The notes under the pieces: model-generated
What the model saw: only the letters and a program-made list of their open reading frames with translations
The model's database searches: none
Told to the model about the DNA's origin: nothing
Made by a program: the position numbers and the translations under genes
Assembly: GCF_964204865.1 (NCBI RefSeq)
Contig: NC_135260.1
Location: 8,308,001-8,372,000, forward strand
DNA from: Styela clava
Taxonomy: Eukaryota
Reading direction: 5' to 3'
Length of the DNA stretch: 64,000 bases
Part shown: positions 1 through 64,000 of the stretch, piece after piece
Position numbering within the stretch: the stretch's first letter is position 1
Layout: each line of letters starts with the position of its first letter

Positions 1-317
1 TCGACATTATGTCGTGAATTTAATTTATGTCAAACATTCCAAGTGCTCCTTGTTTATGTCTGCACTATAGCATACGAAATAAAATAGTATTTAATTCATG
101 TGATAAGTTTATTTACTATATGAACAATTTTTATATAATATTAATTAGTATATTCGTCATGACACCGAGTGGGATTGACGCGATAAATTTGCTTTAATAT
201 TCAAAATAAGAGTGCGCATGTTCAAGTATTTGTCGTGCATAAAAGTTATCCAGCTTGCAGCATACTGACTGTAGATTATTCCTCACTCCAGTATTGCGCA
301 AGGCTAAAATTTGATAG

Positions 318-3300
318 TTACTTAAAATAGAAATAGCCAGCTATGGAAAGAAGACCGACAAAAAGAGTGAGGATTATTTTCATTTCTTTTTTCATTTGCA
401 AAAATACCGGATTCTCTTTCAAATAATCATCCAATAAGCTGGCTCCCTTATTTCTGTGAGGAAACTCAACTTCAGGTATAGGCTTTCCGAGAAATTTGCA
501 AAGAGGATCCCATCCTTCGCTTAGTGTGAACTCGATAACTTGATCTTTTGGTGCTCTCTATAGGAAAAAATGAAACACAGGTGTAAGGTTCGTATATTTC
601 AAAAATGGTAGAATTAATTAGGATAAAAGTAATTTTTGTGAATGAATCCGCACAGGAATCCAATAAACGTTCAAGTAAAAGAATATAAGTGGTGGTAGAT
701 TTTCTGACTGCGTATGTCGTTTTAAAACATACTATTGACGCAAAAGTCATAAACATCGCGGGGTGTGGCGTTTGCAGAGCGGCTAGAAGCACGTCTGAGA
801 TCCTACAAATTCCAACATGATTATTCTTAAATTTCAGGACAAAGTTGGCATTCACATTTTTAAGCATGGCACATCGCTTCACTTGGTATATTTCGTGCAA
901 TGTATAATATCAAGTGTTTAAATTGAGCATATGGAGCGGTGATATAAACATATTTTTGCTTTATTATCCTCACAAAAAAGGTGTAATTTAAATTACACCA
1001 ATAATAAACCAATATACAAATACCGTCAAAACTGAAGTATTATGATCACGATATCTCTTTTTCGCCACAGTTGGACTTATTCCTTGGTATGCTTCATACC
1101 ATCTGTGAGGGCGAGCGCCGAATGCAATTCGACCTAAAATAGGACAATGCAGTCATGGCGTTACATCAATTTGCTTTCTTTCCAAAAAAATAAAAATATT
1201 TGATGCAACAAATGAAATCGTGAAACATGCTGTTCTAGTGTGGTTATTAGGGATGGGATGAGTCCGGTATTACAGGGATTCGACGAATCCGAGTAATAGG
1301 CCATGGACTCGAATCCGTGACGTCACAATGGAAACAACAAAAAACACGTTTTCGACTGTGTTAACTTCGTATTTTCTTGCCTAAGCGCCGTAAGTACCTA
1401 ATGAACTATTTTAGAAGTATATTTTTCTTCTTCGGCCGCAATACCAAAGCCGAATTCAGGACAATGTTTGTCTTGGCTGTGAACTTGCTTCAAGGTCCAC
1501 CGGCTTTCGTTATCCCTAGCGGCGATTCAGCACAGATGATGTTCTAATGCCGTCGTTACGTGACCGTCTGAACCCAGGATACGTCGGAATGCTTTTGTGT
1601 CAATAAAAAAAACACGAGATTTCGACTACGACTCGACCCCGTAATTGCAGTAAGTTTTAGCTGTAGTCTTACCATATCGGATCCGCAATTGGTAGCGAGA
1701 TGTCACTCGTTACTTACTTACTTACTTACTAATGTTTCATTTTTACGTGGATCAAAAACTCAAACACACTGCACCAACTTATACGGTACTTCTCCATATA
1801 TACGTACACCAATGAGGATAGGCTATATATATGATTTACTAGGGAATTTGGGGGTAGATATTTCAGTTTGGGTGGCGTCAACATTCCTAAAAATAGCTTT
1901 TACCTTGCGTCATTTTATTGGGATATCTGTCGTCGTTTTCTATTATATTTCATAGATTTATAAAGCTAAAAAAACATAACGAAGGCGTCAATTAATAAAA
2001 ACAAAATGGACTGAGGACTCGGTAAAAATGACGTGGACTCGAAATCGAATCCGAGTCTGAAAAATGCGTGGATTCGAATCCGAGTCCGGATCCGAATCTC
2101 GGCCCATCCCTAGTGGTTATGTAGGGATGGGACGAGTCCGGTATTACAGGGATTCGACGAATCCGAGGAACAGGTCATGGACTCGAATCGAATCCTCCTA
2201 ATCCGTGACGTCATAAACTGAAGAAAAAAAATCACAACAATGTGCGCTCACTAACATGAGTCGATCTCGTAATTTTTTTGCCAAATAGTGCCGTAGGTAG
2301 CTGCTGAACTATTTTAGAAAGATATTATTCTTCGAAATTTGGGGTGCAATACAAAAGCGAACCTATGACAATGGCTGTCTTGGTTTTAAACTGGCTTTCA
2401 TCGCCTCCGTTAATTCTAAGCGGCTATTTAGCACAGATGCTGTTCTAATGTCGCTATACGTGACCGTCTGAACCGGAAAGAGGTCAAAAATTTCGAAATT
2501 TTTCTATGTCAATACGAAAAACACGATTTTGACTAGGATGCGTCTCCATAATTACAGATAGTTTTAGCCGTAGACTTACTATGTCGGTCCCGAAATTGGT
2601 AGAGAGATGTACAAACATACATGTACATGAGATGCCACTCGTCAATACAATGTGATACATTTAATAGGACTTCAGTAGCTGTGAAGATCACTCGTTTTAT
2701 GATTTGACTGCTTGGAGTTGTTGATTAACTTCGCTCTGATCGGAATTTTGTAGCTTTTAGCAAAAATCTCAAATACATTGCTCCGACACATACTTGTTCA
2801 TATATACGCCAGTATGGTTAGGTTATATGATTTTTCGTAAACGGCGGCAACATTGTTATATGTAACCAATAGTTTTCGACTTGCGTCATTTTATCTGGAT
2901 ATCTGTGGTAGTATGAAATTTTATAGTAGCCTATATAGTATATACTATGTACATACCTATGTATGTTTTTCAAGCATCGAATCTTGGGTTCAACTATATA
3001 TAGTTTGTACTGAGATTTATTGAGGTATTTTACATAACGATGACGTTAATTAAAGAAACAAAAATGATTAAGGATTCAGTAAAAAAAATGACGTGGACTC
3101 GAAGTCGAATCCGAGTCCAAAAAATGCGTGGCTTCGATTCGAATCTAAATCTCGGGCCATCCCTCTTATTTTGCGCTGGTGGGGATGAATTTTGATTACA
3201 TGTTAATCCTTTCTTACCAACGTGATGACTGTACTGCATGATAGAATAAGCAGTCGGAGAAAAGCAAGAAAGTAACTTCATCAAATAATTGTCTGCTACG

Positions 3301-5016
3301 CTTTTTGCCTGTTTTTCCCAACTCTTTATCCAATCTTCCTCATCTTTCCGTCGCATGAAAATTAGCTGAGAAAAGATATATGCTTCGTAACCTTGCCAAA
3401 ACTAGGCCGATTTCATAATATAAATAGATTACGGAAATTGAGAAGTTCCCGAACTTTGACCGCGACGAATACGCTATGATACGTGACTTCGTTCACATGG
3501 GGGATTACATCAGCATTTAGAATTCCGGGAAATAGGCGTCACGTATCAAGTATTTCGACCCTGATAAAATATCGTCTGACATAAAATACTTTTTAGAATG
3601 AGCGTGTGTTTACCGCCACCGATATAATATCATGCGACTCCATGCAAGCTAATCATAAAGGATATTCGTCCTATTTACATGGAGATATTTAATTTTCGCC
3701 TTCTTATTATATAGCACCTGAAATCAGCTACTTCAACAAATTTGAATAGAATGAACATTTGCAATCGAAAAACAAACTCGATTCGGATAATAGCATGAAA
3801 TGTTGTCGTTCCTTAATATTCTATATGTTATTAACTGACCCTCGATGTACGTCCGTTGGGATTCATAATGAATGTTGCATAAGGTAATATCGAATATGGT
3901 GATATAATAAGGCTATAGCTTGTGGAGTTAATTCCCATGTATTAGATGCCTCATCGTTTTCGATTTAGTCTACAGCGTAAATAATTTAAAACATAAATAA
4001 GTCAAATTGAGGAAGCGTTCTTAAGCAACTGGGGTGGCACAATTTAGATCAGGGGTCGGCAAACTACGGCCCGCGGGCCAGATCCGTCCCGCGGAACAAT
4101 ATAATCCGGCCCGCAACGCTTCACTAAATTATATTAACAAAACAACTGTATTGACGATCATATTCTTTACGTAACAGAATTTGTTTTAAGAAACTAAATT
4201 ATATTATAACATAACAAGTATATAATTCACAATCACTCGTTTAATGAGCCTATAAATTGATTATAATTGGACAAATGGCAACAGAGCGTAAAAAGGTGAT
4301 GCTGAGTGCAAACGGTTTAATGCCGCAGGAAATATACAAATGATCAGTCTTTGCGTGTTGCTTGAAATTTAACTGAAATCTGTTGGAAAAAATGTGATTC
4401 ATTGGCCATTCCCTCGGTTTTTAACTTTCTAAAAATATGTGCGGCCCACCAATGGCTTGCAACCTTTTATTTTAGCCCGCGAAAGACAAAAGTTTGCCGA
4501 TCTCTGATTTAGATCATTCATTTGTCTTCTAAACATGAATGTAATCAAAAGATTAAAAAATTCTCGCAGAATTAGTTTCTGCCAGGAACAGGATTGTGGA
4601 TAAGCAAATGCAACGCTTGCATAAAAACTGCGGAAATAAGAGGTAATGTCGACAGTCGTTCTTTTGAACTATTTTTTTCTTTCAATTTTTAGCTTTAATT
4701 TGAAAACATTTGTCGCCAATATCAAAACAATAGCCGTATAGAGTAATATATATTTGTTTCATACTTTACAATCCGGAAAAGCCTCCAAAATTTCTTCCCA
4801 AAAAATGACGACCGGAATATCCATGGAGGCATCAACATTTTTATACATTCGATAAAAGTCTTCTTTTGTTCCTCCTTTTGTGAGAATCTTTATCCAATCG
4901 TTTCGCAGATAGTAAAAATTATCTTCATAATCATAAATGCTGTATCCAAGGATGCGAAGAGCAGAATTCATTGTTTTTGTTCCCGTTTTGGAAAACCCGA
5001 CAACTAAGACCTTCAT
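318..5016 (-). CDS. Sulfotransferase-domain protein (Sulfotransfer_4/P-loop-like), ~249 aa, 4 exons, C-terminal transmembrane anchor
   Basis: Exons 5016-4765, 3365-3218, 1133-1024, 557-318, all GT-AG and phase-consistent. Translation MKVLVVGFSKTGTKTMNSALRILGY...DIPVVIFWEEILEAFPDCK|LIFMRRKDEEDWIKSW...|...RYRDHNTSVLT|RAPKDQVIEFTLSEGWDPLCKFLGKPIPEVEFPHRNKG...IILTLFVGLLSIAGYFYFK*. GxxKTGT loop and EGWxPLCxFLG motif are characteristic of the family. Confidence 0.88.
1248..2112. mobile_element. Non-autonomous hAT (Ac-like ends) element, copy 1
   Basis: Termini TAGGGATGGG...CCCATCCCTA; perfect 8-bp TSD GTGGTTAT at 1240-1247 and 2113-2120; subterminal CGAATCCGAG repeats. Confidence 0.88.
2122..3165. 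mobile_element. Non-autonomous hAT element, copy 2 (same family as 1248-2112)
   Basis: Starts TAGGGATGGGACGAGTCCGGTATTACAGGGATTCGACG, colinear with copy 1 over several hundred bp, ends GGGCCATCCCTC; no clean TSD. Confidence 0.8.
4050..4506. mobile_element. hAT Buster/Charlie-type MITE
   Basis: CAGGGGTCGGCAAACT...AGTTTGCCGATCTCTG; TSD ATTTAGAT (4042-4049, 4507-4514); GGCCCGCGGGCC subterminal motif. Confidence 0.88.
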
Positions 5017-5133
5017 TTTTTATTCGGATTTTGCTTACTAGAATTTACTATATAATATATTTGAAAGACACCATATTTGTAAAAAAAAGTACAATCAATA
5101 CTAAGATACCGAGAGCTTTGCTCCAACCCATTT

Positions 5134-5245
5134 GGGACCTCCAGAATGATGTGCACCGAGATGGCGCACAACCTGAACATAGTAGTTGTACCAGGTTAGG
5201 GTTCAGGTTGTGCGCCATCTTGGTGCCCATACTTCGGGAGCGCCC
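5134..5245. repeat. Palindromic (foldback) MITE with internal GGTTAGGGTT
   Basis: GCACCGAGATGGCGCACAACCTGAAC / GTTCAGGTTGTGCGCCATCTTGGTGC inverted arms; related sequence at 36538-36613, 27066-27260 and 35460-35515. Confidence 0.7.
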
Positions 5246-7282
5246 CTATTTGAAGCCGTAACTATGAACTATTAATGAAACAGCATGAAGTTGGATCTAT
5301 TTTCCTCGTCCATATAATATATACATCTGAAAATTAGAACTCACTTTATGCTGTCTCGTTATACATATGTATTTAAACATATCAATTTAGGCAAATTAAC
5401 GCTGCCGAGGAATCGTCAATCAATCCGACCAGTCTCTTTCTGATATTTAAATAAAAAGAAAACCACCTACATCCAACACTAATGGAGGGCAGACACATTG
5501 CGAAATATATTACTATTTAAAGCATTAAATTGCAACAGTCGTAAAGTGCCTACCCCCTCCATGTAAACATACATGCAGTGGTAATTGTTTGCCTACGCTC
5601 TTTGCACGTAACTGTCATTAATCTATATACGTATTTCAGCAAGCAAGCGCGTCTCTCTTTCATGTTTGCCAATCGACATTTTATCAGAATTGTAAGTTTC
5701 CAAATGACTGTTTACTTTGATCATACAAATTTTATCTGCAGAGACAAGTTACAGTAAGGATGGTACCGTTGTGAGGTTAAATATCTTAGGTTAACCCTGT
5801 TTAAGAACATCCGAATACTAATTTCAACAACTATGTAAAACATCAATATAACTAGACGATGTCCAAACAGGTAAGAACACAGCTTGGTCAGTCATACTTT
5901 GACTGAGTTTGTGGCTGTGCATATGACTATTAAAGTGTATGTTCGGGAATTATTTTACAATGTTGACTTTTCAAAGATATGACAGTTGTAAAACATTTTT
6001 GCGGTGTGCAATGATCCATGCAGCGGTGTATTTGCTTTTTACTTGGTTACCCTTATTTACTATTGGAATCTAGCCACAAGAGCACGGATGTGTTACCGCT
6101 GAATTATATTACAAACCATTTTATATATTAATTTAGGCCAACAGCTGTGTAATACTTCAGGTAGTAACACGTTAATTTAACTATACTTCAACAATGTCAG
6201 TACTACACCTAAAGTAAATAACACAAGTTATTTGAAAGGCACGCCCTAAAAACGTCAATCATATTGGAAAACTTTCTGGTGCCTCATAATACAGGAATGA
6301 ATAAAGCACAATATCTAGTTGTTTTAATAGAAAAAATTATACACTGCGCCGCTAGCTGCGGCTACAAAACTGTTTACTTTTTGATATATTCGTAGAACCT
6401 GGCAAACCAACTTTCAAATAAAAAAATTTTTTATCAACTGTAAAAGTATTCTTTAGTTTAGAAAACATAAAACTTCATTTTTCCTTCATCCCTTCACTAT
6501 TATTCTCTCCCGGACTTCTTTTTTTTATTATGCTTATTTCAACACATATTTATGATTGGCTACACAATATTATTAGTTTATCATCTTCAAATACCTCAAG
6601 GCGATGTGTAGAAATGAAGAGGACTTGCTGATGAACGATTACGCAAAAGCAAACTCACTTGACCTTGATAGAGTATTTATTATAATTCAGTATTTGAACG
6701 CTCGCGTGATCACAAACATGACGGTGAATTACAGTGTTGTGCAACGGAAGTTCAATGACTCGTCGAACATTGCATAAATATGTTCCCCGTAGCTTCTAAT
6801 TTCTTCGAAACGCTAACTTATTATAGTTTTGATGGGTAAACAAGATTGGTGGAAATACATTTCCTGACGGCTGACATTTTAGTAAAGTAAATTCAAATGA
6901 GTATGTTTTTGAGTAAGTTCCACTTCCGAGTGACTGACTACTCGCTCGTCGCTTGATATAAACATATCGGTATGATTTGGAGCGAGCATTATAGGGCTTT
7001 CATCTGATTAAAACTTACGAACCAGACGTTCAGACGATGCTTTAAGCTTCTATTATTTTGTCCCACATTATAGAGTATATGGGCCATGAGTTTGTATTTT
7101 AGATTGACAAAATGAGAAAACAAGTTTTTAGTAATTCTACGCAATACTTGTGATGCAAACAACTTCTGAAGTTCCAAAAACATTCAAATAAAAATTTCTT
7201 GATTATTGATATTCTATTGAATATATATCAATCTTCAAACATTCCATCAGAAATGTTGGATACCACAGCCGTCTGTCTACAA

Positions 7283-7576
7283 CAGGGGTCACCAAACTTT
7301 TTTGACCGAGGGTCAGGTATGAATGACTATTTTTGTCAATGCAATACAATAAATTCACAAAAGTTGGGAAATCCATTCAATTTATTGCACAACATAAATT
7401 CTAACATTTCTGAAATCTCTAATATTATATTCTATATCGCAGAATATAGATCAAGTACATCATAGCAAAACATATATATATATAAAAGATTTCGCCATTT
7501 TTTCGTGTTATTACGGGTCAGATGATAGGACGACAGAGCCGGATCTGGCCCGCGGACCGTAATTTGGTGATCCATA
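7283..7576. mobile_element. hAT Buster/Charlie-type MITE
   Basis: CAGGGGTCACCAAACT...AATTTGGTGATCCATA; TSD GTCTACAA (7275-7282, 7577-7584). Confidence 0.82.
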
Positions 7577-7584
7577 GTCTACAA

Positions 7585-8339
7585 CAGTGATTTCCAATCG
7601 GCGTTCCGCGGAATACTGACATTTAGTGAACGACATTTTTTACTTGTTCCCGTCAAATTGTTTTTCTCATATTTGGTGATAACAATTGAACGAAGTAGAA
7701 ACCAAAAGTCACCAAACCCGTATTTGGCTTATGATGAGTTTGTTATTTGATAATAAAATCCACAGCGCTAATTCAAAAAATCTACAAATCTTGTCCAGAT
7801 GTTTTATAACATCATTCATAACATAAAAATATTTAGCCATTACTATTTGTCAGTAGTGATGGTTTGCCGAGGTTATTCATACCGCATAACGAGCGTTATA
7901 AAAATCACTCTTGCCACAATGAATAGATATTTGAAAATAAATAAACTAAAGAACGACAGATATTGAGAACTCATGTAGAAGAACTGTGTGTTTGTCCCTT
8001 TTCATTCCATGTTAAAATAAAAAGTTTGTACACACCGAGACATGCCCAGATATAACATTGAAATGTGATTGCTATTTCTATTTACTTGCAGCATGTTCTA
8101 TTGATATTTTAGTATTCTGTACCCTAAGTTATCAAAGTTTAATTCATACTTGAGCTCTATGTAGTCACGAATTAGAATTAGTTAGGTCTTTATGCTATTC
8201 CATATCTATACAAAAATTGAACGAGACTGTAATCAAGATAATTGGATCTTTCTTTTGCAAATAATCTGAATTTTTATTCGATGTTCCACAAGGAATTTAT
8301 GATAGTGTTCCGTGGACCATAAAAGGTTGAAAAGCACTT
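7585..8339. mobile_element. Older hAT MITE sharing the target site of the preceding element
   Basis: CAGTGATTTCCAATCGGCGTTCCGCGG...GTTCCGTGGACCATAAAAGGTTGAAAAGCACTT, flanked by GTCTACAA and ATCTACAA (8340-8347). Confidence 0.65.
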
Positions 8340-8551
8340 ATCTACAACACTCCACAAGACTGAAGTGCGCGAGATATAAACCGTCAGCTGGCAGTGAAGC
8401 GCTGCTATATTGAACTGCAAATTTTGAGTTATGGCGGCGGTTACTCCGTGGTTCAATTGAGATATTCCGCGAGCAACATTACGCTGTGTTCTTGTAGGAT
8501 TCTTCATTTATATTCTGGAAAATTGAAAAAAAATCCAATATGTATATATAT

Positions 8552-9390
8552 ATAGGGTGACAGAACCCACAAATTTACCAATTACGTGTACAAGAAAAAC
8601 TATATATATATTTATTTTGTTTTCGCTTGAACTCCTGTTTGTGTATGATTAAACCAAAAAGTTTCAGTAATTTCGGCCTGACACAAAAGTTATGTTATCT
8701 CTATAATATTTTCGAAATTACTTTCTTGGCATTGGAGACAGATTTTCACCCGGTGCGCAAAATTGTCAATCACTCACTTGATTTTGTGCTGAAGTACATC
8801 TTTCACCAGGAACTGTCAATAGCAAGTATATTGTATACAGGGAAACAGTACCTCCGAAAGAATTCTTTCAGGGACTGTTAGACTCAATAAATTGCACGAC
8901 GTTGGAAGACTTTTCCCAACATGGAATGGGCAATCGGTTCATATTGGTTTGAAGACGAAAATGGAAGAGCTCAAACGATGAATACAGAACGTTACCTGGC
9001 GCTGTTAAGGGAGTTCTGGACATCACGTGGACAATGTATAGAGATTGACTAAGATGACCAGTGTTTCCAGCAAGACGAGGCGACCCCCACGCATCAAATC
9101 ACACCCTTGACTGGCTGAAAAGGCAATTTCAGGAAATGAGAATAAGCAGTCAGTCCGTCGGTCACGTGAAGTGGGCGGCACCTCAATCACAATGTGTATC
9201 GAAAATGATTGAAAACATTTGTCGCCAATATCAAAACAATAGCCGTACAAAATAATATATAGTTGTCTCATACTTTACAATACGAAAAAGCCTCCAATAT
9301 TTCTTCCCAAAAAATGACGAATTAGAGGCTGCCATTGCAGCAGAAATCATGCGTGTATATGGGAAGGATGTCCCTATCAGCGTGTCCTGT
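8552..9390 (+). mobile_element. Decayed Tc1/mariner-superfamily transposon with pseudogenised transposase
   Basis: Begins TA-TAGGGTG after a TA run. From ~8930 translates IGSYWFEDENGRAQTMNTERYLALLREFW...FQQDEATP(fs)HASNHTLDWLKRQFQEMRIS...VKWAAPQS and later ELEAAIAAEIMR, matching IGPYFF/FQQDGAxxH/WPPxSPDL motifs; stops and frameshifts present. Boundaries approximate. Confidence 0.75.
9209..9320 (-). pseudogene. Duplicated fragment of sulfotransferase exon 1/intron 1 junction
   Basis: About 110 bp colinear, roughly 90% identical by eye to 4700-4811, including the GT donor. Confidence 0.85.
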
Positions 9391-9824
9391 ATTATTATTA
9401 TACATATATGTTAGCGGAGTAAGCCCCAATCTGAACTCCTCAAGAGAAGTCAATAAGCACAAAATATAATGTAATGCCAAATGTTCTTATATTGTAAAGT
9501 TGCACGATCGAATTGAATCCAAACAGATATATTGAAATATACATTTTTACCACAATACCAGCTATACGGGTGAATTCCAAGTCAATAAGAATGCACAAAA
9601 CAGGAAAAACACTATATTCTCAACTGTCGAATGTAGGCCACTCATCAGAACTCAGTCGATACAAAGAAAGCTCGACATAAAGAGTAAAAGCCTTTGCTAC
9701 GATAAATCACCATCAGGGAAATCGCTAAAATGACACATTCTCGTTAAATTCACATACTATTAATACAAAGAGGTTGAATAACATTAAAATCCATAGCGCA
9801 TTATTGCCACCGGGTAATATTTAT

Positions 9825-10001
9825 ATCGATGATAAATAAAGCCCAACCGGTGTTAGCAAAACGATTTAATTTGCCGACGTTCCGAACGACGTTTTTTTTT
9901 ATCCCTATCATGCCCTGTTGAAGTTTTTATGAATAGAAATTCTAAAAATCGGCAAACTAAATCGTTTTGCTAACACTGGTTGTACTTTGTTTATTATCGA
10001 T
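9825..10001. repeat. Foldback MITE
   Basis: ATCGATGATAAATAAAGCCCAACCGGTGTTAGCAAAACGATTTAATTTGCCGA mirrored by TCGGCAAACTAAATCGTTTTGCTAACACTGGTTGTACTTTGTTTATTATCGAT. Confidence 0.75.
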
Positions 10002-10744
10002 ATTAAAATCCATAGTTATGTTCCCCATTCCTTACACGCGCGAGTGATCAACAACTTTGCGCAACGGATGCAGATCTGTCTCCAATGTCGGGGAAGTCAT
10101 TTGCAACATATTCCTGAGATAATATAACTCTTGTGAAAAGCATCCTAGATTTTTGAAACTTTTGGGTACAATCATACACAAAACAGAAGTTCAACTGTAA
10201 ACAAAATTAAATAAGTTTACTCAATTTTATAGGAGTGAATAATAAATTCATGGGTTCTGTTTTATTATATCACCCTTACATTATTTATTCCTAAAGAAAT
10301 TAAAAATTGCATTTTTATTGCTTTGCACATGTGTTATAATGATAATTTACATAACTGGACTAAATATCTGGCAATGATATAACGCCCCTCAAAAGCCGCA
10401 GCAAGTTGAATAATATACCACTCACTTTGTTGCTGAATCGGATTTGAGAAAATCCACGTTTATTTACTTTCAGCCCACGTGCGAGAGTGAGAGAACGATC
10501 AAATAATTCCCATATATGTTGTATTATTCCATGACATCAAGGGTAACCACCGCTATCGATAACCAAAACTTTCGAAATGACGTCAAACGTTAATTAAGAA
10601 CATATGTATGTGTGTCATAGATAAAATAAATGTTGAGAAAAATGAAACCTATATCGTCTGCAATACTAAACTATTTTTACTCATATTATGACATCATGAA
10701 GATATTATCGAAGTTATGAGAATTGCATTTGTTGCACTTTGAGG

Positions 10745-13700
10745 CAGTGGCGGCGCGTGGTCATTTTGACAACCGGGGCAAGCTACTGCGGGACCAAGTC
10801 ACCCCCATCTACGGGGACAGGATGAGCGCTGTAAGTTCTCCCATCATTTTATGAGTATAAAAACCATTCCATCGGTAACAACCAATCGGCAAGAGCGACA
10901 ATTTTTAACGATAAGAAAGTGTCTTTAAAACCGGTCCAAGTCAAGGGATTAATAAATATAGACATAGTTTATTTTGAAACCTCTTTCAAAAGGAAAGGCA
11001 ATATTTACCCAGATAAATACAATGACATATTAACAGAAACTTCGGGAAAGCAGACAAAACCTAAAATAAGGTTTAAAACGTTACTATGAAGAAAGGAAAG
11101 GTAATGCAAAGATAAGGACATGCGTCGCTCACTCATAGATATAATGCTGCTAGACTTCTACTGCTTGAATATATATGCAACACTCCGCGGTTTCTTGGAA
11201 GCAAAATGCTCAATAACGCGCTTATTAAAGTCATGCATCCCAGAAATAACGTCTCTGTGAATGGATAAAACAGCCAAGGAATTTAATCTATCTTGCTTCA
11301 TTGTGTTTCTGAGATACGTTTTAATACGCTTCAGCGTGCTGAATGTTCGCTCTGCGTCGGCGGAAGAAATAGGCGTCGTCAAAATGATGTCCAGAAATTT
11401 TGCAGACGCCGCAAAGGTAGTTACTAGAGTGTTATCTATGAGGAACCCATAGAGCGCGCCAGTTGATGTGATGTTCAAAAAAGTTTGATTGGTGTATATA
11501 CATCGCGATTCATTTTCCAATTTACCCACGTTTATCATGGGGTAAAATTTGGAGACAGTACCCAACAAATGGATGGCAAATTGACGTGCAAATTTTGAAA
11601 AATTTTTGGGGTTCATCAAAGAGAACGCGGCAAGGTGTTCAGTGCGCAGACGATCGCCTATTTGATTCACCAGAATGTCACAGCATTCCTTTGCAGACAA
11701 AATCAAACGCTGCGTTGTTTGCCCGCGGCGTAAAGAAGCACTCCATGTGTCGTCGTATTTTATTGTTTCCCGGATACGAGATACAGCATCGCAGAAGTCT
11801 GAAATACACGACTGCACAGACGCTCCATCCATTAGCCTTGACTGCAATGCGCCGTATAATACATCCACGTGATAGAATATTGTGGAGAAAAAAACGAGAA
11901 AAAATGAAAACTCACCATCTTCTAGCAGACGCTTTAGACCTGCCGCCTCCCTCACAGAGCGTTCGTCCCAAACCAGAGAGCTCTGAATGCCACTGAAACA
12001 CTCAATGAGCTCAGACCTAATTTCGGACACGCCCTGCACCACGCGTAATTGGAAGTTCCAACGTGTTGGTGCACAAGCTGGGAGACGGCGGCTACATATC
12101 TGCGAAGGAGGTCAGAGCGCTTCGGCGAAACGGAAAAAAATGAAGAAAACCCCGAAACATTTGCAAAAAATATACGGACGAGAGGGGTATCAAGACACAT
12201 ATTTTCAATAACGAAGTTAAATTGGTGTGCATAACATTGTAAAAAATGCGCATGAGGAAAATCTTATATAAACTTGAACACCATGTTTCGACCCACTCAT
12301 GACTGCCGCGCCGTCATAAGTTTGAGCTATCAATTTTGACTTCGCGTTGTAAGGCTGTAACACTTCTTTCAGTAAAGCCGATATCCCGCAAGCCGTGCGA
12401 TCAACGATTGGTACAAAGCTGTGAAATCTCTCGGTAGGTTTACCATCTTTCACAAACCGAAAAATCACAGCCAGTTGGGAAACGCACGTGATGTCAGTTG
12501 TCTCGTCAGACTGAATCGAAAAGAACTGGCAATTCTCAAATTCCAGAGCCAAATGTTGTAAATAAATTTTATAAATTGAGTCGAGCAAATCATTTTGGAT
12601 ATCCTTAGATGTCCCTTTCGAAACAGTTGCGGCATCAAGATGATCTCTCAATACTGTATCTAGGGATGCGGTGTATTCCACCATATCCAAAAATACCCCT
12701 CTATTATAAGAGCCAGCCCGTTCATCGTGCCCACGGAGGGACAGCTCGTGACAACCAATGAACTCCAAAACATCTATCAATCGACCGAGAACATGGCGGT
12801 TTTTCTCGACGTTTTGGTTGTGCCGACGAATAGAAACCGCGCGTCCTTCATCCAACCGTGCTGCAATATTACCATTTCCGAATGTTCGGTATTTTACTGC
12901 ATTGTCCAGATGCTCCATAGAAGATTGATGATCCCTGGCACGCTCGGAAAGATGTTTAAGATCTCTAAAACCAAATTTACACCAACGTGAGTCACGGGCA
13001 GTAGGAAAAAGTAGGCAATAAAAACAAAAAATGGGATTTTTGTCCTCGCTGTAACACAACCATTCGTGTTTTTTATACCAAGTTTCTGCGCAGAATGTAC
13101 GCCGACGCTTTCCTCCGTCATGGGATTGTTCCAGTGAACAATTTTTTGGTTGATAAGGCCTAAGACGTTGTACCTCTAATTTTTGTTCCAGCGGCAGCTG
13201 CGAAAACGGAGTGCGAACCTTATTCATTATGAGGTCTAAGGCTAAGAAATGCAAAGCCGGAAAGAAGTGAGGAGCTCAAAAGGAATGTGGAAAATCGAAA
13301 GCAAATGGACTAAAGGTCTCTAACTGATTCAAATAGCAAAACAAGCGACAAAAACGAAGGCGAGGAAACTATCAACTCTTCAAGCAACCAACGAACGAGA
13401 AGGAATGCCTGAATATGTCAACACGTTGTTGTAAGAAACGTCGGCATTGTGTCGTCATAATTTCGGGGCTAGTTCCGATCGGCCCCGATAATTTAGTAAA
13501 AGAAACAGAACACAAACGAGACAAACGCGGCGAGTGGAAGATAAAAGAGAGAATACGATATACAATGAGCAACCGGGGCAAAATCGGCGTCGCCCCGTCG
13601 ACGTTCGGCGCAGGCTTTGCGAGCGAAATATGAACCATGTCGGGAGAATATGGCTAGTGTAGACAGTCTGTGCAACCGATATTGAGTATTTTTCGAATAT

Positions 13701-13766
13701 TGTTTATTATACCGAAAAAACAACCGGGGCATTGCCCCGGTTGGCCCTATTGACGCGCCGCCACTG
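10745..13766 (-). mobile_element. Full-length hAT transposon (Tip100/ZMYM-like)
   Basis: Perfect 14-bp TIR CAGTGGCGGCGCGT/ACGCGCCGCCACTG; perfect TSD CTTTGAGG (10737-10744, 13767-13774); subterminal AACCGGGGCA repeats; encodes transposase. Confidence 0.95.
11158..13254 (-). pseudogene. hAT transposase (TTF-type Zn finger, DUF4371-like core, C-terminal dimerisation domain) split by two frameshifts
   Basis: ORFs 13254-12217, 12200-11952 and 12042-11158 join with shifts near 12265 and 12100. Motifs WLCYS..IFCFYC, LRGHDE, SDETTD, TYDGAA, CYAH, TRWN, AERTFSTLKRIKTYLRNTMKQDRLNSLAVLSIH. Confidence 0.92.
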
Positions 13767-13977
13767 CTTTGAGGTATTTTGAGGAAAGTATAGCGAGCAT
13801 AGCAAAATAGTTTGCTTGTAGTTCAGTCACCCAGCTTAACAGTGATCAGTTATCGTTTTGACAAATCAAATACAATCTCAGACACTGAATAATTAAGCAA
13901 AGTGAGATCCATTGTTAATAGAACGCAATTTACCAAGCGTTTTGACTCATTTCATTTTTAAAAATCATCGCTCAAAC

Positions 13978-15824
13978 AACAAGAGAGTGATGCCCGAATA
14001 TATGGACACAAAACGAAGTTTTACGGGTATGCAATCTATCACAGTAGAGTCCAGGGCTTCCCAAACTTTTGAGCTCGCGGCCCCTTTTAATATATTAAAA
14101 TTTTTCGTAGACCTTGTTCACGTTAATAAGGCTAAACAGTTCGAAATATGCCTTTTTAAAATATTATTGACACAGCTAATTCTCAACTTTTAGTAGGCCT
14201 ACTCACCTACTCACTAACAAAAACAAGCACGTATTTACTCAAATTAACATTACTCAATTATCCAGTGTAATGGGTGTGAATGCTTTTTGCTGCATAGCAA
14301 GTCCAGCCGTGGCTCAATGTTTGTTCATGCAGGCCTAAATGATAAATTACGATGTCTGGCCACAGGCCACCGACGGCATGGTTCTTATCTGGAATTGTTA
14401 CGTACTCTTATTCATCAAATTTAGCATAAGGCAGCGGTTTGTGCGACCCCAAATTATTAGGGACAAAACTCGCGGCGCACCTATACACGAAAAATACGCT
14501 GCCTCAAAATAAAACACAATTTTGTCATCGTTAATGTGTACTTTATGTTTTTCAGGTTTATAAACATGTAAACCTAATGAATAAAGGCAAAAGGTTAACT
14601 TTTATTTCTTATCCCTGCCTGGTTTTCTTTAAAATGCTAAAAAATCACTCATGTTCGATAATCTCGGTTCAGCAAATGAATAAACGGCAGCCTACGAAAT
14701 TGCAGCTCTTCTGTTAGGCAACAATTAAAAAAAGACTTGGCGATAGTGCAATTTTTTTTGACCTAGTCCCGTGGTTCTCATAGCGTCGTTGTTTCAATTT
14801 TGCTAGGGCGTCGCAAAATTTTGTGATTCGTGAACGTTTTCAAACAACCCATATCTTCTACTTTTACTGAAAAAGTAAGATCAGATAATATAGTTTAAAG
14901 TTAATAAAGGTTTAATAAAGATTATAAAGCTTAATTCTGAAAATTCGGGTTTCTGTAGATGAAGATTATTTTTTCTTGGTTCAAAAAGCGATGCGCACTC
15001 CCATGCATCCCCTTCGCGATTTCGTATTTATATAAAGCAGGGTTTTCTACCAGGGCCCATTAAATGTGATTTCACTGACTGTCGGTGAGTTTTGTTTGTT
15101 CGTTTATATTAAACTCATTGCAAAAAAGGGCTTTTATTGAAAGGCCTGAATACGTATTTTCACGGGAGCCGCAACTGGAGCATATTTTTGGAGGGCTTCA
15201 AAATGCAATGAAGTTCGAGAACCACCGAGTCTTATATATATAGTCTTATAGTCCATAGCAATAAATCTTTTCTACTTTTTAAATGGTTAATAATCATTAT
15301 GTAGCAGTTTTTTTTTTTTAAATTAAAACGTGCTATTTATAAGTAATGAAAATCGGTATTCATATTTGGCATAATAAAAAATCTCGTTATTCTCTACATC
15401 CTCCACAAATAAGCCCTAGTGTTATATTTGAAAGAAAATCGAAGACAGACACCGTCTTATTTTCGGGGAAAAACACGGTATGATGATGTATGTATTCACT
15501 CGTAATCGTGAAATTTTTGTTTCACACTATTTTTGATAATTGTATTTCAAATCAAGAGTCTGAATTGTGTAAATTTGGTGTTCTCTTTGCGGCCTCTAAA
15601 ATTCGTTTCGCGGCCCCTTCGAGGGCTGCGGCTCCTAGTTTGGGAAGCCCTGCAGTAGACTACCGGTAACACAGACTTCACTACTTCACCTGATCACCAA
15701 CGAGAACAAGGAACCACCACAATGTGCGCAATTTTTAATTTTAAAACGAATCCCACAGCGCCCACAGTATTTTTTGAAATAAATAATGGCATTCTAGCAA
15801 AATATACAAGCTCTACGACATAAT
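13978..15824 (-). mobile_element. Copy of dispersed HINE-like repeat (family B) interrupted by a hAT MITE
   Basis: 13978-14049 plus 15653-15810 align with 16117-16360 (AACAAGAGAGTGATGC..ATATATGGAC..CAGTAGACTACCGGTA..). Confidence 0.6.
14052..15652. mobile_element. hAT Buster/Charlie-type non-autonomous element (composite, possibly with nested MITE ends)
   Basis: TIR CAGGGCTTCCCAAACT / AGTTTGGGAAGCCCTG; imperfect TSD CAGTAGAG(tc)/CAGTAGAC; subterminal CGCGGCCCC repeats. Confidence 0.8.
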
Positions 15825-16115
15825 AACGAGAATATCGGTCAGAGACCGAAGACTTATCGATCGAAAGTTAGGGTTACCCCAAAACAGCGTGACACCTTGT
15901 GACCCACCACTAATTAATTGATAACTCGCTAATTATACGACATATTTCGCCCAAAATCAATAGACTTCTGGTACGAGATATGATGAATGCACATGCAAAA
16001 TCTGCAGCAGATCCAATCTCGCTTTTGTGCGATATCGCGTGCATCTAACAGACAGACAAACAGACAGACAGACAAATACTTATCAACATACTTACCGATT
16101 AAAATCGATAAGTAA
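15825..16115 (-). mobile_element. DINE-1/HINE-like Helentron-associated element (family A)
   Basis: On - strand: 5' TTACTTATCGAT..ATCGGTAAGTA inverted repeat, (GTCT/GTTT)n microsatellite, 3' subTIR ATCGATAAGT, hairpin TCGGTCTCTGACCGA, T-rich ends. Second copy at 38237-38545. Confidence 0.8.
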
Positions 16116-16116
16116 T

Positions 16117-16519
16117 AACACAAGAGAGTGATGCTCAAATATATGGACCACAAAATGATACTGGCATGCAATCTGCCACAGTAGACTACCGGTACCGTAT
16201 CGCAGCTCAGCAGCACATTTGAACTTACGCGAAAGTGGAACAACCACACGGAGCACAATTTTTAATTTTAATAACGTCATCGCACACAAAAAAACCAATT
16301 CCATAGAGGCCACAGAAAATCTTTGAAATAAACAAAAGAAATGGCTTTCTAGAGAAAAATACAAATTTTCAAACAGTGAAAATTTCAAGGCAATTGGTCC
16401 AGTTGTTAATGAGGAAGAGAAAATACTGACCAGGACATCAACAACAACAAAATAACAAAACGATTCCTGGGTTCATTCAAGTCCAAAAACGATCCATATG
16501 TACACTAGGTGTCCAATAA
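16117..16519 (-). mobile_element. HINE-like repeat (family B)
   Basis: On - strand: 5' TTATTGGACACCTAGTGTACATATGGA palindrome, 3' GTCCATAT subTIR, ending CTCTCTTGTGTT; homologous to 13978-15810. Confidence 0.6.
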
Positions 16520-17099
16520 GTTTTTGATATTCTTCATAGCCACATGCAAATGTCTTTGCTTTTTTGGACTCGAAGTGGCCATATTGATCGACTTACTTTA
16601 ATTTATGGAAATACCATCTTCATTTTGTCAGTCATGACGGCTATGGCTGTCCTCCGTTGCGAAATGTTGAGTTGTCCTACTTTGCGAATACTAGGTTCTG
16701 CGGTTGATTATTAGTCATTTGTATCCATGTACCGATTATTGAACATCGCTTGTATAGTATATACTAAAACGGTATAGTATAGTATATATGTATTATTATT
16801 ACAATCACTTCATGCTATGTAATTTAGTAATTTGTTATATCTTAATTGAAACACGCCATGAATACATTTTAGTAGGTATTTAAACATTAAAAAAAATTTC
16901 ACTTTCAGATGTCATATTTGTTCCATTGATTTTTTTTTATTTATGATGACATAAAAATGTTTGCAAACAAATTATTCTACCAAAATTCATATCAAAGAAA
17001 ACGTTTACAAATTAATATTTAACAAAGTATTTCGAGAAAACATTAATTAAATTAAATTCCACGACGTGTTAGCTATTTTTGGAAGCTTATCTGCGAGCG

Positions 17100-17440
17100 C
17101 TTCTATACATTTAATTATGAATTTTGGCAAATAACATTTGAGGTTATCATAAAAACGCTATCATAACTTTACTTGTTTTATTCCTATCTGCTGTAAGTTT
17201 AAATCAAGCAGCTACTGATGCAAAATTTCTGGCTTATTGAATTTGAAAGTTTTGAAAAATTTTCCCAGTGACTTTTATGCAGTTTCGACGTTACTTTAGT
17301 TTTAAAATAGAGAAACGATAGCCCGGGAATTTTGCACCAGTAGCTACTTAATTTGAACTGACAGAAAATAGGAATAAAACTAGTAAAGTTATGATAACGT
17401 CAATATAATTGTTTCCAAACTCGATCGATGATGTAGTATG
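17100..17440. repeat. Imperfect long inverted repeat (foldback/MITE remnant)
   Basis: Arm ~17153-17238 (TATCATAACTTTACTTGTTTTATTCCTAT...AGCTACTGATGCAAAATT) mirrors ~17318-17400 (AATTTTGCACCAGTAGCT...ATAGGAATAAAACTAGTAAAGTTATGATA). Confidence 0.7.
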
Positions 17441-17936
17441 CACATAAAACGTCACAAATAGTTTCGGGTGTTTTTTGAATACCACAACGCCAATGCAGAA
17501 GGTGCTAAAATTTCTTTTGTTTGAATAAGGATACTTCTTCATTGCAAGCAATTAAAGTGTTTGCTTAGTCCATTACAATACAGAGTTCTTAATTATCGTC
17601 GTTAGTTGCCAAAACAAACATTGCGCAGAAGCGCATAATCCATGCCGTAATTATCCAAACATTTGTGACGTAATATATATTCTGTTGTGTAATCAGTGAC
17701 GACGTTATCTTCGTATTGCATTTCTAAAAATAAAGTTTACACTCCAAGCTTATTTACTTATCATTTGATATATTAGAGTAGGGAGTTTTACTTCAAAACC
17801 CTAAACAAACACGCGATAATAAGCTATCTGAATAAAATACAGCTATATTCCGAGTTTCGTGCAAACAACAAACTTTAGCATGATTATGAATAGAGATGAC
17901 ATCCGCAATTAACAGGGCACAAAAAAGATTCTGGAT

Positions 17937-17983
17937 GGAAATACCCAGTGCCAAATTTTTCCGTCAAATGGGGTATATATATA
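17937..17983 (+). promoter_or_regulatory. Putative promoter of IL-17-like gene: kB-like site and TATA box
   Basis: GGAAATACCC (17937-17946, reverse complement GGGTATTTCC), AAATTTTTCC (17953-17962), TATATATATA (17974-17983), about 100 bp before the ATG at 18081. Motif match only. Confidence 0.4.
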
Positions 17984-18080
17984 CAATCGAAGTGCAATGG
18001 ATATCCACACACCTCACAGATCAAGAAATATATTTGACAACAAAAACAGTATCACTTGATATCAAGATCCTGAAACAAAG

Positions 18081-20050
18081 ATGAATCCTAAGCAATGCCA
18101 AAAGGTAAGATTAGATAATTTTGATGTGTCGAATTATATTGATAATTTGTTTTTTTGCTTGATTTGATGCATTACTGTGTAGCAAATTTATTTTCCAAAC
18201 ATTCAACTACTGTTTTTGGTTAATCTTTCGCTGATTTAGCTAAATTACCTGCAAAATTATCGAATTCTGGGCCCCAAATTTATCCATTTTTACATCAAAC
18301 GAATCTAGTTTCCAACAACTACTGAAGCGTGCCATTAGACTATATGGAAAAGCAAAAAAGACCTGCGAGTGAATGAAAATGGGAGTTTTTTTTTCACATG
18401 AAAAGGGAGACGATTGCAACTTTTATAGTACTTATATTTTTCATACTTGTGATTTGATAACGACGTCGCATTGCTGTACGAAATCATATTGAAGAAGGGG
18501 CCATGTCCAAATTTGGAAGAGCAACGTAAATTAAACTATAAACTCGAGAAACGTGTTTAAAATTCTCTTATCAATAAATAATTCAATTGAAGAATCATTA
18601 ATTACTGTATAGTTATGCGGATGAATATCCATGAAAAGTATTTTTTTTAAACTTCGAATTTTGCAAAACATTTCAAATATCTGATAAAGTCGTATATTTT
18701 CAGATCATGTTTGCTCTCATAATTGCAATGTTATTCATTGACAATGCCAGAGGAAAACCCAAGATGTGAGTAAATTTATATGCTTTAGTTCAAACAACTT
18801 TTTGTACACATTGGGTGTCTATACAATAAAAGCGTAACGATACTGTGTTTTTCCGTAAAGCAACTAGCGACGTAGTTGATGCGCTGTTGTGGTGTGTAAA
18901 TCCCGAGTTTTTACTTTCGATTTCGGCCCTTTACATTACAGTTGGTAATCTTTATAAGATTTGATACCATTTCACTAGTTTTTGAAATAAAAAATGTTTA
19001 TATATGAATAAGCTCACGAGTCAGATTGCTGAATGATTCTCTTTTCAAAATAGTAACACTTAACTTTAAATGGAAGTTACAGATTGTTCGAAATATTTAA
19101 TGACTTGACTTCTAGCCTACTGTTTTGTAACTTGTAATACTTTATTATAGTCACCTCCCTGTTTATGAGTGTCTAGTATTAATTTAATATACGATTTTGT
19201 AAAGTTTCAAAGGAAAAAATTGGGAGGCAAAATATAAATGTGAAAAAAATGTAAGAATACGAAGAGATGGATTTGCAGCATACAATGAAACTACGTAAGT
19301 GAATGTCTATCAGTTTGAAAGTATTTAGAAATGAATATACTATTAGTTTGGAATATAAACTCATTTTCATACCATGAATAATTTTTGAATTTATAAAATT
19401 GATATGCTTTACAATAGACTCAGATGTGCAGGAAGCAAGATATCGCCTAACATGATCACCTATGTTGACAAATGTAAATTTTGTTGGAATCCACTGAAAA
19501 ATAGAGTGATGAATGATGATCGATACAAACCGGTTCCTATTACAACAGTGATTGAATTTATTCCAACTGATGCTGGAACTAGAAATAAGCAGTATACAGT
19601 TATCAAAGCTTGCACGTAAGTTGATTATTATGAAATTGATTGAGAGGATATAAAACATCTGAATTATTAATCAAGATTATAAGTCGTGGCAGCAGCATAT
19701 CTTTTTTTTGTAGGTTATTACAGTCCTTATACTTACACGCTATAAGTAAATGTTGAAAATTTGCAAACTTTCAAGAAGCCTATGTATTTAAAATGTAATA
19801 GTTTAAAGATGGACTCCATGGAATATATTTTTAGAATCCGGATGTTATGAGTCTTGAAGTTTACTTCCTTTTAAAATCGTTAAGGTATCCTAATTTAACA
19901 TTAGAGGTGTTCTACTTCATCGCCATTACAAAGCTTGGAGGTCATTAACACTTGCTCATATTTCTGTAAAACTTAATATACAGATGCTCAAGGAAGAAGA
20001 AAAGCATTGGAATAAGAAAGAAAAAAAGAGATGTCGGGATGAGGGATTAA
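18081..20050 (+). CDS. Small secreted IL-17-like cystine-knot protein, 116 aa, 4 exons
   Basis: Exons 18081-18104, 18704-18765, 19418-19615, 19984-20050, GT-AG with phases 0,2,2. Translation MNPKQCQKIMFALIIAMLFIDNARG-KPKILRCAGSKISPNMITYVDKCKFCWNPLKNRVMNDDRYKPVPITTVIEFIPTDAGTRNKQYTVIKACTCSRKKKSIGIRKKKRDVGMRD*. Signal peptide; CxxC...VPI...V..ACTC pattern as in IL-17 domains. Confidence 0.72.
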
Positions 20051-20871
20051 GTATAACTTATGACGAAAAAATCAGTCTTGAACACGGTCGAAAAAGAATT
20101 CGTATTTACGAATCTACTGTATACTCTATGATATATATAAATCTAGTTTTATTTGTAACTAGAAATTTATCTAATTTTATCCTGACAAAATTAAAACTGA
20201 ATGTGAAATATTATTATGTAACAAAATATTCATATCAGAGTTATCACATTTTTCGCCCGAGACTATTACACATTCTTTGAGATTTCTTTCATTACTTTTT
20301 TTATTGCTACATGTATATATTGAAATACAGCGTGTCAACTTTATCCGGAGTTAATATATAAACTTGTTGAGGATGGACCCTTTGCGAAAGTACTCGGTAA
20401 TAAAACATAACAACTCGAAAGATAGGTTGGAGAAATAGTCAATGTTGAGAGTATATAAGTCGCCGCTGCAAACCGATATTGCCCAAAGCGAGACTTTTAC
20501 GGTGTGGATCCAATGTTTCCCAATTGAGAAGCTAGAAACAGATGCACGGAAGAATTCTAGCGATATATAAAATCGGCTACTTGTGACGAAAACAGTATGC
20601 TCAAAGAAGTCTCGCATTCAATAAGAAAAGAGAAAATTGTTGATCGTTTTCATTCATCAGCGAAACACTATATATATAAGATGATACTATTCAATTTGTA
20701 AGATTTGTCTGTGATTGTCATTTCTTACTATTGCAGCTATAATACTAGGTCACTCTTAACAATATCTATGAAATATATGTTATGATTATATTTATTCTAA
20801 ATTAAATTTCGAAAAATAAAACTGCTAAAACACTGAGTCATATAATATATATATTGGCTGATGCCATAAAG

Positions 20872-21714
20872 CAGGGGTGACCAACCTACTTTCGGCCACA
20901 ATCGACTAAAATCTTTGAAACAGCTCGCGATCGACTGATCGGTAATAAGGTCCAAAAACGAATTAGTACTGAATATGCAGATAACTGCACACATGCATAC
21001 AAAAGATTCCGCCGCTGTCAATCAAGAAGACTTCGTGAGCGCATTTTTAATAAAATTGACGCCAAATTTGTATTTTTATGCTTCATTTAAGCGTTTGATT
21101 TGATTATTTAATTGTACCCGGAGTAAATGTTTCATCATTTATTTAAGATTTATTCAAATCATACATTTCAGATATAAAGCGTCCCTAATTTTTATTCGTA
21201 AGTGTTGAAAATTCGTCAAAAAACTTTGCCATTCATCCATTATCTAAATAGCGAGAATAAATATTTTCAAACCACGAATGTTACATGACTGCTCAAACTT
21301 CAGTATCTAATATACAATTTCCTCCAAGCGCGATTCTTCGCTTGCTTGGAATTTGAAAAAAATTGGGCATTTTGATGCCACTGCTTAGATTGTGAATGCA
21401 TTAATCTATTATTGGATTGAGACAATAACTTTTTAAGTTATTGTAGGATCGATCGTTCGTCAGTCCAGGCAGGCACTTCATTTTTAAACCTTGGCAGCGG
21501 CGAAACTTGCATTTGTTAAGTAACAATATGCTCTATCGCGCTTGCACAGACTCAAATACACTGTACTTGTATTTTGCCCATGTCCAGTAATGTATTCTCA
21601 ATGTTCTAAAACACACAACTGGTTCAAGGCATTTTTGGGGGTATTTTATCAAATATCATCAGCATCAACTGCTCGTGAGTCGTGACGTTGCGATCGACGT
21701 GTTGGCCACCCCTG
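20872..21714. mobile_element. hAT Buster/Charlie-type MITE
   Basis: CAGGGGTGACCAAC...GTTGGCCACCCCTG; TSD CCATAAAG/CCATGAGG; partial inverted copy at ~39085-39311. Confidence 0.82.
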
Positions 21715-22474
21715 CCATGAGGCGTAAGCGTAACCACTAGTAGTTTCCTGAGGTCGGTTGAGCCATTCGCTCACTGAAATAAGTCCACTTATGGTAATTT
21801 ATTCCTCTCCCCACCACTTGCCTCCACAAATTCAAGCTCGGCAATGGTCTTGCAACTCAACATATTATACTATATTATATACATATATATATCAGTTTTA
21901 TACCGGTCGCCTACATTATCCCAAGTTTAATTTGCAGTATTTGGCACATGTCACCAAAAATATAATTGTAATAATAATCTTTGAGTTTTTTTTGCCATAT
22001 TTCAACGTCATTCCGGTCGATAGTACAAGGCGAGCGGTACCTATAATTCAATTTTTATTTTCATGTCCAGAATCCATTGCCAAGTTAGCCAGCACTTCGC
22101 AGCAATTTTATTTTGGTTATTTTGGTTTATCTGTGTGCCTTTCGCCTAACAGGTTGGTCGTGACTTTATACACTTTAATTGAAATTGAACTAAAACTTGA
22201 ATATTATTGTAGCGCTTGATCCTCAAAACAGCAGCTGTTATTTATTGGATACAAGAAAGCTGGTTAAAATAGCCATGTTTTTCCGCAATTATGCAGACGT
22301 ACCTCTGTTTGTAACAAGTTGAGTTTTCTATTATTGTTGGTTTTACTCTGGAAACCTTGACAGGAAAAGCAACTTGCTCGTTGCAAAATCTAATAATTAA
22401 CAAAAATAAAATATTCAAATGCCGTTTTTCTATGCCGTCATTTTCATGATTAGTGTACCGAATGCAGTAAGAAA

Positions 22475-25400
22475 TTATGTCTCCTGGTGTCTATCTATAC
22501 GAAAATATGCAACCTCGTCCAAGTCGATGACGAAATCCAACAACCATATTCCACTTTCATAGACCTGAACAAAAGATAAGGAAAGAATTGAGGATATAAT
22601 ATATACCTACATCAATTATCAACAAATCAAAAACCGTTTATATTTTTGTATTTTAGTATACCTTGTTTGTCTTCTGGTCAATCCATCTAATATTCGGACC
22701 TCCGGGCAAATAAATGTCTCTCTGCCTCGCATTATACTCTAGAATCGGAGCTACCAATACTTCTTCTCCTATCAAAAATTCATCGTCGATAGACAGTGCT
22801 GTTCCATCAAGAGGGTCAATCCACCATAAAGGACGAATAATTGGCATTCCATTTTCTTTTGTTGATACATCTGCATATCTGGATTAAAGATGAAAAGAAA
22901 TGATTGAGCATACGTAAATTTGAACAGTAATTGACTAAAATATCTAATTTTCAATGAACAGTTAGCTTAATTAATACAACATGCAAGGCAGGCAAACAAT
23001 AACTACTCTGATAGCAATTTAAAATTCGTTACTTCAGTACGATAGGTGTGACGTATTCCCTATGAAGGTCCACAAATTTCTTCGCGATTCTAATGACTTC
23101 CTCATCATACTGCCATGGTGCAACAGAAAACTGCATAGCCGGCATGAACGCTGTGATTTCTAACCACCGGATATATAATTGTCTGTCCGGTATTGGATGT
23201 CCATAATACACATTTCCTCCGATCATATCCGGAAGAATAAAAGGATATCCGTTGATACCCAAAGTGAGGCATGTTGGAATTAGAGTCTTTAATCCATTTT
23301 CATACCTTAAATTAATAAAGCATTATACTGCTTGATGAGCCCATTGCCCTACTTAAGCAGTGTCGAGCATAAGATGGGTTCTTAGTTATATGAGTGAATT
23401 TCCGCCCTACAATTCACTCCGCTTTGAATACGAAAATAGCCAGGTCATTTACGATTAACACTCAATTAGAAAAGGGGTAGTCTGCAGATATCCGTAATAA
23501 TGAGTAATCTCAAACTAAACTAATATTTGCAAACATTGAGGTTTAGGATGAGTTTCTAGTAATTACATTGAATATTGAAATTAAAAATTTAATGTCACAT
23601 AGTAAGTAGTTTGTGGGATCGTTTTTTTTTATTCATACATAAAATTTGAAATCACCATTTGAAAATTCACTTCACGTCAAGTCAAAAAATATCACACAAA
23701 CCAACAATAGTTTTCAACATATGTCAGAAAACTCATCAGCTTACCCCCACTCTGAGTCCTTGTCCATCATTCGAACAAATATCGGAAGATGCTGCGTTTT
23801 GTAACCAGATCGAACTTCCACCATTCCACCTAACTGGGATATAGTTTGGACATAATGTGTGCTATAGAATACGGGACTGTCCATGTCAATCTAAAGACAA
23901 AAGAATATAAAAATTACACTACCTAATAAAATACCAGAATTTATAATATCAAGAATTGAATTTGCTAAGGATAGAAATAACGTTTAATATTAATAGTATC
24001 ATATAGTTATAAGACTTCAATTATGTCTTTCAAATTATTCACTGTAAATATATTCAGTAACCATTAAACCAAGGCACACTATTTTACACAACTTGAAAAT
24101 CCATTGTGGATAGTTGGCTGACTTTTTTGTCATCTATTATTCAAAATGTGAATAACAAAAATTTTAAGAATAGGGCAATTGGTCTCAATAAATTGAACGC
24201 CATGGTTAGGGCTGGGAATTAAAAAAAAAAACACTTAACCGGTTAACCGCAGCGTGCTGTTTGACGTAATAAGTTGGTGACCGTACATTTGAACCCATGC
24301 GTATATCCACGGGTTCAATCTATATGCGGGTGCTAAAACCCATGGGTTAGGGTTAGTATGGGTTTAACTATCCGTGAAACAAAAAAAATTCCATAGGTGC
24401 AATAGCATACGGGTGCAATTGTCATGGGTTCAAATGTACGTGGGTTCGAATGTAATGGAACCTAATAAGTTATAATATCTGCGTGTTACGTCACCATGGT
24501 TCCAAAGCAATTTCGCGTGATCTCATCCTGGTATCGCCCGAAAATATTCACGGATCGAGATATTTTCAAGATCGCTCTACTTTTAAGAGAAATGCAGCGT
24601 ACTTTAGACCAGGGATGTCCAACCCGCGGCCCACAGGAAGAATTCGTGCGGCACAGTTGAAGTGTTTATATAAATACGAACATATAAACATATTTAACAT
24701 AAAAATTTCCTGGTATGATACCAAATTCTAATAGAATTTAGGCTATAATTTCACGCGACTCCGTCATAAGAAAAGCGTTGTTGAGCGCCACAGAACATGA
24801 TTTTACAGCGGGCTAAAGCGTGCAACATCTGTGTCGATAAAATGAGTTTTCTACCCATTGTGAAGTCACATATCGGTACTGTGTTCTATCGATGTTGTAT
24901 CACAAAAACAAATCTACCATTATGTTTGGAACAAAATAGATGAAGCTTGAGGATGAAAATCGAAAATATCAAAAGGATTGGGAAGAGTTGTAAGCAACGA
25001 TGTATGCCTAATATGCCATAAATCTGTTTCGAGCTTGAAGTCGTATAATTTGAAAATTATGAAGTCGAAGCATAGGAGTAACCTGAAGAACAAATATTTG
25101 ACAAGCCAGTTAGTTACATTGTGCGGTATAAAAACTACCCGTTGATATTAAACAGTTGAGCAATGACAATCAAAAGCAAGTTTGGAGCTAGTTGAAGAGA
25201 AAAATTGCTGGCTTTATTTTTTTTTCTTTTCACACCAATGTATGTGCATTTTGCATAAAATTTGAGTTGAATTTCATGGTCTTTGTGTGCATCTTGTGTT
25301 TAAAAAACCGCAAATATGTTGTGCAATATTGGGCTTGATTTAGCGACGCTTAAATTCTAACGTAAATCGGGATTGGGTTGCTATTTCAGTTTGGTAAAAA

Positions 25401-28400
25401 CGTTTGCGGCCCGCAATGAATTTTCCCATGTGAAAGTGGCCCGCGGCACTAAAAAGGTTGGACATGCCTGCTTTAGACATATATTTTAGTAAAACCCGAT
25501 TCCGTTATTTATGCCATTGTTTGATGACATTTCAATGTTTGTTGTGCAACTTTGAGATATCATAAAGATAGGAGTGTACCACCAGAGGAGTGTTTCCAAC
25601 ACGACCGGAAATACTATTAATTCAAAGCGTATTATATGTACTATGATATTATCAATTTGTAAATGCAGATCACTTTACACCATATTCATTGGGAGTAGTC
25701 TATTTATTCAGATCTATGTTTGTGATTACGTGTCGTTTATGAAAACAGAATTTGACGTACTGGATGGTAAACTGATTGTACAAAGATATGCGATTTTGAA
25801 AAGTCGCCATTCGAAACATAAATCCAACCTTTGTTTTTGAAGGCATTGGGAAATATTCAACTTCACCGGCATCAAATTTGAATGAATCAACTAGATAGCA
25901 ATCTTGCATCTGAAATATGAATCACCGAACATTAGGTAACTTTATGTATTTCAAGTATGAATTGAATCGATTATTTGCAGATACATTTTTCATTCAAGCA
26001 CGCAATAACCCTATATAGAAGATAAAATTTTCCAACACTTTACCCAATTTCTTTATTTTTTGGTTCAAGCTCGTAATTTTAAAACTCAGTGAAATTGGAA
26101 TATATTTTATATTGAACTTGCCGACTCTTAATGACTTGCCGGGTAAGACGTTAAAATTCTTATTAACTTGAACAAGCTATAGTTGCCATACTTTTCTATG
26201 CAGGTCAAGATACCATTCAGATGCAATCGAACTGGTAAAATCAACCAGAGCTCCGTAGCCGTCCCACCATTTTATTAATGCAGGTGTATCAGCATATTGG
26301 GTTTGAACAAACATTGATCTTAGTGTTGATGCCTTTAATATTTCTTCGTCACTTTCAAGCCAACAGAAGTTCATACTGCTTTGAAAAAGCTGAAATCAGA
26401 TCAGACATAGACACAGTAAACCTAATTGAAGTTCTGTGTTTATGGTTATAAAATTCTGGCTGTATTTTATTATGCTGATTTTACAAATTAAAATTGGACT
26501 AATGCAACATTGCTATATGTATCTCGCTATGAGACAAGTGCGTACAAATAACTCTATAACCAGATATAGTTGCCTCTTTTACATTTAGTATACTTGATAG
26601 CAGGGGCGAATATTTCGTAAAAAACTGGAACTCAGCATTGCAAACTGTGTAATGTGCAATTCGTAAGATATTCATTCAATTTTTTTCCATTCCTCGATAA
26701 GCATACGCATTTGATGAAATTGCCAAACAGATTTGATAGCGCCTCACTGTATATTGCTAAACCATATTACAGCGATTCGAAGTACCAAAAATCGTCAATT
26801 CGTTTACCTTAGAATTTACATTGACAAATGGAGTTGTCCACAACGTTACACGGAAGCCTTTATCGTGTAAAGATTGAATCATTCCTTTTGGGTCAGAAAA
26901 TGTGACAGGGTCAAAAGTCAAATCGCCATAAGCTGTTGACCATTTGTCGTCAATTTCCAGTTGGGAATTTAAAAATCCATTCTTCAAAATTTCGTCAGCA
27001 AATTGTAGTGTAGCGCTTTGGTTTATGTTTTGCTAGCAAAATAAAATATAGAATCGGTACATTTTTCGGTACTCCGGTAGTGTGTGTACCAGGTTAGAGT
27101 TAGGCCCTAATTTTATTCCGATTTTAGTTCTATTACAAGTTCTGGGACTGCCTGTGTTAGCCAAGTGAATATACCCCCTGCCCATAGGTTTCAGTTCCTT
27201 TACATAACTTGGTGTAAAGTGGGCGAACAAAATTAGTTACCTCCAATGGTACACACGCCCAATTTTCAACAAAGAAATACGATTTCTCCTAATTTATTCA
27301 TTAGCGTTCTTCTGGACTTTTTGCCCCTTTTCAAAGAAGGTTTTTTTTATCTCTCTGATTAGTTCTCATTCATACATTGTAAAAATTCTCGTTTGTGAAC
27401 TATGCTAAAAGGGAGCCGCGGTTCTGAAGTACTCCTTCCGTCTATCGTTTCCCTGTCAGTTCTTCTCAACTTGTGCTATAGCCTATATTTCAACACTCGT
27501 TTTACGCCCAAGACCTCGCTTTGAGCTGAAACATATTCGAGCATATTCGCCATAATTTCGGATGCAGGTATGCCACTAACGTCGAAGGGGTCATTTGGAA
27601 CTCATTTTAAAAATAACATAACTTTGGTGCAAAGATCATAGATTACTTGAATTTTTGGGTACAATCTTACAAAAACGGAAGTTCAAGTGTGAACAAAATT
27701 AAATAAATGTTCTTTATTTTCATAGAAATATTCAAGAAATTTTCTTCCCTCGTTTCCACAATTAATTAATTAGTCAATTAGCAAGAAGTTTTGCCTCAGG
27801 TCGGTATCTCACCTTGTATTTCGCCCAGGTAGACCACACTGGATCACGAAACATTCTTTTGTCTGGAATTCCATCCGGCTTTGAAAAGAAGGTTTTCATC
27901 GCATGCAGATGAACTTCCTAAACGTTGTGTTATATGAAAACATAAATAAGTCTTCAACAAGGTAAATTTTTGTTTAAAATTGATGCTGTACATAGTAAAC
28001 ATCCCGTGAGAATCGTTCAACGCCTCGACAAAATGTTTGTTATTTACTACTTTAACCAACTACAATTGCTAATATATAAAATCAACTAACCTTTAGATTA
28101 CTCGCTGTACAAATGTTGTATTTCAATATTGTCTTTTTATTATCCTTTCTCGGATATTCAGGATCAAAATACTTCGCCATCAAACAAAGTCTATCGTCAA
28201 AATTGTCGTTGATACCGATCCACAACGGTGTCAGATCATCAACTATGATGGCAATTCCTAAAGAACTGTGATCAAAATATAAAATAAAATTCTGTAATTT
28301 TCTGTAAGGTTCAATTTCAAAACTTTCTTTAGGTATTTCAAAAATAATGTCTGTGTGGTTCTAAAGTTATGTGTTGAATAGGGAGATTAATATTGTACTG

Positions 28401-30125
28401 TACTGTATTCATATTTTAAAGCGGAAGCCAGAATCATCCATCTACTTATTCAGCCATTTGCATACTTACTTTAAAAAGTATCTTTCCACAAATGATCCAT
28501 AGACCTCTTCTTCTTTGTGCGCTATCACGTCTTTCGATGTATACATTTGCATAGGAATTGAAAGATTGTTGCTGAATGGCCAATGTGGTCGAAAAACCTC
28601 AGGTCCTCCGAACCACTGTCCTGTGGTCATCGGAAAACAATCTTTTGGAGACCCGGATTGCTTATCATTATAATTTGAAGTCCATGTCATTTCATAACAA
28701 TTTGTTTCTTTATCTGTCCAAGTCGACTGGTTAATGCAAAGGGTTGATCCAACATCCCACGATATGCAATAGTGCGATTCAAAATCTTCATTTCGTATGA
28801 TTTCTGTAGAAAGTTGTTTGTTTTATAATTCTAAAATATCTTTCAATTCAACTTATAATGCAATAACATAGGGGTCAAAACTCAAAAGAGACGCACATCA
28901 AAGACGCGCCAGTTAGGTAATTCAAGCAGATAATAAAATATACGTTATTTACTATTTTTCCATCGAGTACATGACAAATTTACATGAATGTAACCTGAAT
29001 TTAAATCAATAAGATGCAATCCCAGATCAGCTCTCAAGCCGCCAACATCCGTTTGTATATAGAACGTTCTTTCGTTTGTGTCGAACTCCACATTCTTGAA
29101 ACTTTTCACTTGTTTCTTGTCAATCTATATACATGTACAAATCTTAAAATCTCAATGATAGAGTCATTTAGCTTGTACTACTCTTACAACACGGTCAAGA
29201 CAAGACAACATAGATAATAAAATGCATACGATAGTATAGTTTTTTACTGAAAGCAAATACACTAGTTTGATTTCAATATTGTTATGTACTTTTGTATGCC
29301 ATTCCTTTTCAAAGTAGGCTATTACCAGTGGTGGGATTCAGGCGGTTCGCACCGGTTCTATAGAACCGTCTCACGGAATTTTGTGAGATCAGCGAACCGG
29401 TTAGCATTACTGGTTACTGTCAATGACTTTTGGGCAACAAAACCGGCTGAAACATATGACTTTTGTGATGGAACCGGCTAACAACTATTACCTACTAGCT
29501 CTCTTACGACTTATACGTCCACGCCCACAGACATTCGTTCTTTTAAACGCCCCTGCATTTTCAGCAACTGCTTGCAGATTGCACTCGTGGATATCTGTAC
29601 CAATGAACTTTGCATTCATAAATATGTGCACGTGACTTTGCACCCAACAAATGTCTGTCGTCACAAATTTCCATGGCTGCGGGGAATAATATATGTACAA
29701 GGATATAGTTATCGTTTTCAAGGCCACGAGGTGAGTGGAATATACGCAAACACCATCAAAAATTATTCTGCGAGACGCGAGAATATGTTAAAACCTATAC
29801 TCTATCTAATTTTCCTATACGCTCATGTGTCGCTGCATGCAGATCAGCTTTATATCATATATACTTTTAAATAGCAGGCTCCTCGCCAGCATAACAAATA
29901 TATATACTACAAATACATATTACACAGCTTTATACGTACCTTTTGAATATGTAGTCATTAACATTCAAAACGTTACTCGACACGTTTCAGCACAAACTAA
30001 AGCCAGAAAAAATTTCAAAATCAAATTTGTCTTACCTGCACTTCGTAGTAATCGAGATACACTGCAATGAATATGGTCACAAATTCGTAGATCAAAACGT
30101 TTTTCAGAGACAGAACGCTGTTCAT
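22475..30125 (-). CDS. MYORG: MYORG-like GH31 glycosidase (~687 aa, 12 exons)
   Basis: Exons 30125-30036, 29124-28995, 28803-28470, 28265-28091, 27917-27813, 27032-26808, 26389-26192, 25909-25829, 23890-23745, 23305-23033, 22878-22662, 22564-22475 sum to 2064 nt in frame. Motifs PVWSTWAKYK, LEIDDKW, nucleophile FKFDAGE, acid/base VRMMDKDS, ILPDMIGGN, PIIRPLWW, VLVAP. First exon (hydrophobic anchor) is less certain. Confidence 0.92.
24276..24462. mobile_element. Mutator-like MITE with internal telomere-like hexamers
   Basis: 9-bp TSD TAATAAGTT (24267-24275, 24463-24471); TIR-like GGTGACCGTACATTTGAACCCA / TGGGTTCGAATGTAATGGAACC; internal GGGTTAGGGTTAG. Confidence 0.75.
24610..25470. mobile_element. 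hAT Buster/Charlie-type MITE
   Basis: CAGGGATGTCCAACC...GGTTGGACATGCCTG; perfect TSD CTTTAGAC (24602-24609, 25471-25478). Confidence 0.88.
27066..27260. repeat. Short interspersed MITE-like repeat
   Basis: Matches 35460-35525 joined to 36133-36249 (GTACTCC..GTGTGTACCAGGTTAG..GAATATACCCCCTGCCCATAGGTTTCAG). Confidence 0.75.
29326..29483. mobile_element. hAT MITE with right terminus deleted
   Basis: Near-identical to 42909-43088 up to GAACCGGCTAACAA; flanked by GCTATTAC/ACTATTAC. Confidence 0.75.
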
Positions 30126-31351
30126 TTTCAAGATTCAATGTCTTTGTGTTTACCAAACTATTCACCCATATCGCTGCTACGTTACAATATATACAACTAA
30201 TATTTGCTATTACCATTGTACGGGTTTTGCGAGAAGGTCACTCACTATTCGAGTTAACCAATTTGACTTGAACTCTGAAACGCAAATAAATAGACCGTGA
30301 GAACACATTGAGTTGTAATCAATGCAGAGGTTGCTTTCGTTCGCTGTATTTGTTGGTTTCCTCGCGAAGAAAAAGTGACAGCAACACCAATCAGTCACGC
30401 TGCTCATAACAACAAATTGCGGGTCTAGTGTACTTCTAGTGGGCGTAGCAAAACAATTTTTGCATATGTCAATCCTAACCCCACACCTGACTGCGTCATC
30501 CAAATATCACGTCACTACGACACCACAGTGACGTAATAAAGCCCTTTAAAGTATACAAACTGTCATCCACGACGCGTAGGCGATCCTCCGAAATCTAGCA
30601 AGCTATTTCTCTGATCCCGATATGAAAGAGATCGCTGCCATTAGTGGGCTCTTTATCGTCGGCGTGATTGCCATTTCGGGCGATAGGTTTCATTCGATTT
30701 CGTGGTTATCGTCTAACATGCTGTTGGCAAATTTCCTTCACCAATTGAACACAAGGTGATCAATGGCTCGTATGCAAAGTTGTTGTTGCAAATCATTTTT
30801 TTGTTTTTATCATTATTGTTGAGGTGGCTGATGAAAATTGTTGTAGGGACAAAAATGAAAATTTACTTTCTTCAACATATATAGGCTACATAAAATTAAT
30901 CAATTAAGAAAATTAGAGGAAATTAAAATGCTACAAATTAGGATTCATGTTTGCCATAAATGCACCTGTAACCAACGACAAATCCCGGATGAGTGGAAAA
31001 CAAGATTTCTCAAGTCAAATGTATGTTTTCAAGTTGTTAATAATTTAATACGTATACAAAGTGTGTTAGTACAACGTATTGTTATCTTTCGAGGTGCATC
31101 CCATATCATATCAAATGCCAGAAAAATGATTATGTCAGATTACAAGTAAATGTAGAAACAATCTTGGAATTTATTTATTAATTTATGAAGGCAATATACA
31201 AGTTTGGGACTTCATGAGCGATGTTTTTTGATTGGTTAATTTAAAGTTCAAAGTAAATTACCACGTTTCTGTATGCATGGTGTATCAATAATTTGCTCTA
31301 TATTTCGTTTTTGACATAGTATGAAGCTACAAATCAGCAATATATATTTGT

Positions 31352-33373
31352 TCAGAATTCTGAATAATTTTTGAGCAAAGTAAAAGTAGAAATAATCGAG
31401 GTCAATGAAGCTTGTGCTTTCTGTTTCTCGTCCTTATTTTTCGACTTCGTAGAATCAACGTAATCTCTGACTTCCTGCATCTCTAATTTCATAAACTCGC
31501 ATTGCTTTGTTGAAAAAGTTTTTCCTTTTTTTCTGTATGGTACAGCAGGTGCATTTTGAACTTCATCGTAGATACGAACACTTAAAAATGTTTGAATATA
31601 ATGTAAACAACTCACATCGTAAAAAATATAAATTTCGTGCAATAACTGCCAAAACGCAGACCATGAATGGATATTGTCGAAGAATGGTGATTTATGGCCG
31701 CGAATCATTATTTTATCAAATCACCCATTTAAAACGTTTTTTGGGAATATTTAATACGTGGACGGACATACAAACAACTACCCAACTCTTCTTCATTTGT
31801 TTCGCTAGCTAACATCAAGCGATAGACAGAATCAACGTTTGGATACGGGTTTGACTTGGACAAGTGCGATGTATTCAGGAAGACGTTTAATCGTGATTTC
31901 ATAAAATTGAATACGTGCATATATGACTTGCCAAACATTGTTGACAAGTAAGAAATAAGAAATAGTACGCAGGTGTGGGTTTTGGACTTTTCCGATTGAA
32001 TTGTGACTCAAAGATGATATTAGAAATCTCAAATTTGAACTGTCAGAATAATATTGCATATTTCAACTGATAAAATTCACTAGTTCAAAAGAGGATCCCA
32101 CTCATGGCTGGTTTACTCTCTATTCCCTATCGAGTTTAAAAGGCACATGTATGAACGTGGTATGAATAAACCCGGAAACTGTTCTTTTGTTGTAAACTAA
32201 TTGAAAAAATTTTTTCACACAAACTTGAATGAAACTCCAAAGCCTTAATCAGATCGCTCATGCTTCGCTGCATAACTGAGTATTCCTATCAATATTCCTC
32301 CCATGCCTAGTCTTATTCTATTATATCAATCAAGAGAATTGTCTAATCGCAAGGTTCTAATAATACGTACAGTATGCAATCACAAAAATGAAATGTGTTC
32401 ACACAAGTCAATATAGAGTGCGTTTTTGATTTCAAGAGCTAAATTTCGAAGTAAGCTATTTCCCTTCACTTTCATGTCTTTGAGAGGCTGGCCCAGGACT
32501 ATCCGTTCATTTCATATATCTTTCATTACATGTTCAATTCATTTCTTGTTTAGTATAAAACGTGTTTATGTTCATGAACACCGTTATTGCCCTCTGTGAG
32601 AAAGGGCAAAGTTGCTTGCGAATGTGCCTATTTGTTGACAATAAAGTGCAAAAGCACCAATGCATTGCACAATAAAAATTCCAGATATCATTAATTGTAC
32701 TTACTCATTATCATTGGTATCACTTTGATGAGGAAGTGATGATGTTGGTGACTGTGGTTTAGGAGGAAGAGATGGAGCATTGATTTGCACCACTGCTGAC
32801 TCAACTTCTGTTATTCTAGTGTTGATAGCATTTATAGATGAGATCATCTGTGACGAATACAATAAAAAGTATTTATCAGTGATGAATTGCTTCATCATCA
32901 TTACTATAAACACTGTTTTTTGTATTCTTCTGCATCAACGTTGTTAAATTTCTTAATATAAATGGTCTTTGGTTGATAGGGATTGAGAGACTATATACCT
33001 GACATGAAAAAAATATGGCCCGCGGGACAAATCCGGCCCGTTGGGTAATTCGATCTGACCCGCCTGATATGCCACGACCCAACTAAAAGTTTGATGTTTC
33101 AATTAAAAATAGATCAAGAGATTTGTTGAGATTGCGATTCAATTTAGTTTTGGCTCGAGGCAATGTTTTCCAAATGTCCCCTGGTCCAAAAACCTCGTTC
33201 ACCCCTGCATACCTTTCAACTTCAATCTTTTAGAACTAATTGTGGAATAGTACTTAAAAATATTACCAATTGTGTTTTACCATAACGATGAATCTACTCA
33301 CCCTGTCAAGTTTTTCGTTCATTTCAATAAGAGTCGTTTGCATCAGTCGCACTGATTCTTGTTGTTGTGACAT
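31352..33373 (-). CDS. Orphan 147-aa protein with N-terminal coiled coil, PxxP motifs and YDEV motif (3 exons)
   Basis: Exons 33373-33302, 32847-32705, 31580-31352 with GT-AG and phases 0,2: MSQQQESVRLMQTTLIEMNEKLDR|MISSINAINTRITEVESAVVQINAPSLPPKPQSPTSSLPHQSDTNDN|DVRIYDEVQNAPAVPYRKKGKTFSTKQCEFMKLEMQEVRDYVDSTKSKNKDEKQKAQASLTSIISTFTLLKNYSEF*. No family recognised. Confidence 0.62.
33000..33207. mobile_element. Degenerate hAT Charlie-type MITE
   Basis: GGCCCGCGGGACAAATCCGGCCCG subterminal motif and terminus GTTCACCCCTG. Confidence 0.55.
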
Positions 33374-34221
33374 TTTGATTGTTATTATACATTTACCTGT
33401 GATAAAACTGTGATAATGTTTTGCTATCCTAATGTGAAGTTGAATTCGGCTAACAAATAGTTTTTGCCGAAAACCGTACATACTTGATCAGTTCAGGCTA
33501 TTCTATCTCATCAAATTTTATATCTGATATCCCTTCTCTGATTGAATTCAAACTTCCTTTATTAACGCGATTCAAGGATTATACAAACCAACAGATGACC
33601 AGTGAAATTACAATCTATTAAAGCAAAGGTCCCTTTGACACGCACAGAAGTTTTAATTTCGAATGTGAAACTACCTCAAATTCCACTGTGTGTATTCGAG
33701 GTGAAATCCAGTAAAGCTCTTCTCATATTTTATTGCTATGATATGTATATTTACACAAAATATGAACATCTCTCTCTTACCTAACTTTACAGTGTTTACA
33801 TTGTCAAAGCGAAACGATAGACTTGCAATATAAGAATATATTACTAAGAATTTGTTATTTTTTCACATAAATTTTACAGCCCAACATTTAAACATTTTCT
33901 TTCATTTGCACCATTAATATTGAAAACTTCTGTTCATCAATTGATTTGTTTTTCAATAAAACTAACTTTAACTCATTCATTTCAGTTAGGTACATCACAA
34001 TAACAACATACACTGTGAAGACCATCAATTGGTTTTACGCAAGACTAACTAACTACTGTATATCCTTACGCGACTCCATAGAACAAACGCCACAATCAGA
34101 AAACAATATGAACGTGATGTCATCTATGCGTACAGAACTAATAGCATCTAGGTAGACGGATCTCTATACTACGATTTGGAGGGAATGTTCTGTGTGATTC
34201 TGCTTATTACATACTATAGAA

Positions 34222-34446
34222 ATTGTGCGACAGAAAAGGCCATTATACACTAAAAGGTCGGCATTATACACTAAAAAGGTCGGCTCTTTTAACGAGCGAT
34301 TTAGATTTTTGGTAAAATTCTGTTGTGTTGGGTTTTATTGCTTCTTCACACAGAGTAGCCTACGGTTGCAAATATGCACCTTGAGTCCACAAAGATTTTC
34401 GCCGTCGAGAAAATAGTCCGCGACCAAAAAAGGTTGGGAAACGCTG
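34222..34446. mobile_element. hAT MITE with left terminus deleted
   Basis: Right end GGTTGGGAAACGCTG followed by CTATAGAA, also present at 34214-34221; internal 22-bp tandem CATTATACACTAAAAGGTCGG. Confidence 0.55.
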
Positions 34447-35525
34447 CTATAGAAGAATGAAATAACGCACACTTTGTCACATATGTTTACCTAAATCCAC
34501 GATGCAGCTTCCCAGGTCGACTTTAATCAGTTCTAATCTGAAAATTTGGATTCTCTGACGTTAGACGAATCCAATAAACTGATATTTATGACTATTTGGC
34601 AGGTCCGAATATAGTCCGCGCACATAAATTACGCATGTTCAAAAAAAGCAATCCAAATCATTAAAATTGACGTACTCATTAGTCTATTCTTTCGATATTC
34701 TGCATCATCAACATTCAATACGATGACTCATGAAGCATACACATGTATAGTAGACATAATAACATTGCGGACTTCTCGTTTTATATTTATGTTAACCGCC
34801 TTCACACTCGTTGAACATGGTTTGAAATGTTTGTGCTTGCATACACTGTGGTATCTATAGATTACAGGAATGGTTCTAATCTATGTATGTATATGTATAC
34901 TCGTGCTGACCCGAAATTAAAAAGTAGCAAACCATTGACGCAATCTGCTCGCGCGCATACATATGTATGTATATCATTTAGAATTGGTTGGCCATCTCTT
35001 GTGTCATGAAATTCGAGCAGATTCTAATCTTATTCTACTTTTTTACTATACAAATATTAACCTATAGAATGTGCTACTTTCTTATGTATTGATTGATAGG
35101 AGGGTTGTTGGATCACGGACCATCGATATCAATGATCATCCGTCCTTTCTGTCTCATTTGCATATTCGACCCATTTCCTTACGATTCCCCCCCCCCCCGA
35201 AAATGAACCTGCCAAAACAGACCCGGTATCTACAGCATTCGACTGTGCATATAGGCCTGCCAGTCAATAACAAGGGTCTCTACGCTGGATCGATCATTTT
35301 CCCCCTTTTTTGGGTAGCGCCTAGAAGCCCTTCTGTTTAGTGTTGAAGTATCATGAGTCAAACTTGAGTAGCATTATTTAGACTGGACTTGACTCAGGTA
35401 ATTTTCTCCATTTATCTCCTCGCTTCGTAATCGTGACACCTCTGCTCAAATTCGATATTAGGTACTCCCGTAGTGTGTGTACCAGGTTAGGGTTAGGCCA
35501 TAATTTTATTCCTATTTTCTTTATT

Positions 35526-36132
35526 GTTGTTGTTGTTATATGTTTTATGGCGCTTATAACTTCAGTGGTCTTTTGCGCCATTGATCAATTCAAATTTAAA
35601 AATACTATACTAACATATAATACAATATTTACGAATATATAATTGTACAATTGAATCAATTACAATAAGTAATTATTCCTAAACATTTCTGCCCGTAGAC
35701 AAAATAAATTCGATAACAGTTTCAATAATGTCCATGTTACTAAGCACTTCTTCCAAAGTCATTTCCAGTTTAAGTTTTCTGGCTTTGCTAATGACTGGGC
35801 TCCTTTGATGATTATATCGTTGACAATGCAATAGGTAGAGGGCTACGGTCTCGGGTACGAAACACTGTTCACAAAATCCGTCAGAATGACAGCCAATTTT
35901 ATGAAAATGTGCATTCAGGGCGCAATGACCACTTTGCAGTCGGAATAAAAGAACTCGATATTTACGTGACAAAGTTTCGTTTTCTAGTCGTGACATCGTG
36001 GTAGGATGAAATCTTTTATAATGGCTTGCTGATTTACTATTAACATATTCCGTATTCCATTTTTCCCGAGCCAATGTATCAAAATATGATTTTGCTTCTG
36101 AGACGGAAAGTGGCAGAATTGCATCAAGGGAA
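35526..36132 (-). mobile_element. 5'-truncated non-LTR retrotransposon (I/R1-group-like LINE 3' end)
   Basis: ORF 36074-35679 with RLQSGHCALNAHFHKIG..CEQC..ETVALYLLHC C-terminal zinc-knuckle; (CAA)n tail at ~35526-35537; TSD TTTCTTTATT (35516-35525, 36133-36142); splits a MITE. Confidence 0.85.
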
Positions 36133-38236
36133 TTTCTTTATTTTAGTTCTATTACGAGTTCGGGGACTGTCTGACTTAGCCTAGTGAATATACCCCCTGC
36201 CCATAGGTTTCAGTCATTTTACACAACTTGATGTAAAGTAGGCGAACAATGTTTGTATGATATAATTAGGATATAGTATATATCTTTTAAATATTACCTA
36301 CGTCAATATAAACGCAATCCAATAAAAACATGAGGCTAAAGGCTAAACGATCCTAATTCACATATTCCATTTAAATCTCTTGTTTCCGTCGAATCCTGAC
36401 ATATTCAGTTTCGATTTCTAAAAACATTCTGTCTCACACATAGCAATTTTTAGAACATCAGTTCCCTTAGAAACTCGCGTTTTGCGGCATCCGTCCAGAC
36501 CACCTGTTACAGTCAAACTTGGCAATTACAAATTTCAGGGTACTCCCGGAGTATGTGTATCAAGATTAGAATTCAGGTTTGTGCGACATCTTGGTACACA
36601 TACTCCGGAGCGCTGAATGCTAAGACACTTGGCACTTATGTGTTCATATACAGGGGACAGAGAATATGGAGGTAAACTATTCATTGTGAAATTTCAAAAC
36701 TACTGTATATGTATATGCATCCAAACTTTACATTTTCAAGTCCTATTCCTGTAAATCAAAGTTACATTTTATGATAATAGGTACACATCTTCACATGAAA
36801 TTAGGTACAAATCTTTAAACATTTTGCTGGAGTCTTGACAATGCGGTAGTTGATTGAAATTTGAGTCTATATATTTTCACTTTGCTCGCTTTTTTCATCC
36901 GAAGCTATTTATCTATCTCAATTTTTTTGTAAACATGAATAAATAGTTGAGCTGTTCAAATAGTCAATAGGATAAGCTCTATTGGGGTTGCTACTTATTT
37001 GTACTGTATTTTACGGAAAGTTCTCATAACAATCTTCGAAGTCAGTACATATAAATATTATTCCGAGATTCAGTTTATTATTGAATTTTCTTATGTCAAT
37101 ATAAACGCAATCCAATAACAACATGAAGCCAAAACGATTCTGATTCCCCCTTTATATTACCAGAAACCCTTGACGACATTGGTTCGCATCAACGAACATT
37201 AATGCTAACCACATAAGAATTTGAGTGGGTCGGATCACGAATACTCTTTACCACAATTGTATAATGATTTCATAAGTAAAGGAATTTATTTGTTTTTCGT
37301 ATGATTTTGCAACTTATACAAAGAATGCTTGTCGCAGGATGTTAACTCAGTTGAATTTCTAAGCATGATGGGCAAATGTTTCAAAGTTGGCTAGAGCGAG
37401 GATTTTTTTACGTAAATATGCTTCTTGGTTAAATATGCTTAGTGCTATACAAATCTTTTGTTTTGATCGCTGGTCGTCTGGCAATTTGTACCGAAATTGA
37501 GATCCTACATGAGGTTGTAATCAATTCGATAGATGGCTAAGAAGGATTATATAAACGTTTATTTTTTATGTTTGCTATTTTATAACTACTAAAATTAGTA
37601 TCAGTAAAAATAGTAAATCAGTCACTTCAATATAGTAACAGCTTATAGCGATATCTTATATCGATCTTTCCCATGTTGTCGAAATCTAAACGGGGACAGA
37701 AGATTAATAGTGTTCGTACTTCCGGATTCAGATATCATGCCGGAAGTCGTTACAAGTAATATGATACTGTAATTAGGGATTTGTTCATTTGCTTTCCGTT
37801 TTTATTGCCCTCTTGCTTTAATGCATATTTCAATTTACATTTTCTTTTTCTCTGCTGAATTAAGTATAGATGCGTGATTGCCTTTTCAGTTAAGACTTAA
37901 TTTTGGATGGCCAATGCTGGCAGATTCTTGTTGTTGCAAACGCCAAATAAATCTGTTATTCCCTTCCTGTAACATAGCGGCGAGATTTTGTAACGGTTTG
38001 AGGAAGGATCTCGGAATTCCGTTAAAATATGCATCGCAAACGAAATCATACACATACTTTGTCAAAATAGCTACGGTTCGCGCAGGCTTTGATTGAAAGG
38101 GTAGTTTATTAAGACGTACTTCAAAAGAGATTTAAAAGGTTTGTGGTACCTGCTGTTATCAAGCTACCTAAAATACAAGCTACAGTAGATGCAACATATT
38201 AGAAGTTTCTTTGAACAGTTATTAAAATGAATGTTA

Positions 38237-38545
38237 TTATTTATCGATCTTAAGATCGGTAAGTATGTCGATAGATATTTGTCTGTTTGTGTGTTTGTCT
38301 GTTAGACACTTTCGTATGTTACGCGCTATCTCAAGAAAGCGAAGTTGAATCTCCTCCAAATTTTGCATGTGCATTCATCATATTTTAGAAGTCTATTGAT
38401 TTTGGATGAATTATGTCGTATAATTAGCGAGTTATTATTTAATTAGTGATGGGACACACGATGTGAATCAAAACCGCAGTTTCTGTTTTGGGGATTCCCC
38501 AACTTTCGATCGATAAGTCTTCGGTCTCAGACCGATATTTTCGTT
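38237..38545 (+). mobile_element. DINE-1/HINE-like element (family A), second copy
   Basis: TTATTTATCGATCTTAAGATCGGTAAGTA, GTCT/GTTT repeats, ATCGATAAGT plus TCGGTCTCAGACCGA hairpin; reverse complement of 15825-16115. Confidence 0.8.
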
Positions 38546-39084
38546 TCTTTAGTTATTCTGTTTTGATCGATGGTTCATCCTTTATTGTCCTGTGGTAAAA
38601 TTTCAGCGCCAAAAGAATAGCGGGCCCGCAAAACGTCTATATTTCGAATATCATGAAAAAATTTTTTCTCATTTTCCACCTAATGCCGGAATTGGTTTTG
38701 GTTTATTGGTCGTAGAATACGAAATTTGACCTTTTTTGCGATCAGAACCACTAAATAGGAGAAATACTTTTGTCACGAAATCGATACACTCGTCCGTGTT
38801 ATGAATTTGTTTTTGTCAATACACACAATTATTGCGACAGAAACAAATGGAAAAGTTACAAATCAATTCAAAATAAACGAAACCGGACGAAAGAAAAAAG
38901 ACACATACACACAGTATAAAGCATATTATCTCTTAACAAATGCAAGTTTATCCGCTGCCAAGGTTTAAAAATGAAGTGCCGAATATCGCGTGTCTAGACT
39001 GACAAACGATCCTACAATAACGTCCACAGTATGCGGAAGTTATTGTCTCAGTCCAAGAGTAGTGTGATACATTTTATTCGCAAT

Positions 39085-39311
39085 GGTAGCAGTGGTATCA
39101 AAATGCCCAAATCGTTCTAATTCTAGCGAAGCGAAGCGAAGAATCGCGTTTGGAGGAAATTGTAAATAAGATACTGAAGTTTGAGCAGTCATGTAACATT
39201 CATGGTTCGAGAATATTTATTTTTCGCTGTTTGGATAATACTTGGCAACGTCGGTCGCAATCTATTTTGAGATTTTAGTCGATCGCGGTCGAAACCAGGT
39301 TTGCCCCCCTT
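39085..39311. mobile_element. Partial copy of the 20872-21714 hAT MITE
   Basis: CGAAGAATCGCGTTTGGAGGAAATTGTA..GATACTGAAGTTTGAGCAGTCATGTAACATTC is the reverse complement of ~21240-21385; ends GTTTGCCCCCCTTG. Confidence 0.7.
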
Positions 39312-39556
39312 GGTCCTGATATATATTGTACGCAAAAATCTATTGCCAAACGAACGTCCCTAATCTGACATACATCCAGGCTTGTATTTTCGAATTAGAA
39401 TATTATAAACTTCTGCTGTGGAAACCATGCCAACAAAACGCAAGAACTCTTTCTCCAAAGAATCAACATCGTTTGTTTCCTCTTATTCGCTATTTTATTT
39501 CATGTTCAGTGTTTTAACATAACGCTTTACATTTTACAGTAAGACGATTAGACAAA

Positions 39557-41596
39557 ATGAACGGCTCGATTAATAAAAGAAGCGAAAAGCTCACTGAAAC
39601 AATTTTTGACGATCTGAAATCTGGCAACGAGTGTAACATAGACTGCTATTCCAAGCATGCAAAATACTATGAAGAAGCATTGACTGGTATCGGATATGTT
39701 GTTCCCCGTTGGTGTGCTGAACATTCGCTGAAGCATGTTGCAACTTCATCAGAAAATCTGAAGGCGTTGGACATTTGTGTTGGTGAGTTACTCGCATAAT
39801 TTTCACGGATTTTTGCACTGGCATGATTCTTTTCGGCGATGCTCACATATTGTTGGTAAACGCGTCCGACAGACCCAAGTTAATTGTATCGTTCTATGAG
39901 GTCCCGAAAAATGAGTGAACCTTCTGTTGCAAGATGGGAGTATATATACTTAAAAAAGTGCGACTCTCGCTCAAACACATTACGCTTAAATAGCACCAAA
40001 TCATATTTCAAAAATATTGTATTTCACAGGCACTGGACTTGGAGCAAAATCGCTGTCCGATTCGGGATTTATTGGCGTTATCGACGCAGTAGATGGAAAT
40101 GCAGCCATGTTGGAAGAAGCTAAAAAAAAGGGAATCTTTCGGTACGTGATTGTTTTCGACTTGCTCAAAACCCTTTTATGATCTATTCTACTGTTTCGTT
40201 ACATTGATATTTTGTACAATTGCAGAGATTTGAAGCAATGCATCATAAAACCCGATGTGCCACTGCCGTTTGAAGATGAAACCTATGATATTGCAATCTG
40301 TATTGGGTCATTTAGTGCTGGTCACATTCGAGCAGAATGTATTGTGGTAAAATTTCGTTTTTTTTTCAAATAAAAACAAATTCACCGTTTTTGTAATTAG
40401 TGTTTGAACTTTATTTATGTTTTGAGCAAGTATTATATTACCAGGCTTGTCCATGGGACGCAGAATGTATTGTGATTAAATTTCGTTTTTTTTTTCAAAT
40501 AAAAACAAATTCACCGTTTTTGTAATTGGTGTTTAAACTTTATTTATGTTTTGAGCAAGTATTACCAGGCTTGTCCATGGGACGCAGAATGTATTGTGGT
40601 AAAATTTCGTTTTTTTTTCAAATAAAAACAAATTCACCGTTTTTGTAATTGGTGTTTAAACTTTATTTATGTTTTGAGCAAGTATTACCAGGCTTGTCCT
40701 GGTCTCATGGGATGGGATGGGGCGGCACACATTTGTATTTCCCATGAGACACGAAAACCGTATAATTTTTGGGGAAATGATGGTAAAACATTTCGTTATG
40801 GATTTCGTATTCATATATTTCAGTATAGCTCTCTTGTTAGTTATAAAGAGCAAAATATATTTACTATTAACAATATACTTCGTGAAGGGCTGATTATAAA
40901 GTTAACAAAGTCCGTAAATTTTGTTGTTTTGCATGTCTTTTCATGCATGTAGTCCTATTTAGTAGACGCTAAACCTAGATTTAACAATTTTTATTGAATT
41001 GTATTACAATGGGAATCCCGTGGGATGGGACAGAAAAATATGTCTGAGTATTAAGGGTTGATCGGGGTTTTGAAACTCAAATGAACTTTTTAACTCAGCT
41101 GTTACTAACCTTGCTTAATAAAGAAAGTAATGTTTCCCTTTTCGTTCAGGATTTCTTTCGAATTCTGAAAAAAGGAGGGACCTTTGCTTTCAACACTACG
41201 AACTTTCATTCCGATGATAATCAAGCGAATGATGATGACTTGAATAAAGCTGATCAAGTCATTGATGCCCTTATAAAAGACGGTGTTTGTGAACTGATGA
41301 GTCTGGTAAGTTTTGTGGTGTGACTGCAATGCCTCTTCGATACAATAGCCTTCCCATATTTATCATGGGAAGGGAAAACTTATATATATATACTACTAAC
41401 CAGTTTATGTGGAGTATGTTGGAATAGCTTACCATTTAATCGGATCCGTAATTAGAGTTTTGTAATTTTTAGTAACTTTCGGTTTTAATTTGTCTCTTCA
41501 TTTCAGAATATTTGCGAGAGCATGGACCGCGTATCAAAAGATTACAAATACATCAAAGGGAATATTGACAAACTTCGTTGTCTGAGAAAAAAGTAG
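39557..41596 (+). CDS. METTL27: METTL27/WBSCR27-like SAM-dependent methyltransferase (~234 aa, 5 exons)
   Basis: Exons 39557-39782, 40030-40141, 40226-40346, 41150-41305, 41507-41596 sum to 705 nt in frame. Motifs YSKHAKYYEEALTGIGYVVP, ALDICVGTGLG, DAVDGNAAMLEEAKKKG, LPFEDETYDIAICIGSFSAGHI, RILKKGG. Confidence 0.85.
40333..40699 (+). repeat. Tandem triplication (~125-bp unit) spanning exon 3 donor and a MITE end
   Basis: Three units GCAGAATGTATTGTG(G/A)T...AGTATTA..CCAGGCTTGTCC starting at ~40333, ~40461 and ~40585. Confidence 0.92.
40689..41046. mobile_element. MITE with 8-bp TSD (hAT-like)
   Basis: CAGGCTTGTCC...ATATGTCTG with ATGGGA repeats; TSD AGTATTAC/AGTATTAA (40681-40688, 41047-41054). 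Confidence 0.65.
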
Positions 41597-42908
41597 AATG
41601 CGGACATATATGGTGTGAAAGTCCACAAAGTTTATATTGATATTACTTCTTAGAAGTGTAATGTTTTAGAATGCTGATATTTTCGCCAAGGTACAATTTT
41701 GAACAACAGAAGATGAACTATATGTAGTATATATATATATTTCTGTTTTGTGTTTTTCCGAACTCTCCTGAGTGTATGTTTCTCAACGTAAGAACTATAA
41801 TACTACATTAGCCTACTTTGTTTTCTATCTTCAATATAGCTGTTATCCAGTATATGTCAATGTCATTAAATACAAGGTCATACAATCAGTTGATGCGCCA
41901 TTTGTTCATCCAGCAAGTAGCCTAGTTGATCCGGTATCCGAGGGTTGGTAATTATCAACTGTGCAGTCAAGAACGCGCTGATAACGTTTAACTGCAAACT
42001 TCCTTCCGAGCCACTCCAAAATGACGGAGTGTAAACGGCGACTATATGGTCTCGAGGTTACAAGGATATCATCACTCGTTGCTCTCATCATGTCTAGCTA
42101 AATAAAATTCAATTCTACTTTGCAAAGGAACACTCCCATTCGCGCTTCTTCACAATCACAACACACATAAATACATATACAAGTCTTATTTGACACCCCT
42201 AATATGACTTTTTCTACCAACCGGATCTTGTCATTAGGGGCCCCTAAGCACTCGAAACTTTGGATATTTTGGTGTCCTTTTAAAATAGATTAGATAGTGA
42301 GTTGAATTTAGAAACACTTTAACAAACTCAAGCTGTGATAAATCTTCATGACACCAGAAATCCGATGTTATATTATATCCGTTTTACATGGCTCATAAAT
42401 AAAACATAACTGGAAAATAAAATTATCTCAAGATTTTTTTAAATAAACGGATCTAAGACGAAAAAGATCAGAAATAGTAAGAAATATAATAAATAATAGA
42501 TTTGCTGTTGCTAAGATAAATTTAAATAAATTGCTATATGTCGATGTTTTTTTGTCAAAATATAAAAACTCTATTATTTTAAACACTGTTCAATTTTATA
42601 TAAATAAGTTCATAAGGTTAGAGGGGTAGAGACAAATTCATTATTTATATATTCGGTCGCATTTATTTTTTTACCCATTTAAATGATAAACATATGAGAT
42701 AAAAATTATCAACACTGATTAAAAATTAATCAAATATTAGTTTATGAAATTCTTGAACAAGCCCTTACAGTAGGAATTTTTTTTGAAATAATCGAAATTT
42801 TAAAATTCAATGACGCTGCTACAAGGCCTAATGGTAAATCCGACACCGCCAATCAGACATCTCTTTCCAAGCAACGTTGGATTGCTTTCTTTTATTAGTA
42901 TTTTTGTG

Positions 42909-43088
42909 TAGTGGTGGGATTCAGCCGGTTCGCACCGGTTCTATAGAACCGTCTCACGGAATTTTATAAGATCAGCGAACCGGTTAGCATTATTGGTTAC
43001 TGGCAATGTTCTGTTTGTAACAGAACCGGCTGAAAAATATGACTTTTGTGAAAGAAGCGGCTGACAAAAAATTTGAATCCCACCACTG
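42909..43088. mobile_element. hAT MITE
   Basis: TAGTGGTGGGATTCA...TGAATCCCACCACTG; TSD TTTTTGTG/GTTTTGTG; GAACCGG subterminal repeats. Confidence 0.88.
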
Positions 43089-44084
43089 GTTTTGTGTATT
43101 TTTTGTCAGTTTTCAATTGTGTTTCCGAAAAGTAGGTCTAAATCCAATAACTCAATTATCACTGTGTCTTTCGAGGAGATTCAGTTGGAATAATCCAAAA
43201 TTAGTCCCGCAAACGCTGCGATGGACTAGTAGGCCAAAATTAACCATCAGTGCCTGCAAGCTGCACGTGGTCAAATAGTTTTGAAAATCATGTTTTTAAA
43301 CATTTAAACCAATTTAATTTGTCTTTTTTCCCAATATTTATTATGCAGTTGTAATCAATTTTCTGAGACAGTACAACATCTCTGAATCAAATTTATCTCA
43401 AGGAAAACATAGACTTTTGTATGATATATATAATTTTGAATAACGTAATGGGTGGGGAGAGAATTCTGTTTATCAGAGATGGTAATTTGGATGGAGCTCG
43501 CTCAACTATTCATTTTAAAATTTTGGCCAAAAATATCAGGACTTCTAATCTCAAATTGATGTGGAACATTCTTCCAGTTGAGGTAATACAAGAATAAGAC
43601 GTATTTCTGGGGATGACATATGTATACGGTGTAAACAAAACCCTGAATTTGTATCTCACCAGTTTTGGAATTGTATTTTCACACAAAATGTATTTGATCA
43701 TGTTTTTTTTCTGTTTCATTAAAAATGAATAACTGTGTGTTGAAAAATGGTTATAAAACTTGCATCTAAATGGACTTAAATGATCAATGCTACTCACATT
43801 TATTCAATGTGGAGCGTAATGCATTATATTGTGTACACTGTACAGCAAGGTATAAAATTTGGTTGGAACGAAATGCCACCATTTTTCAAAATCATAATCC
43901 AAGTGTAAATAATGTAAATATGAAATGTAGAAGCTCCATTATAGCAAGAAGTAGCCTAATATTGAAAAATATAGAAAAAGAAATCTTGTTATATATATAA
44001 GAAAACCCAACTTGATATGTGATAGCTCATGACTAATTAGGATCTTTGTTATTATAAATATATCACATAACTGGAATGTCCTGG

Positions 44085-44412
44085 GATTTACATATTTAGC
44101 CCGGGGGAGAGGGAAGCCGATAAGACGGCTTAACCATGTGGCGAACCACGGCCTCTCGCCCGGTTACCATTCCATGTCGGTTATGGGATAAGTTAGTTAC
44201 CGTATTTGTTTTCGGAAGCGTGGACTTTAAGGTGGAGGAGCTGTAACCGACCAGCGGTTACGTGAATCACCTCACGGCGGCGAGTAGTCCAGCAATCCTC
44301 TCGCACATAACCATCCCGCATGGGATTTGAACCTGCGAACTCACGCAGAGTAATTAGAAGTACGGTGGCTAGCGTACTCTTAACGCTTAGCACGATGAGC
44401 CACACCACCGCG
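44085..44412 (-). mobile_element. tRNA-derived SINE
   Basis: On - strand: A-box-like GTGGCTCATCGTGCTAAG (~44403-44386), B box GGTTCAAATCC (44333-44323), then a GC-rich ~240-bp body; no tRNA 3' acceptor stem. Confidence 0.72.
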
Positions 44413-44786
44413 CTTTTTGAGGCATAAATACAAAAAAAAAATAAGGCAAGAAAAATATACGAATTGTGCGAAGCAGATTTAATTATTCAACAAAAAAAAC
44501 ACAAAAAGTCAGTCTTTCTGGTAATTAAATTTGTGTTTTTCTCGTGATTTTCCCGCTTTAAAAAAATCTTTGTTAGTTTCCACAAGTTTAATTTCCTGCC
44601 AAAAGTTTATGTAAATTTGTAATCCTCACGGAAATATAATAATCAATGAACTCTCGCTAAGACAAAGAACTGTCAGCAAGGCGCCGTAAAATAGAAGGCT
44701 ATGCAAACCTGAAAACTATCTGATTAATAGAACCTGCTCATAAAAGAGCCTCCCACTAGCAGTGCGTTATAAACTAAAAATAAGAA

Positions 44787-45240
44787 ACTTACCCAATTTT
44801 GTCATCATCAGGGCAGCCCTGTCATAAAGCCCGACCTGTCGTGGTTACGACAGCAAAATTTTACCCGCCATCGGAATATCTACTTAAAAACCTGAAACCT
44901 AATCCCAAATACATCTAGACCGTATCTATAAAAAAAATGTTCCAACTTACCCAATATTTGTCATCATCAGGGCAGCTATGTTTTAACGGCCGACCTGCCG
45001 TGGTCACGACAGCAAAATTTTACCCGCCATCGATTTTCAATTTGCTGCGCGGTGGCAGCTAAAAAGTCAGTCGCCGTGAGTTTGGCCATAGCGGCCGTGG
45101 TTTGAAAATATCGCCATGGTTTTGCGGCAGCTCCGGACGCCGCGAAATCTTAAAACCATGGTTAACTGAATATTCAGGTAACCATGTTAATTAAAACTGC
45201 ACTTGGAGGCAGGAGCTGCCATGAAGTGGTAAAAACTGCG
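44787..45240. repeat. Dispersed repeat with internal duplication
   Basis: AACTTACCCAAT..GTCATCATCAGGGCAGC..ACGACAGCAAAATTTTACCCGCCATCG occurs at ~44787-44873 and ~44944-45032; related copy at ~51490-51840. Confidence 0.65.
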
Positions 45241-45260
45241 CCTCAAATTGTGGGCTAGAG

Positions 45261-46078
45261 CAGCGTTGCCATATTGGCTTTTTTAAAGCCAAATTTGCCA
45301 TTCTGGCTTTTTTCAAACACGTTTGGTGTCAGCATTTCCGTTTGGCTTACTGGCGTTTTTTAAGTCCATTCTAGTTTCTAATATTAAAATCATATGGAAT
45401 ACAATATTTAGTGTGTAACAATAGCCTATTGCCGGTACTGTAGTACCGGTACTTAGTAACCGGTTCCGGTACTTAACATTAGGATTTCCCGAGCATCGAT
45501 TTCCTTGTTTATTACCTTAACGCTTAATCATACCCAATAAGAAATAATTGCAGTTTCTGCAGCCACTCAAACAGATATTCAAGCAGGGTTGTAAACATTG
45601 CCTAGTTTTCATAGTTTTGCGTGTTATTTGTCAGTTTTTAGTTCTGTTTCCAAAAAATAGTTGTATAACTTACTTTAGTTTTATTGCAGTCTCACAGATA
45701 TTTCTGCATTTTGTTTGTCTGTTTACTTTTTGGATTATTTATGTCAGAGAACCAAATAACATTTTTTTAAGAATACAAATGCCTAGTTTTATCTCTGATA
45801 GCAAATCATTTACCACCTCCTAAATTTTGAAACTCCCCCCCTAAAGAGAAAAGCTGGGGAACATACGGTACTGCTTTAAACCCTTCATCCCGCGTATATG
45901 GAAATTCGTTGAAAATACAACTTTCAATGGGAAAAGACATTTGTGTGGCTCACTGAGGGCTTAAAATCTGACAAATCACGGGGCTTTTGTACTTACCGGT
46001 AGTAAAATTGTTGGCTTTTCCTGACTTTTTTTTATGTCTTGATTTGGCTTTTTTGACTGCTGGGATCTGGCAACGCTG
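45261..46078. mobile_element. hAT MITE
   Basis: TIR CAGCGTTGCCA / TGGCAACGCTG; perfect TSD GGCTAGAG (45253-45260, 46079-46086); TGGCTTT subterminal repeats. Confidence 0.9.
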
Positions 46079-46469
46079 GGCTAGAGTGTAGGCCCTAAGA
46101 AAAGGCAGTCAGGGCCAAACAATGTTTATTAAGTTCGACAATTTATCTGATATGGAGTTTAGATTCATAGCCTATGTCAAAAAAATATAATGGATGAGTT
46201 ATTCATGCAGTTTTAATTCATAAAACAACCTAGCTTCAGGAATTACATATCAGCATATGGTCAGTATGACTGAGGTTCATTCAATATATGAAATCATGTT
46301 TTGTATGGGCGGTAGACTACTATGAATACAGGAATAAGAGACCGAATTAATCATGGTTTTAAATAGTTAATATGTATCAATGTTAAAATTATTCGACTTT
46401 ATTTTTCGTATGGTACCGTACGGTAGTAGTCTATTGTAATACAGTAATTATTGACTAAGTTTCGTCATT

Positions 46470-48719
46470 ATGGCAATGCGGAAGAAAATAAAAGATAATC
46501 ATCCACGTCAGGTGTTACTAGCTTTGAATGAATTTAGAGCATGGGATTCAATATGTGATTTTACAATTAAAGTTGAAAATGAAACATTCACTACTCATCG
46601 AGCTGTTTTGGCTTCATGTTCAAGCTATTTCAAAGATTTATTAACAAGTGGTGGCCCGGAAGTAAGAGAGGGAGGTGTGGAACTGACAGGAATTAGTGCT
46701 CGTGCTGCTCGAAGATGTATCGAGTTCATGTACTCTGGGGAAGCGATGATAACAATGGAAAGTGTCGACCATATTCTGATGGCGGCAGATTTTTTCAGAT
46801 TGCAAAATCTCACCCAATTGTGTATGGAATTTTTAGAGGGAAAGTTAGATGCTAAAACTTACTCTTACATAAAAGAAGTATCAGAAAAATACAACATGAC
46901 CCATTTGGGAGATAAAGTTGAAAAATTCATTAATGAAAATCTGGAGAGTGTTATTGAAACAGATAAATTCTTAACTCTCCCTAAAGATGGAGTAATAAAG
47001 TATCTTGCATCTCCAAATATTGGACATTCAGTTATATGGGCTGCTATTGCGGCATGGGTGAAATTTAGGCTAAACAAAAGGAAGACTCATTTGTTGGAAC
47101 TTCTGTCCTTAAATTTGGTGAATTGGCCGATTGATTATTTGCTTAATACTGTATGGAAAGATGATTTAGTTCGTCCATCTAATCCTTGCCAAAATTTGAT
47201 TATTGGTTTCATTTTCCGAGAAATGGATTTTTTCAAATCGTCAATCACAATCAATAATTGTTTTCTGCTGAGAGAATTATGTGATTCACATCGTCATAGC
47301 AATTCTACCAAAGCTCGAAATGAAGTTCGTCTTTTTATGATGCGTAATTTCGAAAAGATTGCTGATATGAATGAAATTTGTCAACTCTCGAAGGATGATA
47401 TTTTTGAAATTTTAAAAAACGGGAGAACTAGAACTGCTACTGAAATTGCAAAATGGGAAGTTGCTGTTCGATGGACAAAATTTGATATGCGGAAACGAAA
47501 AAAGTATTTTCCAGAGTTATTAGCTCTAATAAAACTTGAAAATACCTCAGCAGATTTTATTCAGGATGTTGTCAGAGCTGAACCACTCGTGCAGGATTCC
47601 AAACAATGCTTGGATATTATAATAGATGCTTTATATGTTCTATCAGATAAACCACAAATACCGAGCAATGTTGAAAGTAGAAAAAATATAAAAACGAAAC
47701 CAAAAAAGGTTGTAGCGTTTCCTGAATCAAGTTCTTCTGAAAGTTCACCCGAAAAATCTCAGCAAAATTCAAAGATAACAAAAAGAAAATTGTCAGATTC
47801 ACAGGCCAACTTTTCTGGCAATACTGAACCTAAGAGAATAAATCTGAATCCCACTACCAAAAAACATCAAGAAATAGCCCAAACTAGATTTTCTGACTCA
47901 TCGCAATCACCTATAGAAACTTCACTATTCGTCGCGGTTTACAACAAAAATTTAGGCAAAATAAATGGCTTCACTCCCAAACAAACTCAATGGAAGAACT
48001 TAGCCATCACAAAAGTTATGGTAAATGGTTATCAAGCCATTGTGAGTGTCAACTTCCAGCTTTACCTTTTGAAAAATAAAAATTTGTTTCTGTTAGACAT
48101 GAAAAATGGTTGGAAAAAGTTGGCTGAAAAAGAAATATCACCCTCTTTGACGTCAAAAATAGTTTCTTACGAAAATTCCATATTTGTTATTGAAAAAAAC
48201 AAAGTTTCAACATATGATACTGAATATGATTCTTGGGAAGAAATAAATCATATTAAAGTTGCTGATGAAAGTTTCTGCGTTTGTTCCACCACTCAATTTA
48301 TTTATATCCTTGGAGGAGAGCAATTTCCATCTAAGGCTAGAGTGTTTGATCCGCTTCAGCGTAACTTGAAAGACATCAATCAGATGACATTTGGAAGGCA
48401 AAATGCTACAGCTACTACATTAAAGGGAGATATATATGTTTTAGGGGGTATTCAAAATGGTACCAAAACTAATTCAGTTGAGTGTTACAATAGTACAATG
48501 GATACATGGATGAATATTCCCAACATGCAAGTGCAAAGGTCTGGATTTGCATCCTGCACCTTGAATGATCAAATTTATGTCCTTGGTGGCGATGTAACTG
48601 GAGACAGCTTTTGGTCTGTTGAAGTGTATGAGAAACATAATAAGAAATGGAAAATCTTTCACAGAATGTTAAAAATAGATGGCTCTTTCTCTGCTTGCAT
48701 TGTAGAAAATAATAAATAA
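46470..48719 (+). CDS. Kelch-like protein (BTB-BACK-BACK-linker-Kelch), intronless CDS, 749 aa
   Basis: Single ORF; BTB (CDFTIKV..HRAVLASCSSYF..FMYSGE), two BACK-like segments, Kelch blades (IYILGG, IYVLGG..SVECYN..W, IYVLGG..SVEVY..W). Confidence 0.93.
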   Translation: MAMRKKIKDNHPRQVLLALNEFRAWDSICDFTIKVENETFTTHRAVLASCSSYFKDLLTSGGPEVREGGVELTGISARAARRCIEFMYSGEAMITMESVDHILMAADFFRLQNLTQLCMEFLEGKLDAKTYSYIKEVSEKYNMTHLGDKVEKFINENLESVIETDKFLTLPKDGVIKYLASPNIGHSVIWAAIAAWVKFRLNKRKTHLLELLSLNLVNWPIDYLLNTVWKDDLVRPSNPCQNLIIGFIFREMDFFKSSITINNCFLLRELCDSHRHSNSTKARNEVRLFMMRNFEKIADMNEICQLSKDDIFEILKNGRTRTATEIAKWEVAVRWTKFDMRKRKKYFPELLALIKLENTSADFIQDVVRAEPLVQDSKQCLDIIIDALYVLSDKPQIPSNVESRKNIKTKPKKVVAFPESSSSESSPEKSQQNSKITKRKLSDSQANFSGNTEPKRINLNPTTKKHQEIAQTRFSDSSQSPIETSLFVAVYNKNLGKINGFTPKQTQWKNLAITKVMVNGYQAIVSVNFQLYLLKNKNLFLLDMKNGWKKLAEKEISPSLTSKIVSYENSIFVIEKNKVSTYDTEYDSWEEINHIKVADESFCVCSTTQFIYILGGEQFPSKARVFDPLQRNLKDINQMTFGRQNATATTLKGDIYVLGGIQNGTKTNSVECYNSTMDTWMNIPNMQVQRSGFASCTLNDQIYVLGGDVTGDSFWSVEVYEKHNKKWKIFHRMLKIDGSFSACIVENNK

Positions 48720-49039
48720 GTTTATTTTATTGTTATATATTAGCTTCGTTCCATTTTCAAATAGATTTTTATAACATACCATAATTCAATTACTGATTTT
48801 TATATTGGAAATATTTACATTTATTTGTTTTATGCCTTTGTCCAGCTATTAGTTTCTCATTCATTAAATCACATATAAAATTCCCTTATGTATTCTTAGA
48901 TTGGAACAATTGACATCATGTTTGATTTCCAATTTTTTTTTTCATCATGTGAATGTTATATTAATATAGTTTGAAAAAATTGAAAAGGTGATTATTTGTA
49001 AATTGATCATGTAAATTTTGTACTGTATTGCATCATATA

Positions 49040-49775
49040 TAGGGATGTAAGTTTCAGAATTTCGAATCGAAGCAGTTTGGGAAAAAACGGCTTGATTCTA
49101 TTTAAAAATATAATAATTTAGATAACACGAGGCGATTGCACGACGCAGCAGCGTTGTCTTATCATCGAACAAAAACGTTCATTTTCCCCAAGCTTGAAGC
49201 ATTCCCAAGTCGTAACACTCCGGGGGTTGTTATATTTCATATGGGTCGCCGCCTCAGAGAAAGATTGGTTTCGTTAAATTGTTTTTAGATTATTCAAAAT
49301 GTTATGAAGTTCTACCACTATGTTATTATATGAACATGTCTTTAAATTACTTAAGTTATATAATGTCATTATAACAACAATATTCCTCATTAAAACATAG
49401 GTTTGCGATGCTCCCCTTGTTATCATTTGCTTTCTTTAAAATCACGGCGCAAGCGGCACTATCGCATATTTAACTGACTTTTATCATTTGGATGAATTTT
49501 AGAAGAAACCATCACTATACGTCCGGTATTGTTTGCGAACATAAATTAATGTAATAAGTAAATATAACGGAGTGTAACTCTATATAGAAATAATACATAT
49601 TCTCTAATATATTATGTAGTTGAAGCATCAATTTAATGTTTTCTTCTACTAACTTCACTCATTTTTCAAGTTCATTATTGTTATTTAATCACACTTTGTG
49701 CTATAGTTCTTTCAAATCTAAGGAGAATTAACGATATTATACTAAATAGAATCAGATTCGAAACTTACATCCCTA
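49040..49775. mobile_element. hAT (Ac-like ends) MITE
   Basis: Perfect 16-bp TIR TAGGGATGTAAGTTTC / GAAACTTACATCCCTA; TSD ATCATATA (49032-49039, 49776-49783). Confidence 0.9.
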
Positions 49776-51295
49776 ATCATATATTACCAGTTACCACTAT
49801 AAAGAGATAAATCCAAGCCATTATGTAACGAGAATTCCTGTATCTACTTCTTCAAAAATGCAAAGAAAATTCTTTTTAAAATCTTATTTGATCCAGGAAA
49901 AATGAGAATGTTTAGCTATGCAACTAATTGATTTTGATTTAATTTCTGTAATATAATTCATATGCTATGTTTATAAAGTCGTTTACACTTTTTCTTGTGT
50001 GTCTAATCTCAAATCTAGCTGACAGTAGTGGGAGGTAGGCTTTCTTATTGATCCAGAAGTTGTTGAGATAGCTTAATTAAATTGTAATCGACCAGCCAGG
50101 CAACAATGATGAGTTCAGCTATCATAGTTCCCCACTCTGTCCAAACCTGCTAACAATATGATTACCAATCAGCCAATTGCAGAGCCTAAGTAAAACAGGG
50201 GATTGTGGGTATCGGATTTTTACAGTGACGATTCCAGAAAAAGGGTTTAAAAGTCATCACATCAATGTATAAGTCTTGTACTAATTTTCAGCAATGTGAG
50301 TGAAATAAAAGCGAGTAGATTGGTAATGGACATCAGGTAAATCCTTTCATTTATGCATGAAATCTACAATGCTAAATTAAGGTGTTGGAACAAGTATGTG
50401 TTTAAGCATTCAAGCTGAAGTGATTATCATTTCATAACCCCACCCTTTAATAATAATACTTCGCACAATATGCGTTATTTAAATACTTCTTGCAGTTAAC
50501 CATTAACTTGGTTAGCTGACTGTACAGTATACTACGCATTATCGCCCATCTATGAGGAGTGTGTATGCCCCACAACGTTAATCATTGATTCAGTTAATCT
50601 AACACGAACCAACGTTCCCTGCCAGGAAACACATGAAAACCAACAACCAATTTCTATGTTACCCAAGTGTATTTTGAAAATAAGAAAAAAATAATGTTGC
50701 TCATATTTTAGTCTAAGCTTGTGTGATGGTGTCTTGTGTGCTTCAATAGGAAACCATGAATCCAACAGCCAGTCGGCAAATAGGTAAATATTTAAAAATT
50801 TGCAGACTAGCACAAATCACCATTACATTTTTACAGTTAGAAGTGTTATAGCTGATATCATATCCTTGCAAAAACATTCTGATCACAATTTCGTTTATAA
50901 AATACTATTTTAAAATCCCAACACACTCCAAAAAATATTCTTTGCTGAGGTGATAAAAAAAATTCACCGAGCTATAAAAGTAATCACCAGTGGAATAATT
51001 TCAATACTGAGCTATTTAGTACGTTGTTGATATTGGGATTAGCATATTGCCTAAGAAAAAGGTTGTCAGACATCAAAAATAATGAAGAAATAAATATTAC
51101 ATATTTCAGACATCAGTGACCAATAAAATAGCTTACAGTATATACAAACATGTTGCTAAAATTGTACGTAAAAACAGTAATTGAAGTACAGCAGGATGAA
51201 ATAAATAAAATCAACACAAAGCTACATAAAAGACACTAAAACGATGCTGAAGACTTAGTAAAAGTAATTAAAACTAATGGTGTATAAGGCAGTAT

Positions 51296-55943
<4,648 letters not shown>

Positions 55944-56380
55944 AGTTTGATTTGGGTAGCTCAAAGCTGCAGCAAAATTATGTATAGTCTATTACACTAT
56001 TGTTACAATTGGGCTTAGCCTACTTATTGACTAATTTATATTACTCTAAAAAAATATGAGCTTATGTTCAGTTTTGTCTTTCCATGTTACAACCGCCACA
56101 GTCGTCAGAACTGCAGAATAAATTTTAGACTATTATGGCATGAGAATATCAAATAATAAACAACAATATCGCACTGCTGCACTGGAACTGATACAGTCAA
56201 CAGTGACGGTAGTCAGATCTGAAGGTAGTACCGGTATTGACCAATTGGTAGATGCAGAACTGAGGTATCGACAGCATAAAGACTAATATGAAATTTCCTT
56301 ACGAGTGGTTGCATTTATAAGCTTTCCTTACATGCTGACGAATGCGAAACTACGAAAAAAACTGCGGGAATTAACAGCGA

Positions 56381-56500
56381 TCGCGTGACCTGCAATACTT
56401 CACTGTAAGGGCCGAAGGGAGCGAAATTGAGCTGCTGCAGCGATAGACAAAGAGCAAATCAACAAAAACAAAGGCTCCGAGCAGCGTCCATCTGACGTCA
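56381..56500. promoter_or_regulatory. Candidate cathepsin L upstream elements: CLEAR/E-box-like site and perfect CRE
   Basis: TCGCGTGACC (56381-56390) and TGACGTCA (56493-56500) in a GC-richer patch upstream of the CTSL start; motif match only. Confidence 0.3.
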
Positions 56501-59500
56501 TGCAATCCCATGACTATGATTCACTCCAAACCAACGGCCTCAAACAGATCACGATAGACTACATCCGATATGGAACAAGGACCTATAAGAGGACTTATCG
56601 TTATGTTCGACATATTCAGAAGTACGGTATCGTACGGTATTATATCCCTGTCCCAATTATTACCGCTATCTCTAACGTTAACGCATACTATAAAAATAGT
56701 ATAAACTTACTTATAACTACAGACCACTTGTAACTACGATGAAAAACATATAACCCTGATATGTATTGGTTCAAATGTGCTTAGTATACGTAAGTGAAGA
56801 TGCCAACACTACATATCTATTGCGGTGCTTTTCTCTTTGTTCCACTTCTACAGAGAAACTATTGTTGAATAAATTTAGCATGATATTCCTTTCAACTGAC
56901 AGATCGAACGGCTCCCGTAAAGTAACGTCTTGTGTATCCCCAACTCAAATAAAATTATTGGTTAAAAATTATTCTGAACTTGAACTAGTTACTTATAAAT
57001 AGATACTTCTTAAAAAGTTGTGTCTTTCCTATAATTGCTGCTCAAATTCAGCAACAATGTGTTGATGACTGGATTATTCAATATGATTTCAAAAATAACT
57101 TAAATGTAGAACAAATGTTTGATTCAATTTGTTCGAATATTTCGCGAGGTTACCTATCACTAGAATTGGAAACGTACTAGGATTTACTATGCTTAGGTTA
57201 CAGACAGGCAGGCATTTAGAAAAAGCAGTTACTGTATCCGTAATCTCCGTATCAACACAGAATCTGCAACCTTCATTCCGTTCCAACAGATTTTAGTTTA
57301 ACACGAATAAGAATGATTCTACTCTGAATACCTACTGTACGTGAAGTACGGGAATTTATATATATTAGATCAAACGCATAACACTGCCGCTATAATTTTC
57401 AGTTGCATACGAGTTTCCAGCAGGTTTTATTGTCCCCTGGGGTGCCCACAAACAGCTTGAGCCTACGCACAGATGATGAACGATTGTCGCTCTTGTATCC
57501 CGTAATCCCCTTTCAAGTCACATCTGTTGTTTACGTAATTAGCGACCTATTGTGTTACTTTTTACTAGCGTACATGAAAGATAAAGATTTCACTTAAGGA
57601 GGGAGTGCAAGCGCTATTTCCTAAAATAATATTAATTGCAACAAAAGCTTAGTTCGCCGAAAATAAGGAATACGAACTTATCAAACATACCGCCCAGATG
57701 TATAATTAATAGTTATATTATTGTTACTGAATAAATTGTACAATAATACAGCGAAATGTTTACCAGCGGAAATAAGGACTTTCGAGTCCAGATTCTTTTT
57801 GAGATTTACGAGATGCAAAGGGGGCAAAAACAGTTTGAATTTCCATTATTTACCTCGAGTTATATATTATAGTATTGTATCGACCATTTTTTCAGTATCG
57901 GCTAAATCTAGACCGATATATTCAGCTTTTTGATCTTATCCAGTTTTAAAAAATAAGTTACGATACAGACGTTAACATTATTTTTTGCAGAATCTTGTTT
58001 GCGGTATTTGCCTCGTTAATCGGGAACAGGATGCTGACCTGTTTTTAGCTATTAACGGATTTATCTATTTCCGATGCGAAATTTTTATATTGACATTTTC
58101 AATATTTCATACATATAGAAATATATCAATTGAATATTAATGAATTTTCCAATGTGTGAAATACAAAATACGACGTTACATTGGCACAAAATCCTGCGTA
58201 CGCAACTCAATGTATCAGCTTGATAGGATAAGTAAACATTTACTTATTTTACCATAGTATCATCCATAGCAACCAAACTCTATGATTTTTCTAATTGAAC
58301 ACCGAGATTACTAGCGTCGGCGCACAAGGCATCTGAATCAACCAAAGCATCTGGATCACAAACCTCAAATCCGCATTATCTGGAATATCTTTTTTTCAAG
58401 CTGGAAATATGTGCACGATGAATAATGCTCACAGACCGACTATTGTTTTAATCCGTCTGCCTTGCACACTTCAGTTTCAGTACTAAAAATAGCTTCCAGC
58501 TTTTAAAGCTAGAAGCTTTTAAATCTAGAACCATGTTTCTAACTTTCCTTATTAAACGTAACGTGGTAACACATTTCTTTGTGAATTCATATATCTGTTC
58601 GCCATAAATTTGCACTGTTCTGTAACAATGTTGACTATATCATTTTGTGTTAAAATTGCATATATCATCACAGTATGATAAATATAAGGCATTCAAGTCT
58701 CTTTTTCATATACGACCGACAGAGATTGCGTCTACCATTATACAATTACGTTTAAGGTTTCACAGGTTGCTCGTAAAATTATACAACCAAACAATTGATA
58801 TATATTCTTCAGGGCAGGCTCAGGACGACGGTCCTATGGTCGACCACTGGGTTGGAGTCTTTTGGAACAAGCCGTATGTATACGTTTCGTAGTTTCCATT
58901 ATTGACCGAGAAATTTATACATTTGAATCACTCAAAAACATTAACATAAATTATTATGTCTAATGTCTAATTATGATGATGTCTAATTAGAATTAGATGC
59001 AGCGATATTGATTCGCCTTCTGGCAATTGGCATGCCCATATCACACGGGAAAAAATAAAACTGTCTATGAAATTTTGTTATTGTATTAAATTTGAAATAT
59101 TTGTCATTTGACAGCAGGCGCCACGAGTGTATGAGTGCATCCTTCGCAGAAAACGCTGCTTTCCGGTATAGAATTTTAGCCTACTTTATCACAGCTATTT
59201 CTAGACAATTTTTGATTACTGCGATTAAACTATAACTTCTAAGAAGGCAAAATGATGATTCACTTTTTTGCTTCATACTTAAATTTCTGAATTCCGACCA
59301 GAAACTAACGAATAGCATTCCAATTCGCGAAAACGAGATATTATTTGAAACCATTGCTGAAAATCTGTGCGAATGACAAAAGTGTCTGAGCGGATGCGAA
59401 AAGGCATATTGTTACGTGACATTTCGCATGTTGCTGATTGGCCAATGTTACAAAATAAACAAGGTAGTCGATGCTTGAAGAAACATACATTGGAAAAAAA

Positions 59501-59519
59501 GCGCTATTATTATTTTGTG

Positions 59520-59589
59520 TTATTGCGGGTCGGATGAAAGGACGCCACGGGCCAGATCCGGCCCGCAGGCCGTAGTTTGGTGACCCCTG
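59520..59589. mobile_element. One end of a hAT Charlie-type MITE
   Basis: GGGCCAGATCCGGCCCGCAGGCCGTAGTTTGGTGACCCCTG, same family ends as 4050 and 7283; other end not located. Confidence 0.6.
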
Positions 59590-62500
59590 GCTCAAGCGAA
59601 TAAACATTACTATCGTGGCATAGGTATTTTGCAAAAAGTATTAATTAATTTTTTCATGTTAGCATGGGTTCGCTTTAGAAAATGTATATTGTCCAATGTC
59701 CATACCATTTGACTTCTCTTTTTCAGTTGGTAATAAACCGACGTTTCTGTGAGTTATGCTAACGTGGATGATATAAAGGTAAAAATGGTGGCTTGTTTTC
59801 TCAATTGTGGCACATTTATTCGATTTATTATTGAACTAAATACCGGTTAGAAATTTATGTATTGTGTGAATATGTTGTTTTGTCTGAATGGTTGTGCATA
59901 AGAACCGACCAATGGAGTAGTCCACATCTACCGAGCACCTCGCGAATCTTTATCAATATCGGCATACAATAATATATATATGGGATAGGAGAATATATTA
60001 CAGGGTAAAAAATATAACTTTGATTGACGCTTTGCACAAATGTTATATTCTCTCAATAATATGCCTCAAAAGACCTGGGCTCTGTTTTGGCGTGGGTCGC
60101 TTTGTAAGAAAAACATTTTGATATCGATCGACCAGTACTAGAACGAACGTCACTCGCCTAATTGTGCCAATACCATATGTGGAAAGTGTAGAATTAAGCA
60201 TCACACCTTCAAAAAATTATGCAGCACGTAGTAATTGACTAAACCATGTTTATATAAATTGTATGCGGTTTGTTTACGTGTTCATTGCAAATGATTGTGT
60301 CCCCGCCTCTATTGTATCATAGATCATATTGTGCAAAATTTGCTTTTATTGATATGCCGCTTCACAGCAGAAGACGAAGAGTCGCTCCTCTTTTTGTCGT
60401 CACAAGAGGAATTCACAGCGTAGCTGATTTGGATAGCAGCATTGAAGACAGATTTCAGAATGAAGATTACGTTCGCGCCGATCAAGGTACGTTTATTCCC
60501 ATTGAATTTTCATTAAGATTGTGTTATGTAATATAACTCGAGGAGCAAATATAATCATTTATGCGATAAATATCTTTCGAAAACTTATGAATGTACATAC
60601 CACGGAAAGTAATGAAAATATTTTACACTCTCATTCATGTATTTACATTGTGCCAGTTTGATCACAAATAATATTCGTTTCACGACGTAAGTTAGAATTG
60701 GTGTGCCTTAATGAACATAAGATGCTAAAACAGATTGAGTCAGCATCATAGTAACGTGAGTTTCGCATAGCTCAGATATTTCAATCTACGGTACAGTTTC
60801 AAGAATTTTTCTAGTGGTCTTTCGAAGCAAAATTAACCTTAATTATTATTACCATGTGATGGTGCTTGAAACTGGCGTAGTTTTGTGCACCAGGACTATG
60901 ATATATTTCTCGTCATATGTTCAAAGGTTTCTTCCCGATATGATGAGGATCTTGGGACGTCATATATCATAAAATGTTTGACGGTTTCGATTTCCAAGCA
61001 AAGTCCAATGCCGTGGCAGAAAATTTTGTGTAGATGATAGTTTAAACGACATGGTCTGTTTGTAGTCCGAATAAGATTATTTCATATCTTCGAGATAATT
61101 TGCAGGAAAAGTGATCTTTAACAGATGAGGAGAATAATTTGTAATTATCTAGTGCGATATACTAATTATTTCCATTCATGTCGCACTTTGACTTGATAAT
61201 CGACTTTCTCAAATTCTTAAGGTAATTAAAAATTAAAACTTGCTTCAATGTACGTCATCCGATTCGTCGATAATAAGTGTTGCCTTTCCTTGCATCAAAA
61301 CACAGAATATCATGTCTATGGGAAATTTTATGCTTGAAACTATTTGTATAGTAAATAGCACATTATCGAAATTTAATTGACGTTTAGCAGAAAAACAAAA
61401 GAATGATTCCCCTATGTAGGTATGTGTTTCAATACAAGGTCGCGTGCCCTATAAGGTGTAAACCCACGTATGGGAGGATTACAAGAAATAATTGGCTGAC
61501 TAATGAAAAGATGAATATTTATCGTTGTAATAGGATATTCGCCGATAAATATCGATTAATCCCAGACTTGATTCCCATGCATCTACATGGCACTGCAAAT
61601 AGCTGGGCTAAAATAAATACATTGAGTTAAAACTAGTGTGAAAAACTCGAACAAACAAGCTATTTGTAAATATTTATGAAATAAACAATGTGATCTTATG
61701 ATAGATTTTAAAAGCTTCGAACAATGTGAATAATAAAATTGACTTAAGCATCACTACGTAAAGGCGGGCGACTGTAAAGTCGAACACAAAAAAGAGATGG
61801 TCACTCTGAATATAATTTTTGTAGAATTTGTCAAGATATTATTTGTAAACACTTGTTCGTATAAATAGGACGTTCGGGTCATCAACCATTTTTACGACTA
61901 GGGGGCTTGAGGCAAATATTTAATCTTGATATTTTATGGAAAGTAAACACTTTTATTATTTGTCTTGATTTGAGAAAATGTATACTTAAATATAGTGTAG
62001 ATACATGGTAAAAATCCTAATAAATGTCAGTAAAAACAGGCGAATGCAACAATGTATTTATAGAAAATGTAACAACGATTGAAACAATAAATCAACAGAA
62101 GCATATGGTATTCTACTACCATTTACTGTGGTAGCTTCTCGGAAAGCGGGTCTGTGTTTGCTATATACGTTTCAGATCGTTTTTAGTAGCTTATTTATGT
62201 TTTACTGTATGTTCTTTAAACAAGTCAAATCTGTCCTATTATATTTTCCTTGTACAAAATTGAGTGAATTCCGACGCACCCTTCCCGCAGATGGACTTGA
62301 TGGAAACATATTACAACCATAAGTACAACACAACAGGCACATAGGGAAGAAAATGAAAAATTACCGCCGTTTTGAAGATCAAAACCTCAAGTATAGAATG
62401 AATAAAATAAAATTCAATATCAATAACGATATAAAATTTCTCATGATATTTTCTTTAAAAGTAAACTTCCATTTGTATGCTCTTCGATATGAAGTATAGC

Positions 62501-64000
62501 GGCAGTGAACAATCCTCTTTTTTGTTTTCCTAATTAAAATATTGTGCTTGACTTATTTACAAGTAATATTGGCGACCGCATTTTATCACTGTGGGTAGCA
62601 ATAAAGCAAACAAATACCGTACCTAATTAAAAGCAATTAAAATACTTGTTTTCAATACAGCAACAACACTGATCCAGATGTTGTTCACAGAAGGCGAACC
62701 GATAAGACCATCATGAACTCTACACTCAATTTAGCATATATATCAATATATTAATTCAGTTTGAAGTTATTCAATTGTAGTTTCATTGGTATTTTGTGGG
62801 ATTATTAATATATTTTCATTAACCTAATTGTAAATAATATAGAATTGATTTATTAAATCACCCAATGGCAATTCCCCAGCATCATTGATGGAGGAATAAC
62901 ATTCAGCTAGTGACTGGCAGGATTCGATTTGTTATGTTTAATTATGTAGTTTTTTTAGTCTCCAAAAACTCTGAGAACGCCAAATAAAATATCAATTGGA
63001 AATTAATTTCGTCTGTGCGCCTGATTTAGCCAAAGCTCCGCCATGTTTATTGATTCATATATTGTAGTATTGAATAATACGGTCAACATGTCTTCCTCGT
63101 TCTCATTGATGACGCTCTATCGTTCGTGGAAATGATAATATTTTGTTGAATGGAATACTCATAAAAATGAATGTCTTCATTTCTCAAGATAAAAACTATT
63201 TGATAAAATAACAAAAGTGTTTTTGAGAATGTTATTTCCAAAAAAATTCTTGGTCGCTTTTGTGGTTTTCTTTTAATTTCATAATGGCGTTTTGGACCTC
63301 TTTCCTAACTTCTATTTCATTTGGATCGCTGTCATACCCTTCATGTTTTCCGCGCCTCGATCGAATCGGCGCGTCATGGATTTTTGGAATTGAAATTGAT
63401 ATCAGTCAAATTTTTAAAACTTGTAATTGTATGTCTATAAAATTGTAGTCGACCAACGCTGGCGCAGATCTAAATTCTTCGAAGTACACGCAATTTATCC
63501 TCGAGCCTCGCGCATTTACGTATCATCAGTGTTTGTCGGGGTGTTTGACGTATTTTGAGATCCCTATCAATGTTGAAGTTTGTTTTTAAAGCGCTCAATT
63601 AGTTAGGTAAAGCGTATTTATCGAAATATCTCACCAATTGTGCTAAATTCTGATACAGTCGCGTCGAACGTTATTTATATCGGATATTTTACAGAATGAT
63701 GTCGTTTTGGTCGTACAGATACGCCAGGTCAGCTGATGTATTCAATATTAGGACAGAAGTAATGAGAACCGACCGGTATTCTTATCTTACCAAAGAAAAT
63801 TGTGGTTATATTTTTTTTTCTCAAGTCGTAGCTTCCATGGGTATAAATACGAGAGAGATTCTAAAAAAAAATCCACTACAGCTTATTAGATGTCGCGCAG
63901 AGCAGGGACATGTCAGTCAGGGCGGCGAGGCCGCCACCTTAGCTTAAACCAGTTTCATACTTTTCATTTTAAATAATAATTTCAATTTTACTGAACTTTG

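Follow-up and report, generated by a model that had tools for sequence, protein, structure and literature searches.

What does a short, intron-split coding region on the forward strand of the Styela clava genome encode? Judged from its letters alone, this locus had been taken for a hidden four-exon gene (18081–18104, 18704–18765, 19418–19615 and 19984–20050) specifying a 116-residue, IL-17-like cytokine with a deleted strand, a free cysteine and a polybasic tail. We analyzed it within the whole 64-kb stretch of DNA in which it lies (hereafter the window), which is AT-rich eukaryotic DNA with a GC content of about 0.31–0.43.

Transcript evidence came from sequencing runs that are probably RNA, their type being guessed in the record. 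Five runs held 19–33% of sampled words, as expected for exon-only content, and four runs from two studies were compared with the window. Spliced contigs from these four runs displayed GT..AG junctions at 18104/18704, 18765/19205, 19294/19418 and 19615/19984; every one of these runs contained the first two, and three contained 19294/19418. A single 806-nt contig (X4 record 12) covers all five exons, from 17991 to 20343. LOC120348106 of the ascidian S. clava is a real five-exon gene and is transcribed. Its features, in window positions, are as follows.

17974..17984, plus strand: TATA-like run tatatatatac, just 5′ of the shortest contig start; a possible core promoter, judged from its letters.
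17991..18104, plus strand: exon 1, comprising the 5′ UTR and eight codons (CDS 18081–18104, MNPKQCQK), as given by the 806-nt contig; its 5′ end is uncertain.
18704..18765, plus strand: exon 2, encoding the hydrophobic core and the end of the signal peptide (IMFALIIAMLFIDNARGKPK) and ending in phase 2.
19205..19294, plus strand: exon 3, 90 nt, whose peptide FKGKNWEAKYKCEKNVRIRRDGFAAYNET contributes most of the predicted N-terminal β-hairpin together with Cys41 and a short helix.
19418..19615, plus strand: exon 4, encoding Cys62 and knot strands 2–4, with C78-K-F-C81 and ...VIKAC124; its phase 2 end lies inside the C-x-C motif.
19984..20343, plus strand: exon 5, encoding the last knot cysteine (Cys126) and the polybasic tail, with the stop codon at 20048–20050 and at least 290 nt of 3′ UTR.
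19988..20047, plus strand: polybasic C-terminal tail, residues 127–146 (SRKKKSIGIRKKKRDVGMRD), net charge +8, polymorphic and predicted to be disordered (pLDDT 44–51).

Exon 4 encodes the peptide LRCAGSKISPNMITYVDKCKFCWNPL...VIKAC, and the coding part of exon 5 (19984–20050) translates to CSRKKKSIGIRKKKRDVGMRD, followed by the stop. The 3′ UTR length is a lower bound, because the stretch compared ended at 20343 and the contig extends up to that point. At the 5′ end, longer RNA contigs cross the TATA-like run. Two of them, X2 record 5 and X3 record 9, reach 1.5–1.7 kb 5′ beyond 17963, the latter being spliced to exon 2; the first 30 loose letters correspond to window 17920–17949. A long leader or an upstream start is therefore present in some transcripts. 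No obvious coding frame was found upstream of exon 1 in window 16300–17990. Additionally, the 3′ UTR carries an 18-nt deletion polymorphism (20242–20259), seen in an X4 contig and a matching loose end in X3, together with several SNPs in the probable-RNA contigs. The downstream neighbour is convergent, with exons of glycoside hydrolase family 31 on the minus strand at 22653–23262 (PF01055, E 7e-6; PF21365, E 4.8e-16).

The four exons proposed by the sequence-only reading kept their GT/AG borders and their peptides, and exon 3 is the one that it missed. Its junctions 18104/18704 and 19615/19984 were borne out; 18765/19418 occurred in none of the four probable-RNA runs, and every contig bridging the region contains exon 3. 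This exon was first suspected from conservation in a paralogous locus, before the transcript evidence. The four-exon model reads in frame too because exon 3 enters and leaves in phase 2, and contigs drop rare variants, so that a minor isoform that skips its 90 nt might be made. Yet exon 3 is included in the RefSeq protein and kept in paralogues, where its cysteine and the motif (D/N)GFA.Y are conserved, including an intronless locus (L021, described below) in which it cannot be skipped. Both the contigs and RefSeq give a product of 146 aa, and it is very unlikely that a 116-aa isoform without exon 3 is the functional one.

The 146-aa product is the RefSeq protein XP_039274160.2, “uncharacterized protein LOC120348106 [Styela clava]”; the gene is thus not hidden, being annotated though unnamed. 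The five exon pieces match this protein exactly, starting at its positions 1, 9, 30, 60 and 126. Whole-protein analyses were performed with public RefSeq proteins (P0001, P0006 and P0002), whose equality with the window translation was checked exon by exon. P0001 is the 146-aa XP_039274160 (LOC120348106) and P0002 is the 163-aa XP_039259756 (LOC120336203), both entered as “uncharacterized protein [Styela clava]”. A literature search with the LOC and XP identifiers found no paper.

Inspection of the N-terminus supported the signal peptide that had been proposed, revealing a basic n-region, a hydrophobic core at residues 9–19 with a mean Kyte-Doolittle value of 3.1, and a small-residue A-R-G site. 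The motifs CKFC, YKPVPITTVI and VIKAC-T-C and the basic tail were likewise all present as first read. The mature protein has six cysteines, at residues 41, 62, 78, 81, 124 and 126. It is strongly cationic, with a pI of about 10 and a net charge of +20, and its tail holds ten Lys/Arg against two acidic residues.

Coding differences between the genome and the RNA contigs were K28N (from a T at 18763 in the contigs), K40E, K86E, R88K, I135M, K138R and V142G, and RefSeq version 1 showed two further differences, R61K and K130Q. The tail accounts for I135M, K138R and V142G in the contigs and for K130Q in RefSeq version 1. All seven genome-versus-contig differences listed here are non-synonymous, and therefore constraint may be weak; no strong purifying selection is visible in this set, which is statistically not distinct from neutrality.

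The AlphaFold (AF2) model of P0001 had a mean pLDDT of 69.8 (74–85 in the core) and strands at residues 41–50, 53–62, 71–81, 95–108 and 116–128; this model and that of the paralogue were both built on alignments of only 2–3 sequences. In a Foldseek search with the P0001 model, the top matches were nearly all IL-17A, IL-17F or IL-25 (probability 0.96–1.0, E about 1e-2), in agreement with the fold expected from the letters. Consistently, a VIA search of 48,161 chains returned IL-17A at Z 6.3 (87 residues aligned), 6wio_C at Z 6.1 and IL-25 at Z 5.9 (rmsd 3.3, 85 of 94 residues), followed after the IL-17 chains by PTTH (4.5), NGF (4.4) and TGF-β (4.0). The P0002 model (pLDDT 72.1) gave the same ranking, with IL-17A at Z 6.2 and IL-25 at Z 5.8, and the nearest structural neighbour of the ESM Atlas's own P0001 model was an IL-17 cluster (TM 0.55). 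An ESM Atlas query with exon 4 alone was uninformative. Taken as values for predicted models, a Z of about 6 and a Foldseek E of about 1e-2 provide middling support for an IL-17 fold.

Model residues 37–132 align over 85–89 residues with IL-17A and IL-25 chains of 94–102 residues. The deleted strand and the unusually small knot that had been suggested were thus artefacts of the missed exon. The supposedly free fifth cysteine, proposed to serve dimerization, also finds a partner in Cys41, which exon 3 encodes. Cys41 and Cys62 sit at the two ends of the N-terminal hairpin (strands 41–50 and 53–62) in the AlphaFold model and are kept in all three members aligned, and the natural reading is that they would form an intramolecular disulfide. 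A homodimer prediction with two copies of residues 26–130 gave a score of 0.00 and returned no verdict.

The cysteines of the knot itself follow the T2 type, which is an IL-17 knot without the third knot disulfide (PMC11087794). In the LOC120348106 protein these are Cys78, Cys81, Cys124 and Cys126, all conserved in the family described below, and the two extra cysteines (41 and 62) are both N-terminal to the knot. Since no cysteine lies between C81 and C124, a classical three-disulfide knot with I–IV threading is impossible. The strand-2 spacing is C-x2-C (C-K-F-C) in P0001 and P0002 and C-x3-C in most of the family, not the canonical C-x4-C.

Members of the IL-17 family (PF06083; human IL-17A, IL-17F and IL-25/IL-17E, e.g. 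8dyf, 1jpy and 7uwj) are the best match to the predicted structure. They share with it a small secreted protein with two long β-hairpins, an additional N-terminal strand or hairpin, and two disulfides joining the two cysteines of strand 2 to the C-x-C of strand 4, the third being absent. Unlike them, the LOC120348106 protein has no Pfam match, shows 12–20% identity in structural alignments, has C-x2-C in place of C-x4-C, lacks SPW..Y..D..R and carries the predicted C41–C62 pair and a polybasic disordered tail.

LOC120348106 has relatives in its own genome. Searching the genome with exon 4 identified a paralogue on contig 2 and a weak match on contig 13. The latter (L013) is in fact a third member: its exon phases are the same, it has the motif C-W-K-F-C, and the same intron divides A-C | R-C. 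A profile of the three members detected at least 23 loci, of which about 18 form a tandem cluster on contig 13, with single copies on contigs 1, 6 and 13. LOC120348106 is a dispersed member of this family, and the paralogue closest to it is LOC120336203 (contig 2). L013 and the cluster members were analyzed exon by exon. Two further features concern the text below.

8.997–9.125 Mb of contig 13 (G000:C13:8997460-9125378): the tandem cluster, comprising L013, L017–L019, L022, L024–L034, L036 and L037.
L021 (contig 6, G000:C6, about 12.8816 Mb), positions 1330..1782 of this locus, plus strand: an intronless, full-length member of 151 aa.

Within the cluster, units of about 12.5 kb are repeated, in which two subtypes, ‘IRCPSNVYPSMF...’ and ‘ISCP(R/H)NVYPSIF...’, alternate at intervals of about 6 kb. 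The family consensus is I.C..N.PS.F..A.C...C.DP.TG..LS..Y....V....F.VR........C; a phase-2 donor or intron inside the C-x-C was found in 18 of the 23 loci, and an exon-3-like motif, C..(D/N)GFA.Y, upstream of nine of the 23. L021, which may be a retrocopy, has a signal peptide, an NGFAPY motif, C-x3-C, A-C-K-C and a basic tail (RRHRRKRKCRNV). Basic tails are also present in L023 and in P0002, whose tail differs from that of P0001 and is equally basic; L013 has no polybasic tail.

Beyond this genome, a HMMER search of 1.84 billion representatives with a two-sequence exon-4 profile returned P0001, P0002 and three unrelated repeat proteins sharing a GFCW(N/D)P-like word. A word-index protein search with the exon-4 pair yielded nothing, and the three-sequence full-length alignment, which had L021 as a query row, retrieved only the two known Styela proteins and not L021 itself. 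These large searches also missed the contig 13 relatives from the same genome, and a blank result in them does not prove species restriction. The suggestion of a lineage-restricted group unrecognized by Pfam is supported within these searches: the family appears lineage-restricted only in the sense that no relative is detectable outside S. clava with shallow profiles.

Direct domain searches did not connect LOC120348106 with IL-17. Pfam IL17 (PF06083, gathering score 24 bits) had no match at E ≤ 10 in exon 4 or in full-length P0001 and P0002, for which Pfam as a whole gave only chance-level matches to v110, Sclerostin and Cys_rich_CPXG. A six-frame IL17 scan of the genome detected 33 loci, LOC120348106 not among them; the Pfam IL17 hits overlap none of the 23 family loci, none of which scored above the cut-off. 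PDB sequence searches with LOC120348106 found nothing relevant. Two members of the contig 13 cluster had sub-threshold Pfam IL17 matches (E 0.012 and 0.023; 15.5–16.5 bits) spanning profile positions 5–63 of 81.

When scored with a local HMM built from the last exons of canonical Styela IL-17 genes, the LOC120348106 protein matched in the expected register (P 2–3e-4), and single-gene hhalign comparisons with 2–3 sequences gave P 0.007–0.012. Using the 23-locus profile against 11 canonical Styela IL-17 last exons, hhalign scored 23.4 over 43 columns (P 2.9e-4), with PS placed opposite (F)P, A.C opposite A.C, and C.DP.TG opposite GCIDP.TG. None of 300 column shuffles reached 23.4 (mean 9.6, sd 2.2, maximum 18.5). 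The profile alignment sets SP opposite (R)FP before strand 2, and not opposite SPW, so the earlier equation of SKISP with RSxSPW does not hold. From the profile alignments plus the fold, remote homology to IL-17 is the best reading. The IL-17 likeness first noted in the letters is upheld in this homology, in the predicted fold and in the cysteine pattern; it found no counterpart in the Pfam IL17 search.

The canonical Styela IL-17 genes, at least 33 PF06083 loci with clusters on contigs 3 and 5, resemble the divergent family in being tandemly expanded in the same genome and in a common register, (F/S)P...A.C...C.DP.TG...S..I....V...C.C. They differ in having C-L-C-K-G-C, where the divergent family has C-x2/3-C, and an undivided last exon ending in G-C-T-C-V-x-P; the C-x-C intron of 18 of the 23 divergent loci is found in none of the 11 canonical last exons. 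Their exons lie mostly in tandem clusters (G000:C3, 14.84–14.87 and 2.18–2.24 Mb; G000:C5, 15.02–15.08 Mb; G000:C2, 18.35–18.38 Mb). For Ciona, three IL-17 genes have been reported, and these canonical loci, at least 33, look like a large expansion for a tunicate.

Could the protein instead belong to another cystine-knot lineage (Trunk/PTTH-, neurotrophin- or DAN/sclerostin-like), or have converged on the fold, its likeness to IL-17 reflecting a shared superfold? The weak Pfam Sclerostin match (E 0.057) and the Z scores of PTTH, NGF, TGF-β and SOST (3.8–4.5) point this way, as do Atlas feature neighbours from DAN, glycoprotein-hormone and bursicon clusters (0.80–0.84, with an IL-17A-like entry only at rank 10), scores that are leads only, being below 0.9. 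Trunk is, moreover, described as the closest relative of IL-17 (PMC11087794). In both structural searches and for both paralogues, however, IL-17 chains lead by about 1.5–2 Z units, and the sole profile-level sequence signals point to IL-17. Trunk/PTTH and the neurotrophins (5aoq and 1sg1) have the same superfold but score Z 4.0–4.5 against 5.8–6.3 for IL-17, and they keep a three-disulfide knot that the cysteine pattern of LOC120348106 cannot form. Similarly, the six-cysteine knot of TGF-β, PDGF/VEGF, NGF and DAN/CTCK, in which the I–IV disulfide threads a ring made by II–V and III–VI, is absent from the LOC120348106 protein, and these families reach Z 2.4–4.5. We consider such an origin quite improbable.

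LOC120348106 probably encodes a secreted IL-17-type T2 cystine-knot ligand from a fast-diverged, IL-17-derived family of at least 23 loci. The precursor would start with a signal peptide (about 25 residues), continue with an N-terminal hairpin clamped by a disulfide and a T2 knot domain of roughly 100 residues, and end in a 20-residue disordered polybasic tail. The protein would be secreted, fold with disulfides joining C78/C81 to C124/C126 and C41 to C62, and serve as a ligand outside the cell. If it behaves like IL-17, it may dimerize and signal through one of the SEFIR-domain receptors of the genome, in which at least seven SEFIR matches provide candidate receptors or adaptors.

The basic tail and the overall charge may keep the protein close to where it is made, bound to sulfated glycans or to the tunic matrix. 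In PDGF-A/B, VEGF-A and PlGF-2, a basic C-terminal retention tail binds heparan sulfate and is removable by proteolysis or by alternative splicing, and the tail of sclerostin is also basic. The LOC120348106 protein is like these in combining a cystine-knot ligand with a short, disordered, Lys/Arg-rich C-terminus and unlike them in sequence, with which it has no homology. By analogy with the PDGF/VEGF tails, glycan tethering or clipping after KKKR is plausible. Because the last exon of LOC120348106 encodes both the tail and the final knot cysteine, splicing alone could not remove the tail.

The same charge could also suit an IL-17 scaffold put to a different job, namely that of a cationic secreted effector, antimicrobial or binding to tunic or matrix, and not a receptor-signalling cytokine. 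The mature pI and the +20 and +8 charges of the protein and its tail speak for such a role, as do the recurrence of basic tails in P0002, L021 and L023, the exclusively amino-acid-changing coding variants, and a tandem expansion typical of effector families. Invertebrate IL-17 ligands are, however, likewise typically tandem-expanded and fast-evolving. In addition, L013 indicates that the tail is not required family-wide, and neither an amphipathic nor a known antimicrobial motif was found in the LOC120348106 protein. We regard an effector role as unlikely and favour the secreted ligand.

A wider proposal, which we offer tentatively and judge rather doubtful, is that the 23 or more loci constitute a second, Pfam-invisible IL-17-derived family that has left the canonical IL-17/IL-17R axis. 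With its re-spaced knot ring, added hairpin disulfide and often basic tails, such a family might use a new receptor or act as a matrix-tethered or antimicrobial effector in tunic or blood, perhaps throughout the stolidobranchs.

Among cytokine families, IL-17 is one of the few shared across animals, and tunicates are the vertebrates' sister group. The undescribed cytokine class that had been envisaged is better seen as a divergent branch of IL-17: what the S. clava genome holds is a previously unrecognized and expanded family of divergent IL-17-type ligands, and no new class of molecule. An IL-17-like family that escapes Pfam means that domain-based surveys undercount tunicate IL-17 repertoires, and those of other invertebrates are probably undercounted likewise. 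The family also illustrates how far a knot motif can change: its spacing has moved from C-x4-C to C-x2/3-C, accompanied by a new intron and an additional, predicted disulfide. Its members would be concrete candidates for ligand–receptor pairing with the several SEFIR receptors of S. clava.
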